Shown one piece after another: positions 1 through 64,000 of a stretch of 64,000 nucleotides of DNA. Origin of the DNA: Escherichia phage vB_EcoM_JS09; sequence record NC_024124.2; one strand, given 5' to 3'. The notes beneath the pieces were generated by a model. The model made no database searches. It was not told where the DNA came from and saw only the letters and a list, made by a program, of their open reading frames with translations. The translations under genes were made by a program, and so were the position numbers. How positions within the stretch are numbered: the stretch's first letter is position 1; the number at the start of each line of letters is the position of its first letter.

Positions 1-1
1 T

Positions 2-313
2 GAAGCGATGCCAGAAGCAGTTAATGCCATGGTAGAATTTCTTCAAAACAATTTGACTAAATATGACGCTAATGTGTTCATTAATATTAGTCAACCAAAT
101 GTACATATCGCAGGTATAAAATTCTACATTATTTGCGACCCTCTTACCGACAAATTCAACCGCCTCGGAATTTCAAGTCCGTATCATACAGCAGAAGAGT
201 TGTGTGTATTGTTTGAATCGTACAAAATCCAGTGCGATGGTCCGAAAACCGTTCTTATCAATGGATTATCCCGAGATGAAATCATTGAGATTATTAAAAC
301 ATGCTTAAAGTAA
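2..313 (+). CDS. hypothetical protein; frame open to window edge, possibly 5' truncated
   Basis: ORF track 8..313; no stop in frame back to nt 2; lies where alc sits upstream of the spanins in T4, identity not verifiable. Confidence 0.45.
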   Translation, partial: EAMPEAVNAMVEFLQNNLTKYDANVFINISQPNVHIAGIKFYIICDPLTDKFNRLGISSPYHTAEELCVLFESYKIQCDGPKTVLINGLSRDEIIEIIKTCLK

Positions 314-657
314 ATCCGATTTATACTATAGTAGCAGCTTTTGCTCTAGTTTCTACGGTAACAATAGTTGTCTTAAACAACAAAGTTGATTCGTTGAATA
401 CTGAATTAGCTTCTGTCAAAGAGACCGCTAAAAACAATGCTAAAGTATTAGACGACTTCAAGGTTCAGTATCAGTCAATCGAAGAAATGACTTATAAGAA
501 CCGTGTTTTAGTTGACCAACTTAAGGCCGAAAATGAAAAGCTCCGTAAGGATTCGAAGAAGAAGAACGTGGTGGCGAGTAAGCCAGGATTGGTCGAAAAA
601 CAAATCAACAAGTCCTTCGATTCCTTTGCAGAAGACCTCAGGAAGCTCTCAGAATGA
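301..657 (+). CDS. pseT.3: i-spanin (Rz-like), N-terminal TM helix plus coiled coil
   Basis: 118 aa; hydrophobic segment IYTIVAAFALVSTVTIVVL then charged coiled-coil; synteny upstream of pseT as in T4. Confidence 0.6.
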   Translation: MLKVNPIYTIVAAFALVSTVTIVVLNNKVDSLNTELASVKETAKNNAKVLDDFKVQYQSIEEMTYKNRVLVDQLKAENEKLRKDSKKKNVVASKPGLVEKQINKSFDSFAEDLRKLSE

Positions 658-944
658 TTAAATTAACCGCAGTTGTATTATCTATTGGCATTTTGGCCGG
701 ATGTGCCCAGGATGTGCCTTTAAGCCCTAAAGAAACTTTACATCCGCCATGGCCAGAATCTATTGTTGAATATAACCAGAAATGGCAAGTAAAGGTTATT
801 GATGGTAATCCATGGGTTGGAATGCCATTTGAAGACTCTCAAGAATTTCGTATCTGGTTAAACGACGTAAAAAGATATGTACATGACCAGAAGACTATGT
901 TATGTTATTATCGTAGTGGTTTAAAAGAGGAAAAATGCCAATGA
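654..944 (+). CDS. pseT.2: o-spanin (Rz1-like) outer-membrane lipoprotein
   Basis: 96 aa; signal peptide ending in lipobox LAGC; start overlaps i-spanin stop; Pro-rich mature region. Confidence 0.6.
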   Translation: MIKLTAVVLSIGILAGCAQDVPLSPKETLHPPWPESIVEYNQKWQVKVIDGNPWVGMPFEDSQEFRIWLNDVKRYVHDQKTMLCYYRSGLKEEKCQ

Positions 945-1159
945 CTAAAGAACAGCATGAATACATTAAAGGGCTTATCTATGAATCTGAAATGGCGGCC
1001 ATGATTTACGGGCGACAGATTCAACGATTAGAATCTTTGCCTCCGACTAATGACCGATTGTTAGTTCAGTCTCGTGCTAATCTGAAAAATGAATATCAGA
1101 ATAAGTGGGCAGTAGCGACTAAAGCTCTTCACGAGTATATTGAATCTTTAGTAAAATAG
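935..1159 (+). CDS. hypothetical protein
   Basis: 74 aa ORF, ATG preceded by AAAGAGGAAAA; overlaps stop of upstream gene. Confidence 0.5.
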   Translation: MPMTKEQHEYIKGLIYESEMAAMIYGRQIQRLESLPPTNDRLLVQSRANLKNEYQNKWAVATKALHEYIESLVK

Positions 1160-1188
1160 TTTACAAACTCTCAGGAGCAGAGTATAAT
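1159..1188 (+). promoter_or_regulatory. T4-type early promoter (GTTTAC -35, TATAAT -10) nested in inverted repeat AGGAGCA/TGCTCCT
   Basis: GTTTAC 1159-1164, TATAAT 1183-1188, inverted repeat flanks -10; followed by GAGGAA RBS and ATG 1217. Confidence 0.6.
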
Positions 1189-1216
1189 GCTCCTATGGAT
1201 AATTGAGGAAATCTAA

Positions 1217-1515
1217 ATGAAAACATTACTAGAGAATTACATCAAACGGTCTGATGAGTATATTGATATCTGTCGTGGAATGTCACTCGGCAATTATGAC
1301 AAAGATGCAGCAAAGGCACTAGATGAAGCAGGTAAAGCTCTTCGTAAAGCTGCTAAAGAAAAAGGGTTGGATTTGCAACAACTCAAAAGTCATATGATTA
1401 AATTTATTTCTTCAAACGTTAGAAGTACGTCAATTAATAAAAACGTTGCTGAAATTAATAAAGACCGGCGCGAGCATAACATTCGTATTCTTGAAATTTT
1501 CTTAGGAATAAAATA

Positions 1516-1516
<1 letters not shown>
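1217..1516 (+). CDS. hypothetical protein
   Basis: 99 aa ORF behind early promoter module and GAGGAA RBS. Confidence 0.55.
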
Positions 1517-2602
<1,086 letters not shown>

Positions 2603-2603
<1 letters not shown>

Positions 2604-2794
2604 TGAAACGATTATATGAAGTGATTGAGGCCATCGAACAGCATAAAGAATATTTGTTTGTAGCCTGGCCTTTAGTAAATGGACAGTTCGGTATTGATGT
2701 GCTGGACTATGAGCATGAAGAACGTTTGGACGGTGGTATATTTGATAACGTCGACCAGGCAATTGAATGGTTAAATGAAAACTATGTACGATAA
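2603..2794 (+). CDS. hypothetical protein (cd.x region)
   Basis: 63 aa ORF, taATG overlap with pseT stop. Confidence 0.5.
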
Positions 2795-2999
2795 ACATCA
2801 TGAAATCGAAGATGAAGCATACAAAATGCTTCGTAAACTAGTGGGACTTAATATGAGTCCTACATTAATCAACAAACTCGCAGGAATTCGTAATGATCTG
2901 AATACTCGTTACAAAGGCGAATATCATGTAGAGTTTGTTCCTGTAGGTGAACCGACCGAGCGATTTGTTGTTCGAGTTAAAGTAAATACTGTACACTGA
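2775..2999 (+). CDS. hypothetical protein (cd.x region)
   Basis: 74 aa ORF; start uncertain (ATG 2775 or 2784). Confidence 0.45.
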   Translation: MKTMYDKHHEIEDEAYKMLRKLVGLNMSPTLINKLAGIRNDLNTRYKGEYHVEFVPVGEPTERFVVRVKVNTVH

Positions 3000-3006
3000 G
3001 GTAATT

Positions 3007-3282
3007 ATGTTCCCAACTTATTCTGAAATTGTAAAGGTAGTCTTCAGTCAGATTATTGCTAATAATATGTTTGAAGTGCTTGATAATGCAGCCGAACTCA
3101 GAGTTCATGCTCAACTAACTCATGTACTCAATGCTTTGCTCCCAGACCAAGTAGATTCTATTGCTATTACTCTTCTCCCTGGGTCTGCGCACGTCATAGT
3201 GGTATTTGATCTTGATGGTGATTTAGTTATCCAGTGTGATATCAATTTCGGTACACAAAAAATTGAATGCAAAGCAATTTAA
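3007..3282 (+). CDS. hypothetical protein (cd.x region)
   Basis: 91 aa ORF with GAGGT RBS. Confidence 0.5.
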   Translation: MFPTYSEIVKVVFSQIIANNMFEVLDNAAELRVHAQLTHVLNALLPDQVDSIAITLLPGSAHVIVVFDLDGDLVIQCDINFGTQKIECKAI

Positions 3283-3284
3283 TG

Positions 3285-3314
3285 GTTTACAACATGGTGG
3301 AGTTGTGATACTAT
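3285..3314 (+). promoter_or_regulatory. T4-type early promoter nested in inverted repeat GGTGGAGTT/AACTCTACC
   Basis: GTTTAC 3285-3290, -10 region GATACTATA about 3307-3315; followed by GAGGAA RBS and ATG 3343. Confidence 0.6.
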
Positions 3315-3342
3315 AACTCTACCAACAAATGAGGAAATAGAA

Positions 3343-3579
3343 ATGCTAAGTGAAAACCCAATTACAGTACACGAATTTCAGATTAAAGTAAAAGAATTTG
3401 CTCAAGCACTCATCAATAAAGTGTCTGAACGTTTCCAAGATGCAACATTACGAGTTATTCAAGAATCTCCACGTTCTTTTCTCATAATCGTTAATCCTAA
3501 AGATGGTGACCAAATTACTAATCTTAAATTAGGCAGTGACGGTCTTGTTGAAGCAACTCGAGTATATGGAACACTATAA
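3343..3579 (+). CDS. hypothetical protein
   Basis: 78 aa ORF behind early promoter module. Confidence 0.55.
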   Translation: MLSENPITVHEFQIKVKEFAQALINKVSERFQDATLRVIQESPRSFLIIVNPKDGDQITNLKLGSDGLVEATRVYGTL

Positions 3580-3699
3580 TGAGAGCTATCTCATTACTAT
3601 CGAGAATGGTCATAAATCTGAGCACTACCAACTTAGCCTGTCTAATCCGGTTAAAGGTATTGTTGAATCAGAATCTGTTTATATCTCCTAAGGATTGTT

Positions 3700-4692
3700 A
3701 TGTTACCTGTCATCAGAAAACTTATTTCTCCAAAAGAACTGGCTGAGATTATTCCTTTGTCGGAAGCTTACGCATCACAAGTGGCTTCTCATCGCGAACA
3801 AGTTAATTCGATTATGAACGGTGAAGACCCACGCAAACTTATTGTTGTAGGTCCTTGTTCAATTCATGACCCTATTGCTGCTGTTGAATACGGCAAACGT
3901 CTGGCTGAACTTCAAACTCGTCTTCCTAATGTTCTGTTAGTGATGCGCGTTTATTTTGAAAAGCCTCGAACTACCGTAGGTTGGAAAGGTCTTGTAAATG
4001 ATCCATATCTTGACGGAAGTTTTGATATGAACCACGGTCTTATAGTTGCACGAACATTGTGTCGTAAACTTCTACGTATAGGACTTCCATTAGCAACTGA
4101 AGTATTAGACCCATTCACGATTAAGTATCTTTCTGGTATTTTCTCATGGGTTGCTATTGGCGCCCGTACGACTGAAAGTCAGACACATCGTGAAATTGCT
4201 TCAGGTCTACCGATGTGCGTAGGCTTCAAGAACGCAACCAATGGTTCTATTAAAGTAGCTACAGACGCGATGTATAGTGCCGCCTGGCCTCATCGGTATA
4301 TGGGTATGGACGTCGATGGTACTGTAGGCATTGTTGAAGCTGAAGGTAATCAGAATACGCATATCGTATTGCGTGGCGGGACCAACGGCCCGAACTATCA
4401 TTCTTCTGATATTCAAGAAGCTTCTAACAAAGCAAGGGCAGTAGGTCTGAATCATTATGTAATGGTTGACTGTAGCCATGCAAACGCTGATGGACATTAT
4501 AGCAATCAAATTGGTATTGGTAAAAATTTAGCAGCTAATGATTTGGTCAAAGGAATTATGATAGAATCATTCCTACATGAAGGAAATCAAAAAATTTCCG
4601 ATAATATGTCCTATGGCGTTTCCGTTACCGATGCGTGCATCAGTTGGGAACAAACTAAAGAGCTGTTAACTTATATTAATAAGGTTCAATAA
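3700..4692 (+). CDS. 3-deoxy-D-arabino-heptulosonate-7-phosphate (DAHP) synthase, class I (AroG/AroF/AroH-like)
   Basis: 330 aa; full-length colinearity with E. coli AroG as recalled: VVGPCSIHD, MRVYFEKPRTTVGWKGL, GARTTESQTHRE, GFKN, DCSHAN, ESFLHEGNQ, TDACISWE; stop overlaps cd start. Confidence 0.85.
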   Translation: MLPVIRKLISPKELAEIIPLSEAYASQVASHREQVNSIMNGEDPRKLIVVGPCSIHDPIAAVEYGKRLAELQTRLPNVLLVMRVYFEKPRTTVGWKGLVNDPYLDGSFDMNHGLIVARTLCRKLLRIGLPLATEVLDPFTIKYLSGIFSWVAIGARTTESQTHREIASGLPMCVGFKNATNGSIKVATDAMYSAAWPHRYMGMDVDGTVGIVEAEGNQNTHIVLRGGTNGPNYHSSDIQEASNKARAVGLNHYVMVDCSHANADGHYSNQIGIGKNLAANDLVKGIMIESFLHEGNQKISDNMSYGVSVTDACISWEQTKELLTYINKVQ

Positions 4693-5273
4693 TGAAAGCT
4701 AGCACATACCTTCAGATTGCATATCTGATTTCTCAAGAATCAAAATGTTGTTCATGGAAAGTTGGCGCAGTCATTGAAAAAGATGGGCGCATTATTTCTA
4801 CTGGGTATAACGGTTCACCTGCAGGTGGCGTTAACTGTTGCGAACATGCATCTGAAAATGGTTGGTTGAAGAATAAACCAATCCCAGTCATCGTTGCTGG
4901 GCATAAAGAAGGCACTACAGCATTTGGACGGGCAGATAATTTTGTTTTGGCTAAAGAACATCGGGCCGCTCATAGTGCATGGTCTGCTAATAACGAAATC
5001 CATGCAGAATTGAATGCAATTTTGTTTGCAGCTCGTAAAGGTAATTCTATTGAAGGTGCTACGTTGTATACGACACTTTCTCCATGTCCTGATTGCACTA
5101 AAGCTATTACGCAGTCAGGTATTAAAAAGGTTGTATACGCAGAATTATATGACAGATCTCCTGAAAATTGGGCAGACATTCTTAAACAAGCTGGTATTGA
5201 AGTAATTCAGTACTCTCGTAATAATCTTCGTTCTCTGAATTGGGAACAAATCCGAAACTTTTGTGGTGAATAA
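4692..5273 (+). CDS. cd: dCMP deaminase
   Basis: 193 aa; near-identical to T4 Cd (MKASTYLQIAYLISQESKCCSWKVGAV..., HAELNAI, SPCPDC zinc motif). Confidence 0.95.
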   Translation: MKASTYLQIAYLISQESKCCSWKVGAVIEKDGRIISTGYNGSPAGGVNCCEHASENGWLKNKPIPVIVAGHKEGTTAFGRADNFVLAKEHRAAHSAWSANNEIHAELNAILFAARKGNSIEGATLYTTLSPCPDCTKAITQSGIKKVVYAELYDRSPENWADILKQAGIEVIQYSRNNLRSLNWEQIRNFCGE

Positions 5274-5274
5274 T

Positions 5275-5571
5275 ATGATTTTAACCGAACAAGAAACTAT
5301 GGTTCTTCGTGAACGTATTAAAACTATTCTGTCTGTAGGCGTTCATTGTGTTGTATTTGAAAAGGCTAACGGTGAGGTACGCACTATGTTTGCTTCGCGC
5401 GATGAACTTGAAGTCAAATATGAAAATAACAATCCGGCAACAGAAGTTCGTTATGAACCTCGTGAATCAGTTCGAGCATTCGATACCAAGTTAGGTCAGT
5501 GGCGTTCTTTCCGCCTTGATAAAGTAATTTCGGTTGATGGTACTCCGGTGGAACGTTTGCTTCTTATGTAA
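5275..5571 (+). CDS. hypothetical protein (31.x region)
   Basis: ORF track 5263..5571 starts on GTG; first ATG at 5275 directly after cd stop with GGTGAA RBS. Confidence 0.5.
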   Translation: MILTEQETMVLRERIKTILSVGVHCVVFEKANGEVRTMFASRDELEVKYENNNPATEVRYEPRESVRAFDTKLGQWRSFRLDKVISVDGTPVERLLLM

Positions 5572-5598
5572 TATGCTTTACGAATAGTATAGTATTAT
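5571..5598 (+). promoter_or_regulatory. candidate MotA-dependent middle promoter (MotA box ATATGCTTTA + -10 TATTAT)
   Basis: TGCTTTA 5574-5580, TATTAT 5593-5598, 12 nt spacing; upstream of gene 31. Confidence 0.5.
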
Positions 5599-5628
5599 TA
5601 ATCTATCGTCAAACAACAAGGAAATAAG

Positions 5629-5961
5629 ATGTCTGAAGTACAACTCCCAATTCGTGCTGTTGGTGAATATGTCATTCTGGTTTCTGAACCCGCTCAAGCA
5701 GGTGATGAAGAAGTTACAGAATCAGGACTTGTGATTGGTAAACGTGTTCAAGGTGAAGTTCCTGAACTATGTGTAGTTCATTCTGTAGGTCCTGATGTTC
5801 CTGAAGGTTTTGTTGAAGTCGGTGATTTGACTCCACTACCAGTTGGACAAATTCGAAATGTTCCACATCCATTTGTGGCTTTGGGACTTAAACAACCTAA
5901 AGAAATTAAACAGAAATTCGTAACATGCCACTATAAAGCTATTCCGTGTCTTTATAAGTGA
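5629..5961 (+). CDS. 31: co-chaperonin (GroES analogue) for capsid folding
   Basis: 110 aa; near-identical to T4 gp31 as recalled ([34 protein letters not shown]...). Confidence 0.95.
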
Positions 5962-6085
5962 TATAAATAACTATATGAAGAGAACACTCTTCTAAGCGGT
6001 AGCCTACAACTGAGAGACTTGTCGAAAGAAGGTGAAATTCAGACGAACGTGGCTACTAAATATTATCTCGAATTGAGAATTTAAA

Positions 6086-6334
6086 ATGATTAAACAATTA
6101 CAACACGCTCTTGAACTGCAACGCAACGCATGGAATAACGGTCACGAAAACTATGGCGCGTCGATTGATGTTGAAGCCGAAGCACTGGAAATCCTGCGTT
6201 ATTTCAAACACCTGAATCCTGCTCAGGCTACTCTGGCTTCTGAACTGGAAGCTAAAGATGAATTGAAATATGCTAAGCCTCTGGCTTCTGCAGCACGCAA
6301 AGCAGTTCGTCATTTTGTTATTACCCTGAAGTAA
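6086..6334 (+). CDS. rIII: rIII lysis-inhibition accessory protein
   Basis: 82 aa, same length and position as T4 rIII between 31 and the 30.x genes. Confidence 0.8.
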   Translation: MIKQLQHALELQRNAWNNGHENYGASIDVEAEALEILRYFKHLNPAQATLASELEAKDELKYAKPLASAARKAVRHFVITLK

Positions 6335-6356
6335 GTTAAATCGAGGAGCCGTCGAA

Positions 6357-6584
6357 TTGTCTGATTATCGATTTGCGAATCGGTATGTTTTAGAAGTACC
6401 GCCCCGACAATTTTACGGTGTACCTCTTGAATGTTACTATCATGCGTCAGAAAAGTGTTATCTGTGTAAGTCTTGGTGGTATGATGACGAGGTTTATGGT
6501 TATCCTGTCGTTAAATATCCAAAACCTATGTTCCCCTTGAGGGCTTGCGCAGGCAATGTCAATAAGTCCTGCATTTTCATTTAA
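6357..6584 (+). CDS. hypothetical Cys-rich small protein, TTG start
   Basis: 75 aa ORF; no in-frame ATG near 5' end; TTG 6357 lies 8 nt after GAGGAG. Confidence 0.4.
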   Translation: MSDYRFANRYVLEVPPRQFYGVPLECYYHASEKCYLCKSWWYDDEVYGYPVVKYPKPMFPLRACAGNVNKSCIFI

Positions 6585-6596
6585 AGAGAATTTATA

Positions 6597-6776
6597 ATGG
6601 CAAAACAAGCTAAAGCAAAGAAAGCAGTTGAAAAGAAAGTTGATGGTACCTCTAAACGCGCTGGATACAAGCGTGGGTCGAACTCTCGTATTAATCAAAC
6701 AGTTGAGAAGATCATGCGCAGAGCACGTGCAGTTCTTCGAGATGATGCTTCTCGTTTTGGAAAGGTTGTTGCATAA
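6597..6776 (+). CDS. hypothetical small basic protein (59 aa)
   Basis: Hand-translated MAKQAKAKKAVEKK...GKVVA; below 60-aa cutoff of ORF track; ends 5 nt before hairpin terminator. Confidence 0.5.
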   Translation: MAKQAKAKKAVEKKVDGTSKRAGYKRGSNSRINQTVEKIMRRARAVLRDDASRFGKVVA

Positions 6777-6781
6777 TTTTA

Positions 6782-6803
6782 GGGAGACTTCGGTCTCCCT
6801 TTT
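6782..6803 (+). terminator. rho-independent terminator, C(UUCG)G hairpin
   Basis: GGGAGAC-TTCG-GTCTCCC followed by TTTT. Confidence 0.75.
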
Positions 6804-6836
6804 GTGCGTTTAGGGCAGAAAAAGTTTAAAAAAGAT

Positions 6837-6865
6837 GTTTACTCTCCTGTAGGATGTGTTACTAT
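6837..6865 (+). promoter_or_regulatory. T4-type early promoter (GTTTAC ... TACTAT)
   Basis: GTTTAC 6837-6842, TACTAT 6860-6865 (17-nt spacer); GGAGAATAAAATG RBS/start at 6907. Confidence 0.6.
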
Positions 6866-6906
6866 AGACTTGTACCACCTAATCAATAAAACAATCGGAG
6901 AATAAA

Positions 6907-7275
6907 ATGAAAATCAATCTGAACTCATACATCAAATGTAAAGACCACGACGGTTATAAAGCTATCGAAATTAAAGAATTCCAGTGGATGTTATACAAAG
7001 AGCAATTTGAGTTCGTAGGTTGTATGACCCCTGAAGGTCCTTCAGATGATTTCTCTTGGAAAATTGTGTTAGCAAACTTTTTCACAGGTGACACATACGA
7101 ATTAAAAACTATTATTACCGGTAAAATTCGTTCAGAAACATATGTTGACGAAGAAACTGGTTACTCTGAAGATGTTACATGGTATCAAAATGGACGCATT
7201 ACAGCAGATAACCTGATCGAAAAAATGAAAGCCAAAGGTGTTTTAAATTTAGACAATTGGATTAAAGTTGCATAA
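6907..7275 (+). CDS. hypothetical protein (30.x region)
   Basis: 122 aa ORF behind early promoter and GGAG RBS. Confidence 0.6.
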   Translation: MKINLNSYIKCKDHDGYKAIEIKEFQWMLYKEQFEFVGCMTPEGPSDDFSWKIVLANFFTGDTYELKTIITGKIRSETYVDEETGYSEDVTWYQNGRITADNLIEKMKAKGVLNLDNWIKVA

Positions 7276-7279
7276 AACA

Positions 7280-7308
7280 GTTTACTTTGGTACAGGTTAT
7301 GTTATTAT
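7280..7308 (+). promoter_or_regulatory. T4-type early promoter nested in inverted repeat TGGTACAGGT/ACCTGTACCA
   Basis: GTTTAC 7280-7285, TATTAT 7303-7308; same GGAGAATAAAATG module as at 6907. Confidence 0.6.
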
Positions 7309-7349
7309 AGACCTGTACCAACAAACAACTTAAACATCTGGAGAATAAA

Positions 7350-7715
7350 ATGAACTACACCAACTTCGAACGCAAATATGTTTCTAACGGTATCGCTGGT
7401 TCTATCGATATGGTTTGTTTGTGGAAGCATAAAAATGGTTCAGTATGTGAAATTGAGCAGTGCATGACTCCTAATTATGTTTATATGCGATTTGAAAATG
7501 GCATCACGGTTTCAATCACGATGGAAGGTTCAAATTTTAAAATTGCATTAGATGATGATTTCCGTCAGCGTGATTTAGGTACTCATCCTTGCTGGAACGG
7601 CGTTAATCGTAAACTTCTGGTTAAAACTTGGATTCGTCATATCCTGAGTAACCGAGCTAAACATGAACATCTCGAAGCAATCTTTGATGTAGTTCTTAAC
7701 GAATTTGATATCTAA
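7350..7715 (+). CDS. hypothetical protein (30.x region)
   Basis: 121 aa ORF; shares CMTP motif and size with neighbouring 122-aa ORF. Confidence 0.6.
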   Translation: MNYTNFERKYVSNGIAGSIDMVCLWKHKNGSVCEIEQCMTPNYVYMRFENGITVSITMEGSNFKIALDDDFRQRDLGTHPCWNGVNRKLLVKTWIRHILSNRAKHEHLEAIFDVVLNEFDI

Positions 7716-7722
7716 TTTAACT

Positions 7723-7738
7723 GGGAGCTTCGGCTCCC
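7723..7738 (+). other. C(UUCG)G stem-loop without U-tract
   Basis: GGGAGC-TTCG-GCTCCC immediately before GAGGAA RBS of next gene. Confidence 0.5.
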
Positions 7739-7750
7739 ATTGAGGAAATT

Positions 7751-8365
7751 ATGTTTAAAGTTAATACTTTTTATAAAATGAATTTTAAAAATGGGGATAT
7801 TACTCCACGCCTTAAAAACATGTTCTCATATGACCTTATCGAGCCTTTTGAAGTTTTAGAAGTTACTGATGCCGGCTCGGTTTGTGAAATTAGAACGTCT
7901 GAAGGTAAAATTTATCAGGCAGGTGTTGGTAAATTCAGTAATTGTTTTACTTTAATATTCTCGACTGATTTAGATGAACATTTTATTGAATGTCATAACC
8001 ATAAGGTCTACGAAGTTCCACATCAAGAAACTAAGAAAAATGGCCCACATGAATATACGAAGGTTGAAACTCCTCACGGTGTGATGTGGCGTCATAACTC
8101 TCCTTTTGGAAGTAAAGGAACATTTGCTCAACTGCCTAAACCGTATGACGATGAAAAATACATCGTCGCCTTTTTATCTGAACAGGGTACTCAAGACCGT
8201 GGATGCCAAAGAAGTGGTTTACTAAGTGAACTTGAAGCTCATAACCAAGCACGTGAATTCGTTGAGAAAAATCCTGGTTCTGAAGCTCTAGTCATGAAAG
8301 CAGTTACTCAATATATCACTGCTCAACCTGTTGTTCATCCGGTAGAAATTAATTTCATTAAGTAG
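7751..8365 (+). CDS. hypothetical protein
   Basis: 204 aa ORF with GAGGAA RBS. Confidence 0.6.
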   Translation: MFKVNTFYKMNFKNGDITPRLKNMFSYDLIEPFEVLEVTDAGSVCEIRTSEGKIYQAGVGKFSNCFTLIFSTDLDEHFIECHNHKVYEVPHQETKKNGPHEYTKVETPHGVMWRHNSPFGSKGTFAQLPKPYDDEKYIVAFLSEQGTQDRGCQRSGLLSELEAHNQAREFVEKNPGSEALVMKAVTQYITAQPVVHPVEINFIK

Positions 8366-8395
8366 TTTACATCCAAGGACGGATTAGAGTATAAT
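8365..8395 (+). promoter_or_regulatory. T4-type early promoter
   Basis: GTTTAC 8365-8370 overlapping upstream stop codon, TATAAT 8390-8395. Confidence 0.5.
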
Positions 8396-8419
8396 GATTT
8401 CTTTAGTAAGTGGAAAAAT

Positions 8420-8617
8420 ATGAAATTTTTAATAGCACAAACAGTCCAATTAAAAGGTGTTGGAATTCCTGGGGTGATTTTTAAAGTTCTCCCTGAATTT
8501 AAAACCGCCGCTGGAATTATCAATGAAGCGTATGCTGTTCAATGGGTTGATTGGACTTCTGACATACGTATGGGTAAAGAGTTATCTCCTATTAAAGGGT
8601 TGAAACATGTTGAATAA
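8420..8617 (+). CDS. hypothetical protein
   Basis: 65 aa ORF downstream of early promoter. Confidence 0.5.
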   Translation: MKFLIAQTVQLKGVGIPGVIFKVLPEFKTAAGIINEAYAVQWVDWTSDIRMGKELSPIKGLKHVE

Positions 8618-8819
8618 ATTAATCCAGAAATTGTTAGGTACAGAAATGGTTGAAGTTACGTATCGTGTGACTGACTGCTCGCCTATTCATCCACAGGATG
8701 AACCATTTATCAAGACAATTAAAATGCTTAAAAACGATGGTGGTTTATCTATTGAAGACCGTCTGCCTAGTTACGGTCATTGGGCTGATGTTGAAATTAT
8801 AAGTGTTAAAGATGTCTGA
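8607..8819 (+). CDS. hypothetical protein
   Basis: 70 aa ORF overlapping neighbours at both ends. Confidence 0.5.
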   Translation: MLNKLIQKLLGTEMVEVTYRVTDCSPIHPQDEPFIKTIKMLKNDGGLSIEDRLPSYGHWADVEIISVKDV

Positions 8820-9270
8820 ATTAGAAATAAGAAGCAATTTCAAATGGCCGTCATGCGCATTAAGTAATTTCGCCCAATGGCCTTTTGTTATGGATGGTAT
8901 TCAATTCGGAGGACTTGAAGGATTTCTCCAAGGATGTAAGGTGAAAAACGTTGAACAACAAAAACGTATATTTGGGTTGTCTGGATTGGCTGCACAGCAA
9001 GCTGGAAGGTCTTATGCAAGAGCTCAGGACCGTGGGACTCTCTTCTGGTTAGGAGTTCCATTTTCAAGATACTCTGAAGCGTGGAAAGAATTATACACAA
9101 ATGCATATTTTGAAGCCGCGATCCAAAACAAGGGGTTTCGTGATGCCTTACAAGCCTCTAAAGGAAAAATTTTGAAGCACAGCATGGCCAGCCACCTAAC
9201 AAAAGATGATACAATATTAACCGAAGCTGAATTTATTGATGTGTTAAACCTATTAAGAGACTCTTTATGA
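8812..9270 (+). CDS. NADAR / YbiA-like (DUF1768) domain protein
   Basis: ORF track 8803..9270 starts on GTG; ATG at 8812 overlaps upstream stop; motif SNFAQWPFVMDGIQF...EGFLQGCK matches recalled YbiA signature. Confidence 0.7.
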   Translation: MSELEIRSNFKWPSCALSNFAQWPFVMDGIQFGGLEGFLQGCKVKNVEQQKRIFGLSGLAAQQAGRSYARAQDRGTLFWLGVPFSRYSEAWKELYTNAYFEAAIQNKGFRDALQASKGKILKHSMASHLTKDDTILTEAEFIDVLNLLRDSL

Positions 9271-10082
9271 AACCTACTATTTTGACTGATATTGATGGTG
9301 TATGTTTAAGCTGGCAATCTGGACTTCCTTATTTTGCCCAAAAATATAATCTTCCATTAGAACATATTTTAAAAATGATTCAGGACGAAAAATTTATTTC
9401 TCCTGGTAAACTATTCAATACCGACGATGACCTCGGTAAACAATTAATAGAAAAATATAATCGCTCTGATTTTATTCGTTACTTAGCGCCTTATTCGGAT
9501 GCTCTTCGAGTTATCAATAAACTAAAAGAAGACTATAATTTTGTAGCCGTGACGGCGCTAGGTGATTCAATTGATGCTCGATTGAATAGACAATTTAATT
9601 TGAATGCTTTGTTCCCAGGCGCTTTCTCTGAAGTAATGATGTGTGGTCATGATTCTTCAAAGGAACAATTATTTGAACTAGCTAAAACAAAATATAACGT
9701 GATTTGTTATGTTGACGATTTAGCTCATCACTGTGACCATGCGGCAGAAATTCTTAATGTACCGATTTATTGGTTGGCCCGTGGTGAACGTGATGATATT
9801 CCTCGCACTGCACAACGTGTACACACGTGGGATGATATTGAATCTCGTTTGGTTCCACCCGAGCATAATTCAGATTCAGATCGTGAAGACCTTTTAAAAC
9901 GATTGGCGGATTTACTTAAAGAATCTGGTGCAACAAGTCCAGGTGCATGGCCTAATCAAATTGGCGCTCCGTCGAATCCGTATACCTGGCGAACCCCAGG
10001 ACCAACCGATATGCGGCCATGGTGGACGATTCAAAACTTTCCTTTAGATTCGTCTAAATGGACTTGGTCTATAAATTGTTAA
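9267..10082 (+). CDS. HAD-like hydrolase-fold protein
   Basis: 271 aa; N-terminal DIDGV motif resembles HAD motif I; position of T4 30.2. Confidence 0.55.
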   Translation: MKPTILTDIDGVCLSWQSGLPYFAQKYNLPLEHILKMIQDEKFISPGKLFNTDDDLGKQLIEKYNRSDFIRYLAPYSDALRVINKLKEDYNFVAVTALGDSIDARLNRQFNLNALFPGAFSEVMMCGHDSSKEQLFELAKTKYNVICYVDDLAHHCDHAAEILNVPIYWLARGERDDIPRTAQRVHTWDDIESRLVPPEHNSDSDREDLLKRLADLLKESGATSPGAWPNQIGAPSNPYTWRTPGPTDMRPWWTIQNFPLDSSKWTWSINC

Positions 10083-10091
10083 GGGATACTT

Positions 10092-10361
10092 ATGTTTGTA
10101 GTTCATGATATTACAGATGGCAAAAACACCACACGTGACTACGGTCACGTTAACATGTTCTTTCGAGACTGGCCGTTGTTTCGTTCAGTAAAAGACGCAG
10201 AAATATTTAAAGAGTGTGTTGAACAAGGGTTCATCTACATTTCAGAATACTATGTTGAAGGGCTCGGTAAATGGATTACCACTTATCAGAAAACTCTGAA
10301 ATCGCTTCTAGATGAAGTGGCTTATAATAGAACCGTAACCAAAATCGAGGACATCAAATGA
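10092..10361 (+). CDS. hypothetical protein (position of T4 30.1)
   Basis: 89 aa ORF, AAGGGA RBS, stop overlaps ligase start. Confidence 0.55.
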   Translation: MFVVHDITDGKNTTRDYGHVNMFFRDWPLFRSVKDAEIFKECVEQGFIYISEYYVEGLGKWITTYQKTLKSLLDEVAYNRTVTKIEDIK

Positions 10362-11851
10362 TTTTAGATATTTTAAACCAAATAGCTGCGATCGGTTCTA
10401 CTAAAACAAAACAAGAAATCCTTAAGAAAAATAAGGACAACAAATTACTTGAACGTGTGTATCGTTTAACATATGCACGTGGTATCCAGTATTATATTAA
10501 GAAATGGCCAGGACCAGGTGAAAGGTCTCAAGCGTATGGTCTTCTTGAATTAGATGACATGTTGGATTTTATTGAGTTCACATTAGCCACTCGTAAACTC
10601 ACTGGTAATGCTGCAATTAAAGAGCTCATGGGTTATATCGCTGACGGTAAACCTGATGATGTAGAAGTCCTTCGTCGTGTAATGATGCGCGACCTTGAAG
10701 TAGGTGCTTCAGTGTCTATCGCGAATAAGGTGTGGCCTGGACTTATTCAATTGCAACCACAGATGTTAGCATCTGCATATGACGAGAAATTGATTACTAA
10801 AAATATTAAATGGCCTGCATTTGCTCAATTAAAAGCCGATGGTGCTCGTTGTTTTGCTGAAGTTCGTGATGATGGTGTTCAATTCTTTTCTCGTGCTGGT
10901 AATGAATACCATGGTCTTACCCTATTAGCAGATGAACTAATGGAAATGACTAAAGAAGCTCGTGAAAGACACCCTAATGGGGTTTTAATCGACGGTGAAT
11001 TAGTTTATCATTCATTTGATATTAAAAAGGCTGTGAGCTCAGGAAATGACCTGTCGTTCTTATTTGGTGATAATGAAGAATCCGAAGAAGTACAAGTTGC
11101 AGACCGTAGCACTTCAAATGGTTTAGCAAATAAATCTCTTCAAGGGACTATTTCTCCTAAAGAAGCGGAAGGTATGGTTCTTCAAGCCTGGGACTATGTT
11201 CCTTTAGATGAAGTCTATTCTGATGGCAAAATTAAAGGTCAGAAATACGATGTTCGTTTTGCTGCTCTTGAAAATATGGCTGAAGGCTTTAAACGAATTG
11301 AGCCAATTGAAAATCAGTTAGTTCGTAATCTTGACGAAGCTAAAGTGGTTTATAAAAAATATGTTGACCAAGGTCTTGAAGGTATTATCCTTAAAAACCG
11401 TGATTCATATTGGGAAAACAAACGCTCTAAGAATCTAATTAAATTTAAAGAAGTTATTGATATCGCTTTAGAAGTTGTAGGATACTATGAACACTCTAAA
11501 GACCCTAACAAATTAGGTGGTGTCGAACTCGTATCACGTTGTCGTCGTATTACAACTGATTGTGGTTCAGGTTTTAAAGATACAACTCATAAAACAGTTG
11601 ATGGTGTAAAGGTTCTTATTCCTTTAGATGAGCGTCATGATTTAGACCGTGAACGATTAATGGCTGAAGCTCGTGAAGGTAAATTGATTGGACGTATTGC
11701 TGATTGTGAATGCAATGGTTGGGTTCATTCTAAAGGACGTGAAGGCACTGTAGGTATTTTCCTTCCAATTATTAAAGGGTTCCGTTTTGATAAAACAGAA
11801 GCGGATTCATTTGAAGACGTATTTGGACCGTGGTCCCAGACAGGTTTATAA
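10358..11851 (+). CDS. 30: ATP-dependent DNA ligase
   Basis: 497 aa; near-identical N-terminus to T4 DNA ligase (MILDILNQIAAIGSTKTKQEILKKNKDN...), KADGAR adenylation motif. Confidence 0.95.
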   Translation: MILDILNQIAAIGSTKTKQEILKKNKDNKLLERVYRLTYARGIQYYIKKWPGPGERSQAYGLLELDDMLDFIEFTLATRKLTGNAAIKELMGYIADGKPDDVEVLRRVMMRDLEVGASVSIANKVWPGLIQLQPQMLASAYDEKLITKNIKWPAFAQLKADGARCFAEVRDDGVQFFSRAGNEYHGLTLLADELMEMTKEARERHPNGVLIDGELVYHSFDIKKAVSSGNDLSFLFGDNEESEEVQVADRSTSNGLANKSLQGTISPKEAEGMVLQAWDYVPLDEVYSDGKIKGQKYDVRFAALENMAEGFKRIEPIENQLVRNLDEAKVVYKKYVDQGLEGIILKNRDSYWENKRSKNLIKFKEVIDIALEVVGYYEHSKDPNKLGGVELVSRCRRITTDCGSGFKDTTHKTVDGVKVLIPLDERHDLDRERLMAEAREGKLIGRIADCECNGWVHSKGREGTVGIFLPIIKGFRFDKTEADSFEDVFGPWSQTGL

Positions 11852-12039
11852 TGAAAGCTTATTTAGAAACAGTTATTGTAGCTAAGAAGGATGGTGGAGA
11901 TGTTTCCACCTCTTGCTCTCAGATTATATTAGATTTTCCTAATGAAAATTCGTATCGGGTTTTCGTAGATAATGTTAATGGGTACGAAAAAGGCCCTAAT
12001 TTTGAAGTTTATCGTACTTTGCTCCCGATTGTGGATTAA
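11851..12039 (+). CDS. hypothetical protein
   Basis: ORF track 11830..12039 starts on GTG; ATG 11851 overlaps ligase stop; followed by terminator. Confidence 0.45.
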   Translation: MKAYLETVIVAKKDGGDVSTSCSQIILDFPNENSYRVFVDNVNGYEKGPNFEVYRTLLPIVD

Positions 12040-12058
12040 GAGCCTTCGGGCTCTTTTT
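12038..12058 (+). terminator. rho-independent terminator, C(UUCG)G hairpin
   Basis: AAGAGCC-TTCG-GGCTCTT followed by TTT. Confidence 0.7.
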
Positions 12059-12094
12059 GGCATAAATATAAATTATTACTAAAAGGAAAACACT

Positions 12095-14182
12095 ATGTCT
12101 GAACAATTAAATGAAGTGTTTGAATCTGAAGGCAGTCTTCCTGTCGTCAATTTGAACCCTAAAGCTAAAGTTCCACAAGTCTGGAAAATTGGTGATATCG
12201 ATACAAACATCGTAGTTCGCTTATTCTCTTATCTTTCTGAAGGCGATGCTGTAAAACAAGTTAAACTTGGCGACAAATATGCTCATGTTGTTATTATGAG
12301 TCTGTCTGAAAAGGGTAATCTCGCTGAATTGAAAAATGGCCTTGGTCCTGCTCCTATTGATGCAATCAACACCATTTTCAATACAGTGTATGAACAGGTT
12401 AAAGCTCTTCGTATGGATGCAGTTCTGTTCCGATTCCCTACCAAGAAATTGAAAGGACGTGGACAACAGCTTCAAACTCTTCTTGCTCGTTTAGTTTCTA
12501 CTAAAACCGGTGGTCGTTTTAAAGTATTGTCGGCAATGTATCAATTCACAGGTAAACACACCTATGTGATGATGGTTCGTAAAAATGCCAACATTGAAGA
12601 TATTAAAGGCATCCCTAACATTAACACAGAGTTGTACACGAAAGTAGATTCTGATGTTGGCGAAGTTTATGTGAGTAAAAAGACTGGCGAAAAGGTCACC
12701 AAAGAAACGGCTATCGCTGGTTCTATTGCTGCTGTAGAAGAAAAACGTAAAGATAAGCCTGTTATTGCTCGTACTAAAATTTCTCGTCGTGCTATTGCAG
12801 CAAGTCAATCTTTAGAAGCTGACCGCCAAGAAGGTGAGTTATTCCAGAAATACGAAAATTCTGCTAAAGAAGTTAGTGGCCCAGCTACGGCCGAATTACT
12901 TCCCGAAGCATATGAAATCGTACTAGCCCAAGCATCGTCCACAGCAAAAGGCACTTTAGTTGCTGATATCGAAAATAAGATTTATAATCGTATTGATGAA
13001 TCCTTTAGATTTGCTGATGAAGTTTCTTATGGTAGTGTTATTAAGCCAACTTTAGAAAAGTTTGCTAAGAAAATTAAAACCGAAAAAACAACATCTGTTA
13101 AAGCATTAGCTGCTTTTGTTGAAGCTGCAAATGAAATTGCAGACTCTATTAAAGACGAATGGTTTGAAGATTTTAGACGAGATAATTTCCAACTGACAGA
13201 CGACGTTTTAGCTGAAGTATCTGAAAAAACTTGGAAACAACGTAAATCAGCGTTCTTGTCTAATGTGATGTATACTTATGCACGAGAATCGGCCAGAGGC
13301 ACCTTTAATATAACAATGAATCGGGACCCTAAACAATACTCTGTTGCTGAAAAACGAGCTATTCGTGAATATGCCTCTTCTGCGTATACCGATATCAATA
13401 ATATGTTGTTAGGTCGTTATAAACCGGATTTTTACGATGTTGCAGATGAAGATGAAGTTAAACGCGCTATTGATGGTCTTGATTCGGCGTTTTTAAATGG
13501 AGACCGTTTACCTGAAGGACTAACGTTATATAGAGCTCAGTCTATCAGAATGCCTATTTACGAAGCAATGGTTAAAAATAAGGTATTCTACTTCAGAAAC
13601 TATGTTTCCACTTCACTAGCTCCTATTATTTTCGGTGGGTTTAAAGAGAACGTTGCCCTTGGACTTGCTCCTGAAGAAGTTCGCAAAGAGCTTAACATTG
13701 ATAATAATGACGAAGGTGTTACTATTTCTCCTAGTCAAGTAAGAACAGCTATGCATGCACCAGAACAAATCCGTGTTAACGTTGGATGGGCTATTGATGG
13801 CGCCCATAAAGTTAACGTGATTTATCCAGGACAGTTGAGTAATCACCCTAATGAGCAAGAAATTATTTTGCCTAGAGGCATTCTCTTGCAGATAAATAAA
13901 ATTACAGATGCGTCATCTGATACTGGTGCAGGTTTAGAATCCAACCTTAAATTTATTCAAGCTGAAGTCATGTCCTCAGACCAGTTAGATGAAGCTGTCA
14001 TTTATGATGGTGATGTTCTCATGGAAACAGGCGAGGTAGTTGCTATGACAGGTGAAATCGAATCAGATGAGCCGGTATCTTTTGCCTCATTTGTAGAAAA
14101 AACTAGTGCACCTAAAGGTTTGAAATTGTTAGCATCTTTAATGGATTTAGAATCAGTTCCGTTTAAATTTGTCCAAGGATAG
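12095..14182 (+). CDS. alt: ADP-ribosyltransferase Alt (virion-packaged)
   Basis: 695 aa; position next to ligase and shared stretches with T4 Alt as recalled (ISRRAIA.SQSLE). Confidence 0.85.
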   Translation: MSEQLNEVFESEGSLPVVNLNPKAKVPQVWKIGDIDTNIVVRLFSYLSEGDAVKQVKLGDKYAHVVIMSLSEKGNLAELKNGLGPAPIDAINTIFNTVYEQVKALRMDAVLFRFPTKKLKGRGQQLQTLLARLVSTKTGGRFKVLSAMYQFTGKHTYVMMVRKNANIEDIKGIPNINTELYTKVDSDVGEVYVSKKTGEKVTKETAIAGSIAAVEEKRKDKPVIARTKISRRAIAASQSLEADRQEGELFQKYENSAKEVSGPATAELLPEAYEIVLAQASSTAKGTLVADIENKIYNRIDESFRFADEVSYGSVIKPTLEKFAKKIKTEKTTSVKALAAFVEAANEIADSIKDEWFEDFRRDNFQLTDDVLAEVSEKTWKQRKSAFLSNVMYTYARESARGTFNITMNRDPKQYSVAEKRAIREYASSAYTDINNMLLGRYKPDFYDVADEDEVKRAIDGLDSAFLNGDRLPEGLTLYRAQSIRMPIYEAMVKNKVFYFRNYVSTSLAPIIFGGFKENVALGLAPEEVRKELNIDNNDEGVTISPSQVRTAMHAPEQIRVNVGWAIDGAHKVNVIYPGQLSNHPNEQEIILPRGILLQINKITDASSDTGAGLESNLKFIQAEVMSSDQLDEAVIYDGDVLMETGEVVAMTGEIESDEPVSFASFVEKTSAPKGLKLLASLMDLESVPFKFVQG

Positions 14183-14211
14183 TTTACAAACACATGGATG
14201 TGTGATACTAT
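14182..14211 (+). promoter_or_regulatory. T4-type early promoter
   Basis: GTTTAC 14182-14187, TACTAT 14206-14211; GAGGAA RBS then ATG 14241. Confidence 0.55.
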
Positions 14212-14240
14212 CATCCCATCAACAACATGAGGAAAACGTT

Positions 14241-14534
14241 ATGAAATCTATGCTTCGCTTTAATGGTCAAGAACTAGTAGTTGAAGATGCTATCCCAGCG
14301 GATGATGTTTTTAACGAAGCTGTGATTGATGAATTGAATCGAGTATTCCCAGGTGCATTCCATATTGCTATGGAACCTCTTAAAAACTTTCGTGACCCTG
14401 AGCACACTGATCAAATTTTTGTCGGTGTAGTGACAGGTCATTTAGAAACAGAGGTACCAATGGTCGTATTAGTTAAATACTCTAAAGATGATACTCCATT
14501 CCGAGCACCAGCATTCCTTTCATTCCGTAAATAA
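14241..14534 (+). CDS. hypothetical protein
   Basis: ORF track 14169..14534; upstream part overlaps promoter, so ATG 14241 after GAGGAA preferred. Confidence 0.5.
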   Translation: MKSMLRFNGQELVVEDAIPADDVFNEAVIDELNRVFPGAFHIAMEPLKNFRDPEHTDQIFVGVVTGHLETEVPMVVLVKYSKDDTPFRAPAFLSFRK

Positions 14535-14543
14535 ACCCCTAAA

Positions 14544-14565
14544 GGGAGACAACGTCTCCCTTTTT
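14544..14565. terminator. bidirectional terminator between convergent genes
   Basis: GGGAGAC-AAC-GTCTCCC with TTTTT on + side and A-rich run on the other. Confidence 0.6.
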
Positions 14566-14566
14566 C

Positions 14567-15529
14567 TTATAGTCCTAAAACTCTTGACGCAGAATTCACC
14601 ACACCTGTCAATGTGTTTATATTAGACACACCACCAGCAGTCCCACCTAATCTAGAAAGTCTTGATACTGCACTTCCTAGTCCAGAATCATTCTGATTAT
14701 TTCCAAACATTCCTGAAACACTACTAATAAGTCCTGATTCCAGCCATTCTAAAGCAGCCTGTCTATTTACAGCACCTGATTGCATAACGCGATAAGCAAA
14801 TGTTACATCAAAAACTGTTATCTGATTATCACCATCATACGTTAACTCAGGAGAAGAGACACTAACAGGAATACATCCTGTGAACATGACAGCGGTATGT
14901 GGTAAACCATTTCGTGCGTGTAAATTAACCTGAATATCTGCTTCGACGTCTTGTGGTAAAGCACGAAGACCTGTTACAGGGTCTTGGACTGAGTTTACCC
15001 AGTCTTGCATTGCTCTAAAGTTAGATGCTTCGGAATCCATTCTAAAGCTTATTACTAACGGGTCCATTTCACGACCGGTAATTCGGATGTTCGGGGAGTT
15101 ATAGTTGAAATCCGTTTCATAGGATAATCGGTTCTCAGGCATTTTTACAGAATAAATCATTAAACCTGTATTATTATATGCCATATTGAAGAAGTCTATC
15201 AGATAAGTTCCTACTGTGAACTCACCTAACAAGCTTTGTACCGTACGTTGACTCATTGCTCCAATCAGATATTTACTTGCACCCGATTTTCGAATTAATT
15301 TCTGTGTTCCTGCTGTAATCAGGGTTGTTACGCCCTGATTGATATCACCTTGAGACAATCCTAGCCAATCTGAATCCAACCCTAAGTTATTATAAGCAAA
15401 ACTACCAATTGACGAAATTAGTGAAGATGATTTGGTCGATGGGGTAGTAGCAAATACACAACTAAACATATTGTTTCGTTGGAAATCCGCATTTATAGCG
15501 TGGTTATTAAATTCTTCTAAAGAGTACAT
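14567..15529 (-). CDS. 54: baseplate tail-tube initiator
   Basis: 320 aa, T4 gp54 length and position. Confidence 0.9.
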   Translation of the reverse strand: MYSLEEFNNHAINADFQRNNMFSCVFATTPSTKSSSLISSIGSFAYNNLGLDSDWLGLSQGDINQGVTTLITAGTQKLIRKSGASKYLIGAMSQRTVQSLLGEFTVGTYLIDFFNMAYNNTGLMIYSVKMPENRLSYETDFNYNSPNIRITGREMDPLVISFRMDSEASNFRAMQDWVNSVQDPVTGLRALPQDVEADIQVNLHARNGLPHTAVMFTGCIPVSVSSPELTYDGDNQITVFDVTFAYRVMQSGAVNRQAALEWLESGLISSVSGMFGNNQNDSGLGSAVSRLSRLGGTAGGVSNINTLTGVVNSASRVLGL

Positions 15530-16638
15530 TAGAAAGTCCCCGCATAAAGTGAAGAACGGTTTAATGTAATAATTTCTCGCATTGTTATCTCTAACGTAAA
15601 TGTTGATGGTAAGTTAGGAGCAACAGCGAGACCATTAAATTGTCCATTTGGAGTTTTATCAAAACGTACGCTTTGAATTTGACATGGGCCAAATACGTCA
15701 GTTAATCCGTCAAATTTAGATGTATAACCAAAGTTTTTAACCATCCAAATTGTAGGGTTGCTTACAACTAATACATTTGTTAATGACGCAGTAATCTTTT
15801 CAAACAATGTCTTATTTTTTACTGCATCATCTGGCGTCATAGGCTCAATAAACGTTGAACGGTACCATTCGTCTAAATAACTTTTAATCTCTTGAGCGTA
15901 CTGTGATTTACCGGTCTCACCATATGAGAAATAGTTAAAATACTGGTAAATGTTTATAATAGCCATAAGGTCTTCAGTTGAACGTGGAGTTAAATCCCAT
16001 GTAAAGACTTTAGTACGGTTCTCAGCACCGCCATACATACTACGAGAAGTCGTATAAATCTGTTCGTTATTATCAGCCATAAGCCCTTGAGTAATAGAAT
16101 CTAATGCACCAAAAACTGCAGTAGAAGCAATGTTACTTAAAACACCCGTAGCAGTACCTCCACCTTTAGTAATAAGGCTATCACCGACATCATTAAAACG
16201 ATGCGAAGTTGTATCAACGTCGGATTTGGAACGTGGCAAAAGTATATTAGCAACAGGAGTTTTGTTTATAGTAGACTTATTAGCTCCGGCAGGAAGCAAT
16301 CCATTTGAGAATTTAGTCACTGCATCTTTCACATTATCAGTTAAATCTGATATGATACCATTAGATGAAGTCCCGGCATACGCCGGACGTAAATTCCTGA
16401 GGGATCCTGAATCGCGTGCAGACATATTGTACGCGGTAAATAATAATCCATTCTTATAAAGGTCTGTTACCTGGAAGTCTCCTGTGGAGTCATTTCCGGC
16501 TGCTCTTCCTGTAGGAAATTGAGCAACATAAGTTTTAGTAGTTGTTTCTGTTTTAGTGCTTTGCCCGGCACTTTCTGAGACTGGGATTGCTTTATTTAAA
16601 TCCTTTGCATCTACTACTATTTCTTTTACACTAATCAT
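15529..16638 (-). CDS. 48: baseplate tail-tube cap
   Basis: 369 aa, T4 gp48 position. Confidence 0.9.
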   Translation of the reverse strand: MISVKEIVVDAKDLNKAIPVSESAGQSTKTETTTKTYVAQFPTGRAAGNDSTGDFQVTDLYKNGLLFTAYNMSARDSGSLRNLRPAYAGTSSNGIISDLTDNVKDAVTKFSNGLLPAGANKSTINKTPVANILLPRSKSDVDTTSHRFNDVGDSLITKGGGTATGVLSNIASTAVFGALDSITQGLMADNNEQIYTTSRSMYGGAENRTKVFTWDLTPRSTEDLMAIINIYQYFNYFSYGETGKSQYAQEIKSYLDEWYRSTFIEPMTPDDAVKNKTLFEKITASLTNVLVVSNPTIWMVKNFGYTSKFDGLTDVFGPCQIQSVRFDKTPNGQFNGLAVAPNLPSTFTLEITMREIITLNRSSLYAGTF

Positions 16639-16646
16639 AATAATCC

Positions 16647-18419
16647 TTAATTAACACCGGTGGCATGGAAAATTCCAGGAGCCGTTGTACTTGTTACAGG
16701 GGTCATATTCTGGACTACGGTATTCTTTTTGACGACATTATTTGTGTTACTAATCGCCGCTACCGGTTGCTGTTGTTTAGATTCAGAAGCACGTCCTTTC
16801 TCTATTGACTGAACTTGTTTTGCTTCTGGAGATTTAGACGAAGATTCAGGCTTAACTGTTGTCTGAGCCTTTTTGGCTTCAGCCATTTTATTATTTAGCT
16901 TTTCAAATCTAGCATCTAATTCCTTTTTAACAACAGGAGTTTTATTAAGTTCAGGGTCTTTAATAAGTTTACTTAAATCAGCATAAGACTTCTCGACGTT
17001 TTTAGCATTTTCTGGATTAGTCATATCGATTTTATCGATATAATCCTCAAATCTAACTAGTGCCGCACGAGTTTCATTAGCTTTTATATACGCCTCTTTA
17101 CGCTCCTCTTCAGGTAACTCTTTTAATTTTGCTGATTCCGCAGCACGCTCATCGCTTGTACTAAACTCTTCTTTATTGTCATTACCACGAACCCAGTTAG
17201 TAACGAATGTTTTGCCGCGTTGTAACATATCAAGACCTTTAGAAACGGTTCCTAATTCCCCATCGTCACGCTTCATTTGATATTTAGCGACTTTCTCTTG
17301 GTCTTCTTTCTTTAATGTGTTCCCAGTAGTTTCTTGGAATCCTTCCAAAGCACGTCCTTCTATTTCGTCCGCGGTATCACCAAAACCTATAGCACGCAAT
17401 ATAGACGCAGAGAGTTTAGCCATTCCTAATTGAATTAGTTCACCTAAGTTCATTAATGCTGTTCCTACACCTTTGACAATAGCAACGGTTAAACCACCCC
17501 AGTCTCCAGCTTCCCACAATTGTTTTATAGAGTCAATAGAAGTGAATATATCACTTAAGAATTTACCCCACTCTTTAGCTTCATCAGAGAATTTAGTAAA
17601 GTTTTCATCAAATAAATCCCAGGCAGAAGTGAACTTGTCTGTCCAATATTTGAAATGGACTATCAATAAATCAATACCGATAACAATACCAAGAATAAGT
17701 GCGGCCAATTTTGCTGCTTCAATAGCAGCCGTTATAGTGTATTTGAAAAGCATTCCAGCAATTCTGTCTGAAATTGATATTGATTTATTAAACCCGGTTT
17801 GAACTGTTTTGGTGAGCATTGCAATTTTATCGCTCAATTTAAAGCTAATTCCGCCTTTAGAATCGGAAGTAGAATTAGCACTTTCTTGAACCGGGGCTGG
17901 GAAGAAATCTTCGTCTGGCTTATTATCAATCTTTTCAGGTGTAGGGAATGCTTTAAACAACTCATCAGAAGTTTCATTCTCAACCACTTTAACAGGTATC
18001 GCGTTCTCAATTACTTCAAGAGAGGTGCCTCCTGTATTTTGAATAGCGGTAGATGTTTGTAATTTTTGCTCTAATAATGTAGCTAATCGGTCTAACTTAG
18101 AGCTTATTGCACTAGAAACTTCGTTTATACTTTTAGTGACTTCAGTTTGTTTTTCAATAACTTCTGCGATAAGCTCTGTGCCTTCAGCAGTATTATCTGT
18201 CGAATTCTTTAAGTCTCCAATTGATTCAATAATTCCATTGCCTTTATCTTCTACACTTTGTGATGTGAGTTCAGACGCGGCTTGGACATCGTCTAGTTTT
18301 GATGAAATATCATTCAATGCTTCTAATGAATCAGTAGCTGCTGTTGCAGCTACTTTTTGTGGTTTATTATCGGCAATGACCTTATTTCTACGCATGGATT
18401 TCATTTCTTCAGGTTTCAT
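16647..18419 (-). CDS. 29: tail length tape measure / baseplate hub protein
   Basis: 590 aa, T4 gp29 length and position. Confidence 0.9.
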   Translation of the reverse strand: MKPEEMKSMRRNKVIADNKPQKVAATAATDSLEALNDISSKLDDVQAASELTSQSVEDKGNGIIESIGDLKNSTDNTAEGTELIAEVIEKQTEVTKSINEVSSAISSKLDRLATLLEQKLQTSTAIQNTGGTSLEVIENAIPVKVVENETSDELFKAFPTPEKIDNKPDEDFFPAPVQESANSTSDSKGGISFKLSDKIAMLTKTVQTGFNKSISISDRIAGMLFKYTITAAIEAAKLAALILGIVIGIDLLIVHFKYWTDKFTSAWDLFDENFTKFSDEAKEWGKFLSDIFTSIDSIKQLWEAGDWGGLTVAIVKGVGTALMNLGELIQLGMAKLSASILRAIGFGDTADEIEGRALEGFQETTGNTLKKEDQEKVAKYQMKRDDGELGTVSKGLDMLQRGKTFVTNWVRGNDNKEEFSTSDERAAESAKLKELPEEERKEAYIKANETRAALVRFEDYIDKIDMTNPENAKNVEKSYADLSKLIKDPELNKTPVVKKELDARFEKLNNKMAEAKKAQTTVKPESSSKSPEAKQVQSIEKGRASESKQQQPVAAISNTNNVVKKNTVVQNMTPVTSTTAPGIFHATGVN

Positions 18420-18949
18420 TCAAGCAATCCAATAATTTCTGCTATACCCTTAATAGGGCCATTAGGGCCTGGAATAGCAATAGTTGTCGAAAGGTCTTCT
18501 GCCCATTTGATTACAAAAGCAGGCATCTCAAGGAAAGAAATTTCTTTCTCTTCGTCATTAACTTTTATTAAGCAATTTGATAGCATTTCACTGATTGTAG
18601 CGAATTGTTCAAATTTGCCTGGGGGTCTAAAATAAAAAGTATTACCTTGAAATTGGAATTCTGTTCGTTGGCATACATAGACGTCATCTAGTTTATAAGT
18701 GAATCCATCTTTTTCAACTTCAGACTTAAGTTTGTTATTAAATTCCAATATGTGTAGACATGCAAAATCAAAATCTGCGGGACTCATATTTTTACAAATA
18801 GAATCAGCTAAGATTTTCATGTTTTCGTCAGGACCTTTAACGTCCTTTAAAAGATTATAATGTTTGAGCCCTAATTTGGGAATCATTACCTTTTTATTAG
18901 ACTGTGGTAGAATTATTTTCTTTAGAGGTAGAATCAGATTTAAGTTCAT
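18416..18949 (-). CDS. 28: baseplate distal hub subunit
   Basis: 177 aa, T4 gp28 length and position; 53-nt overlap with gene 27 makes start uncertain. Confidence 0.8.
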
Positions 18950-20069
18950 TTTTAACCTTAACTGGGTTAACAGGTTCTAACACCATTGAGTTGGTAAACA
19001 TGTACAGATGAGTTTGTGAGTTGTTATTTGATAACTCATGAATAACTTCATCCACGTAAAATTCGGATTTGAATTGGTTCTTTTGGTCGACAAATATAAT
19101 TTTAGTAGCAGGCGTTATGTTAAAATTACCTGTAGTAGTGCATTTAGCATATCCGTCATATTGAGCCATTGTCTGAAGACGACTTGCTTCTTCAAATCCA
19201 TTACGATAGGTCATTTCGGAATATCCACCTGATCTTGACACAAGAATAGCATTATCACCATCACCTGTAACAATAACCGGAATAGATGTATCTAAAAATG
19301 AATGAGCGAATATCGTGGCGTTTTTAATAGGGTCTCTTGTAAATTGGTTAGCTTTAGTCATCCAGGTGAAATCCCATACTAATGGATACTCAAGCTCTTG
19401 AATATACTGACCTACAGTATTTGGCTCGCCTACAATCATCTTAATGCCTTCCTGACCAATAAGAGTATCATAGTCAATCATGTTTACGCCTAAAATATCT
19501 TGCCATACGAATACGAACTTATCACTCGCTGTAGCAAGTCCTAATTCTCTGACATATGCCAAATAATCATCAAATGTGCTTGTCCAAGGAATATCAGGAA
19601 CATAAGCATTAATAGTGTTTATTGGCGGAGTAATTAACGTACGGTCTTTATATATGACACCTAACATTTCACGTATAGATTCTCCTGCGTCTGAGAAGAA
19701 TGGTCGCCCGAATTTAAGGTTCTCTATAGAATGTATTGTTCCAAGCTCAATTGCAATAATATTGTCACCTTTTGAGTCCACAGACACAGAATAATGTCTA
19801 CATCCATAAATTCGAGTTCTAACTTGGAGAGGTGTGTTTGAATTTGAAACAGAGATTTGGACTATCTGTCTACCATCCATTTTAGTGTGGATGTTTTTAG
19901 TGTCATAAAATTGAAGAATCCCTTCATTTCTTCCATATAGCGAATCTCGCATGGTTAAAGTTGTTATTGTTGCTGCGAGTTCAACATATCTATTTTCTTG
20001 CCAAGCCGAATAATCTTGATATAATTTAACGCTTAAGTTAGGATATCCTGGACGTTGGAATACTGTCAT
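18897..20069 (-). CDS. 27: baseplate hub subunit
   Basis: 390 aa, T4 gp27 length and position. Confidence 0.9.
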
Positions 20070-20818
20070 TTTTTATGGTCCTTTTCTACTAATGTTAAAG
20101 CAATACCACGTTCAACAGGAATCATTTGCATAATAGAATCCAATGTGTATTGACTCTTTACTAGTGAATGGTTTATCTGATAGAATGTAAAAATCTCATC
20201 AGGGTTAACTAACAATTTAAAAACCTCTAAGATATCAGTATATGTTTTAACATGACGTTCACAACAACCTAATCTAAGGGTCAAATTAATAGGGTTCATA
20301 GAAGCAATAACCTTCTCGAGCGAGTCAATGTCTATTGCTTCTATTACTTGGATTTGGTTCTCTTCAGTCAAATCATTCCATGGGTACCATTCATCATTAT
20401 AATATATTTCTTTTATGTTTTCACTTATCATTAATGCTTTATTGTCATAAAACTTTTCAGGGAAAGAAAAACGTATTTTTATACCAGCAACATCAAGTTC
20501 AGGTTCGACTAGTTCTTTTTGATATATCTCAAATGGTGCAGTTTTTTCTTTAGAGCATTTAGGGCAAGTGAAAATAACGGGAACTTTTGTTTTGCCTATA
20601 GAGCCTGCAAAAACTTGCAGGAATATAAATGGTTGCCATGTTTTAGGGTACTCGCCAAAATAATCATCAATCAGATCGGCAATTATTTCTTTTTGTTCTT
20701 GCGGCGAACGATGTTCGATATCATTTCTAACTAGTAAAAAGTCTCTATAATCCGCCACAGTGAACGGCTTAAAACGATGAACACCATCCGGTAATTTACA
20801 ACGAATTATATTAGCCAT
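20066..20818 (-). CDS. 51: baseplate hub assembly catalyst
   Basis: 250 aa, T4 gp51 length and position. Confidence 0.85.
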
Positions 20819-20835
20819 AATTACTCCTTTTCTAT

Positions 20836-20843
20836 TATTTATA
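20836..20843 (-). promoter_or_regulatory. late promoter TATAAATA (minus strand) for gene 51
   Basis: TATTTATA on + strand, overlapping the divergent + strand TATAAATA. Confidence 0.5.
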
Positions 20844-20847
20844 AATA
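20840..20847 (+). promoter_or_regulatory. late promoter TATAAATA for gene 26
   Basis: TATAAATA 19 nt upstream of AAGGAG RBS and ATG 20866. Confidence 0.65.
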
Positions 20848-20865
20848 CACAATAAAGGAGTTAAC

Positions 20866-21492
20866 ATGTACAAATATACGTTTACCGTACGTTTAGGCGA
20901 TAAAGAAGTGAATTGTAGAGCCTTTACTTTAAAAGAATATTTAGGACTCATTGGTGCGCGGGCTACCGGTACTATTGAATCAGCAGTGAACAATATTATC
21001 ACTAATTGCTCTAACGCTAAAAACTTGACTAAACAAGAAGCCGAGTTATTGTTGGTAAATCTGTGGGCACATTCGTTAGGTGAAGTGAATCAAGAACACA
21101 CCTGGAATTGTTCCTGTGGGCATTCATTTCAAGTCTATATGAATTTATTGCACACTCAATTAGATGAACAGGCCGATCCCTGGTATTCGTTCAGTGGTAT
21201 TAAAATTAAGTTCCGTCAACCTAAATTATTTGACGATAAAAATATCGCATTAATGATTGCTTCATGTATTGAGGCCGTTTTTGTCAATGGAGAGTCCATC
21301 CCTGTTGAAGATTTAACTGAAGCAGAAATAAATGACCTTTACGGCCTTATAACAGAAGATGACATGATCAATATTAAAAATCTTTTAGTAACGCCATCAA
21401 TTTATCTGGCAACCCCTATTAAATGTCCCAAATGTGGGGCTGCACACGTTCACACAATACGAGGCCTCAAAGAATTCTTTGAGTTACTATAA
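20866..21492 (+). CDS. 26: baseplate hub subunit
   Basis: 208 aa, T4 gp26 length and position. Confidence 0.85.
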   Translation: MYKYTFTVRLGDKEVNCRAFTLKEYLGLIGARATGTIESAVNNIITNCSNAKNLTKQEAELLLVNLWAHSLGEVNQEHTWNCSCGHSFQVYMNLLHTQLDEQADPWYSFSGIKIKFRQPKLFDDKNIALMIASCIEAVFVNGESIPVEDLTEAEINDLYGLITEDDMINIKNLLVTPSIYLATPIKCPKCGAAHVHTIRGLKEFFELL

Positions 21493-21890
21493 TGTCTAAT
21501 ATCAATAAACTTTATTCAGATATCGACCCAGAAATGCGTATGGATTGGAACAAGGACGTTGCTCGTTCTGTAGGACTTCGTTCTATTAAAAATAGTCTTC
21601 TTGGCATAGTGACAACTAGAAAAGGCTCACGCCCATTCGACCCTGAATTTGGATGCGATTTGGTCGACGAACTTTTCGAGAACATGACACCACTTACAGC
21701 CGATACGATTGAGCGTAATATCCAGGCAGCCGTCCGTAACTATGAGCCACGCATCGACAAACTTTCTGTAAGTGTAACGCCAGTATATGATGACTATACG
21801 GTTATAGTAGAGATTAGATTTTCGGTCGTAGACAACCCTGACGATATTGAACAAATTAAACTTCAGTTAGCGTCAAGCAATAGAGTATAA
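21492..21890 (+). CDS. 25: baseplate wedge subunit / sheath initiator
   Basis: 132 aa; near-identical to T4 gp25 as recalled (INKLYSDIDPEM.MDWNKDV...). Confidence 0.95.
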   Translation: MSNINKLYSDIDPEMRMDWNKDVARSVGLRSIKNSLLGIVTTRKGSRPFDPEFGCDLVDELFENMTPLTADTIERNIQAAVRNYEPRIDKLSVSVTPVYDDYTVIVEIRFSVVDNPDDIEQIKLQLASSNRV

Positions 21891-21970
21891 TGCTTCAAGG
21901 CAACCTATGTATAATGGTTTTAGGTCCTTCCGATACAGCCGGGAGATTATTAGTTAAAAGAGAGAACATT

Positions 21971-22384
21971 ATGAAGCTGGAAGATTTACAGGAAGAGTTA
22001 GACGCAGACTTAGTTATTGATATGACAAAGTTGCAATATGAGACGGCGAATAATGTTAAGTTATACAGCAAATGGCTACGTAAGCACTCATTTATTCGTA
22101 AAGAAATGTTGCGTATAGAGACTCAGAAGAAAACTGCTCTAAAAGCAAGATTAGACTACTACTCGGGACGAGGTGACGGTGATGAATTTAGTATGGACCG
22201 ATACGAGAAATCTGAAATGAAAACTGTCCTGGCTGCAGATAAAGATGTGCTTAAAATAGAGACTACTTTACAATACTGGGGAATTTTACTTGAGTTCTGT
22301 AGTGGTGCACTTGACGCAGTTAAGTCTCGTAGTTTTGCGCTTAAACATATCCAGGATATGCGAGAATTTGAAGCGGGGCAATAA
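21971..22384 (+). CDS. uvsY: recombination mediator UvsY
   Basis: ORF track 21890..22384; T4 UvsY (137 aa) aligns from internal Met (MKLEDLQEEL...) at 21971. Confidence 0.9.
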   Translation: MKLEDLQEELDADLVIDMTKLQYETANNVKLYSKWLRKHSFIRKEMLRIETQKKTALKARLDYYSGRGDGDEFSMDRYEKSEMKTVLAADKDVLKIETTLQYWGILLEFCSGALDAVKSRSFALKHIQDMREFEAGQ

Positions 22385-22608
22385 TGCGTTATTCAATTGA
22401 AGATGCCTTTAATAATGATGAAGAATTTGAAACTGAAATTAAATTCTTAATGGAAAAGTATCGTCTACGTCGTCAGGATATTCGTATTCTGGCAGACCAC
22501 CCTTGTGGCGAAGACGTCCTTTATATTAAAGGGAAGTTTGCTGGGTACATCGACGAGTATTTTTATACAAAAGATATGGGTATCGATATGTGCATGCGAA
22601 TGGTATAA
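22384..22608 (+). CDS. uvsY.-1: hypothetical protein
   Basis: 74 aa ORF, taATG overlap with uvsY stop; position as in T4. Confidence 0.6.
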   Translation: MRYSIEDAFNNDEEFETEIKFLMEKYRLRRQDIRILADHPCGEDVLYIKGKFAGYIDEYFYTKDMGIDMCMRMV

Positions 22609-22611
22609 ATA
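22604..22611 (+). promoter_or_regulatory. late promoter TATAAATA
   Basis: Exact TATAAATA 30 nt upstream of ATG 22641, overlapping upstream stop codon. Confidence 0.55.
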
Positions 22612-22640
22612 GATATGTAATTTCAACTTAGGAGGCAATC

Positions 22641-22808
22641 ATGTCAGATAAGATTTGTGTTGTCTGTAAAACTCCAATCGATTCTGCATTGGTTGTTGAA
22701 ACAGACAAAGGTCCAGCACATCCTGGTCCTTGTTATAATTATGTCCAACAAATGCCGGTTTCAGAAAGTTCAGAAGAGCAATTGAACGAAACCCAACTTT
22801 TACTATAG
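22641..22808 (+). CDS. uvsY.-2: hypothetical small protein (55 aa)
   Basis: Hand-translated MSDKICVVCKTPIDS...; strong AGGAGG RBS; below ORF-track cutoff; followed by terminator. Confidence 0.55.
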   Translation: MSDKICVVCKTPIDSALVVETDKGPAHPGPCYNYVQQMPVSESSEEQLNETQLLL

Positions 22809-22832
22809 TGTTACCTTTTTGCCTATGGTTTT

Positions 22833-22862
22833 GGCCCTTCCAAAAAGGTCGGGCCTTTTTTT
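22833..22862 (+). terminator. rho-independent terminator
   Basis: GGCCC...GGGCC stem followed by TTTTTTT. Confidence 0.6.
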
Positions 22863-22864
22863 AA

Positions 22865-23098
22865 TTAGAAGTCTTCTTCCTCATCCTCATCATCGTCGCC
22901 TTCAAGTTCGGCACGCTTACCTGCTAAGGCATCCCTGACAGAAATATCATCTGTATCTTTTAATTCCGTTTCTTTTATACGTTTCTTATAATAAGCTTCC
23001 AATTCTTCAAGCCCTTCTAAGGTATGACAACTAGCAATTTTGCCCATGAATTCGTCAATAGATGCTTCGTATAAAAATTGTTTAAATTCAAGTACCAT
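22865..23098 (-). CDS. uvsW.1: UvsW.1 small acidic protein
   Basis: 77 aa with acidic C-terminus, immediately downstream of uvsW as in T4. Confidence 0.8.
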   Translation of the reverse strand: MVLEFKQFLYEASIDEFMGKIASCHTLEGLEELEAYYKKRIKETELKDTDDISVRDALAGKRAELEGDDDEDEEEDF

Positions 23099-23109
23099 TT
23101 TTATCTCCT

Positions 23110-23125
23110 AAGGGCCGAAGCCCTT
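23110..23125 (-). other. C(UUCG)G stem-loop between uvsW and uvsW.1
   Basis: AAGGGC-CGAA-GCCCTT on + strand (UUCG loop in transcript), directly upstream of uvsW.1 RBS. Confidence 0.5.
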
Positions 23126-24638
23126 ATAAATTAATTGTTTTCATTACATAGTTAAATTTCTCATCAGCGTAACGTTGGATACGATCAATACCGTGTTTTA
23201 ACAAGTAATTAAGATGAGTATACTTCTTTTTAGTATTTAATGATTTAGGTTTTACACCTGCGTCATCGATGAGATCCCAAACTGTAGCAACAGCTTTAGA
23301 ACCATGCTTACGAAGCACGCGACCTACGGTTTGAAGTACGATAATTTTTGATTTAACACCATGAGCAAAAATAACATGATGAAGATTCTTGACTGAAATA
23401 CCAGTAGAGAATACTCCGTATGATGCGACAATAATAATGCCTTTACCATTTTCTGCCATGACTTTAAGCGCGTTACGTGTTTCAGTATCAACTTCGCCTG
23501 ATACGTAATAAACTTTTTCGTATCCAAGCTCTTTAATAGCTTCAAATATTTCTTTACCGTGTGTAACGTGTTTAAACATTACAAAGGCGTTCTCGTCTTT
23601 CTTAGCCAATTTGACTGAAAGTTGAGCAATCCACTTTGTACGTCGTTTTAGTCCGGTAATAATTTTAACTTCTTCTTGGTATGTTTTACCTTTTAATTTA
23701 ACGGTGAATTCGTCCGGATAACGAAGGAAAATACTATTAATCTTAAGCTCAGTTACCTGTCCGTCTTCCATTAATTTAGACGTGCTAACAGGACGGAAGA
23801 TTTCGCCGAACATACCTACGTACTGCATTACATTGGCTTTTCCGTCTCTTAATGAGCCAGATAAACCGAATTTAAACATGCAATTATTTAATCCTGAGAT
23901 GATTGAAGAAATACTTTTGCCTGTTGCTAAGTGGCATTCATCGTTCATCATCATACCGAACTGAGAGAACCATTCTTTAGGCTGCTTAACTACCGTTTGC
24001 CATGTGCCAACAATAATTGGAGCGTCATTTTTAGATTTGTCCGCTTTATCAGCGCCACCGCCAATTTTCTTAATCATCGAATGACTAAACAAGCGATAAT
24101 CAACAAAATCATTAGCCATCTGGGTTGTCAATGCTGTTGTAGGGACGATAATGAGAATTTTACCTTCATAGTTCTCTAGATAATACCGAGCTAAAAGTGC
24201 TTGGATTAGTGATTTACCTGCTGATGTCGGAAGGTTTAAAATTCGACGACGATTAACTAGTCCTTCATATACTGCATCTTTTTGATACCAATGCGGTTCG
24301 ATTTTGGCGTTGCCTGAATAAATTTCTTGTTTAGAAAGCCATGCGTCAAAATCTTCCCTGGTAAGGTCTTCGGTCTCAAAGATTTTAGGGTCAATCCATA
24401 CAGAATAACTCATATTGTTACAGAACTTTTTTATTTGTCCTACAAGTCCATATGGTAACAAACGGTTGTAATCTAAAAGTCGAATTCTACCATCCCATTG
24501 CCCATAGCGATATTTTGGGTTAAATTTATACCCGTCAGCTTCAAAGCTAAAAAAGTCACGAAGTTCGTAAAACGTACTTTCGTCGCATTCAATGCGCACG
24601 TGACTAAAATCATAAAAATGTACTTTAATGTCAGTCAT
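23124..24638 (-). CDS. uvsW: RNA-DNA / DNA-DNA helicase UvsW (SF2)
   Basis: 504 aa; helicase motifs (LPTSAGKS Walker A, DECH box); T4 position. Confidence 0.9.
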   Translation of the reverse strand: MTDIKVHFYDFSHVRIECDESTFYELRDFFSFEADGYKFNPKYRYGQWDGRIRLLDYNRLLPYGLVGQIKKFCNNMSYSVWIDPKIFETEDLTREDFDAWLSKQEIYSGNAKIEPHWYQKDAVYEGLVNRRRILNLPTSAGKSLIQALLARYYLENYEGKILIIVPTTALTTQMANDFVDYRLFSHSMIKKIGGGADKADKSKNDAPIIVGTWQTVVKQPKEWFSQFGMMMNDECHLATGKSISSIISGLNNCMFKFGLSGSLRDGKANVMQYVGMFGEIFRPVSTSKLMEDGQVTELKINSIFLRYPDEFTVKLKGKTYQEEVKIITGLKRRTKWIAQLSVKLAKKDENAFVMFKHVTHGKEIFEAIKELGYEKVYYVSGEVDTETRNALKVMAENGKGIIIVASYGVFSTGISVKNLHHVIFAHGVKSKIIVLQTVGRVLRKHGSKAVATVWDLIDDAGVKPKSLNTKKKYTHLNYLLKHGIDRIQRYADEKFNYVMKTINL

Positions 24639-24667
24639 GTCAAATTACCATGTAATAAATATAATTA

Positions 24668-24675
24668 TATTTATA
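24668..24675 (-). promoter_or_regulatory. late promoter TATAAATA (minus strand) for uvsW
   Basis: TATTTATA on + strand 30 nt upstream of uvsW start; uvsW is a late gene in T4. Confidence 0.6.
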
Positions 24676-24688
24676 ATGAGGAAATATC

Positions 24689-25357
24689 ATGATCGATAAA
24701 GACTATATTGAAGAGTTACGTGCTCTTTCTGATAAAAAGGAAGCCAAAGCTAAACTGTTTGAATATGCGGAACAATTTGGCATTAGTGTTAAGAAATCAA
24801 AATCATTCGATAATATTGTTATTGATATCGAAGAAGCTCTTAACGCACTGGCTGATGAACCATTACCTGAAACTGATGGATTATCTATCACCGATTTAAT
24901 TACTGCCGCAGATGATGTAGACGGTGTTAATTTCACCAACGAAGAAGTTAAAGAAGAAGCTATTCTTTTGTTTGATTCTCCAACAGAACAAGTTGAAGTA
25001 TTAGAAGTTGTCGAACAAGAAAAAGAATTCGACCATGATAAATTCGAAGAAGCAATTACTCAGGTTGTTGAATCTGAAAAAGAGCCTGAGGCAGAGGTAA
25101 ATAAAGAAGTAAAATTTGTTCTGCCTGAAAATTTTAGTCCTACACTCATTAAATTAGGCAAAGGCCCAGGATATGTTACTGTTCCTTGGTGGATTTATCA
25201 ATGGATAGCCGAAACCCCAGATTGGAAATCTCGCCCAACTAGTTTTGTGCATGCTTCTGCTCACCAAACATTATTTAGCTTAATTTATTATATTAATCGC
25301 GATGGATCAGTTCTAATTCGTGAAACTCGTAATTCTTCTTTCGTAACATTAAAATAA
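24689..25357 (+). CDS. inh: inhibitor of prohead protease
   Basis: 222 aa ORF in the T4 inh position between uvsW and hoc; acidic. Confidence 0.7.
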   Translation: MIDKDYIEELRALSDKKEAKAKLFEYAEQFGISVKKSKSFDNIVIDIEEALNALADEPLPETDGLSITDLITAADDVDGVNFTNEEVKEEAILLFDSPTEQVEVLEVVEQEKEFDHDKFEEAITQVVESEKEPEAEVNKEVKFVLPENFSPTLIKLGKGPGYVTVPWWIYQWIAETPDWKSRPTSFVHASAHQTLFSLIYYINRDGSVLIRETRNSSFVTLK

Positions 25358-25366
25358 GGATAACTT

Positions 25367-26497
25367 ATGGCTTTTACAGTTGATATAACTCCTAAAACAC
25401 CTACTGGAGTTATAGATGAGACTAAGCAGTTTACTGCTACTCCCAGTGGTGAAACTGGAGGTGGAACTATTACATATGCTTGGACTGTAGATGATGTTCC
25501 ACAAGATGGAGCTGAAGCAACTTTTAGTTATGTACTAAAAGGACCTGCCGGTCAAAAGACTATTAAAGTAGTTGCAACAAATACAGTTCCAGAAGCTGAA
25601 GCTGAAACAGCAGAAGCTTCTACAACTATCACAGTTCAAAACAAGACACAAACGACTACCTTAGCTGTAACTCCCAATAGTCCTTCAGCCGGAGTAATTG
25701 GAACCCCAGTTCAATTTACTGCTGCCTTAGCTTCTCAACCGGTTGGAGCGTCTGCTACGTATCAGTGGTATGTAGATGATTCACAGGTTGGTGGAGAAAC
25801 TAACTCTACATTTAGCTATACTCCGACTACAAGTGGAGTAAAAAGAATTAAATGTGTAGCCCAAGTAACCGCGACAGATTATGATGCAAAGGAAGTTACT
25901 TCGAATGAAGTATCATTAACGGTTAATAAGAAGACAATGAATCCACAGATTACATTGACTCCTCCTTCTATTAATGTTCAACAAGATGCTTCGGCTACAT
26001 TTACTGCTAATGTTACTGGCGCACCTGCCGCAGCACAAATTACTTACTCGTGGAAGAAAGATTCTTCTCCTGTAGAAGGGTCAACTAATGTATATACTGT
26101 TGATACTTCATCTATTGGAAGTCAAACTATTGAAGTTACTGCAACTATTACTGCAACTGATTACGATAGCAAAACTATTACAGCAGAAGGTCAAGTTCAG
26201 GTAACTGATAAAGTTGCTCCAGAACCAGAAGGTGAACTACCTTATGTTCATCCTCTTCCACATCGTACTTCAGCTTACATCTGGTGCGGATGGTGGGTTA
26301 TGGATGAAATCCAAAAAATGGCCGAAGAAGGTAAAGATTGGAAAACTGAAGATCCAGATAGTAAGTACTACTTGCATCGTTACACACTTCAGAAGATGAT
26401 GAAAGACTATCCAGAAGTTGATGTTCAAGAATCACGTAATGGATACATCATCCATAAAACTGCTTTGGAAACTGGTATCATCTATACATATCCATAA
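25367..26497 (+). CDS. hoc: highly immunogenic outer capsid protein (Ig-like domains)
   Basis: 376 aa (T4 Hoc length); repeated Thr/Val-rich Ig-like segments. Confidence 0.9.
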   Translation: MAFTVDITPKTPTGVIDETKQFTATPSGETGGGTITYAWTVDDVPQDGAEATFSYVLKGPAGQKTIKVVATNTVPEAEAETAEASTTITVQNKTQTTTLAVTPNSPSAGVIGTPVQFTAALASQPVGASATYQWYVDDSQVGGETNSTFSYTPTTSGVKRIKCVAQVTATDYDAKEVTSNEVSLTVNKKTMNPQITLTPPSINVQQDASATFTANVTGAPAAAQITYSWKKDSSPVEGSTNVYTVDTSSIGSQTIEVTATITATDYDSKTITAEGQVQVTDKVAPEPEGELPYVHPLPHRTSAYIWCGWWVMDEIQKMAEEGKDWKTEDPDSKYYLHRYTLQKMMKDYPEVDVQESRNGYIIHKTALETGIIYTYP

Positions 26498-26501
26498 TCG
26501 T

Positions 26502-26530
26502 AAGGGGCTTCGGCCCCTTTCTTCGTTTTT
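26502..26530 (+). terminator. rho-independent terminator, C(UUCG)G hairpin
   Basis: AAGGGGC-TTCG-GCCCCTT followed by T-rich run. Confidence 0.7.
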
Positions 26531-26598
26531 AAAGCATACAAAACACAACCTGGGATTGATGTATATAATGGCACAAACCAAATAATACGGGATTGATT

Positions 26599-26793
26599 AT
26601 GAGAGCTGAAGTTGAAGTTTATACATTACATGAGGCGGGATTTTCATTCGTAGAAATTGCTCAAAAAATTGGTTTACAACCTAAAGAAGTTGGATTACTA
26701 TGGACTAAAGCCGAGACAGCTCGGTCAAAGTTTAAAGCAAAAGAAAAAGTTGTATACCGTAAACGTTTGATTAACAAAAAGGTGAAGAAATGA
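26599..26793 (+). CDS. hypothetical protein
   Basis: ORF track 26593..26793 starts on TTG; first ATG at 26599. Confidence 0.5.
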   Translation: MRAEVEVYTLHEAGFSFVEIAQKIGLQPKEVGLLWTKAETARSKFKAKEKVVYRKRLINKKVKK

Positions 26794-27041
26794 GTTTTGC
26801 ACAGGAATTAAGAGAAAGGGCTCTGGCCACTAAAGCTAATTTGTTGAGTGATTTTATTACTAACTTCTCTGTGATGGCAGAGAAAGCCGCTGATAAAGGC
26901 CAGACACAATTCACGTACTACCCGTCAAAGAATGATTTAACTATCACTGAGCAAGTCGGGCAGTGGTTACGTGATAATGGCTTTCAGTATAAAATTAATC
27001 ACGACCAGCGTGATGGTCATTGGATAGAAATCAAGTTCTAA
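26790..27041 (+). CDS. hypothetical protein
   Basis: 83 aa ORF, start overlaps upstream stop. Confidence 0.5.
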   Translation: MSFAQELRERALATKANLLSDFITNFSVMAEKAADKGQTQFTYYPSKNDLTITEQVGQWLRDNGFQYKINHDQRDGHWIEIKF

Positions 27042-27069
27042 TATGCTTTACATTTTTTGATGGTATAAT
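27041..27069 (+). promoter_or_regulatory. candidate MotA-dependent middle promoter
   Basis: ATATGCTTTA 27041-27050, TGnTATAAT 27061-27069, 13-nt spacing; upstream of rnlB. Confidence 0.5.
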
Positions 27070-27160
27070 GAATCTAGGTTCTATCCATTCAAATTAAACA
27101 TTGGGCCAGAGATAGAGTCTCTGCTAATTATTTTGATATTATTATTTATAATGGTGATTT

Positions 27161-27880
27161 ATGTTTAAGAAATACAGCAGTCTTGAAAACCACTACAACT
27201 CTAAGTTTATTGAAAAACTCTACACTAATGGTTTGACTACCGGTGTTTGGGTAGCACGTGAGAAAATCCATGGGACCAACTTCTCGTTAATAATTGAACG
27301 TGACAACGTCACATGCGCCAAGCGCACAGGCCCTATTCTTCCAGCAGAAGATTTTTATGGTTATGAAATCGTACTCAAGAAGTATGATAAAGCTATTAAA
27401 GCCGTTCAGGAATTCATGTACACAGCTCGAGCCGTATCATATCAAGTATTCGGTGAATTCGCTGGTGGTGGAATCCAGAAAGGTGTTGACTACGGTGAAA
27501 AAGATTTTTACGTGTTCGATATCCTTATCAATACAGAAAGTGGTGATAATACATATTTGACCGATTACGAAATGCAAGATTTCTGTAATGAATTCGGTTT
27601 TAAAATGGCACCAATGCTCGGTCGTGGAACATTCGATGCTCTTATCACGATTCCAAACGACCTTGATTCTGTCTTAGCCGCTTATAATGCTACTGCGTCA
27701 GAAGATCTTGTAGAAGCAAATAATTGTGTATTTGACGCTAATGTTATTGGTGATAATACTGCCGAAGGTTATGTTCTGAAGCCTTGTTTCCCTAAATGGC
27801 TGCCAAACGGTACTCGTGTAGCTATTAAGTGCAAGAACTCTAAATTCAGTGAAAAGAAAAAGTCTGATAAAGCCTATTAA
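27161..27880 (+). pseudogene. rnlB: RNA ligase 2 (Rnl2), N-terminal fragment ended by frameshift
   Basis: 239 aa; near-identical to T4 Rnl2 N-terminus with KIHGTN motif; frame ends ...[10 protein letters not shown] where T4 continues PIKAK. Confidence 0.85.
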
Positions 27881-28160
27881 AACTCAGGTTCCATTAACCG
27901 AAATTGACAAAAACTTGCTTGATGTTCTAGCTTGTTATGTTACATTAAATCGTGTTAATAATGTGATTTCTAAGATTGGGACTGTAACGCCAAAAGATTT
28001 TGGCAAAGTGATGGGATTGACTGTTCAAGATATTCTGGAAGAAACTTCTCGTGAAGGTATTGTATTAACAACATCTGATAATCCGAATCTTGTTAAGAAA
28101 GAATTAGTCCGAATGGTGCAAGATGTTCTGCGTCCTGCATGGATTGAATTAGTATCATAA
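27849..28160 (+). pseudogene. rnlB: RNA ligase 2 (Rnl2), C-terminal fragment in the +1 frame
   Basis: Frame continues [16 protein letters not shown]...RPAWIELVS, matching T4 Rnl2 C-terminus; no ATG, ORF track starts on GTG. Confidence 0.8.
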
Positions 28161-28162
28161 CG

Positions 28163-28192
28163 AAAAAAGGGACCTTACGGTCCCTTTTTTTT
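28163..28192. terminator. bidirectional rho-independent terminator
   Basis: AAAAAA-GGGACC-TTAC-GGTCCC-TTTTTTTT between convergent rnlB and gene 24. Confidence 0.8.
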
Positions 28193-29474
28193 ATTCATCA
28201 ATGATAATTTTTGGTAGCTTAACACCGAGTAAAACAGACAAGTCTGAACGTCCTGCCATTTTATCCATGTCCCCGCCATCAATTATTCTCGCTTCTTTTT
28301 CATCTTTTGCTACTGTGTAAGGATTTGCTGATAAGGCATATCTAACCAATAATCCGATAGACGGTTGCAAGCTTTCTGGATCAACTACAACTTTAAAAGC
28401 ACCGACATGTTCCGGGTCATCTAAATCTACTCCTTCAGTGTATGGAGCATAAAAGATGGACCCTACAATTTCTTTTTCGCCGATATTTTCTACAACACCT
28501 ACAATAACATAATCTAACGGACTGTTGGTATCGCAGTAAAGAGGTAATCCATTTGCCAAGAATCCATAAGCATTTTGTGAAAGATACTTGTCATCTTCTG
28601 GCTTATGTTTTAACCAACCGGAAGCAGCAAGAATAGCAGCCGCACGAGCTGAGGCTACACAAAACGTTGCAGTATAAGTCGTCTCTTTTTGAATGTGCGA
28701 TACCATTTCACACACCATTCGATATAATGAACGACCTGCTTCTGGAGCGGATGCATAGCTCAAGTCAATAAATCCGGTATCGGTAATTCCAGTAACTTTA
28801 TAACGTTTCGATACAGTAATTAAAGACTGAAGAATATCTTTATTAATTTCATCAGCCATTTCAGTAGCAAGCAAATCTTCTAAGAAGTTAGGGGCATCAA
28901 ATCCATTCGCTTCCAAATCTTGCGCTAATTCGACCGTGAGGCCAGTTTTAAGTTTACGTGATTTGACTGAAGTTTGCCATTTATTAATCTGGAATCTTGC
29001 ATCAGAAATTTCGCTATCGGAGCTTTCAAATTTGCTTGTTACCGCTGCATCTGAAAATAACCGTACCTTTAAATGAACGACTGCAATCTGAAGAGCTAGT
29101 TCTAGATCACTTTCTTGAATATCTGCAAATGGTGTATCTTCTAACACTTTATAGACGATATTATTATATTTGAAAAAATCACCTTTATTTAGTGTGACTT
29201 TTGATTCTTCTGTTAGCTCAGTAATTTTTTCTCGGTCTACATATCCAACTTCACCCGCATAAGTAGCGCCAGTTTTAAATGTGAATTCGTTATCTGGGTT
29301 AAGATATTTGATACCATAAAAAGCAGCAACAGGTTGATTAGTTCTTTGTGTTGCTACAATGTCAGAATATATTAATTTAGTCGTAGCGCGAGTCAAAGCA
29401 ACGAGATTTGGGCGACCAATTGAGTTGCTAGTAGACGTTGTAGATTCACGCAATAATTTTTGGATTTTACTCAT
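28191..29474 (-). CDS. 24: head vertex protein
   Basis: 427 aa; near-identical to T4 gp24 as recalled. Confidence 0.95.
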   Translation of the reverse strand: MSKIQKLLRESTTSTSNSIGRPNLVALTRATTKLIYSDIVATQRTNQPVAAFYGIKYLNPDNEFTFKTGATYAGEVGYVDREKITELTEESKVTLNKGDFFKYNNIVYKVLEDTPFADIQESDLELALQIAVVHLKVRLFSDAAVTSKFESSDSEISDARFQINKWQTSVKSRKLKTGLTVELAQDLEANGFDAPNFLEDLLATEMADEINKDILQSLITVSKRYKVTGITDTGFIDLSYASAPEAGRSLYRMVCEMVSHIQKETTYTATFCVASARAAAILAASGWLKHKPEDDKYLSQNAYGFLANGLPLYCDTNSPLDYVIVGVVENIGEKEIVGSIFYAPYTEGVDLDDPEHVGAFKVVVDPESLQPSIGLLVRYALSANPYTVAKDEKEARIIDGGDMDKMAGRSDLSVLLGVKLPKIIIDE

Positions 29475-29501
29475 TGCATTTTTTCCTTATGTGATATAGA
29501 T

Positions 29502-29509
29502 TATTTATA
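29502..29509 (-). promoter_or_regulatory. late promoter TATAAATA (minus strand) for gene 24
   Basis: TATTTATA on + strand 28 nt upstream of gene 24 start. Confidence 0.65.
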
Positions 29510-29515
29510 AAGATT

Positions 29516-29545
29516 GTTTACAACGTATTTGGTATGTGATACTAT
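29516..29545 (+). promoter_or_regulatory. T4-type early promoter
   Basis: GTTTAC 29516-29521, TACTAT 29540-29545; AGAGGAG RBS then ATG 29576. Confidence 0.55.
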
Positions 29546-29575
29546 AGACTTATCAACTACAGAGGAGTAAACAAA

Positions 29576-29845
29576 ATGACTAAAGCACGTTTCTTACGAG
29601 ATACTTTAAAAGTTCTAGAAGCTGAAGCAGTTAAGTTAGTAGAAAAATATGGTGCAAAAGTTAATGGTAATGCCTTCAACAAAGTATGGATGAAAGTTGA
29701 TTCTGAAGCTCGAGCTAAAGGTTATTGGGCCACTGATAAACTTGCATCATTCAAAAACAAAGACGGTTCTCTAGCATATGTCCAAGAAGGTATGCCTAAT
29801 TGGCAAAATATTTTGAAAACTTACATCGAAATTGCACAGAAATAA
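29576..29845 (+). CDS. hypothetical protein, + strand ORF between genes 24 and 23
   Basis: 89 aa ORF with own early promoter and strong RBS, converging on gene 23 terminator. Confidence 0.6.
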   Translation: MTKARFLRDTLKVLEAEAVKLVEKYGAKVNGNAFNKVWMKVDSEARAKGYWATDKLASFKNKDGSLAYVQEGMPNWQNILKTYIEIAQK

Positions 29846-29873
29846 AACCAAAAATGGGAGACCGAAGTCTCCC
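29846..29873 (-). terminator. rho-independent terminator after gene 23, C(UUCG)G hairpin
   Basis: Minus-strand transcript: GGGAGAC-UUCG-GUCUCCC then AUUUUUGGUUUU. Confidence 0.75.
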
Positions 29874-29897
29874 AAAATAAGATTTAATCAATTAAGA

Positions 29898-31466
29898 TTA
29901 GATGCCTTTTACATATACACGGCGGAAGTAAGCGTTCTTACCAAGGCTGTTCAGGATAGACGGCATACCGGACTGGATGCGAGCACCTGGAGCCTGCAGG
30001 GAACTTTCAGCAAACGGGTTAACACCGATACCGTAACGAGTTTTAAAGCCCATTACCGGCTGGAAGTTCTTAGGATCGGAACCACGCAGTGGGGTAAGTG
30101 CAACGTAAGGAGCATAGTAAATACCTGCATCCATTTCGTTAGCGCCTTTGTAACCAACGGTGAAGTAATCCTGTTTAGCATACTGGTCGATGTATACGCG
30201 GTATTTACCACCAAGTACACCGGCAAATACGGACTTAGTAGTGTCGGTATTAAAACCAGAAGCCAGACCCTGTGCAGCATAAGAAATACCAGTATCAACT
30301 GAAGCCAGTACGTTAACTACGTTACGGGAAGCGATAATGAAGTTACCTTCACCACGACCGGTTTGACGAGCAATTTCAACTGCTTCTTTATCAATCTGGA
30401 ACAACAGAGATTTAAAGCTTTCACCGGCCCAACGAGCACCACGGATATCAATCGGGTCCTGGAAGTCAAATACACCAGCTTTAGAACCCGGAGTCAGGGT
30501 CATACCAGATTTACCAACCTGTGCTGAGTAGTTAATCCAATCAACAACTTCACGGTTGATTTCTAGCATAATTTCTGTAGCCAGAATACCGCTCAGTTCA
30601 GCATCAGCATCCATACCGTGTACTGCACGGAGGTCTTGTGCTAATTCGATAGAGTAAGCAGCTTTCAGCTGGCGAGATTTAGCTTCAATAACTTGTTTAT
30701 CGATACGGAAGCCCATTTCATTCCATGGGTTATCGGTAGAACCGTTGAAACCTTCCTGGAGTTCAGCGATAGAAGTAGCCATACCTTCAGCGATTTCTAC
30801 CAGTGCACCAGCTTCCATTTGTTTCTTAACTTCTGCATCTAATTTAGCTGCATCAGTTGCACCAGAATCAAGTGTTACGATAGCAGAAGCTTGCAGATAT
30901 ACAGTACCAGTTTCTTGGAAGAAGTGAGTATAGATATCACCTACAACAGTAGTAGTGTCAGCAGCCAGAGCTGGGAATTTCTTAGCAGCACCCTGACCAG
31001 AGAACATCGCGTCTGGGGCATACATCGGATGGAAAGCTTCTTTAGCGCCAGCAGCGATAGGGTCTTTACCATATACTGCACGGAGAGCAAATACCTGACC
31101 GGTCGGGCTGTTCATAGGCTGAACACCACAAATATCAAAAGCGATCAGATTAGGAATAGCACGACGAACCATACCCATAACTGCCGGCCCAATTTGGGTT
31201 ACTGCACCAGAGGTTTGACCTGCTGCGATGTTCTGAGCATTATAACCATGGTCACCACCAATTTCAGCTTCGGTCAAGAAAGAACCAAATGCCTGAGCGA
31301 TTTTCTCGTCTTTATATTCAGGGGATACTTCGAAATCTTTTTCCTGGTTTTCGAAGATTTTAGCGATAATAGCCTGCTTGCTATTAGCGATTTCCGGCAG
31401 GCCTTCACCTTCCAGCAGTTCTTTCCATTTGTCTACGAGCTGAGCTTTAGTTTTGATAGTAGTCAT
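29898..31466 (-). CDS. 23: major capsid protein
   Basis: 522 aa; near-identical to T4 gp23 as recalled. Confidence 0.97.
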   Translation of the reverse strand: MTTIKTKAQLVDKWKELLEGEGLPEIANSKQAIIAKIFENQEKDFEVSPEYKDEKIAQAFGSFLTEAEIGGDHGYNAQNIAAGQTSGAVTQIGPAVMGMVRRAIPNLIAFDICGVQPMNSPTGQVFALRAVYGKDPIAAGAKEAFHPMYAPDAMFSGQGAAKKFPALAADTTTVVGDIYTHFFQETGTVYLQASAIVTLDSGATDAAKLDAEVKKQMEAGALVEIAEGMATSIAELQEGFNGSTDNPWNEMGFRIDKQVIEAKSRQLKAAYSIELAQDLRAVHGMDADAELSGILATEIMLEINREVVDWINYSAQVGKSGMTLTPGSKAGVFDFQDPIDIRGARWAGESFKSLLFQIDKEAVEIARQTGRGEGNFIIASRNVVNVLASVDTGISYAAQGLASGFNTDTTKSVFAGVLGGKYRVYIDQYAKQDYFTVGYKGANEMDAGIYYAPYVALTPLRGSDPKNFQPVMGFKTRYGIGVNPFAESSLQAPGARIQSGMPSILNSLGKNAYFRRVYVKGI

Positions 31467-31483
31467 TTGTGTTAACCTTTAAA

Positions 31484-32296
31484 TTAGAAACGAGATGCGA
31501 CTTTCGCATATAAACTTACATTAGAATTCTGTTCTACCTGAGTTGTGGTAGTGTCAACTGCTTCGGCAACAAAATTAAGACCGGCAGCGTCATTGTCAAC
31601 TGTATTTATACTTTCGGTAATAGCGGCTTCTTCTTTAGTAGAACCTTTAACCATTTCTACAATAGCAGTTAACTTAGTACCAAATGCGTCAGAATAATCC
31701 ATACCTTCAACCAGGCCAATAACTTTTTCTTTCTGAGATTCAGTCAGGTCTTTTACGCTTTCATTAATAGCGGTTTCACGCTGAACGTAATTGATATATG
31801 CATCACGTTTGGTAACTTCTTCGAACAAACGAGCGGTTTCTTCTTTATGTTCGGCCAGCTCTTCTTCCATTTCTGCTACAACATCTACAGATTCTTCTGG
31901 AACAACAACGTTATGTTCAACAAACAGTTCTTTCAGACCACCAAGCATGGATTCGAACAAATCAGCTTTAATGCCTTTATCAACTGCGATTTGGTTTTCT
32001 GCGAGCCATTCTTTTGCAAGATGGTCTAGGAATTTAGAAGCTTGTTCAGCCAATTTTTTATCAGCTTTCTCTTCAGCATCTTCTTTAGCCTTTTCAACTT
32101 CTTCTTCGGCTTTTTCGGCGATGGCTTTGATATGAGATTCAGCCAGTTTGACTGCTTCCTGCTTAACGGTGGCTTCGAATACAGTGCTGAAATTAGCTTT
32201 AACGTCCGGAGACAGTTCTACTGATTCGAAAACACTATTAAGAGCAACTGAAGTCTCGATGTTCTGAGCTTCTTTCAAAAGTTGTTCTTTGATCAT
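31484..32296 (-). CDS. 22: prohead core scaffold protein
   Basis: 270 aa, acidic coiled-coil, T4 gp22 length and position. Confidence 0.9.
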   Translation of the reverse strand: MIKEQLLKEAQNIETSVALNSVFESVELSPDVKANFSTVFEATVKQEAVKLAESHIKAIAEKAEEEVEKAKEDAEEKADKKLAEQASKFLDHLAKEWLAENQIAVDKGIKADLFESMLGGLKELFVEHNVVVPEESVDVVAEMEEELAEHKEETARLFEEVTKRDAYINYVQRETAINESVKDLTESQKEKVIGLVEGMDYSDAFGTKLTAIVEMVKGSTKEEAAITESINTVDNDAAGLNFVAEAVDTTTTQVEQNSNVSLYAKVASRF

Positions 32297-32326
32297 TTTA
32301 GTGTCCTGTGGTTTAGATTACATTAT

Positions 32327-32334
32327 TATTTATA
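32327..32334 (-). promoter_or_regulatory. late promoter TATAAATA (minus strand) for gene 22
   Basis: TATTTATA on + strand 31 nt upstream of gene 22 start, inside 3' end of gene 21. Confidence 0.6.
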
Positions 32335-32971
32335 ATGCTTTTAAACTCTCTGCGAGAGCTTTAAATGCTTCATCAGCACTGTTTTTGGTGGTTTCCACCG
32401 AATTTTCTGATTCTGATATTTGTTTAGGAGTAACCCAAGCATCTGGAGCAGAAGGTCCCCATACGGCATCTACGCCGACGGTTAATTTAAATCCTTCGTT
32501 CACGATACGGTACCCTTTATTGGTGTCGGTTAAAGAACCAAGACCACGAGAGGAAACACCTGGAATCCAACCAGCTCGTATATTAGCAGCTAATTTATCG
32601 CCGGGACCATGGTCGCCTTCAATAATTCTAGCACGTCCATATACATCGTTTCCTTTCCACCACATATCTTCAATAATGATAGCGGCTTGCATAGGGTCAA
32701 CATTTGCACGAGGTGGATGGTTTAATTCTCCAAGGGCTTGTTTGGTTGCGACTTGTTCTTTAATATAGTCACTTACTGCTTTTTCCAAAACGCGTTTAGG
32801 ATATAAACGTTTATTTCGGTTAACAACCTCTGCCTGAAGAAAAATACCTTCTATATAAAGCCCTGGTTTTAAGCCAGAATCTTTTCCATCATGAGATTCC
32901 AACATTGGAACGCCATCAATAATCTCACCGGGTTGACCCCAAGTTTCAATAAGTAACTCGGGTTTATTCAT
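32330..32971 (-). CDS. 21: prohead protease
   Basis: 213 aa; near-identical to T4 gp21 as recalled (LLIETWGQPGEIIDGVPMLESHDGKD...). Confidence 0.95.
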   Translation of the reverse strand: MNKPELLIETWGQPGEIIDGVPMLESHDGKDSGLKPGLYIEGIFLQAEVVNRNKRLYPKRVLEKAVSDYIKEQVATKQALGELNHPPRANVDPMQAAIIIEDMWWKGNDVYGRARIIEGDHGPGDKLAANIRAGWIPGVSSRGLGSLTDTNKGYRIVNEGFKLTVGVDAVWGPSAPDAWVTPKQISESENSVETTKNSADEAFKALAESLKAL

Positions 32972-33396
32972 TAGCTTAATCCTAATGCTTTACGACGTTT
33001 AAGAGCCTTTTTACGCTTACGCAAGCCTTTAACTTGGCCTGAAGGGTTAGCTTTTTTAGCTTTAACGACCTTACGAGCGATTTGTCTACGTTTTGCTTTA
33101 GAAAGACCAGTGGTTTGGAACGCGTTACGTTCACGAGTTTTACGGTCTTTAGTGCGGGTGACTTCACCACGAGAAGAAACATGTTTAACGATAAACTCAT
33201 TTAACTGTTCTTCATTAATAATGGAAGCCATTGCAACAGCTAAATCCGTTTCAGTTTCAAGCATGTTCTCGATAATAGTATTTATATCGTCAATATCGAG
33301 AGCAGAAGACAATGCATCGATTCGGCCCTGTGCTTCAGGAATAAGTGCTTCGACATTTTCGAGTACCAATTCATAAGATTCAGGGATAAGATACAT
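32971..33396 (-). CDS. 68: prohead core protein
   Basis: 141 aa, T4 gp68 length and position. Confidence 0.85.
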
Positions 33397-33632
33397 TATT
33401 CATCGTCCTCATCATCTTCGTCTTCGTCGTCATCGCCTTCATCAGCGTCGTCTTCCGAAGCTTTAGCTTTCTTTTCTTCTTCAGGTTCTTCGCCTTCAAT
33501 TAAAAATTGAGAAGCGATTTCTGCTTTGCGTGCTTCAATCAAACGAACCGTTTTTTCTGCCATTGCACTTTCAAAAAACTTTCGAGTAGCAACGAGGTCG
33601 TTTGATTTAATAGCTTGAATTAAATCGTCCAT
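33396..33632 (-). CDS. 67: prohead core protein with acidic tail
   Basis: 78 aa with poly-Asp/Glu C-terminus, T4 gp67 position. Confidence 0.85.
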
Positions 33633-35203
33633 TAAAAATCCTCTTGTTCTTGGTCGGGGTCTTGGAAACGAGCCTCTTTCGACTCTTCTTCAATTTGCTT
33701 AGCCTCTTGTTCAATTTCCTCGTCAGACATCTGAAGAATATCTTTCATAGCTGTTCTGTGAGAAATATATTTACCAATAAATGGTTCGGCCATCTGAAGC
33801 ATATTAATGCGGCGCTCCAGAATCTCAGCATCCTTTAATTCCGAGAAATAACTATCCCGATGAAATTTTATCTTAATATTATTTATTTCATCATTCCACT
33901 CATCTTCTGTAATAATTCCTTTAAGAATTAAATTAGTTTTAAGCGGGTCTAGGAATATCTCTTCAAATTTATGTTGCAGCTCACGAATAAATTTACCAAA
34001 CGACAATTCATCTCGTGTAATAGAAGTACCAGCATCAAACTGTATACCACCTTGGTCACTTGGAATACGGGTAATAGGAATACGTAAAGCCATATAAAGC
34101 GCATTACGGAACCAACGTACATCTTCCATATTTCCAGTATTATCTGCACCTGGTAATGTATCAACTTCTGTTACTGCTTTACCATCACGTCGTTGTAACC
34201 AATAATCTTCGGTCATCGACATAATATGCTGCTGGTTTTTAATCTTACCTGTAGTAGCATCATATGCAATACGGTTTTTCATCGTATTCATAACATGTTG
34301 CATATGTTCTGCTGCTTTTCTTGAAGGCATATTACCTGTATCAACGTACCATACACGACGATCTGGAGCACGAGTAATACGATAAATTACAACGGCATCT
34401 TCAAGAAGTTTTAATTGGTTCGCCGGCTTAATAGCCCGATGCAAATAACCAATGATATTTTTACCACAACAATCAACTAAACCAGAATGGGCATAAACAA
34501 TCGCGGCTTTAGGGATTTTTATTTTTGTGCCAGCTTCATATATGCGACCATCACAAGCATAAGATTCGTGTGATGTGTCATAAATGAAATATTCTTTATA
34601 ACCCTTGACTATTTTAACACCGGCTTCAGTGGTTGTAATAACTTCACGGACATATTGAACTTGGCGTGGGTCTAAACGACGAAGCTCTTTAATACCTTCT
34701 TTAGGGCGTTTAGGGTCAATAATTTTATGGAAGAAAATTCGAGAATCTACATACCAACGCCTAAAATGGTCTGAACCTTTACGTTGGAAAGATAAATGAT
34801 TCAACACTTCGTTAAATTCATCCAACATCATTGATTTTATATTTGGACTAAATTTTGTGTTGTCTAAATTTATAGAAACGACTTCTGTATCATCTTCATA
34901 TACGATAGCATCGGAAACTATTTCAGAGACTGCATTATCCACTTCATAGTTCGTCATCAAATTTCGATACGTATCGATTAATTCACGGGTTGATTTGAGC
35001 CCTGGTTCTTGACTACCAAACATTCTCTGAAACATAGCATTATATGTTTGCTGTGCTTCATTTTCAGATACTTCGTATTCTTTAGCACCATCGTCTAATT
35101 TTGGTGTAGTGATAGATTCTAAATTTTCTTTTTCTTGGTCTTTGTAATCACGTTCGTCCATTTTTGCCCATGGAGCAAACAAACTTAAGATATTAAATTT
35201 CAT
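33632..35203 (-). CDS. 20: portal vertex protein
   Basis: 523 aa, T4 gp20 length and position. Confidence 0.95.
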
Positions 35204-35231
35204 TGTATTCTCCGAATGGGAATTATAGTTA

Positions 35232-35239
35232 TATTTATA
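35232..35239 (-). promoter_or_regulatory. late promoter TATAAATA (minus strand) for gene 20
   Basis: TATTTATA on + strand 29 nt upstream of gene 20 start. Confidence 0.65.
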
Positions 35240-35287
35240 TGGACTTCTCCGTCATCACGGGAAGCTGGGGATTTCTCCCCAACCAGA

Positions 35288-35779
35288 TTATTCCCACCAA
35301 TCAAGAGCAAGAGTTACTTCGAACGTTTCAATCTCGTTATTGCTGTCCCAGTCAAGAGATACTTCGCCAACGTTAGTAGGCCACAAGCCGACAATTTCAA
35401 CTTCTTTAGTGACCGTTTTAGCATCACGAGCAAATTGACGAACGATAGCAGTCTTTTTATATTCAGCAGGTTTACCACCGGTAATTTCATTACCTTGTCC
35501 TGCTGCAATACCTTGCCAATCAACAAATTTCTGACGAATGCTATGAGCATCATCGTTCATTACTGTAATAGTCCAATCATCGAATGTACGATCACCGGCC
35601 ACGTTAATTTTACGGTTCATATAAGAAACAGGAACCTTTTCAACGATCGCAGCAGGAAGAGCCGTAGCACGACACTGGAAGCTAAAGTTTTGCCCAAGAT
35701 AAGAGATTTCTACTTCGAACAGGTTAGGGCGAGCGAAATCACCTGATTCGAAGGCACGAGTTACGTCATCTACAAACAT
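35288..35779 (-). CDS. 19: tail tube protein
   Basis: 163 aa, T4 gp19 length and position. Confidence 0.95.
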   Translation of the reverse strand: MFVDDVTRAFESGDFARPNLFEVEISYLGQNFSFQCRATALPAAIVEKVPVSYMNRKINVAGDRTFDDWTITVMNDDAHSIRQKFVDWQGIAAGQGNEITGGKPAEYKKTAIVRQFARDAKTVTKEVEIVGLWPTNVGEVSLDWDSNNEIETFEVTLALDWWE

Positions 35780-35858
35780 ATTAGCCTCTGTAGTAATATG
35801 GGCTTAGGATTAACCTGATGCCCATAGAATTAATTTTTAAACGATATAATATATTTAT

Positions 35859-35880
35859 ATGGGCTACCGAAATAGCCCAT
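35859..35880 (-). other. stem-loop after gene 18 stop (possible terminator) overlapping a TATAAATA motif
   Basis: ATGGGCTA-CCGAAA-TAGCCCAT; TATTTATA at 35852-35859 on + strand. Confidence 0.4.
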
Positions 35881-35891
35881 CAGGCGTCTTA

Positions 35892-37874
35892 TTAACCACC
35901 TACAGCACCAATTAGTTCGTCGAAATCGGCACCAGTTGCTGTTGCTACAAAGTTCAACGTAATATAATTTATCGAGCGGGCAGGTTGTAAGTAGAAAGTA
36001 GCTACAAATTCATTACGGTCGATAACTGCTGGGGTGTTATTGGTAGTATCACAAACAACTTTAAAGTTATATACACCGCCGAGAGCTTTAATACCCTGTA
36101 GATATTGAGAAGTCTCTGTACGGAAAGAAGAACGGGTGAATGCGTTGTTCAATTCAAACAGGCGATATTTGGATGCTGAACCAATGTTCGTTTTAACCAT
36201 ATTGAACAAACGACGAACGTTAATACGGTCAAATGGTGAAGGAACAGAAGTGGCAGTTTTATCACCGTACAGAACATACCCATCACCACCGGTACCAGTA
36301 ACAGGGTTAATAGCTTCTTGATACAAACGATCACGCTGTGGTTGGCGAGTTTCAATTGCAAGCTTAATAACGTTAAGAATTTGACCACGGTTATAACCAG
36401 CAGGAGACATCCAAGGCTGAGAAATATTGTCTGTGCGAGCACAAAGACCAGCAATATCAGCAGCTAACGGAACCCAACGATTCACATCATTATATTTGTC
36501 ATATTGATATTTATAGTTACCGTCAATAGCCGCGTAAGTAGAACTTACATTAAAGTTATTATCAGTGTAAGTTCCTGACGCAGTACGCCAATCAACCAGA
36601 TTATCAACTGCACGATTAACAGGAATACCGACTATAGTTGCACGTGGCGGTGAGCAAAGAACCAAGCAATCTTGGCGAGAATCACCAATTGCTACAACAT
36701 GTTTCTGAACTGTAGAAGCAACTTCTAAAGATTCACCTGCACAAGAACCGGCAATAAACAACTGCGCATTAACAGATTCGCGGTCAGCAAACAAATCCCA
36801 AGCTTCCATTAAATCACCAGCGTCAACCGTTTCATTAGATGATAAGCCGCCACCCAGTTTGATTACGCCAGAGAAACCTTTTGGCCAACCTTGTGCAGTA
36901 GCGAAAATATAATTGCTTGCGCCTTTAGCAAAGAAATCATCAATAAAGATATTACTACCATAAATATCGCGTTCACCACGTTTAGTAGAAAGAATTACGC
37001 TCTGAACTACAGCATCGTTACGACGAACGATAATTGCATATTGGTCATCAGTTTGTGGGCCATACCCAAAGATTGCTTTAGCAGTAGATGCACGAGTACC
37101 ACCATCAGGATAAATTTTTAACTGGGCTGAAGCACCTTTGTCATAGTCTGCTTTAGATACGATTTCAATTTCGAGCTGGTCGCCAAGTTCACCAGGATAA
37201 AGAGCAACTACGCCTGGGACACCATATTTTTTAATAGATTCTTGGAAAGTTAGAGAAGTAATAGCTTCTTCAGAAGTTTCAACTTCAGTTAACAGAATAC
37301 CTGAATCGGTTACGATAGAACCAATTGTAATAACGCCAGAGAGTCCAGAAGAAGAACTGGCAACTTCGGCGGTCCAGTTAGAACCCAATGCCGGATATTC
37401 ATTAATTTCTTTTGCACGAGCAATAATTTTACCGGTTGGGATATAAATGTTAAGAATTTTACCATCGACATCAACTGAAGTGACATAACCATCTGCTTCA
37501 ACAGTTTCGGTCAAATACTTAACGATAATTTTATCACCAACTGCATAGTTACTACCAGCAGCAGAGATTGTGAATTCAATATTGCCTGCTACAGGAGATG
37601 AGTTCTTAGCAGTATCACGATCAACTGCGCGTACAACACGAAGGTCATTACCATATTGAAGGAAGTTCATAGCAGACATGAAATAATCTGCTGTATCTGT
37701 ATTAGGAGTACCAAACATATCAACTAATGCAACTTCATCAGTGATTTGTTTAATCTGGAATGCAGGTCCCCATTGGAATTTTCCAGCCAGGGCAGCAGTA
37801 CCAGTGGAGTTATTAACTACAGTACTCTGTACGGTAGTTTCTTTGAGCTCAACGCCCGGAGAGAGAAGTGCCAT
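35892..37874 (-). CDS. 18: tail sheath protein
   Basis: 660 aa, T4 gp18 length and position. Confidence 0.95.
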   Translation of the reverse strand: MALLSPGVELKETTVQSTVVNNSTGTAALAGKFQWGPAFQIKQITDEVALVDMFGTPNTDTADYFMSAMNFLQYGNDLRVVRAVDRDTAKNSSPVAGNIEFTISAAGSNYAVGDKIIVKYLTETVEADGYVTSVDVDGKILNIYIPTGKIIARAKEINEYPALGSNWTAEVASSSSGLSGVITIGSIVTDSGILLTEVETSEEAITSLTFQESIKKYGVPGVVALYPGELGDQLEIEIVSKADYDKGASAQLKIYPDGGTRASTAKAIFGYGPQTDDQYAIIVRRNDAVVQSVILSTKRGERDIYGSNIFIDDFFAKGASNYIFATAQGWPKGFSGVIKLGGGLSSNETVDAGDLMEAWDLFADRESVNAQLFIAGSCAGESLEVASTVQKHVVAIGDSRQDCLVLCSPPRATIVGIPVNRAVDNLVDWRTASGTYTDNNFNVSSTYAAIDGNYKYQYDKYNDVNRWVPLAADIAGLCARTDNISQPWMSPAGYNRGQILNVIKLAIETRQPQRDRLYQEAINPVTGTGGDGYVLYGDKTATSVPSPFDRINVRRLFNMVKTNIGSASKYRLFELNNAFTRSSFRTETSQYLQGIKALGGVYNFKVVCDTTNNTPAVIDRNEFVATFYLQPARSINYITLNFVATATGADFDELIGAVGG

Positions 37875-37901
37875 TTTAATTCCTCTTAATTTGCTTTATT
37901 T

Positions 37902-40218
<2,317 letters not shown>

Positions 40219-40227
40219 ATTTACCTC

Positions 40228-41052
40228 TTATTGTTTTCTAGGACCAGGAGGGGTTGGTGGAGTCGGGATTGGAATATCATGAGTATAAGTTTGTTCAACT
40301 TCGCCATTCCAATCTTGTGCTTCAACGTCTCTCGGTTTAATTTCTGTATCAACTGATTCAAAAACACTGGCGGCTGTTTGAAGGTCTCGTTCGTTAGCAT
40401 GAAAATCAAGATAAGTCGTTTTAATAAGGCCTTCAGCTGCGCCTACCGGAGGATACATCCATCCATTTACTTCAAATGTTAATGACCACTCTAAACGTCG
40501 ACGGGATAAATTATCACCGTCTATTTGTTCATCCATTGCTGCTGCCATCCATACGACTTTAATATCCCTTTCAAATGGAATATCCTGCCCATATTGCTCA
40601 ATCATAGTCGTATTAAAATGCGGCTGAAAATATGGAATAATTTGCTCAACGATTTGGAACATATCATCTTCATAACGAGTAAAGATGCTCAGTTCAAAAA
40701 TCATTTTAATTGGTGATGGGTTGTATTGGTCTACAATATCCTTAGTCGATTTACTCAAAAGAGAGTTATTCAATATATTCGTTTTAAACGTCGGGTTATA
40801 AACGAAATCTACCATTTGGAGATTTATACGTGGTAGAATAGTTTCGACTTTAGCCACATCTTCTTGTGAGTTTATAGAGGTCCATTTATTAAGTTTCATC
40901 ATAAAGTGCTCTTTAGATGCATACGTAATAGGAACTCTAATTAATTTATTGCCTGTAGACAATTGACGGTTAACTTGGATATTTGAAAACAAATCGCCCA
41001 TCATTGTGATATATCGCCTGAACGACGAGTTGTAAAAATAGCCAAACATCAT
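40228..41052 (-). CDS. 15: tail sheath stabilizer / tail completion protein
   Basis: 274 aa, T4 gp15 position. Confidence 0.9.
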   Translation of the reverse strand: MMFGYFYNSSFRRYITMMGDLFSNIQVNRQLSTGNKLIRVPITYASKEHFMMKLNKWTSINSQEDVAKVETILPRINLQMVDFVYNPTFKTNILNNSLLSKSTKDIVDQYNPSPIKMIFELSIFTRYEDDMFQIVEQIIPYFQPHFNTTMIEQYGQDIPFERDIKVVWMAAAMDEQIDGDNLSRRRLEWSLTFEVNGWMYPPVGAAEGLIKTTYLDFHANERDLQTAASVFESVDTEIKPRDVEAQDWNGEVEQTYTHDIPIPTPPTPPGPRKQ

Positions 41053-41101
41053 TTCTCCTAACCGGCCTTTCGACCGGTGTTTGCTTTATCTTATCTATTT
41101 A

Positions 41102-41866
41102 TTAATTCATAAACCCATCGTCAAATGGTGAATTTTGTCTACCACGGTTGTTAACTACTACATACGGCTCAACGTATTCACTTGCCTCTGAATTGATTTG
41201 CTCAACTTCAGAATATTCATCGATATTAATGTCATGGATACCGTCAAGATTTCTAACAGGGTTAAGTTCCAAGTCACTAAATTCAGGTATATTGATACCT
41301 TCATTTTTCTGAAGCACCGGATTGATTTCTTCGCCAGAGTAAATAAACTTGCCTGCAGTAATTTTACGAATCGCATTTTTACCTACTTGATAGAATGGGT
41401 CATATGGTTCAACCCAGTTAATCTCAAACAAACTATTGTCCATTGGGAAGTATATTAAATCACCTTCCTTGGGCTCCTGATTGTTGACCTGGTGTTTGAA
41501 AAGACCCGGGTTAATAGATAATGTAACTTCGTCTTGAACTTGCATTCCGAAGTTGCTGAAGAAGGATTTCGCTCCTTCATAACCTTCAAAAGAGTTCAGA
41601 TATGCAGCAAATTTCCATGCTTTAGTAAATTTATTTTTAAGGTCCTCACCAAAGATAAGGTCCACGGCAACATATTCACGTGGAACATAAAAACATTCAA
41701 TACCGCGCATCTGTATGCTTTCTGCCACTAGAACATCGGCTAATGTCTGACTATTCTCATAATTATTAAAATTGACAAATGGATTGAGGATTTCAGTTTC
41801 ATTTGTCTGAGAATACCCACCACGATTTTCTAGTTTGGCGAAAAGATTTTTATCATAAGTTGTCAT
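41102..41866 (-). CDS. 14: neck protein
   Basis: 254 aa, T4 gp14 position. Confidence 0.9.
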
Positions 41867-41867
41867 A

Positions 41868-42794
41868 TTAACCTACCAAAATACCTGCAGGAGGGTCCAG
41901 TAAATATAACTCTTCTCGTAAAGCTTCTTTCTCTAAACGAGCTTCTTCAATTAATCGAACACCATCGACAGTGACGCCACCAGGTAACATCATACCTTGA
42001 TGTTTAGCAAGAATTTGTCCATTAAGCTCTTTAGCTAATGCAGTTGCATAATCTTTAACCCAGCGGTTGTTATATGCGCCTTGTTTAGTTGCAGGATCTT
42101 CACCAACTCGACGTCCGACCAAATTATGGTCTGGATTATCATAACGTTCAGAAATAGACCATGAATCACGAGGACCGACCTGTCCGTACCCTACTGTATT
42201 TCCTACCATCTTATGGGTCTCGATATAAGAGCGAACGTATGATTCAACGATAATGACATCTTTCTGTCTAAAGTTACCCATCACTTTTAATTGCTCGTTT
42301 GCAGAGTTAAACCAAAAATCTGGAAGAGGAGCAATCATATCTTGAAGCATACCCATATAAGATACTAATTGAGAATAATACCCGAGATCAGCGCCAAAAG
42401 CGTTCGGGCCGTAGAATTTACCACAATTACTACCCATACCACCTGAAACACCTGCCATTCCTAAAAGGAAATCAGTGAACCATGGATAAGTTGCATTACC
42501 ATCCATTGAAGTAATAGAGCCAACATTTGTTCTTATAATTCTTGTTACAGCAAATACGTTAGAACCGCGCATATCAAATACGCCGTGACGGTATTTTTCT
42601 TCGTCATCAACAAAAAATACATGGAAACCTTTATTCAACCCGTCAAAATGGTATTCGCCATAAAGTTCTAACGCTCGTGAAATACAATCATAAATTTGGT
42701 CTGTAGTTAATTCAACATTTACAATAGGAGCGCCTAAACGACGTAATATTACGTCCTTTAATTCTTTAGGGTTTTGTGCATTATAACCTGACAT
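41868..42794 (-). CDS. 13: neck protein
   Basis: 308 aa, T4 gp13 position. Confidence 0.9.
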
Positions 42795-42805
42795 ATAAAT
42801 CCTTT

Positions 42806-42821
42806 AGGGCCCGAAGGCCCT
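42806..42821 (-). other. C(UUCG)G stem-loop between wac and gene 13
   Basis: AGGGCC-CGAA-GGCCCT on + strand (UUCG loop in minus transcript). Confidence 0.5.
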
Positions 42822-42826
42822 TTTCA

Positions 42827-44275
42827 TTAAGCTGTAGGAAGTTCAACCCATGCACCATCTTTGCGAACATAGAATTTACCGTCTGAAGGAGCATCTTCAA
42901 TATATCCAGCTTCCTTAAGAGTTTGGATTTCAGCTTCTGCAGCGGCCAAATCAGTTTCAAGAGTAGCAATTCTAGAAGTTAAACCATTAATTGTCGTATC
43001 ATGACTTTTAACTGTAGGCAATATACCACGTTCTTCAACAGTCGAACCATTTGGGTTGGTGCCATTTATAAGAGTATTTAATGTGTTTACAGAACCCTTA
43101 ATTCCTGTGCTATTAGTCCCAACATCAGTTTGAATGTTCTGAATGTCATTACTCAGCCCACTGATAGTTCCTTCAAGCTCTCGAGTACGATAAAGCAAAG
43201 AGCCGTCTGGTTCCGGTTTCCCGCCTGAAGCGTCAACACCGACTACGTTATTTAACCATGACACATTAAAACGCAATCCTGACGAAGAATCAGAGCCGAC
43301 AACAGTGTTCAATGCTCCGATAGCATCAGTATTGAGTTTAATACGTCCTTGGATTGTAGTAGGCAAATCATCAGCGCCAATGGCAGTTTCTACTGTAGTC
43401 AAACGAGGTTTAATACCACCTGATTGATTGAGCTCAAGATTAATGTCATTTATTGCTGAACTATTTGCATTAGTTGTAGTAATAATAGAAGTCGTATTAG
43501 GATACCCAATAGACTGTTTAATGCCGTCCAAGTCAGCATTTTGACGCGACAAAGTTAAATCAATACCGGAAAGACGACTAAACACTGGAGTAGTGAAAGA
43601 AGTGCGAGGCCCCATTTCTTCGCGCAAGTGTTCAACTTCAACAGTTAAAGAGCCGACGTCAGAATCAGCAAATTTAGTTTCCAAATCAGTTAATCGAACA
43701 CCGTGGTCAACAATTACGGAGCTATTAGTCATAATACGGCGTTTCATACCAGTGCTATCATTTCCTGGAGTAGGAACCCCATTAATATCTTGACCGGTAT
43801 ATTGTCCTAATTCATTTTTAATCCAAAGCAGGTCGTTACGAACCGTTCTATAAACTGAATCTGTTTCCTGATTATAAACACCAATATCGTCAGTATTCGC
43901 ATCAATATGTTCATTCAAATCATTCAATTCACTGGCATGGGTTTGAACTGTGACTTTAATGACATCGATATCTTGGGTGTTCTGGCCTATCTGTGCAAGA
44001 GCATCAACATCCCCAGAAACATCTAAAATACCTTGAATAGCTTTGATATCTTCATTGGCCGTATTCAAAGAAGATGCTATAGTTTTAATATTAACATCTA
44101 ACGCTTCTACGTTACGTTGAACTTCAACAATAGGACGGTTCATTACACCTTCAGAACCGTATTTTGTGTCAGCACCTGTTATTTCTTCATCGTTTTTAAT
44201 CCATTCAATACGACTCTGACCCGCGTCTGGTGGGCCGTCAACATATGGTAAATCTACCAGAGTTATATCAGTCAT
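42827..44275 (-). CDS. wac: fibritin (whisker antigen control, trimeric coiled coil)
   Basis: 482 aa, heptad-rich; T4 wac position between 12 and 13. Confidence 0.9.
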   Translation of the reverse strand: MTDITLVDLPYVDGPPDAGQSRIEWIKNDEEITGADTKYGSEGVMNRPIVEVQRNVEALDVNIKTIASSLNTANEDIKAIQGILDVSGDVDALAQIGQNTQDIDVIKVTVQTHASELNDLNEHIDANTDDIGVYNQETDSVYRTVRNDLLWIKNELGQYTGQDINGVPTPGNDSTGMKRRIMTNSSVIVDHGVRLTDLETKFADSDVGSLTVEVEHLREEMGPRTSFTTPVFSRLSGIDLTLSRQNADLDGIKQSIGYPNTTSIITTTNANSSAINDINLELNQSGGIKPRLTTVETAIGADDLPTTIQGRIKLNTDAIGALNTVVGSDSSSGLRFNVSWLNNVVGVDASGGKPEPDGSLLYRTRELEGTISGLSNDIQNIQTDVGTNSTGIKGSVNTLNTLINGTNPNGSTVEERGILPTVKSHDTTINGLTSRIATLETDLAAAEAEIQTLKEAGYIEDAPSDGKFYVRKDGAWVELPTA

Positions 44276-45948
44276 TATTTTACCTTAATGATATAGTTTA
44301 AAGAAATATTCCATGGGCGAGTTTCATTTCCAATTAATTCTGGACGATTCAGGGTATATTTAGAGTTACGCTGAGACGCTGGATCAATTTCATATCCATC
44401 GTTAGTAAAATACGAACGGTTATCTTCTGGACGATTCAGGGTATATTTAGAGTTACGCTGAGACGCTGGATCAATTTCATATCCATCGTTAGTAAAATAC
44501 GAACGGTTATCCCACCAGTCAAGTCCTTTACGAGTACCAACAAAGTTTGAACGACGAGTATTACCGAATGCTCCTGCATCGCCATGTTCACCAAAACCGC
44601 CAGCATGCTTATGATATGACATCTGTTGTTTTTGCACCTCACCAACATATCCACCGGTACAACCTACCGCCAGACGAGGCTTACCGAATTGGTCATTACC
44701 ATTAACATTAGGGTTAGTTAAATGGTTACCACGACCGGAGCCGCGAACAAATAATCCACGCATATCGGGCAAGCCTGGGTTAGAAGAACTACCACCATAT
44801 CGTGTCCCAATTCTGGAAGCATATACCGGACATTCTGAAGCAGAAACGGTCCCACCGTGACAGAAACGCCAGTCCGAACTCGGCAAACTATCTGCAGCCC
44901 ACATTGTAATAGCGCCAACTGGAAGAATTCGGTCTAATTCATTTTGAGTCACAATACGATTGCCTTGAATATAACCACCGGTCATATTGACATTACCCGT
45001 TATATTAGCACCACCAGAACCAACCGTCAACGTATTATTAATGCGAAGAGTGCCATTAATAGTTTGACCGCCTCGTTGGTGGATAACATCAGCATTCCAA
45101 GCAAGGGCAGAAGAACCATCACCACCTGATTGGCTACCCGCTTGTGTAGTTAAACGAACAACTCCACGTAAAGAAGTTGTAGCCCCACGCCCGTTTAATG
45201 TTGCGCCGGTCACTACAACTGAAGAGTTGTTACTATTTACTTCAGTCTGTGTCCCTAGTTTAACGACACCTTTATTAGTTTCTGATGCTACTGAATTCAT
45301 AAAGGTATAAGGTGAAATTGCATAGCCTTCACGCAGGGTGCCTTGTTGTGCTTGTGCAACTGTAGCTAAACGAACAACACCTGTAATAGATTCGGTGGCG
45401 TCACTATTATTTGGAGCAATTTGCGAAATAAGTTTAATTGCTAATTGTTGCGTTTTTAACGGAGTCATTGCCGTTGTATCGTCAGAACCAGCTAATGCCG
45501 CAGCAGAAGTTGAAATTTTAATTACACCATTTGTTGCTTCTGTTGATACTTTTGTCTGGAATACATTGTCTATTTTTTGATTCAATTTAAGCGGAGTAAT
45601 TGATGCATCGTCAATAGCTCCGGCTACTGCTTCATCTTCAGTAGCATAACGAGTTAAACCATATTGAGTTTCGGTTGCATTAGGATATTGTAGACGAGCA
45701 TTCAGTGATGCCGGAGTAACAGCTTTACTATTATCTAATCCATCAATAACTTCTTGTGGAGTGGCTATTTGAATAATTCCAGGTGTAGTAGTTGTTGCTT
45801 CCGGTACGCCATTAACACCTGAAGGAGAAATAGCAGCTAATGCGGCTTGGACATTAGTGACTGTATCTGGAAAATTCGACCCAGTAGGGTCGAATTCAAC
45901 GTAAATAGATTCATTTGAAACGTGTTGGTATGTATTGTTATTACTCAT
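44275..45948 (-). CDS. 12: short tail fiber protein, with internal 29-aa tandem duplication near C-terminus
   Basis: 557 aa versus about 527 in T4; C-terminus matches T4 gp12 but segment [29 protein letters not shown] occurs twice. Confidence 0.9.
44338..44511 (-). repeat. perfect 87-bp tandem direct repeat (2.0 copies), in frame within gene 12
   Basis: 44338-44424 and 44425-44511 identical base for base; flanking bases differ so exactly two copies. Confidence 0.95.
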
Positions 45949-46622
45949 GAGGCTCTCACAAAGTGGTAGAAAACGGTAGGAGTATCATGGTTATCAAGAG
46001 TAACCGTTTGGGCACCTAATAAATTCCATGTTCCGTATCCGGATTTTGCTTCAGACAAAATTTCTTGCGAAATTGTTACACCAAACGAAGCATATGTTGG
46101 CAACACATGACGTTGGTTATCTAAATATGTCACCTGAAGTTTATTACCTTCAGACGGATGGTCTTTATAAGAAGAAATAGCGATTTGATTAGCAATGGCT
46201 TCTTGTAAAGCTATACGAACTTGTGCCGTTAATTCGTTATCAGTCATACCGATTGTTGCTTTAACAGCAAGTCCAAATACGTTAATAACGACTGGCGTTC
46301 CAGTGGTCAAAGTATCGTCGAGAACATCACCAGAAAAAGTCCAATAATCAACTTGTGCTGTACCTTCAGGCGATACGCCTGAAGTGTTTGTGACAACAGT
46401 ACCAATATCAGCTCGTGCCATATTATGGACATCATTTATTGCAGATTCTACGTTAGCATCATAAAAACCGCGAGCTAACTGAGAAATAGTCACGGAACCT
46501 ACAGCTTGGTTGTTTAAAACATCAATTTGAGCTGGATTTTTTCTGTAATTCAAAAAATCAGCATGACGGGAAATAACTCCCGCCTTTGTATTAAGTACAG
46601 TCATTATGCAATCCTTACCCAA
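45945..46622 (-). CDS. 11: baseplate wedge subunit and short-fiber attachment
   Basis: 225 aa, T4 gp11 position. Confidence 0.9.
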
Positions 46623-48409
46623 CGGTATACAGTTATAGATGGCTGAATATTAGTTATAGAACGCGCTGGAACATGAGATCCATTAGTCTTTGCATGGTCT
46701 TCACGATATTTAGTGTAAATAGGACCTTCTTCATCCGGGTCATATTGGCAACCGCCTATAATTACTGTACCATTATCATCAGAAATAAGAACCTTTTCAT
46801 CGGTTTGTGTAGCTGGTAAATCAGCATTTTCTAATGTGATGGTTGTTACACCAACGGTACCACCTGCGGTATGAGTAGGGTTACCATTGACGTCAAGGTC
46901 ATTATTATTTAATGCAAAATTAGGATCGGATGCGTCGTCATTCCAACCTGCTAATACTTTGCCTTGTCCCCAAATTTTCCACAAACCAAAACCTAAATAA
47001 GTTGCCGGATTATTAGGGTTAACCGCATTTTCGTAAATAGTCCCGACAGGATAAATTGTATCAAATATTGCTGAGATAGTCGAGAATTCACGTTCATACT
47101 TAGGAACAGGTTCTACATTAGGCCATCCAATTTTATCGAAATCGGTTAATGCAACGTCACCAGTAATTTCAATGTTAGACCCTTGAGAAACATATTTCTC
47201 ATCAGCGACATCAAGGATTTCTTCCATTTCGAGAAGAGTTCCTAAATCGTTATTAAACCATGTGATGGTAATAATGTCTTGGTCTTCAAATTGACGGTCA
47301 AATAGAATTGCGCTAGGGATATTATCAGTATATTCAATCGCATAATCTGTATACGATTGAGTCCATGTCCCACCGAGATTAGTGCATGACTCTTCAGAAT
47401 CAGCATCCACACCTTCACAACGGAAAATAGGAGTTCCAACAGTACCAGCTAATTCTTGGAGAATACCATTGAAGCGAACTTCTAATGAATTCGGGTTAGG
47501 TGGTTCTGTAGGATTAATACCAAATGCTGTAAATGGAATAGACCTGAACGTACTCAAATCAGTGACGTAAATACTTCCGTCAATAGACTTTTTAGCAGTC
47601 AATTTACTATCTAAAATGCGAACTTGGCGACGAGTATATGAACTACGCCACTGAGAAACACCATCTAGGAATGTCTCAATTTGTACAGTGTCCCCAACAT
47701 TACACGGTTGGCGTAATCTAATATTAAATCCATCGAGTGCAACCAGTTCACCAGGATTAGCGCCTGGAGAACCAAAATCACTATTATCACTGAATACATC
47801 ACCATAGTACAATTCGTTGCCACGATGTTTTACGCGAATGTTGTTAACATTATAAGAGGTCCCGTTAAAAACATCCATGAAATCGGTCTGACCTTGGGTT
47901 TCAACCAGATATTCTCTACGAGCAACATTACTAATGTCAGAGCTAACTATTTTATCAATTTGTTTGTTCTTGATGTATTCCCAACGTCCAGGAGCACAAT
48001 AAACTAATTCTAAATCAGAGAACTGGACGTTAATTTCTACCGGAGATGAAGAACCTTTAATCGTGTCTCCATTTGCCGGAATTAAAGTAACAGGGTTAAT
48101 GTTCCAAGTTGCAAATACGTCACGAGCACGAATAACTTTATTATAGTCTGCAATTGTCCCTTTAGGAAGATTTACCGAAACTCGCCCAGAAGTAGTATTA
48201 ATTGCATAAGATTTACCCCAAGCGGCCTTAAGATTAAGACCATCAGCCGCATCATAAGTCTTCCATGCGCCAGCGGCATAAGGAACTTCACCATCACCTA
48301 ATTCATAATAGATTTCGTCAAAGTTCTCATTTATTTTTTCACCACCTCGACGAAGGTAATCGCCTTGTCCGTCATCAACGACGTTACCAATTTTAATATT
48401 TTGTTTCAT
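46604..48409 (-). CDS. 10: baseplate wedge subunit and tail pin
   Basis: 601 aa, T4 gp10 length and position. Confidence 0.9.
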
Positions 48410-49281
48410 TATTGAGCGACCCCAATTTTCTGTGTTGAGATAATTTTAACTGCTGAACGTAATCCAATAATATCGGATGTAATCGTCATAGTAGCAAAGT
48501 TGTTAATAATACTAAAGCTAATATTAGCAATCTCGTCGGTTTCATCTACATTACCAACTCGCATTACTGCAAATTCGGTAGAAAGAACTTCTGAGTTAAT
48601 TGTATCTATTAGAATATTTATTTCGCATGTTTTTATTTTTCTACCGTCGGCGGATTGGCATGTAACAAGCAATTTAGCCATGTTATAATCCGTGCGATAA
48701 AACAGAGGAATAGAAACTGTGTTTCCTGTAAGACTCCAAGTCCCATCGACAGGAGATTCTTTCTGCCCAAACATGCTATCAGTAGAATAATTCCATACTG
48801 AAGTTGGCCCATTAAGTTCAATACAACGAAGAACAACATGGGTATAAGGGGTGGAAATAACAAGATTATTAAGAACGCCTTTAATTGAACCATCGGTTAC
48901 TTGGATACTTAAAGGATTGTTAACAGAAATAGACCCATTAGAGTTTATGAATTCTACAGAGTCACCTAATTCAGGACGGTCAATAATAACAATCACACCA
49001 CCATCAGAAGCATCAATATCATGCATGGTGCCTGGTTTAATAGGAGTTTGATAATCGACAGCCTTTCCTTTTTGATAATAGCCTGTGGCATGAATAGTTT
49101 GACCTGTAGGTCCGGTTCCATCTGCTACAGCCATTTTACGTTGATCGCCAAATGCATTGTAAATAGCGTTGATATCGTCATTTATTTTATTACCACCGTC
49201 GAATAAGATATCACCTGTTGAGGCATTACCAATTTCGCCGGTATCGATTAATTGTTTAGGAGTTTGCTTAAAAAATGCCAT
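48409..49281 (-). CDS. 9: baseplate wedge, long tail fiber socket
   Basis: 290 aa, T4 gp9 length and position. Confidence 0.9.
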   Translation of the reverse strand: MAFFKQTPKQLIDTGEIGNASTGDILFDGGNKINDDINAIYNAFGDQRKMAVADGTGPTGQTIHATGYYQKGKAVDYQTPIKPGTMHDIDASDGGVIVIIDRPELGDSVEFINSNGSISVNNPLSIQVTDGSIKGVLNNLVISTPYTHVVLRCIELNGPTSVWNYSTDSMFGQKESPVDGTWSLTGNTVSIPLFYRTDYNMAKLLVTCQSADGRKIKTCEINILIDTINSEVLSTEFAVMRVGNVDETDEIANISFSIINNFATMTITSDIIGLRSAVKIISTQKIGVAQ

Positions 49282-49313
49282 AATTCTGCCTTTTGTTGTC
49301 CGATATTATATTC

Positions 49314-49321
49314 TATTTATA
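49314..49321 (-). promoter_or_regulatory. late promoter TATAAATA (minus strand) for gene 9
   Basis: TATTTATA on + strand 33 nt upstream of gene 9 start. Confidence 0.55.
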
Positions 49322-49350
49322 GATACAAAAATGGGAGCCCGAAGGCTCCC
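49322..49350 (-). terminator. rho-independent terminator after gene 8, C(UUCG)G hairpin
   Basis: Minus transcript: GGGAGCC-UUCG-GGCUCCC then AUUUUUGUAU. Confidence 0.75.
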
Positions 49351-49353
49351 TAA

Positions 49354-50358
49354 TTAAAACATAAACAAAATGTTAATTTCTTCTGTTTGGTCCATTGCCA
49401 TAATAACAGGTGGTCGGTTTTCCATATAAATCATTTCACCTGAATGACGCTGCAGGTCTCTAGGGTCGTAATAATCCTTTTCTGCTTTAACATTAGGGTC
49501 ATTTGGATTTTTCTTAGCTTCTAAAGGGTTTGCGATAATTGATATCTGTCTAAAACCCTTGTTACCAGGCAAAGCTGCCTCAGGGAAATAAACAGAATCA
49601 AAATATGCTTTAAACCGCATCGTATTGGCTTTAACACGGTAAATCAAGCCGTAGTCATCTTGTTGCCAAGTTAAGTTATTTTCATATCCCCAACGGGTGG
49701 GGTCTTCTTTAATTTCTTCCGGCCATGGAACTACAAGATATTCATTAGTGCAACGGTTAATTGACACATCTGCAGGAATCTCATAAAGATATTCCCAAAT
49801 ATATCCATCACCGGTTTCTATAACCCCATTAGCATCGCCTCTGCCTTCAGGAGGAGACATAGAACGAACAGACGGGGTCCATTTACCACCTAATTTAAGA
49901 CATTCATCTTTATTATCTAAAGATTCTATTGAACAGAGCCCTACGTCAGGGACATCTAAACAACGGTAAATTAACCAACCAGCTCCAACTTCTGTCGCGT
50001 TGTACGGAGCAGTATTACATGCGACTATATCGTTAATTCTAAACGTGTAAGGGTCTGGATATCGCACATCTCCCCAATCACGTCTAGGAATAACAGAATC
50101 TAACATTGAAGGTAAAACTTTAACGGTGCCCATCATATGGGTCCACATATCAGTAACACCAAGAACAGAATCTGTAGGATAAGGTGGGGCGAAGCCCACC
50201 TCATTTTCATTTGACGCCCAAGGCTCTGAACGTCCAAACGTAATATAAATGGAGTTCTTATCATCTCCATCCCCAACTGAATTATAAAAATTCAGCATTT
50301 TCTCTGTTCTAAATTTTGATGTAACTATTGCACGATAGATAACACTTGAATCATTCAT
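49354..50358 (-). CDS. 8: baseplate wedge subunit
   Basis: 334 aa, T4 gp8 length and position. Confidence 0.9.
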   Translation of the reverse strand: MNDSSVIYRAIVTSKFRTEKMLNFYNSVGDGDDKNSIYITFGRSEPWASNENEVGFAPPYPTDSVLGVTDMWTHMMGTVKVLPSMLDSVIPRRDWGDVRYPDPYTFRINDIVACNTAPYNATEVGAGWLIYRCLDVPDVGLCSIESLDNKDECLKLGGKWTPSVRSMSPPEGRGDANGVIETGDGYIWEYLYEIPADVSINRCTNEYLVVPWPEEIKEDPTRWGYENNLTWQQDDYGLIYRVKANTMRFKAYFDSVYFPEAALPGNKGFRQISIIANPLEAKKNPNDPNVKAEKDYYDPRDLQRHSGEMIYMENRPPVIMAMDQTEEINILFMF

Positions 50359-53300
50359 CTAATTTAACCTGTGGTGGATTCACGGGGTCTCTTGGATTTC
50401 CTACATTATCGATTAACCGTTGTTCAACCAAATCTCTAAATCTAGAGAATGTTGTTCCGGACGCATCAAATAATGGGCTCATCAGTTTACGACGTTCCGA
50501 TGGAAGTTGACCTTGAAATACAGAGTTATTGTTTTCAGCGTTATAATCTTCAGGCAATGGATAATCTTGACCAGCCATAGGGCCTATTTCATATATCGCT
50601 TTACCTGTAATAGGGTCAAACTCAACATTTCCTTGTGGGTCTAATTTAGCCACTCGGTCTGCATATTTAGTCGGTAATCCAGAATCCCACTTATAGTTTT
50701 TGTATTTATTAATAATGGTTTCAACATGTTTAAGTGTTAATCCGGTGTTAATAAACATTGTGAGAAGGGTAATTGCGATAAATCCAAATCCAACCGGATG
50801 AACAAAACGTAATACGTCTGATTTCCAACGAGATGATGGAAGTTTAGATTTAATCTTCATTACGTAGTATGCTCTACCACGATTTATGTAATCGATGTTG
50901 TTCTGAGAAAGCTCTTTACCTTTAATACCACGAACAATTTCACCTTCAAAACCAGGGAGTCTTTCAGCTTTAACTTCCTGTCCTTGAATTAAACGACCTA
51001 AGAGGTTGTGAATTGTTACGGTCCATTGTAATTTACCTTTAGAGTAACTTCTCTCGATATACGTCACATTACAACGTCCTGTAGCGGTGTATATAGTTTG
51101 TCCGACCAAATCTTCTGTCAACGAATCAGATTCAATGATGATATCGTATTCGGTCCCGGAACTAGATTCAATTTCAATTTCAACATCTTCGTTATAAAGC
51201 ACTTTAAACAAGAATTTATATGATGCTTCAGTTCCTTTAGTTGAATAGAAGTCATAACTTCTTGATTCAAAGAAACGAGACACTAAATCGCGTTTTTCAG
51301 CGTTTAAGTAAATGTTTCGTTTATAAATCTCAGACCATAAATATTCCCACGCATGTTCTTCGCGTGGATATTGATTTTTAATAAGATTTAAAAGGTTGTT
51401 ATAATGTGTCCCATAACCGTCAGAAAGATATTGAATATAAGCCTCGCAGAATGCTTCGAAGTTTGTATTATCTAAAAGATAAGACTCTGGCATCATTGTA
51501 GTGAGTAATGGACGTAAATCTGGGTCCGCGATACCATTCTCTTCCACAGGAGTCCATGTGGTATCTTTTTCTTGGTTTTGTAACGATGCTGTTAAGAATA
51601 TATTAGTAGGCTTCCAAATTATAGAAACATTATCTCTAACACGGTAACTAAAATCATAATAAGAAATAATCTCACCTGATGCTTTATAGAAAATCATGCC
51701 AGATGCATATTTTTTAAATCCGGTGAAATCTACGTTAGGCATCACTATTGTACAGTCACCGTCATTCCAATATTCATGAACTTCACGGTCTGAAGAACTA
51801 AGTGGATGATTCTCAATAACCTTAGTGTAAAGTAAATCAGAATAAATTACAACGGCCTTGTCTGAGTTATTAATCCAACACCGAGTACCAGACTTTCTAG
51901 AATAACTAAAGAACGGCTCAGCATAGTATTCCATCGGTTGAGGAGTGAACGATTCCCATTGAGAGTCTTCAGTTGAAATAAATGCCATCATATGATAATG
52001 TTTATCAGCCAACCATTCGCGAGGATACTCATATTTAACAGCACCGATTAAACCGTACTTGACTTGTGTTTTTGGGTCATCAACAATATCTGATTCTAAA
52101 AATTTAAAATTACTAGATGAAATAGATAACTCAACACCATCAGTAGACATACTGGTGTACCCAGGTTCAATACGACGGCGTTCTTCTTCAGTATTACCAA
52201 ACACACGTTTAAATGTGCCAGCGTCATGGTCTAGAACGTAAACACCCTTATCAACAGAATCAACAATAGGAGTGGTCCTCGGGTCGTCGTTAAGATTAAC
52301 AACTTCGCCGATAATCAGTGCAAATATTTTACCACCGACAGAATCCATTTTATAGCAAACTGCCTTAGGGTTACCTGTGATGTTAAATGTTTCTTGTTCA
52401 AACAAACGTTCGGAATATGTCGGAGATAACGGGTCTGAATCAATAGGGGCATTACTAGTTTTAATAAAACGAACTTTATCTCGAGCAGCAACGTATACAT
52501 AATCGTCATTGCAAACGATAGCTTCTGCAATACGTGATACGTTAGCAGGTAATGATGCATAGTTACCAAATATTTCTACATCAAATCCTAAATTTAACTG
52601 GTCACCAATTTTAGCAAATGTTATATCTTGAGAACTAAATCTCACATCATCAGCGGACCAACGAACGTCTGTTGATTTACGGCCGTAAAATAATTTATCA
52701 TACCCAAGAACATATGTGGTGTGATCTGTCTGGTAATACACTGTTCTTGATACAGGGTACCCTACACGGTCATTAAACAATTTAACCGATTTCCAGGTTT
52801 GTCCCTTATCATTAGAGACTTTAACCACAGGCTGATATCGTTCAAACAAATAAAGAATTCCTTCGGATTCCATCAAATAAACACGGTTTATATCATGACA
52901 CACCTGTTGAATCGAACCTTGAATTTCATGATACTCATTTTCGCCAATAATGAAATTTTTAATAGATGAAATATCAGCATAAGCAGGGCTAAATTGGAAC
53001 GATTCATTCATTAGAGCTGCCATTATAGTGTCGTTATTAAAATCGACATAAGCCATGTTATTATTTGTAAATTTTTCTCTAATAAAAGTGTTAGCCAATT
53101 GCATTTCAATCATATGTTGAAATGTATACGCGTTAGTCTGAAATGATTCAAATATTTCGGTATATACCCAATCAGATCTCTCGAATCCTTCAGCGGCAGT
53201 TGATACACGAATAATATAAGAAGTTAATGGGTCTAAGCTACTTTCGAACCAGTCGCTATTAGGAGTATATCCTAAATTTACCCATCTGTAGCTGGCAGGG

Positions 53301-53449
53301 GGAATTATTTCCCCGTCTGCCGTTTTAGTCTCAGCGATTTCTACGAAATAGTAGAAATTAGCACCAACGTCATCCCAGCGTATTTGAACTTGGTTAGCGG
53401 ACAACTTGGATATTCTGAGACTTGTGACTGCTGGCGCTTTTACTGTCAT
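50351..53449 (-). CDS. 7: baseplate wedge initiator
   Basis: 1032 aa, same length as T4 gp7. Confidence 0.95.
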   Translation of the reverse strand: MTVKAPAVTSLRISKLSANQVQIRWDDVGANFYYFVEIAETKTADGEIIPPASYRWVNLGYTPNSDWFESSLDPLTSYIIRVSTAAEGFERSDWVYTEIFESFQTNAYTFQHMIEMQLANTFIREKFTNNNMAYVDFNNDTIMAALMNESFQFSPAYADISSIKNFIIGENEYHEIQGSIQQVCHDINRVYLMESEGILYLFERYQPVVKVSNDKGQTWKSVKLFNDRVGYPVSRTVYYQTDHTTYVLGYDKLFYGRKSTDVRWSADDVRFSSQDITFAKIGDQLNLGFDVEIFGNYASLPANVSRIAEAIVCNDDYVYVAARDKVRFIKTSNAPIDSDPLSPTYSERLFEQETFNITGNPKAVCYKMDSVGGKIFALIIGEVVNLNDDPRTTPIVDSVDKGVYVLDHDAGTFKRVFGNTEEERRRIEPGYTSMSTDGVELSISSSNFKFLESDIVDDPKTQVKYGLIGAVKYEYPREWLADKHYHMMAFISTEDSQWESFTPQPMEYYAEPFFSYSRKSGTRCWINNSDKAVVIYSDLLYTKVIENHPLSSSDREVHEYWNDGDCTIVMPNVDFTGFKKYASGMIFYKASGEIISYYDFSYRVRDNVSIIWKPTNIFLTASLQNQEKDTTWTPVEENGIADPDLRPLLTTMMPESYLLDNTNFEAFCEAYIQYLSDGYGTHYNNLLNLIKNQYPREEHAWEYLWSEIYKRNIYLNAEKRDLVSRFFESRSYDFYSTKGTEASYKFLFKVLYNEDVEIEIESSSGTEYDIIIESDSLTEDLVGQTIYTATGRCNVTYIERSYSKGKLQWTVTIHNLLGRLIQGQEVKAERLPGFEGEIVRGIKGKELSQNNIDYINRGRAYYVMKIKSKLPSSRWKSDVLRFVHPVGFGFIAITLLTMFINTGLTLKHVETIINKYKNYKWDSGLPTKYADRVAKLDPQGNVEFDPITGKAIYEIGPMAGQDYPLPEDYNAENNNSVFQGQLPSERRKLMSPLFDASGTTFSRFRDLVEQRLIDNVGNPRDPVNPPQVKLDE

Positions 53450-55419
53450 TGTGAAATAGGCTCCAAATCTATAGTTAAGTACTGAGGACGTAAGTCATTT
53501 TCGAATACGATTAAAGAACCATCCTTTGTAAAAATAATATCATCTGCAGGGTCGGAATAAAGTTCAATTGTTTGAACTTCAAAACGGTCTGAAGTGAGGT
53601 CAATTTTAGCAATGTTCCAATAAATCGAATCGGCAGGATAATTCACTTCACCAATTGAATAGTATTTGTTTCGTCCGTCAGTAACAGTAAGTTTATTAAA
53701 ATCATTACCTGTATAAGGTTGTATATTTTCGTTTTCAACAACATCGCCGTCTGCAAATGGACCAATAATAACTTGACCTATGCCACGGTCATTACGGTCA
53801 GAAGATACTATGCGAACACCGTATTTAATAGTTTCGTTTGCATTTTCTGGATTAGGTCTGTGCGAATCAAACGAGAATATATTAGATTCCATCGATCTAT
53901 CTTTAATCTGATTATTGTATTTAATACCGGCCTCAGGCGTTTTATAGAAGTTTTGTACTTCGCGAACCATTTGAATAGTAGCTGAAGAACCAATAATAGA
54001 AATATCTGCATCATCGACATAAGTTAGCATTTTAGATTTTGCAAACGATGAGTTAAAAATTTCTACATCTTCAATATAATAACGGTCAATTTTATTAATA
54101 ATCTGCCCTTCAAGATATTGTTCTGATTCTTGGAGTTTATTCAACGCGTATGTAACTTTGATATTCATTTTGATAAACAAATAATCAGGCGAAATAACAA
54201 CAGGTGTAATAGTCCCTAAGTTATAATCATTCAAATAGTTTTTGATATCATCTCGTTGGACGGAAGTCAAATACAACCCAGACTTAGGTTTAGCAGCAAT
54301 AAATGCGTACCCAGGCTTAGATGAATCTGTGAATGTTTGAACCGCTTGAATAATAGAACCAAACCGCTCAGAGACGAATGTGTCATAGTCAGAAGCGGTT
54401 ACACAACGTTGTTGAGTTTCGCGTTTAATTGTGCCTAATTCGCGGATACGTTCAATATCTTCAGGGTCGCCACCGCCATCAGCCCCAACAAAGTCTGGGT
54501 TATTGCTAGGGTTCTCGTTAATATCGATTACCGTGATATTAGCTAATGTATCAGCATAAGAAAATCCTACAGCACCGTTAGCATCTGCACCATTAGTAGA
54601 AATATACTCAATTACGATTTTAGAACCCTGAACAGGTTTAAGGCCACCAATATAGTTAGATGTTAACGCACCTTCTGATGTGTTAATAGAGATTTCACCT
54701 TCACCAAAATAAAATTCAGTGTTCCCATCAACTGTTTCACGCATATAATAGATTGTTGACGTAGAACCAGCGTGAACCATCGACTTACGAGTCCAGTTAA
54801 TCCATTCTGCTCCGTCAACATACAACTTAACTAAATTACGGTCAATGTTCTTATCACGAATAATGATAGGTTTTAATCTATCAAATGTTAATTCAGTGCG
54901 AACAATACGACCCTGAGCTAATCGAAGACGTGGAAAATATTGGTTATTTTTGTCTTTAACTACAATGACATCTTCAGTAGAAACAAAGTTATACGGGTTA
55001 ACAGAAGTATCTTTAGCGTATGCTAAGAAACGAGTGCCACGTGGAATGGTGATATAGTTTCTATTTAATGCATCCGTACATGTGAGCATAATTTCTGTTT
55101 GTGCTGCTGATTTAGATGAAGGCAGATATCCGTTATCTTGAGCCGCTTGTACAACAGAACTACGCAAGTTTGCAGTACGCATAAAACTTTCATACACTGC
55201 ACTATTACTGAACTGTTGGATGTAAAGAGTGTTATATGCTAAAAGGTCACACAATACGTTTAAACGCGAACCTTCAAAATCATAATCAAGAAATTCATTC
55301 TGCCCGTTGAGCCATTCGATAATGTTCTGTTTGATTTCGGCAAATGTGCCCCCGATAAAAATCTCGGGAATAGCATTCGCTGTTCGGGTTAATTGATAAT
55401 TTACAGGAGTGTTTGCCAT
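53446..55419 (-). CDS. 6: baseplate wedge subunit
   Basis: ORF track 53446..55476; T4 gp6 N-terminus MANTPVNYQLTRTANAIPEIF begins at internal Met (55419). Confidence 0.9.
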   Translation of the reverse strand: MANTPVNYQLTRTANAIPEIFIGGTFAEIKQNIIEWLNGQNEFLDYDFEGSRLNVLCDLLAYNTLYIQQFSNSAVYESFMRTANLRSSVVQAAQDNGYLPSSKSAAQTEIMLTCTDALNRNYITIPRGTRFLAYAKDTSVNPYNFVSTEDVIVVKDKNNQYFPRLRLAQGRIVRTELTFDRLKPIIIRDKNIDRNLVKLYVDGAEWINWTRKSMVHAGSTSTIYYMRETVDGNTEFYFGEGEISINTSEGALTSNYIGGLKPVQGSKIVIEYISTNGADANGAVGFSYADTLANITVIDINENPSNNPDFVGADGGGDPEDIERIRELGTIKRETQQRCVTASDYDTFVSERFGSIIQAVQTFTDSSKPGYAFIAAKPKSGLYLTSVQRDDIKNYLNDYNLGTITPVVISPDYLFIKMNIKVTYALNKLQESEQYLEGQIINKIDRYYIEDVEIFNSSFAKSKMLTYVDDADISIIGSSATIQMVREVQNFYKTPEAGIKYNNQIKDRSMESNIFSFDSHRPNPENANETIKYGVRIVSSDRNDRGIGQVIIGPFADGDVVENENIQPYTGNDFNKLTVTDGRNKYYSIGEVNYPADSIYWNIAKIDLTSDRFEVQTIELYSDPADDIIFTKDGSLIVFENDLRPQYLTIDLEPISQ

Positions 55420-55427
55420 TTTAATTC

Positions 55428-55721
55428 CTATTTTATAAAGACTTTTGACGAGGCCTGAGAAACAGTATCCCCGCATGAAATTGGGTCGGCCATTTGAACG
55501 GCCTTTTTACCGGTGACGTATACTTTGGATGTACGAGGTTCAGTAACACCTCCATGAGTCTCGTATGGTTTTTTAATTTCTGTATGAGGTGTTATTTGGT
55601 CTCCTGCCACAAGAACAGGAATACCACCGGTGAACACTTTAGATTGGGAAGCATTTATTACAGTAGGAGGCCATGCTTCATGACCTGTTGTAACGCACTT
55701 GTCGTAACTTAAGCCAGACAT
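55428..55721 (-). CDS. 5.4: PAAR-repeat spike tip protein
   Basis: ORF track 55428..55775; T4 gp5.4 (97 aa, [11 protein letters not shown]...) aligns from internal Met (55721). Confidence 0.9.
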
Positions 55722-55723
55722 TT

Positions 55724-56239
55724 TCACGGCCTCACATAAACATAGTTTCGTAATTGTTGAGCCCATTTGCTCCAATTTCCTACTATAGTTTTTGTATAAA
55801 CCTTAGTAAGAGTTTTTTGTACTGGAGCCGGTGGAGGTTCTGTACCAGAGTCACTTCTAGAACCGCCTGATGAACTTTCTTCTTGGTAGTTATAAATCAT
55901 TTCAACCGTATAACTAAACACTTTACGAAGATTCTGAGGAGCTCTCCACAAATATAACTGTGTGGATTCATCTTTTGGTAAATCATCCCATGAAGATGCG
56001 GTTTCAAAATCATCATTTAATCGGTATTTCAATGCATCCGAAGAAAAGCTAAACACACTTTCATATGTTCCATATAAACGATTACCATCTACCGTAATGC
56101 CTTGTGTCGGTTCATAATCTGTTATATTTATTGACACTAAAGTTTCGGTTGGTTCTAACTGTGGAGTAAAAAGGACGTCAATAGACGCCCCTTCCATGTC
56201 TTCTCCTAAGTCGGTATTTAAAGGAAGTATTTGTGCCAT
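55724..56239 (-). CDS. 5.1: hypothetical protein (position of T4 5.1)
   Basis: 171 aa ORF between gene 5 and 5.4. Confidence 0.7.
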
Positions 56240-56242
56240 ATA

Positions 56243-57976
56243 TTACCCAATATCAATACGAGATCCGTCAACAGTGTATTGTCCTGAAGCTACTGAGCTC
56301 ATTGTAGACATTGTTTCTGCCCAATCCCCAGCAACAGTCATATCAACATTACCATTAACAGTCCATTTGACGTTTCCGTTGACGGTGTAATCATGATTCC
56401 CTTCGACCTGAGTTTTAGCATCACCTTTAACAAGAATATCCGCATTTCCGTCAACGACTATTTTGATATTACCCTTAACGTAAAGAGTTCCATCGCCTTC
56501 AACAGTTTTAGATTGGTTACCACGAATAAAGATTGTATCATTGCCGTCTATTTGATGGAGGCGGTCTGCCATGTTATAATATATTTCATTAGCACCAACG
56601 TTAACAAGTTTATCACCGGAAATCAAGAAGTTCCCATCGCCATTAGTGATGTCAAAAAGGTCTTCTACAGTTTTACGAGTACGACGCCCAGACGGAGAAA
56701 CTTCCTCATATGACCCTGTTGGATGAACTAAGCGATAACGTTCATTACCTGGAGTATCGTCAAATTCTTGGATATGACCGCTTTCCGTTTCCATAGCATG
56801 AACGTATGGATACTCACCACGATAACTTGATTCAGGTTCTTTAAAAAGGATACGTGAATCTAACGGAACAGGAGGACCAGCTGGGTCTTCTGGATCAGTA
56901 TTTCTAGTAACTAAATCGGCACCAACTCCTGGTGAAGGTGGTGTTTTAACAGGAACGCCATATGATTCCATGTTACCAGTTAAAATAATTGTTGTTACAC
57001 GTGAAGCACGCCCTTTAGTCTGTTGGAACCATAACGAATCACGCCCAGATTTGTATGCGGTTTTCCAATCACCTGTGGCCATTGCTTTAAGCATAGTATT
57101 GAATTTTGCTACACCGCCGACGCCCATCTGGAAGCACATGTTTTCTAATGCCATTTGGCGAGATCTGTTCATTTTAGCATAAACAGGACCTACTTTAGAA
57201 TTAGAACGAATGTCTTTCTGCATCTTAGCAAGGTCCTTCTCAAATAACGCTGTTGCTTCTTCTAATGTAATAGTTCCCGGATTTCCTGTTACTTCACGCC
57301 CTACTTGATCAGATAACAATTTATTAATTCGAGACATATCTCTGGTCTTTTCCATTACGATAAGGTGTCCAATACCTACTGTAGGATACCCGAGATGGTC
57401 CCAATACACTTTATCACGAAGACCTTCGTCACGACGTAACATTTCTGTTATTGTAAAATTAGGGTCATCATCTTCTGGAATATTTGCTAAATCTGTATCA
57501 TCTGGGTTTATACCATAATCCAAGTTGTTATCTTGAATTACGTTAGAGTTCGAATAATAACCAGCTTCACCACCTTGGTTTAGTACGTTCGTATCATTAC
57601 CTAAACGTCGCGGATACTGGCCTGTCGGGTCTGAAAAACCTTCAAGTCTATTAGGCTTTTCACGTACTATTCCGCCGTATGTACCAAGTACAATCCCGTT
57701 TGTTTTCCATTTGTCTAAGAAATGACCATATACTCGAGTTCCTTCAACAGGACCTGTAACAGAACCACCAATACCTGACATTGATGCAGACGTAATAGGT
57801 TGAATAACAGTCATCCATGGAAGTTTTTCTGTAGGAATACCTTGTACATCACCTTGTGTTCTCTGCGCTGGATGAAGACCAACGACTCGAACTCGAACTC
57901 GCCCTTGTTTTAACGGGTCCATTCTGTCCTCGACAACACCCACGAACCAATTAAGGCTACTGCTAATCATTTCCAT
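56243..57976 (-). CDS. 5: baseplate hub / cell-puncturing device with lysozyme domain and beta-helix
   Basis: 577 aa; central lysozyme-like region and C-terminal VxGxxxxx repeats; T4 gp5 length. Confidence 0.95.
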   Translation of the reverse strand: MEMISSSLNWFVGVVEDRMDPLKQGRVRVRVVGLHPAQRTQGDVQGIPTEKLPWMTVIQPITSASMSGIGGSVTGPVEGTRVYGHFLDKWKTNGIVLGTYGGIVREKPNRLEGFSDPTGQYPRRLGNDTNVLNQGGEAGYYSNSNVIQDNNLDYGINPDDTDLANIPEDDDPNFTITEMLRRDEGLRDKVYWDHLGYPTVGIGHLIVMEKTRDMSRINKLLSDQVGREVTGNPGTITLEEATALFEKDLAKMQKDIRSNSKVGPVYAKMNRSRQMALENMCFQMGVGGVAKFNTMLKAMATGDWKTAYKSGRDSLWFQQTKGRASRVTTIILTGNMESYGVPVKTPPSPGVGADLVTRNTDPEDPAGPPVPLDSRILFKEPESSYRGEYPYVHAMETESGHIQEFDDTPGNERYRLVHPTGSYEEVSPSGRRTRKTVEDLFDITNGDGNFLISGDKLVNVGANEIYYNMADRLHQIDGNDTIFIRGNQSKTVEGDGTLYVKGNIKIVVDGNADILVKGDAKTQVEGNHDYTVNGNVKWTVNGNVDMTVAGDWAETMSTMSSVASGQYTVDGSRIDIG

Positions 57977-58551
57977 TATGCAATCTCCATCTCACGAATC
58001 AAATCTGTGATAAACGAGTTTATATCTTCTTTTGCAACAATTTTTATTTTACGAAGTTTTTCGTTATCTAATACTGCCGCTTCATAAGTATCTACTGCAG
58101 CTAAAGGTCCTTTATATTGCGGATACTTACGAGCTTCATCACCTTTATCGTACCACACTAAAGGCTCGTCCGGATATGAAACCAAATTGTAAAATTTCTC
58201 ACGGTTCTCGTTAATATGATAAAGAATTTGGTCTCCGCCGGCATTTGCATATTTCTGAATAGAAGCTTGATACGCTGCTTCCTGAGATGTAATCCAACCA
58301 TAATACGGGTCATAGTTATCGTTGCACATCAAAAGAACCCAGTATAATTGTGGGTTTCCATAAATTATGTTTGCTAGTTCTTCAGGACGTGGAGAGCCTT
58401 TAATGTAATAAGAACGTAATCTATAATTGGCAGCCACACGCTTAAAGTACTCTTTATAGTTACGAAATATGTCTGTCATAGGAATAGTAGGTGCATTCTT
58501 ATTAACTGTTTTAGCACTATATCCTATTGGGTCGAAGAATGTAAATAACAA
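57976..58551 (-). CDS. 53: baseplate wedge subunit
   Basis: 191 aa; MLFTFFDP N-terminus as in T4 gp53; start codon appears to be TTG 7 nt after GGAAGGAG. Confidence 0.85.
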   Translation of the reverse strand: MLFTFFDPIGYSAKTVNKNAPTIPMTDIFRNYKEYFKRVAANYRLRSYYIKGSPRPEELANIIYGNPQLYWVLLMCNDNYDPYYGWITSQEAAYQASIQKYANAGGDQILYHINENREKFYNLVSYPDEPLVWYDKGDEARKYPQYKGPLAAVDTYEAAVLDNEKLRKIKIVAKEDINSFITDLIREMEIA

Positions 58552-58578
58552 GATAGTCTCCTTCCAATATGAAATTGG

Positions 58579-58586
58579 TATAAATA
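58579..58586 (+). promoter_or_regulatory. late promoter TATAAATA for gene 4
   Basis: TATAAATA 27 nt upstream of ATG 58613; a minus-strand TATAAATA lies at 58594-58601. Confidence 0.6.
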
Positions 58587-58612
58587 ATAATACTATTTAT
58601 AAGGAGGACAAC

Positions 58613-59062
58613 ATGGCCTACTCTGGTAAATGGGTCCCAAAAAATTTAAAAAAATACCGTGGAGACCATACCAAAATAACGTATCGTTCAAACTGGGAAA
58701 AATTCTTTTTCGAATGGTTGGATAAAAATCCAGAAATTATTGCATGGGGTAGTGAAACAGCAGTAATTCCATATTTTTGTAATGCTGAAGGTAAGAAACG
58801 TCGATACTATATGGACATATGGATGAAAGATGCATCAGGTCAAGAGTTCTTTGTAGAAATAAAACCAAAGAAAGAAACTCAGCCACCTATTAAACCGGTG
58901 AATCTTACAACTGCGGCTAAGAAACGTTATATGAATGAAATCTACACGTGGTCTGTGAACTGTGACAAATGGAAAGCTGCCTCAGCTGTTGCTGAAAAGA
59001 GAAATATAAAATTTCGAGTTCTAACCGAAGACGGACTTAGAAAACTCGGATACAAGGGGTAA
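58613..59062 (+). CDS. 4: head completion protein
   Basis: ORF track 58469..59062; T4 gp4 ([11 protein letters not shown]...) begins at internal Met after AAGGAGGA. Confidence 0.95.
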
Positions 59063-59064
59063 TT

Positions 59065-59886
59065 ATGAGCATATTCCAAATTATATCTGAAGGCGTACAA
59101 GCCCCTAAGATTGCTCAGTCTATGAATGAAAGAAAATGGATTGAGATAGGATTAGAATACAGGAAAGCTAAAGAGAAAGGAATCACTGCAAAAGCATTTG
59201 CAGAATCAAAAGGAATAAAATACTCGTCGTTTACATCTGCAATGTCTAGATATGCATCATCTATTAAGACTGCACAGAAAATTGAAACGCTTGAATCTAA
59301 ACCTAAAAATAAACTCAATAAGCAAGAACGTCAACTTCTGATGATAAACTCGTTTCGCAGTTCAATACGAGAAAAGATTAGAAATGAAGGCGCAGCAGTA
59401 AACAACAAATCATCTAAGTGGTTTGTTGAAACAATTAAGAAAAGTGTAAAAGGTCATAAAGTAGTCAAGCCTACGCCAGGCAAAATTTATACTTACGTTT
59501 ATGATGCTAAACATAAAGATACTCTGCCATACTGGGACCGATATCCTTTGATTATTTATTTAGGATTAGGTAAACATAATTTGATGTATGGGTTAAACTT
59601 GCACTATATCCCACCTAAAGCACGTCAACAGTTTCTTGAAGAATTGCTGAAGCAATATGCTAGCACAACTACTATTACTAATAACACAAAGTTGAAGATA
59701 GACTGGAGCAAGGTGAAAGGATTTCAAGGTGCTGACAAAATGATTAAAGCATACCTGCCAGGCCACATTAGAGGAACAATAACAGAAATAGCTCCTAAAG
59801 ACTGGGCTAACATAATCATGTTACCTACTCAGCAGTTTATGTCAAAAGGAAAACGTTTCTCTGCGAATACTGTTTGGAAATCTTAA
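59065..59886 (+). CDS. 2: DNA end-protector protein
   Basis: 273 aa, T4 gp2 length and position. Confidence 0.9.
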
Positions 59887-59988
59887 TTCTATTCTCTTCC
59901 GTTCGTCTGATATTCTATTGAACCGGATTAATGGAAGAGACCTAAAACCATTATACTGCATTTTTATTAAAGCGTTTTTGAGGTGCTT

Positions 59989-60573
59989 ATGACTCGTCCA
60001 GCGAGACAGATTTTTAACCAAACAAATATAACAAACTTTGTTGTGGATATCCCAGATAGTACACGAACTTCAGGTTTTGTGCTCAATGCCCAAACGGCTC
60101 CATTGCCAGGTGTGAGAATTCCTGTTGTTGAAACTGTGACAGGCACAATGGGGCTAGGGCGTGCAATGCGTGCAGGCACCACATTTGAATATGACCCTTT
60201 TATTGTACGATTTATAGTTGATGAAGACATGACGTCCTGGATGAACATGTATAAATGGATGCTCAGCACTAATAACTATATAACCGGCCATAATACGGCC
60301 CACTCTGATGGTCCTGAGTTTGTTACTTTGCACATTTTAAACAACAATAAGACCGAAGTAGTTTTGACGGCAAATTTCTATAAACCATGGATTTCTGATT
60401 TGAGTGAAATTGAATTTAGTTACACTGAAGACTCTGACCCTGCCGTTACGTGCGTAGCAACTATTCACTACGCGTATATGACGATAGAAAAAGATGGCGA
60501 AGTCATTGTATCTCAACAACCACGTCAAGCGGTCGAATCTAAATCCATTTCTAGACACCCTTCCTTGCGTTAA
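59989..60573 (+). CDS. 3: tail tube terminator / tail completion protein
   Basis: ORF track 59983..60573 starts on GTG; ATG 59989 follows GAGGTG RBS. Confidence 0.85.
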   Translation: MTRPARQIFNQTNITNFVVDIPDSTRTSGFVLNAQTAPLPGVRIPVVETVTGTMGLGRAMRAGTTFEYDPFIVRFIVDEDMTSWMNMYKWMLSTNNYITGHNTAHSDGPEFVTLHILNNNKTEVVLTANFYKPWISDLSEIEFSYTEDSDPAVTCVATIHYAYMTIEKDGEVIVSQQPRQAVESKSISRHPSLR

Positions 60574-60626
60574 TCGCTTCTAGCTCCGTATGTTATAATC
60601 GCTCATAAATTATATGAGGAAAACCT

Positions 60627-61361
60627 ATGGAGCTAATCTTTTTAAGCGGTATCAAACGTAGTGGTAAAGACACCACTGCTGATTATATCAATTCAAACTT
60701 TAAATCCGTAAAATACCAATTGGCATATCCGATTAAAGACGCTCTAGCAATAGCCTGGGGACGTAGGCATGCTGAAAATCCTGATGTATTCACAGAGTTG
60801 AAATACGAATACTTTGAAGGCATTGGATACGACCGTGAAACACCATTAAATCTCAATAAGTTGGATGTTATTGAATTATTGGAAGAAGCGCTAATTTATT
60901 TGCAAAGTCACTATTTACCAATTAATAATGTTAAAGTATTATCATCGTTAGAAGGTGGATATTCGTATCTAGATATTAAACCATATGAAGCCCTGCGTGA
61001 AGCTATAAATAATATCAACGACACATGGTCAATCCGCCGTCTTATGCAAGCCCTCGGTACGGATGTTGTCGTTAATTTATTTGACCGTATGTATTGGGTT
61101 AAACTTTTTGCATTAAACTATATGGATTATATTGGAAGTGATTTCGATTACTATGTTGTGACCGATACACGCCAAGTCCATGAAATGGAAACCGCTAGAG
61201 CGATGGGTGCTACAGTTATTCATGTGGTTCGCTCTGGTACGGAATCCACCGATAAACATATTACAGAAGCTGGGTTGCCTATTGAAGAAGGCGATTTAGT
61301 TATTACAAACGACGGCTCTTTAGAAGAGCTTTATTCTAAAATTGAAACAATCTTAAGGTAA
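60627..61361 (+). CDS. 1: deoxynucleoside monophosphate kinase
   Basis: 244 aa; N-terminus like T4 gp1 (M.LIFLSGIKRSGKDTTAD...). Confidence 0.95.
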   Translation: MELIFLSGIKRSGKDTTADYINSNFKSVKYQLAYPIKDALAIAWGRRHAENPDVFTELKYEYFEGIGYDRETPLNLNKLDVIELLEEALIYLQSHYLPINNVKVLSSLEGGYSYLDIKPYEALREAINNINDTWSIRRLMQALGTDVVVNLFDRMYWVKLFALNYMDYIGSDFDYYVVTDTRQVHEMETARAMGATVIHVVRSGTESTDKHITEAGLPIEEGDLVITNDGSLEELYSKIETILR

Positions 61362-61365
61362 TAAA

Positions 61366-62051
<686 letters not shown>

Positions 62052-62064
62052 TTTTCACAAAACA

Positions 62065-62094
62065 GTTTACATAAGGATGATGGTGTGTTACTAT
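62065..62094 (+). promoter_or_regulatory. T4-type early promoter nested in inverted repeat AGGATGAT/ATCATCCT
   Basis: GTTTAC 62065-62070, TACTAT 62089-62094; RBS AAGGAA then ATG 62129. Confidence 0.55.
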
Positions 62095-62128
62095 CATCCT
62101 ATCAAATAAACAACCTCAAGGAAATAAA

Positions 62129-62416
62129 ATGAAAACCTATAAAGAATTTATATCACCTGTTGCTAACGTTTCTACTCTGACTGAAGCAACCCTTACTTCC
62201 GAAGTTATTAAAGCAAACAAAGGCCGTGAGGGTAAACCAATGATTAGTCTAGCTGACGGCGAAGAAGTAAAAGGTACTGTTTACTTAGGAGACGGGTGGT
62301 CCGCTAAGAAAGATGGCGCTACTATTGTTATCTCTCCGGCTGAAGAGACTGCACTGTTTAAAGCTAAGCACATTTCTGTAGCTCAGCTTAAAATTATTGC
62401 AAAAACTCTTCTGTAA
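62129..62416 (+). CDS. ipI: internal protein I precursor with capsid-targeting sequence
   Basis: 95 aa; N-terminal MKTYKEFIS resembles T4 CTS MKTYQEFIAE; L-T-E at residue 19 fits gp21 cleavage motif. Confidence 0.85.
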   Translation: MKTYKEFISPVANVSTLTEATLTSEVIKANKGREGKPMISLADGEEVKGTVYLGDGWSAKKDGATIVISPAEETALFKAKHISVAQLKIIAKTLL

Positions 62417-62419
62417 GTA

Positions 62420-62449
62420 GTTTACACGCTGATAGGACTATGTTATAGT
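62420..62449 (+). promoter_or_regulatory. T4-type early promoter nested in inverted repeat TGATAGGACTA/TAGTCCTATCA
   Basis: GTTTAC 62420-62425, TATAGT 62444-62449. Confidence 0.55.
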
Positions 62450-62487
62450 AGTCCTATCAAAACAAAATGAGTAAATGGAGAAATAAA

Positions 62488-62673
62488 ATGAAACGCGCTG
62501 AACTGATTCGTAATGTTGCTGTAGTAATTGCTTCAATGGCTTTTAGTTTTTCGATGTTTGTAGGATTCATTTGTGGACTACTGACAACAACAGAAAATTC
62601 TATCTCATTGGTAGTAGCATTTCTAATCGGCTTAATCGCTATCGTTATGGATAAAATTGCAAAAGGTGAGTAA
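62488..62673 (+). CDS. hypothetical small membrane protein (two predicted TM helices)
   Basis: ORF track 62467..62673; ATG 62488 follows GGAG RBS; two hydrophobic stretches. Confidence 0.5.
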   Translation: MKRAELIRNVAVVIASMAFSFSMFVGFICGLLTTTENSISLVVAFLIGLIAIVMDKIAKGE

Positions 62674-62674
62674 A

Positions 62675-63037
62675 ATGAAATATCACGTATATGCGGATTT
62701 TGAAGCAAATCCTTCTAAAGACCCTGATTGTCGTTTGATACGCAGACCATTTGATTCAGCAGCTCAAGCATGGGCTTGGATTAAATCTAAATCGCCTGGT
62801 TATATGTTCTTTGAAGTAGTCGATGACAATGGTACACTGCATCCAGCCCCTACGGAAACTATTAATTTCCTTCTGTTTGCCGGTTACGACTGTTATCCTC
62901 TTGGCGGTATTGACGACCTTGTTGCTACAGGAAAAACTGTTGAGGCTCTTCGCGAAATTTGTAAAAACGCAGAAGAAAATTTTGACTGGTATCATATTGT
63001 TGATGCTCATACCTTTGAAATGGTGGAACATTCATGA
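62675..63037 (+). CDS. hypothetical protein
   Basis: ORF track 62657..63037; ATG 62675 right after upstream stop with AAGGTGAG RBS. Confidence 0.5.
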   Translation: MKYHVYADFEANPSKDPDCRLIRRPFDSAAQAWAWIKSKSPGYMFFEVVDDNGTLHPAPTETINFLLFAGYDCYPLGGIDDLVATGKTVEALREICKNAEENFDWYHIVDAHTFEMVEHS

Positions 63038-63324
63038 TTCTTTATGCTAAGGTAAAATCCGTTGAGAATGGATATGAAAGCGACCGAGCTGCAGCTAAAG
63101 CACTAGTCGATTACTATGGTATTTTGACCCACTTTGAAGTTGAAAAGGTTTACGTCGACCGTTCATCTTCACAGGTTAAATTACTTTGGGAAGACCGCAA
63201 ATTTAATAGTGTGAACTTTGATTTCTTTATTGAAACAGAAAAAGGTCCTCTTGAATATGATATTTTCAAGAATCCTTTGAAATTATGTTGCATTGAATAT
63301 AATTACATTAATATGGTACGGTGA
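63034..63324 (+). CDS. hypothetical protein
   Basis: 96 aa ORF, start overlaps upstream stop. Confidence 0.5.
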   Translation: MILYAKVKSVENGYESDRAAAKALVDYYGILTHFEVEKVYVDRSSSQVKLLWEDRKFNSVNFDFFIETEKGPLEYDIFKNPLKLCCIEYNYINMVR

Positions 63325-63328
63325 GTAA

Positions 63329-63844
63329 ATGAATATTTGTTTAGGCAGTACAATTCCTAAAGGTTACGTAATTGATGTCACTACTTGGGAAAATGACGGC
63401 GACAACTATAAAACCAAAACATTATTTGGTGTAGAAGAGCATGAGCTCCAACAGTTTAAATATCTCTTGAAGAAATTTAAGAGTCGTCATTCTAGCACTA
63501 AAGCTGAACGTTACTGTGGTAATACACCATTCAGTGATTGCTCGCTTTTAATCTATGAATACTTGGTTGAAGGACTGTTCTCAGACCAGCTTTATCCAGA
63601 ATTCATTAAAAAGGTCTTTGATATTGAAGTCGACCTTGGTAATAAATCTGAAGAAGACGAATCGCGTGTATTCGACCTGTTCTTTGTGAAAGGCGATGAG
63701 ATATCCCAAGGCCTTATTGATATTCTTGGCTATGCTTCTGAATACTACGACTATGATTTCTTGCGTGTAGTTGAACGTGTTGAATTCGCTTATATTGAAG
63801 AAGAAATTGTTTTGCCGACTGTTAAAATGATTGATTTGCTTTAA
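63329..63844 (+). CDS. hypothetical protein
   Basis: 171 aa ORF. Confidence 0.55.
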   Translation: MNICLGSTIPKGYVIDVTTWENDGDNYKTKTLFGVEEHELQQFKYLLKKFKSRHSSTKAERYCGNTPFSDCSLLIYEYLVEGLFSDQLYPEFIKKVFDIEVDLGNKSEEDESRVFDLFFVKGDEISQGLIDILGYASEYYDYDFLRVVERVEFAYIEEEIVLPTVKMIDLL

Positions 63845-63923
63845 GAATTATGTGTTATTATTAATTCATACCCTCTATTACCAAAGGTGCTCTAAAGTGC
63901 CTTTCATAATAGAAAGTTATTTA

Positions 63924-63998
63924 GGCCCTGTAGCTCAATGGGAGAGCTGTCAGCTCATAACTGATAGGTAGCTGGATCGAAACCAGCCAGGGTCACCA
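63924..63998 (+). tRNA. tRNA with anticodon CAU (Met or lysidine-type Ile), encoded CCA
   Basis: Hand-folded cloverleaf: acceptor GGCCCTG/CAGGGTC, D-arm GCTC/GAGC, anticodon loop CTCATAA, T-arm GCTGG/CCAGC, then A+CCA. Confidence 0.8.
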
Positions 63999-64000
63999 AT

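Follow-up and report, generated by a model that had tools for sequence, protein, structure and literature searches.

The gp12 short tail fibre gene in the deposited genome of Escherichia phage vB_EcoM_JS09 is longer than that of its relatives by a net 90-bp insertion, which is made up of a perfect in-frame 87-bp repeat and one adjoining extra codon. We think it probable, with moderate confidence, that this insertion is a finishing or assembly artefact in the JS09 GenBank/RefSeq record (KF582788 / NC_024124) rather than a feature of the phage. It was found in a 64,000-nucleotide stretch of that genome (record NC_024124.2), which is referred to here as the window; the relevant features are collected in Table 1.

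Table 1. Features of the gp12/wac locus of phage JS09, in window coordinates
Feature	Position	Strand	Remarks
gp12 short tail fibre gene, 557 aa	44275-45948	-	identical to AIA79960.2 / YP_009037335.2, Escherichia phage vB_EcoM_JS09
87-bp repeat copy, first in protein	44425-44511	-	aa 480-508; 100% identical to 44338-44424
87-bp repeat copy, second in protein	44338-44424	-	aa 509-537; then native 20-aa C-terminus
CCACCA, two Trp codons (W478-W479)	44512-44517	-	single CCA in every independently assembled relative
90-bp net insertion	44425-44514	.	only possible single-insertion description; string decomposition against single-copy DCP548
H446-K-H448, conserved His pair	44605-44613	-	axial zinc ligands in T4 gp12 (His445/His447)
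D456G, private substitution	44582	-	A-to-G in gene sense; loop just after the zinc-binding HKH motif
wac (fibritin), neighbour of gp12	42827-44275	-	accession version.2

The gene had been read as a gp12 short tail fibre orthologue in the original prediction, and several lines of evidence agree with this. Its product matches the Pfam domains S_tail_recep_bd, gp12-short_mid and Collar (PF14928, PF09089 and PF07484, with 243.7, 133.7 and 52.6 bits, respectively), and PF14928 matches in two stretches because of the repeat. T4 gp12 (5iv5_O, 527 aa) aligns with it over the full length (E = 2.9e-290), and the baseplate and neck genes stand in the order gp10-gp11-gp12-wac-gp13, as judged from the window's open reading frames and from how colinear relatives are annotated. 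In an alignment of 27 sequences H446 and H448 do not vary, and the corresponding His445 and His447 of T4 gp12 coordinate zinc (PMC3004832). By its domains, zinc motif and synteny, then, the gene belongs to the T4-type gp12 family. The head of gp12 is a knitted, zinc-binding trimer that packs under the baseplate against neighbouring proteins (PMC3004832). An AlphaFold2 monomer of aa 330-557 had a pLDDT below 50 across the whole head (model residues 118-190), and because it left the head unmodelled we draw no structural inference from it on how well the head would tolerate the repeat. Besides the insertion, D456G is the sole gp12 residue private to JS09; it sits in a conserved GEHDD stretch where D is found in 16/16 other cluster members examined and in T4, and the adjacent positions 455 and 458 vary naturally among relatives.

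The original prediction held that two abutting 87-bp segments are identical, and direct reading bears this out base for base. A repeat search gives 2 copies of 87 nt with 100% identity, and TRF reports a period of 87, 2.0 copies, 100% matches and a score of 348. Both copies encode the same 29-aa segment, and 20 codons separate the repeat from the gp12 stop. There is no other exact direct repeat of at least 20 bp anywhere in the 64-kb window, and a chance origin of this one is thus excluded. At the copy-copy junction the JS09 sequence reads GAACGGTTATC followed directly by TTCTGGACGATT. The alignment of gp12 with its relatives also shows an extra Trp codon (TGG; CCA on the plus strand, 44512-44514) that abuts the repeat just upstream in the gene sense, and this 3-bp insertion is private to the window in comparison with pEK20, F2, DCP548, JQD51 and MRostami-2023e. 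Because the extra CCA adjoins the repeat, the net difference from relatives is 90 bp and not 87 bp.

The form of this 90-bp difference is unusual. Decomposition against the single-copy sequence of DCP548 allows only one single-insertion description, ancestral[:p] + ancestral[p-87:p+3] + ancestral[p:] with p = 44424; the 90-mer inserted after 44424 reproduces without change the ancestral bases on either side of the insertion point, 87 on the left and 3 on the right. It equals neither ancestral[p-90:p] nor ancestral[p:p+90], the forms of a canonical tandem duplication, and the exact string decomposition rules out a single canonical tandem duplication of 90 bp or of 87 bp. The original prediction of an 87-bp tandem duplication therefore stands in that the copies are perfect and in frame, and needs amending in that the event is not a clean one. 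No microhomology (0 bp) exists at the repeat-unit boundaries or at the copy-copy junction: the unit ends in C and is preceded by A, and it begins with T and is followed by C. To arise biologically, a structure of this kind needs either a pair of template switches or two duplications side by side, one of 87 bp and one of 3 bp. The 87-bp and 3-bp pieces are both in frame and codon-aligned, the reading frame is intact to the native C-terminus, and the repeat lies within the receptor-binding region.

Among 143 phage records that match the gene region, nearly all align in two pieces and span 2111 bp, as against 2201 bp in the window; only MRostami-2023e (OQ031495) and TU01 (MZ560701) align in one piece. 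These two are also the only phage records that match the copy-copy junction contiguously, and the extra CCA is shared only by TU01 among 358 phage records that cover the same 81 bp. The closest relatives (DCP548, pEK20, AV110, SSE1 and others) are 99.3-99.7% identical to JS09 in DNA here, and they are single-copy with a gp12 of 527 aa; at the protein level the sibling gp12 is JS09 gp12 minus D456G and the 30 extra residues. Comparison of gp12 length in close relatives had been proposed as a check, and every independently assembled one proves to be single-copy at 527 aa. T4 gp12, credited in the original prediction with one copy, does have one, and its residues 478-506 align to both window copies (5iv5_O). 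The repeat is thus confined to a single primary record, and genomes that are almost identical but were assembled independently do not have it. A degenerate 32-nt pattern for the junction had 0 matches in IMG/VR and 0 in metagenome contigs, and these nulls are weak because a wild-type control pattern found only 6 and 5 loci there, respectively. Exact-protein look-ups returned no record of hypothetical single-copy forms of JS09 or TU01 gp12, and no independent contigs with a 556- or 557-aa gp12 beyond the GenBank records themselves. The literature searched contains no mention of the JS09 gp12 repeat.

The insertion also falls in a segment of nearly constant length. From the FTNDG motif to the C-terminus there are 36-46 aa in 73 of 76 gp12-family proteins, and 73 aa only in JS09, TU01 and MRostami-2023e, so that the window gp12 departs from the length conservation of the family's head segment. 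In our alignment of 26 diverse gp12 homologues, which are 507-546 aa long with identities of 42-98%, a single 2-aa indel (EIDPASQ vs EL--GGH) is all that interrupts the stretch between the D-W/D-N motif and the C-terminus. The head segment holds many invariant residues, and the extra Trp falls between a near-invariant W and the invariant D-N.

The history of the record bears on the same locus. Among ten JS09 proteins checked, only gp12 (AIA79960.2) and the adjoining wac (AIA79959.2) carry version.2; gp13, gp11, gp10, gp23, gp24 and the RNA-ligase fragment are among those at version 1. Because only those two proteins are at version.2, the deposited JS09 sequence has been revised at the gp12/wac locus. 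We also note that the RefSeq number of wac, YP_009037598, is out of series with those of its neighbours (gp12 335, gp10 337), and the version and numbering pattern together suggests a later re-annotation or edit of the locus. Such a revision cuts both ways, as it could reflect targeted re-sequencing, which would count towards a real repeat, or equally a manual patch, which would count towards an artefact. The private SNVs of wac (3 synonymous and 2 non-synonymous) look like natural variation when judged by the kind of change, and with 194 private SNVs in 50 kb, a single one close to the repeat carries no significance.

Elsewhere in the window the record differs from its relatives in several further ways. 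A private 1-bp insertion near 27869 (in the region 27161-28160) gives GATAAAGC where all relatives have GATAAGC, and it splits RNA ligase 2 into open reading frames of 239 aa and 103 aa, while the gene is intact at 332 aa in pEK20; the split is inherited by TU01 and not by MRostami-2023e, and it is either a real pseudogene or a JS09 sequencing error. Two private 1-bp deletions, at 22815 and 22828, lie in intergenic T-runs when compared with four de novo relatives, and these homopolymer-type differences suggest some base-calling error in the JS09 record. The polynucleotide kinase gene has clustered private substitutions at its 3′ end, at 2584-2591 (GTCGCATTCGGT vs GTTAACCATGGT in all relatives), which change the end of the protein from QVNHGDF to QVAFGDF before the stop codon, and TU01 is a hybrid of both versions. 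The Hoc-like head decoration gene (25367-26497) has a length of 1131 bp here, of 843 bp in F2 and JQD51, and of 1419 bp in pEK20 and DCP548; each step of 288 bp (96 aa) corresponds to roughly one Ig-like module. Unlike the perfect gp12 repeat, this is natural variation in copy number, in frame and between copies that have diverged. Finally, F2 and JQD51 have extra genes that are absent from the window at about 29570-29840 and 41830-41860, namely segD, which lies between gp24 and gp23, and a putative endonuclease, which lies between the neck genes gp14 and gp13.

How, then, should the repeat be explained? The three GenBank records that contain it come from China, Nepal and Iran, and taken at face value they would make it a real allele, inherited or horizontally transferred, that is common to a small natural clade (JS09, TU01 and MRostami-2023e). 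We regard this as very improbable and as largely refuted already by the nature of the two later records. TU01, a "partial genome", is perfectly colinear with the window, its coordinates shifted by exactly 32,000, and has 861 mismatches and 0 gap openings in about 50 kb, whereas over the same stretch four similarly divergent Mosigviruses assembled de novo have 29-53 gap openings as well as large indels. The Ns of TU01 are single bases, 51% of which are at sites that vary among relatives (vs 4% background), and one N recurs at an identical offset in the two repeat copies. TU01 gp12 differs from that of JS09 at many sites, and so is more divergent than the gp12 of single-copy phages, yet both insertions are present; DCP548 gp12 differs from JS09 by three substitutions, yet it has neither. 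According to its paper (PMC9117343), TU01 was assembled de novo with CLC and has its closest relative in JS09, at 98.04%; the record itself behaves as would a consensus on JS09 that admits substitutions only. MRostami-2023e carries an UNVERIFIED flag, has only small indels and contains N-runs of exactly the window's length; it "corrects" the 3-bp insertion and keeps the 87-bp repeat, a pattern that is the behaviour of a small-indel caller on reads from a single-copy phage. Peculiarities of JS09 recur in both (the gp12 repeat and the length of Hoc) and, in TU01, the RNA-ligase frameshift as well. The look-ups above, which gave neither an alternative TU01 form nor an independent contig with the longer protein, likewise speak against a shared allele. 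From their sequences, the two records behave as consensus sequences mapped onto JS09, and this rules them out as independent confirmation; because both derive from the JS09 reference, they neither support nor refute the repeat in JS09 itself.

This leaves a very recent event and an assembly artefact, which the original prediction had rightly named as the pair of alternatives. If the change is real, it arose very recently in the JS09 lineage as an in-frame tandem duplication of 87 bp (T4 residues 478-506) together with a triplication-type slip of the Trp codon, either in two events or in a single complex error of replication that involved two template switches. The trimeric head would then use one full repeat set, with about 30 aa per chain looped out, and the contact of the fibre tip with the LPS core would possibly be altered. 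We consider such an origin possible, though doubtful. It accords with the codon-aligned pieces and the open frame to the native C-terminus, with precedents in the receptor-binding regions of other fibres, and with the record revision if that was targeted re-sequencing. A tandem repeat can moreover be viewed as an insertion at any register, and the surplus could by this argument extrude at the indel-tolerant loop (EIDPASQ vs EL--GGH). D456G, private to JS09 and flanked by the variable positions 455 and 458, is in the same domain, and JS09 is infectious and uses LPS (PMC8546717). On the other hand, two adjacent events would be required with no microhomology at the junction, the repeat occurs in no independent genome, viral contig or metagenome contig among those searched, and natural homologues have no comparable length change in the head segment. 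The extra Trp would be placed between two strongly conserved positions, in a head that is packed under the baseplate against other proteins (PMC3004832). The stability of the repeat also has to be considered. In a T4-type phage, a perfect 87-bp direct repeat should be lost by homologous recombination unless it is selected. It seems to us unlikely that JS09 truly makes a 557-aa gp12 that arose by a complex two-switch duplication and whose knitted, zinc-binding receptor head finds room for 30 additional residues in each chain.

An artefact would start from a true single-copy gp12 gene. A 90-nt fragment that spans one point in it, with 87 nt to the left and 3 nt to the right, would have been pasted whole between stretches that already abutted, and this single step would yield both anomalies, the perfect 87-bp repeat and the adjoining extra CCA. 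Typically this would happen when a read or patch that spans a junction is used to close or re-circularise a contig of a circularly permuted T4-like genome; the 90-mer might be a 90-nt Illumina read, which is speculation on our part. The error would then have spread to the later records TU01 and MRostami-2023e, which, because they appear to have been built as consensus sequences on JS09 coordinates, were unable to represent an 87-bp deletion. An untrimmed de Bruijn contig overlap at a CCA/CCACCA bubble was considered and rejected, as it would give L-U-CCA-U-CCA, which is not observed, and an untrimmed overlap of 87 bp would also require an even k of 88. We infer an in-silico origin, and this particular pasting step, from the structure of the insertion.

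The non-canonical structure, obtainable in one event, the lack of microhomology, the single primary record, the length conservation of the segment, the private indels and the edit of the locus all incline us, on balance, to an artefact as the likelier origin. Some points count against it. The in-frame, codon-aligned pieces are what would be demanded of a real mutation in an essential gene, and a pasted fragment would be in frame only by chance (about 1 in 3 for a 90-bp total) unless it was a 90-nt read. The gp12/wac revision could equally stem from re-sequencing by the authors, for example while cloning gp12, that confirmed the repeat, and D456G might be a trace of selection acting on the receptor-binding head. 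A functional 557-aa gp12 would also be compatible with the viability of JS09 and its efficient adsorption to LPS (PMC8546717).

The outcome matters in either case. If the repeat is an artefact, this is a matter of data hygiene. The JS09 genome is a RefSeq entry and serves as exemplar for the species Mosigvirus JS09, and its aberrant gp12, which has already passed into UniRef and two more GenBank records, would lead astray any work on receptor-binding proteins or the prediction of host range. The case shows that reference-guided "assemblies" can pass for independent confirmation. A real repeat would mean that the gp12 head, tightly knitted as it is, can take up 30 additional residues, and this would be the first large insertion known in a segment that is otherwise length-conserved within about 10 residues across the family. 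It would then provide a natural handle on the reading of the LPS core by short tail fibres, and a 557-aa gp12 might add to the broad ETEC/APEC host range of JS09 via altered LPS-core recognition.

T4 gp12 (PDB 1OCY, 1PDI and 5IV5; 527 aa) has the same three Pfam domains, H-x-H motif and gene order as the window gp12. The window genome is Mosigvirus JS09 and not T4, and its protein is 30 aa longer, with T4 residues 478-506 present twice and an extra Trp after W477. The gp12 proteins of the sibling Mosigviruses DCP548, pEK20, AV110 and SSE1 have neither the 87-bp repeat nor the extra CCA. Host-range adaptation through in-frame tandem duplications in fibre genes has been documented in phages (PMC6365445 and PMC6957217); the examples are the host-range duplications of the T4 long-tail-fibre adhesin gp37 (Tetart et al. 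1996, as cited in PMC6957217) and the 1.8-kb tandem duplications in the tail fibre of EfV12-phi1 (PMC6365445). Like that of JS09, these are in-frame tandem duplications inside or beside the receptor-binding part of a fibre. They were, however, obtained under selection, recurrent in independent lines and confirmed by PCR or long reads, whereas the JS09 repeat comes from one record, is known from the deposited sequence alone, has a non-canonical structure and concerns a different gene (gp12) and fold. As in artefacts of joining, gap closure or circularisation, the repeat is perfect, confined to a single primary record and missing from de novo assemblies that are otherwise nearly identical, and as in propagated artefacts it is present in reference-colinear records; the record, too, was revised at the locus. 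The usual join artefact is a simple untrimmed overlap, and the JS09 insert differs from it in being a junction-spanning 90-mer that would have needed a pasting step. We judge the JS09 gp12 repeat to be most likely not biological.

What the first reader, a model, noticed from the sequence alone, without database searches (positions are those of the whole stretch)
62065..63844. Internal protein I followed by a run of four unknown small ORFs up to the tRNA cluster
62129..62416 has the internal-protein capsid-targeting sequence (MKTYKEFISP...LTE, predicted gp21 cleavage after Glu19, leaving a 76-aa mature protein). IPI is packaged and injected, and in T4 inhibits a type IV restriction system. Downstream are a 61-aa two-TM protein and ORFs of 120, 96 and 171 aa with no motif I can recognise, in what is a hypervariable locus in T4-type phages. 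I do not see the GIY-YIG homing endonuclease (segB) that I would expect near the T4 tRNA genes.
Basis: partly seen in the sequence, partly recalled or inferred. Interest (0 to 1): 0.5.

Follow-up and report, generated by a model that had tools for sequence, protein, structure and literature searches.

The report
Phage internal protein I gene block
This is the ordinary anti-restriction "internal protein I" gene of an RB69/HX01-like coliphage, followed by four conserved early genes that are already catalogued but have no known function, so the reading is largely correct and unsurprising.

Summary
The window is a Mosigvirus, 99.9% identical to phage HX01 over this stretch.

**ipI.** 62129..62416 is a true ipI orthologue (Pfam IPI_T4, 1e-49). 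Residues 20-95 align end to end with the solved mature T4 IPI* (PDB 2JUB), with 5 substitutions. The MKTYKEF targeting sequence and cleavage after Glu19 are therefore supported. The gp21 protease and gp22 scaffold are in the same window.

**The four "unknown" ORFs.**
- Three are orthologues of T4 trna.4 (84%), trna.3 (39%) and trna.2 (81%). The fourth is RB69ORF151c.
- All are under purifying selection.
- They are syntenic in Mosigvirus, Tequatrovirus and Dhakavirus, so this block is not hypervariable.
- The variable part is the ip-gene slot itself. It is bounded by two early-promoter/stem-loop (PeSL) elements, where relatives insert or swap other CTS-bearing genes.

**segB.** It is a T4-specific mobile gene inside T4's tRNA cluster, so its absence is expected.

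**New details.**
- Trna.3 is a tandem duplication of a widespread ~55-aa phage mini-domain.
- The 171-aa protein has a confident predicted fold with no solved-structure relative.

The functions of all four remain unknown.

The parts
61596..62051 (+). Context: gene 57B, the Acb1 anti-CBASS phosphodiesterase family, immediately upstream of ipI
   Evidence: Pfam Acb1 1.8e-58; 85% aa identity to T4 57B
62066..62100 (+). PeSL-type element 1: early-promoter-like site (TTTACA-17-TACTAT with upstream TG) overlapping a 12-bp stem-loop at 62074..62100
   Evidence: Promoter scan; GTTTAC...TAnnnT search; hairpin -15.4 kcal/mol, z -3.7; the same element lies upstream of the first ip gene in RB69
62129..62416 (+). 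ipI, internal protein I precursor, 95 aa
   Evidence: Pfam IPI_T4 1.1e-49 and phrog_4363; 87% identity to T4 IPI; dN/dS 0.03-0.07
62129..62185 (+). Propeptide, residues 1-19: capsid-targeting sequence MKTYKEF... ending in LTE, the predicted gp21 cleavage site
   Evidence: The solved mature T4 IPI* (2JUB, 76 aa) aligns to residues 20-95 exactly. This is the only MKT[YF][KQ]EF ORF in the 64-kb window
62186..62413 (+). Mature IPI*, 76 aa, pI 9.0, with 5 substitutions relative to T4 IPI* (V23A, I28V, A65V, H67Q, N74T)
62421..62459 (+). PeSL-type element 2: early-promoter-like site (TTTACA-17-TATAGT with TG) overlapping a 12-bp stem-loop at 62430..62459. It is the promoter for the downstream four-gene string and the boundary of ip-cassette indels in relatives
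   Evidence: I21; -17.7 kcal/mol, z -4.8. It is duplicated on both sides of the extra ip gene in 308Ecol101PP. The 48-nt element recurs at other loci in Tequatroviruses
62488..62673 (+). trna.4 orthologue, 61 aa, two-TM hairpin membrane protein
   Evidence: 84% identity to T4 Trna.4; phrog_1692; hydropathy; GGAG 8 nt upstream of the ATG
62675..63037 (+). trna.3 orthologue, 120 aa, acidic. It is a tandem duplication of a beta-alpha-beta-beta mini-domain; the C-terminal copy (residues 64-119) belongs to a widespread family of stand-alone 55-80-aa phage proteins
63034..63324 (+). trna.2 orthologue, 96 aa; start overlaps the trna.3 stop (ATGA)
   Evidence: 81% identity to T4 Trna.2. Narrow family, 67-100% identity, precomputed PF27001. 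T4 Trna.2 was enriched in a DRT1 pulldown (PMC13275509)
63329..63844 (+). 171-aa ORF = RB69ORF151c, acidic (pI 4.5), with an invariant W-E-N-D-G-D-x-Y-K-T hairpin. It is absent from the syntenic position in T4
63837..63861 (+). MotA-box middle-promoter-like site (TGCTTTA-N12-TATTAT) overlapping the ORF171 stop codon
   Evidence: 9 such sites in the window against 1.55 expected. The same sequence follows trna.2 in T4 and ORF171 in phiD1
63874..63913 (+). Conserved 40-nt hairpin between the middle-promoter-like site and tRNA-Met
   Evidence: -18.9 kcal/mol, z -4.4; conserved in RB69 and 308Ecol101PP, and in Dhakavirus C6 with compensatory inner-stem changes
63924..63998 (+). tRNA-Met (CAU), the first of two tRNA genes in this phage group
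   Evidence: ARAGORN; Rfam tRNA 59.4 bits
32330..32971 (-). Context: gp21 prohead serine protease, the enzyme predicted to remove the IPI propeptide
   Evidence: Pfam Peptidase_S77 2.8e-107. The gp22 scaffold (31484..32296) and gp23 (29898..31466) are adjacent

Best explanation
The interval is the Mosigvirus version of the T4 early gene string 57B - ipI - trna.4 - trna.3 - trna.2 (- RB69ORF151c) - tRNAs. It contains two units.

Unit 1 is a single-gene ip cassette bounded by two promoter-early/stem-loop (PeSL) elements. The IPI precursor is made from an early sigma-70-type promoter. Its N-terminal MKTYKEF targeting sequence directs it into the scaffolding core of the prohead. The gp21 protease cuts it after Glu19 (LTE|ATL). 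The basic 76-aa IPI* is then packaged with the DNA and injected ahead of gene expression, where it blocks a GmrSD-type (type IV, modified-cytosine-dependent) restriction nuclease. Shown here: orthology, the CTS, the cleavage-site register, and the presence of the protease and scaffold. Inferred from T4 and RB69 experiments: packaging, injection and nuclease inhibition.

Unit 2 is a tightly packed, translationally coupled string of four genes (trna.4, trna.3, trna.2, ORF171). It starts at the second PeSL promoter and probably reads through into the tRNA genes. None of the four has a CTS, so they are proteins made in the infected cell rather than injected. I judge them most likely to be non-essential early host-takeover or counter-defence accessory proteins: one small inner-membrane hairpin and three small acidic cytoplasmic proteins that act by binding host targets. 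That functional step is inference, at roughly 45% probability.

Among relatives the ip slot is remodelled by recombination at the PeSL repeats, while the four-gene block stays in place.
For: Identity of the phage: 99.9% identical to HX01 and SSE1. IPI: Pfam IPI_T4 at 166.7 bits against a cut-off of 25; 87% identity to T4 IPI; 2JUB aligns to residues 20-95; gp21, gp22 and gp23 are in the window. RB69 IPI is reported to protect against GmrSD (PMC6024577). Ip1, Ip2 and Ip3 each block a distinct GmrSD variant (PMC12373910). PeSL elements. Relatives carry extra or different CTS genes exactly at these elements, as the PeSL model describes (PMC2839356, PMC4122927). Four-gene block: orthology to T4; synteny in RB69, phiD1 and C6; purifying selection; overlapping or adjacent stop and start codons; no CTS. 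In T4, trna.2 and trna.3 are early at both RNA and protein level, trna.4 is early at RNA level, and ipI is early RNA with late protein (PMC9697503 supplement). Neighbourhood: 57B is an Acb1-family anti-CBASS enzyme. T4 Trna.2 co-purified with the DRT1 defence protein.
Confidence: 0.8

Rival explanations
1. The four downstream proteins serve the phage tRNA genes they are co-transcribed with, for example in tRNA maturation, modification or repair, or in protection against host anticodon nucleases, rather than general counter-defence.
For: ORF171 homologues keep a position next to or inside the tRNA cluster in distant Straboviridae. In Klebsiella KPV15 the homologue lies between tRNA-Met and tRNA-Arg; in Aeromonas phage 31 it lies between 57B and the tRNAs. 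The genes sit on the same strand directly upstream of the tRNAs, with a conserved promoter and hairpin junction. ORF171 has an invariant acidic ENDGD loop plus invariant R146 and E158, which could form a catalytic or metal site.
Against: No RNA-binding, nucleotidyltransferase, ligase or kinase signature was found by sequence or fold. T4 has eight tRNAs but lacks ORF171 at this position. Trna.2 is confined to a narrow group of coliphages, whereas tRNA clusters are widespread. The conserved position may simply reflect inherited synteny.
Confidence: 0.1
2. One or more of the four downstream ORFs are additional virion-packaged, injected proteins like IPI.
For: They lie in the ip locus, next to a bona fide internal protein. 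Relatives place further CTS-bearing genes at the same junction.
Against: None begins with the MKT[YF][KQ]EF targeting sequence, and only ipI does in the whole window. T4 Trna.2 and Trna.3 behave as early proteins, whereas ipI, ipII and ipIII are 'early RNA, late protein'. The proteins are acidic or membrane-embedded, unlike the basic IPI*.
Confidence: 0.04
3. The small ORFs are chance reading frames in a long tRNA leader transcript and are not genes.
For: They are short and unannotated by function, and they lie upstream of tRNA genes.
Against: dN/dS is 0.08-0.38 with dS up to saturation across four relatives. PHROG hits range from 1e-32 to 1e-68. T4 Trna.2 and Trna.3 are detected as proteins. 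Two confident AF2 models were obtained.
Confidence: 0.01

Closest known systems
Bacteriophage T4 internal protein I (IPI / IPI*, Pfam PF11634, PDB 2JUB), injected inhibitor of the GmrSD type IV restriction enzyme
   Same: Same length (95 aa), same CTS type, same cleavage register (E19|A20). The mature part is 71/76 identical. Same position between 57B and trna.4.
   Different: Five substitutions in the mature protein (V23A, I28V, A65V, H67Q, N74T). The host phage is a Mosigvirus, a genus whose type member RB69 carries arabinosyl-hmC rather than glucosyl-hmC DNA (PMC6024577). The range of GmrSD variants inhibited was not tested.
T4 genes trna.4, trna.3, trna.2 ('conserved hypothetical proteins' between ipI and the tRNA cluster) and RB69ORF151c
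   Same: Same order, same strand and the same tight spacing. Trna.4 and Trna.2 are 84% and 81% identical to T4, and ORF171 is 92% identical to RB69ORF151c.
   Different: Trna.3 is only 39-44% identical to the T4, phiD1 and C6 alleles and 16 aa shorter than T4's, so it is the one fast-diverging gene of the block. T4 has no ORF171 at this position.
PeSL (promoter-early stem-loop) mobile regulatory cassettes of T4-type phages (Arbiol et al. 2010, PMC2839356; Comeau et al. 2014, PMC4122927)
   Same: A GTTTAC -35 and a TAnnnT -10 overlap a strong hairpin. The elements sit at the borders of single-gene indels between close relatives, and direct copies flank the inserted gene.
   Different: Neither terminator nor promoter activity was measured here. 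The hairpins have no T-tract.
Other T-even internal proteins (Ip2, Ip3, and the ip genes of the polymorphic ipI locus; Repoila et al. 1994)
   Same: They share the CTS. The alternative ip genes of relatives (RB69ORF156c, the 87-aa gene of 308Ecol101PP, the 90-aa gene of C6) occupy the same slot.
   Different: The window carries only ipI at this slot, and it is the only CTS-bearing ORF in the 64 kb. ipII and ipIII, if present, lie beyond the window end.
T4 SegB GIY-YIG homing endonuclease
   Same: Nothing, apart from the neighbourhood of tRNA genes.
   Different: There is no such ORF here. In T4 it lies inside the tRNA cluster, not next to ipI, and it is missing from many T-even phages.

Membership tests
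T4 internal protein I (IPI_T4, PF11634) | Significant match to the IPI_T4 domain over its full length | tested here: met
   166.7 bits against a gathering cut-off of 25; profile positions 1-76 of 76 match residues 20-95
T4 internal protein I (IPI_T4, PF11634) | N-terminal capsid-targeting sequence of the MKT(Y/F)(K/Q)EF type | tested here: met
   MKTYKEFISP at the first start codon of the ORF; T4 has MKTFKEFTST
T4 internal protein I (IPI_T4, PF11634) | gp21-type (L/I)-x-E cleavage site in register with the N-terminus of mature IPI* | tested here: met
   LTE19|A20; the 76-residue 2JUB chain starts at the aligned Ala
T4 internal protein I (IPI_T4, PF11634) | Prohead protease and scaffolding core encoded by the same genome | tested here: met
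   Peptidase_S77 2.8e-107 and T4_CASP 1.5e-89 at 32330..32971 and 31484..32296 on the minus strand
T4 internal protein I (IPI_T4, PF11634) | Packaged in the virion, injected, and inhibits a GmrSD-type nuclease | not testable with these tools
   Reported for T4 and for RB69 IPI in the literature (PMC6024577, PMC12373910); not measured for this phage
PeSL composite promoter/stem-loop cassette | Early-promoter consensus overlapping a stable hairpin | tested here: met
   62066..62100 and 62421..62459; z-scores -3.7 and -4.8
PeSL composite promoter/stem-loop cassette | Sits at indel boundaries between close relatives, with direct copies flanking the variable gene | tested here: met
   308Ecol101PP has PeSL - ipX - PeSL; RB69 and C6 also vary here; the junction survey shows insertion and replacement classes
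PeSL composite promoter/stem-loop cassette | Functions as a promoter and as a terminator or RNA-end structure in vivo | not testable with these tools
   No transcript data are available; no T-tract terminator was called
T4 Trna.4 / Trna.3 / Trna.2 orthologue set | Significant full-length similarity plus conserved order between ipI and the tRNAs | tested here: met
   E-values 7e-36, 1e-27 and 1e-52; gene order in T4 and RB69
CTS-bearing internal proteins (tested on the four downstream ORFs) | N-terminal capsid-targeting sequence | tested here: not met
   Their N-termini are MKRAEL, MKYHVY, MILYAK and MNICLG; neither a strict nor a loose CTS pattern matched
SegB / GIY-YIG homing endonuclease | GIY-YIG domain ORF in or beside the tRNA genes | tested here: not met
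   No such ORF or Pfam hit in 62065..64000. HX01 and RB69 have none in the 3 kb downstream according to their annotation

The most novel reading that the evidence does not exclude
At least one of the four downstream proteins is a new kind of counter-defence factor. There are three candidates. (1) The 171-aa protein: a confident fold with no solved relative, an invariant ENDGD loop, and a conserved place beside the tRNA genes across Straboviridae. (2) The Trna.3 mini-domain family: a widespread ~55-aa phage module, duplicated here. (3) Trna.2, which co-purified with the DRT1 reverse-transcriptase defence protein in T4.
Probability: 0.3. Interest if true: 0.55.

Novelty: already known. Interest (0 to 1): 0.2.

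Why it matters
It matters little as a discovery. The phage is essentially a sequenced one (HX01), ipI is a textbook anti-restriction gene, and the four ORFs are already catalogued as conserved hypotheticals. The value lies in tidying the annotation.

- It separates the variable part of the locus (the PeSL-bounded ip slot) from the stable four-gene block.
- It shows that Acb1 (57B) and IPI sit side by side at the head of a string of early genes with no known function. That makes those genes reasonable, cheap candidates for anti-defence screens.
- It adds two structural facts: Trna.3 is a duplicated mini-domain of a large phage family, and RB69ORF151c has a confident fold without solved relatives.

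Tried and rejected
- **Family searches of the four ORFs.** Pfam and NCBIfam gave only sub-threshold noise. Scanning 41 mini-domain relatives against Pfam gave nothing.
- **PDB sequence searches.** Profile searches for ORF171 and for the mini-domain gave no credible hit.
- **BFVD.** It returned only uncharacterised phage proteins.
- **afdb50.** The library was not available.
- **Genomic context of distant ORF171 homologues.** They sit in runs of unannotated small ORFs, which is uninformative.
- **Paralogues in the window.** None of ORF171 or of the mini-domain.
- **Rfam on 61500..64000.** Only the tRNA. A snoR130 hit (28 bits against a gathering score of 40) is chance.
- **Late promoter.** TATAAATA is absent between 61012 and 64000; the nearest site, at 61004, lies inside gene 1.
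- **AV110 early-protein toxicity screen.** I tried to link the locus to it. By accession order the locus is gp244-249, which is not among the six hits. The list of tested genes is not available, so this is weak.
- **IPI* structure paper.** PMC2255585 is not held, so I could not map the five substitutions onto functional residues.
Full report
**What is there.** The 2.4 kb from 61596 to 64000 is 99.9% identical to Escherichia phage HX01 and Shigella phage SSE1, and 95-97% identical to many other Mosigvirus genomes of the RB69 group. On the + strand the window reads as follows:
- gene 1, dNMP kinase (60627..61361)
- 57A (61366..61596)
- 57B (61596..62051)
- ipI (62129..62416)
- ORFs of 61 aa (62488..62673), 120 aa (62675..63037), 96 aa (63034..63324) and 171 aa (63329..63844)
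- tRNA-Met (63924..63998)

HX01 and RB69 have only two tRNA genes at this locus (Met, Arg), so 'tRNA cluster' is generous.

**IPI.**
- The 95-aa product matches Pfam IPI_T4 over the whole 76-position model (1.1e-49, 166.7 bits against a cut-off of 25). It is 87% identical to T4 IPI.
- The only solved-structure match is 2JUB, the 76-residue mature T4 IPI*. Its first residue aligns with Ala20 of the window protein and its last with Leu95. Cleavage after Glu19 (LTE|ATL), leaving 76 residues, is therefore supported by register with the experimentally defined mature protein.
- The N-terminus MKTYKEF is the capsid-targeting type. It is the only such ORF in all six frames of the 64 kb.
- The machinery it needs is in the same window: gp21 prohead protease (Peptidase_S77, 2.8e-107), gp22 scaffold and gp23.
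- The mature protein differs from T4 IPI* at five positions: V23A, I28V, A65V, H67Q and N74T. RB69 IPI, described as differing from T4 at four positions, is reported to protect RB69 from GmrSD-type enzymes (PMC6024577).
- Ip1, Ip2 and Ip3 of T4 each block a distinct GmrSD variant (PMC12373910).
- Packaging, injection and nuclease inhibition are thus inferred by close orthology. They were not shown here.

**The four downstream ORFs are not anonymous.**
- In T4 the same interval reads ipI - trna.4 (61 aa) - trna.3 (136 aa) - trna.2 (95 aa) - tRNAs.
- The window proteins compare to them as follows: Trna.4 84% identical (E 7e-36), Trna.3 39% (E 1e-27) and Trna.2 81% (E 1e-52).
- The 2003 RB69 annotation already names them tRNA.4, tRNA.3 and tRNA.2, followed by RB69ORF151c. 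That last ORF is the 171-aa gene, at 92% identity.
- The same four genes in the same order occur in the Tequatrovirus phiD1 and the Dhakavirus C6.
- Pairwise dN/dS is 0.08-0.38, with synonymous divergence up to saturation.
- In T4 time-resolved omics, trna.2 and trna.3 are early at both RNA and protein level. trna.4 is early at RNA level. ipI is 'early RNA, late protein' (PMC9697503 supplement).
- They are therefore real, expressed, conserved genes of unknown function.
- IPI, Trna.4, Trna.2 and 57B are more similar to T4 (78-87%) than the flanking core genes 1 (64%) and 57A (58%). Trna.3 is the divergent one.

**What actually varies.** ipI is bracketed by two elements of the PeSL type.
- Each has an early-promoter consensus (GTTTACA - 17 nt - TAnnnT, with an upstream TG) overlapping a 12-bp hairpin. 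They lie at 62066..62100 and 62421..62459. The hairpins fold at -15.4 and -17.7 kcal/mol, with z-scores of -3.7 and -4.8.
- In 308Ecol101PP a second CTS gene (MKTYKEFIAESQSSTLSE...) sits between ipI and trna.4, with a direct copy of the second element on each side.
- In RB69 another CTS gene, ORF156c (MKTYQEFIAE...), sits between 57B and ipI. Dhakavirus C6 has a different ip gene plus a truncated one.
- I surveyed the ipI | PeSL | trna.4 junction. 220 records match it, and 111 cover at least 80% of the query. In the 60 records listed:
  - some junctions are contiguous;
  - others carry a 320-370 bp insertion, several of them annotated as a second internal head protein;
  - others keep only the trna.4 side;
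  - the 48-nt element alone recurs elsewhere in Tequatrovirus genomes.
- This is the behaviour described for PeSL cassettes (PMC2839356, PMC4122927) and for the polymorphic ipI locus.
- 'Hypervariable' therefore applies to the ip slot, not to the four-gene block.

**segB.** In T4 it lies inside the tRNA cluster, between tRNA-Arg and tRNA-Ile. It is a homing endonuclease absent from T2L, RB1, RB3 and RB6-9 (PMC2330249). Its absence here is the normal state.

**What the four proteins look like.**
- *Trna.4* is a 6.6-kDa hairpin with two hydrophobic segments. Basic residues at the N-terminus suggest an N-in, C-in topology.
- *Trna.3*:
  - An exhaustive search found 100 cluster representatives with E<1e-3. 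Nearly all are stand-alone proteins of 55-80 aa matching residues 64-119, with the motif FAGxxYYPxGGxxD...DWxHIVD. They fall in PHROGs 1411, 17649, 4811 and 5638, all of unknown function.
  - The AF2 model (pLDDT 90, pTM 0.59) shows two similar beta-alpha-beta-beta units.
  - A profile of the N-terminal half aligns in register to the mini-domain family (hhalign probability 88.7%, E 2.6e-6).
  - Trna.3 is therefore a tandem duplication with a degenerate first copy.
- *Trna.2* belongs to a narrow family, 67-100% identical. T4 Trna.2 was one of two phage proteins enriched with wild-type DRT1 in a pulldown, and the authors did not follow it up (PMC13275509).
- *ORF171*:
  - It occurs in 560 phage records spanning Escherichia, Klebsiella, Enterobacter and Aeromonas phages.
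  - In Klebsiella KPV15 and Aeromonas phage 31 it keeps its place near the tRNA genes.
  - Its invariant residues are E21-N-D-G-D25, Y27, T29, G64-N65, R146-V147 and E158.

**How it most likely works.** IPI follows the T4 route, as described under 'IPI' above. The second PeSL promoter drives the translationally coupled string trna.4 - trna.3 - trna.2 - ORF171. Stop and start codons overlap or abut, and Shine-Dalgarno sequences are in place. None of the four has a CTS, so they act in the infected cell. The case for early accessory or counter-defence proteins rests on the following points:
- their early timing in T4;
- their small size and acidity;
- their position downstream of two proven anti-defence genes, Acb1/57B and IPI;
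- the DRT1 pulldown.

I put this at about 45%. A tRNA-related role is about 10% and packaging about 4%; the remainder is 'other or unknown'. The identity and architecture statement as a whole I hold at about 0.8.

**Junction to the tRNAs.**
- The ORF171 stop codon overlaps a MotA-box middle-promoter-like site, TGCTTTA-N12-TATTAT (63837..63861). There are 9 such sites in the window against 1.55 expected.
- A 40-nt hairpin follows at 63874..63913 (z -4.4).
- The same promoter-like sequence, followed by a corresponding stem-loop-forming stretch, follows trna.2 directly in T4 and follows ORF171 in phiD1. Dhakavirus C6 keeps the hairpin with compensatory changes in the inner stem.
- The presence or absence of ORF171 is thus a clean indel upstream of a conserved tRNA promoter and leader.

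**Verdict.** The 'four unknown ORFs in a hypervariable locus' framing needs correction: they are three named T4 orthologues plus RB69ORF151c, in a stable block. The finding is ordinary and already annotated in public genomes. It has modest residual interest as a short list of candidates for anti-defence testing.

Noticed in passing
window 63837-63913: A MotA-box middle-promoter-like site (TGCTTTA-N12-TATTAT) overlaps the stop codon of the 171-aa ORF and is followed by a conserved 40-nt hairpin just before tRNA-Met. The same promoter-like sequence and a similar stem-loop-forming stretch follow trna.2 in T4 and ORF171 in phiD1. Dhakavirus C6 keeps the hairpin through compensatory changes.
   Followed up: partly
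window 61596-62051: Gene 57B, directly upstream of ipI, is an Acb1-family anti-CBASS phosphodiesterase (Pfam 1.8e-58). Two characterised anti-defence genes therefore sit side by side at the head of this early gene string.
   Followed up: partly
window 1159, 3285, 6837, 7280, 14182, 29516 (+ strand): Further GTTTAC...TAnnnT early-promoter-like sites, several with flanking inverted repeats apparent by eye, like the two around ipI. The PeSL-type element appears to be dispersed through the early regions of this genome.
   Followed up: partly
window 58469-59062 (+): A 197-aa ORF just upstream of gene 2 has a TnsA-like endonuclease N-terminal domain (3.5e-20). The corresponding HX01 gene, immediately upstream of gene 2, is annotated 'homing endonuclease'. 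So a free-standing endonuclease does exist about 3 kb from ipI, but it is not a GIY-YIG and not segB.
   Followed up: partly
L003 (HX01 RefSeq NC_018855) 5329-5483: The RefSeq record annotates a 24-aa 'hypothetical protein' CDS on the minus strand (5360..5434) where ARAGORN finds tRNA-Met and tRNA-Arg. No tRNA features are listed there. This is probably an annotation artefact.
   Followed up: partly
L005 (Yersinia phage phiD1) 4116-4724: A 202-aa ORF inserted between the ORF171 homologue and a nine-tRNA cluster has a weak, sub-threshold HNH hit (E 0.005). It may be a different mobile endonuclease at the place where T4 relatives vary.
   Followed up: partly
L006 (Dhakavirus C6) about 2078-2303: A CTS-type start (MKTYQEFITEAKK...) runs into a stop after about 25 codons, and the annotated ORF153 continues in another frame. 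This looks like a frameshifted or decaying ip gene upstream of an intact, unrelated ip gene.
   Followed up: no
window 62675-63037 compared with L001, L005, L006: trna.3 is only 39-44% identical to the T4, phiD1 and C6 alleles, while its neighbours trna.4 and trna.2 are 52-85% identical to the same phages and the core genes 1 and 57A are 58-64% identical to T4. This mosaic pattern suggests allele replacement or accelerated divergence of this one gene.
   Followed up: partly
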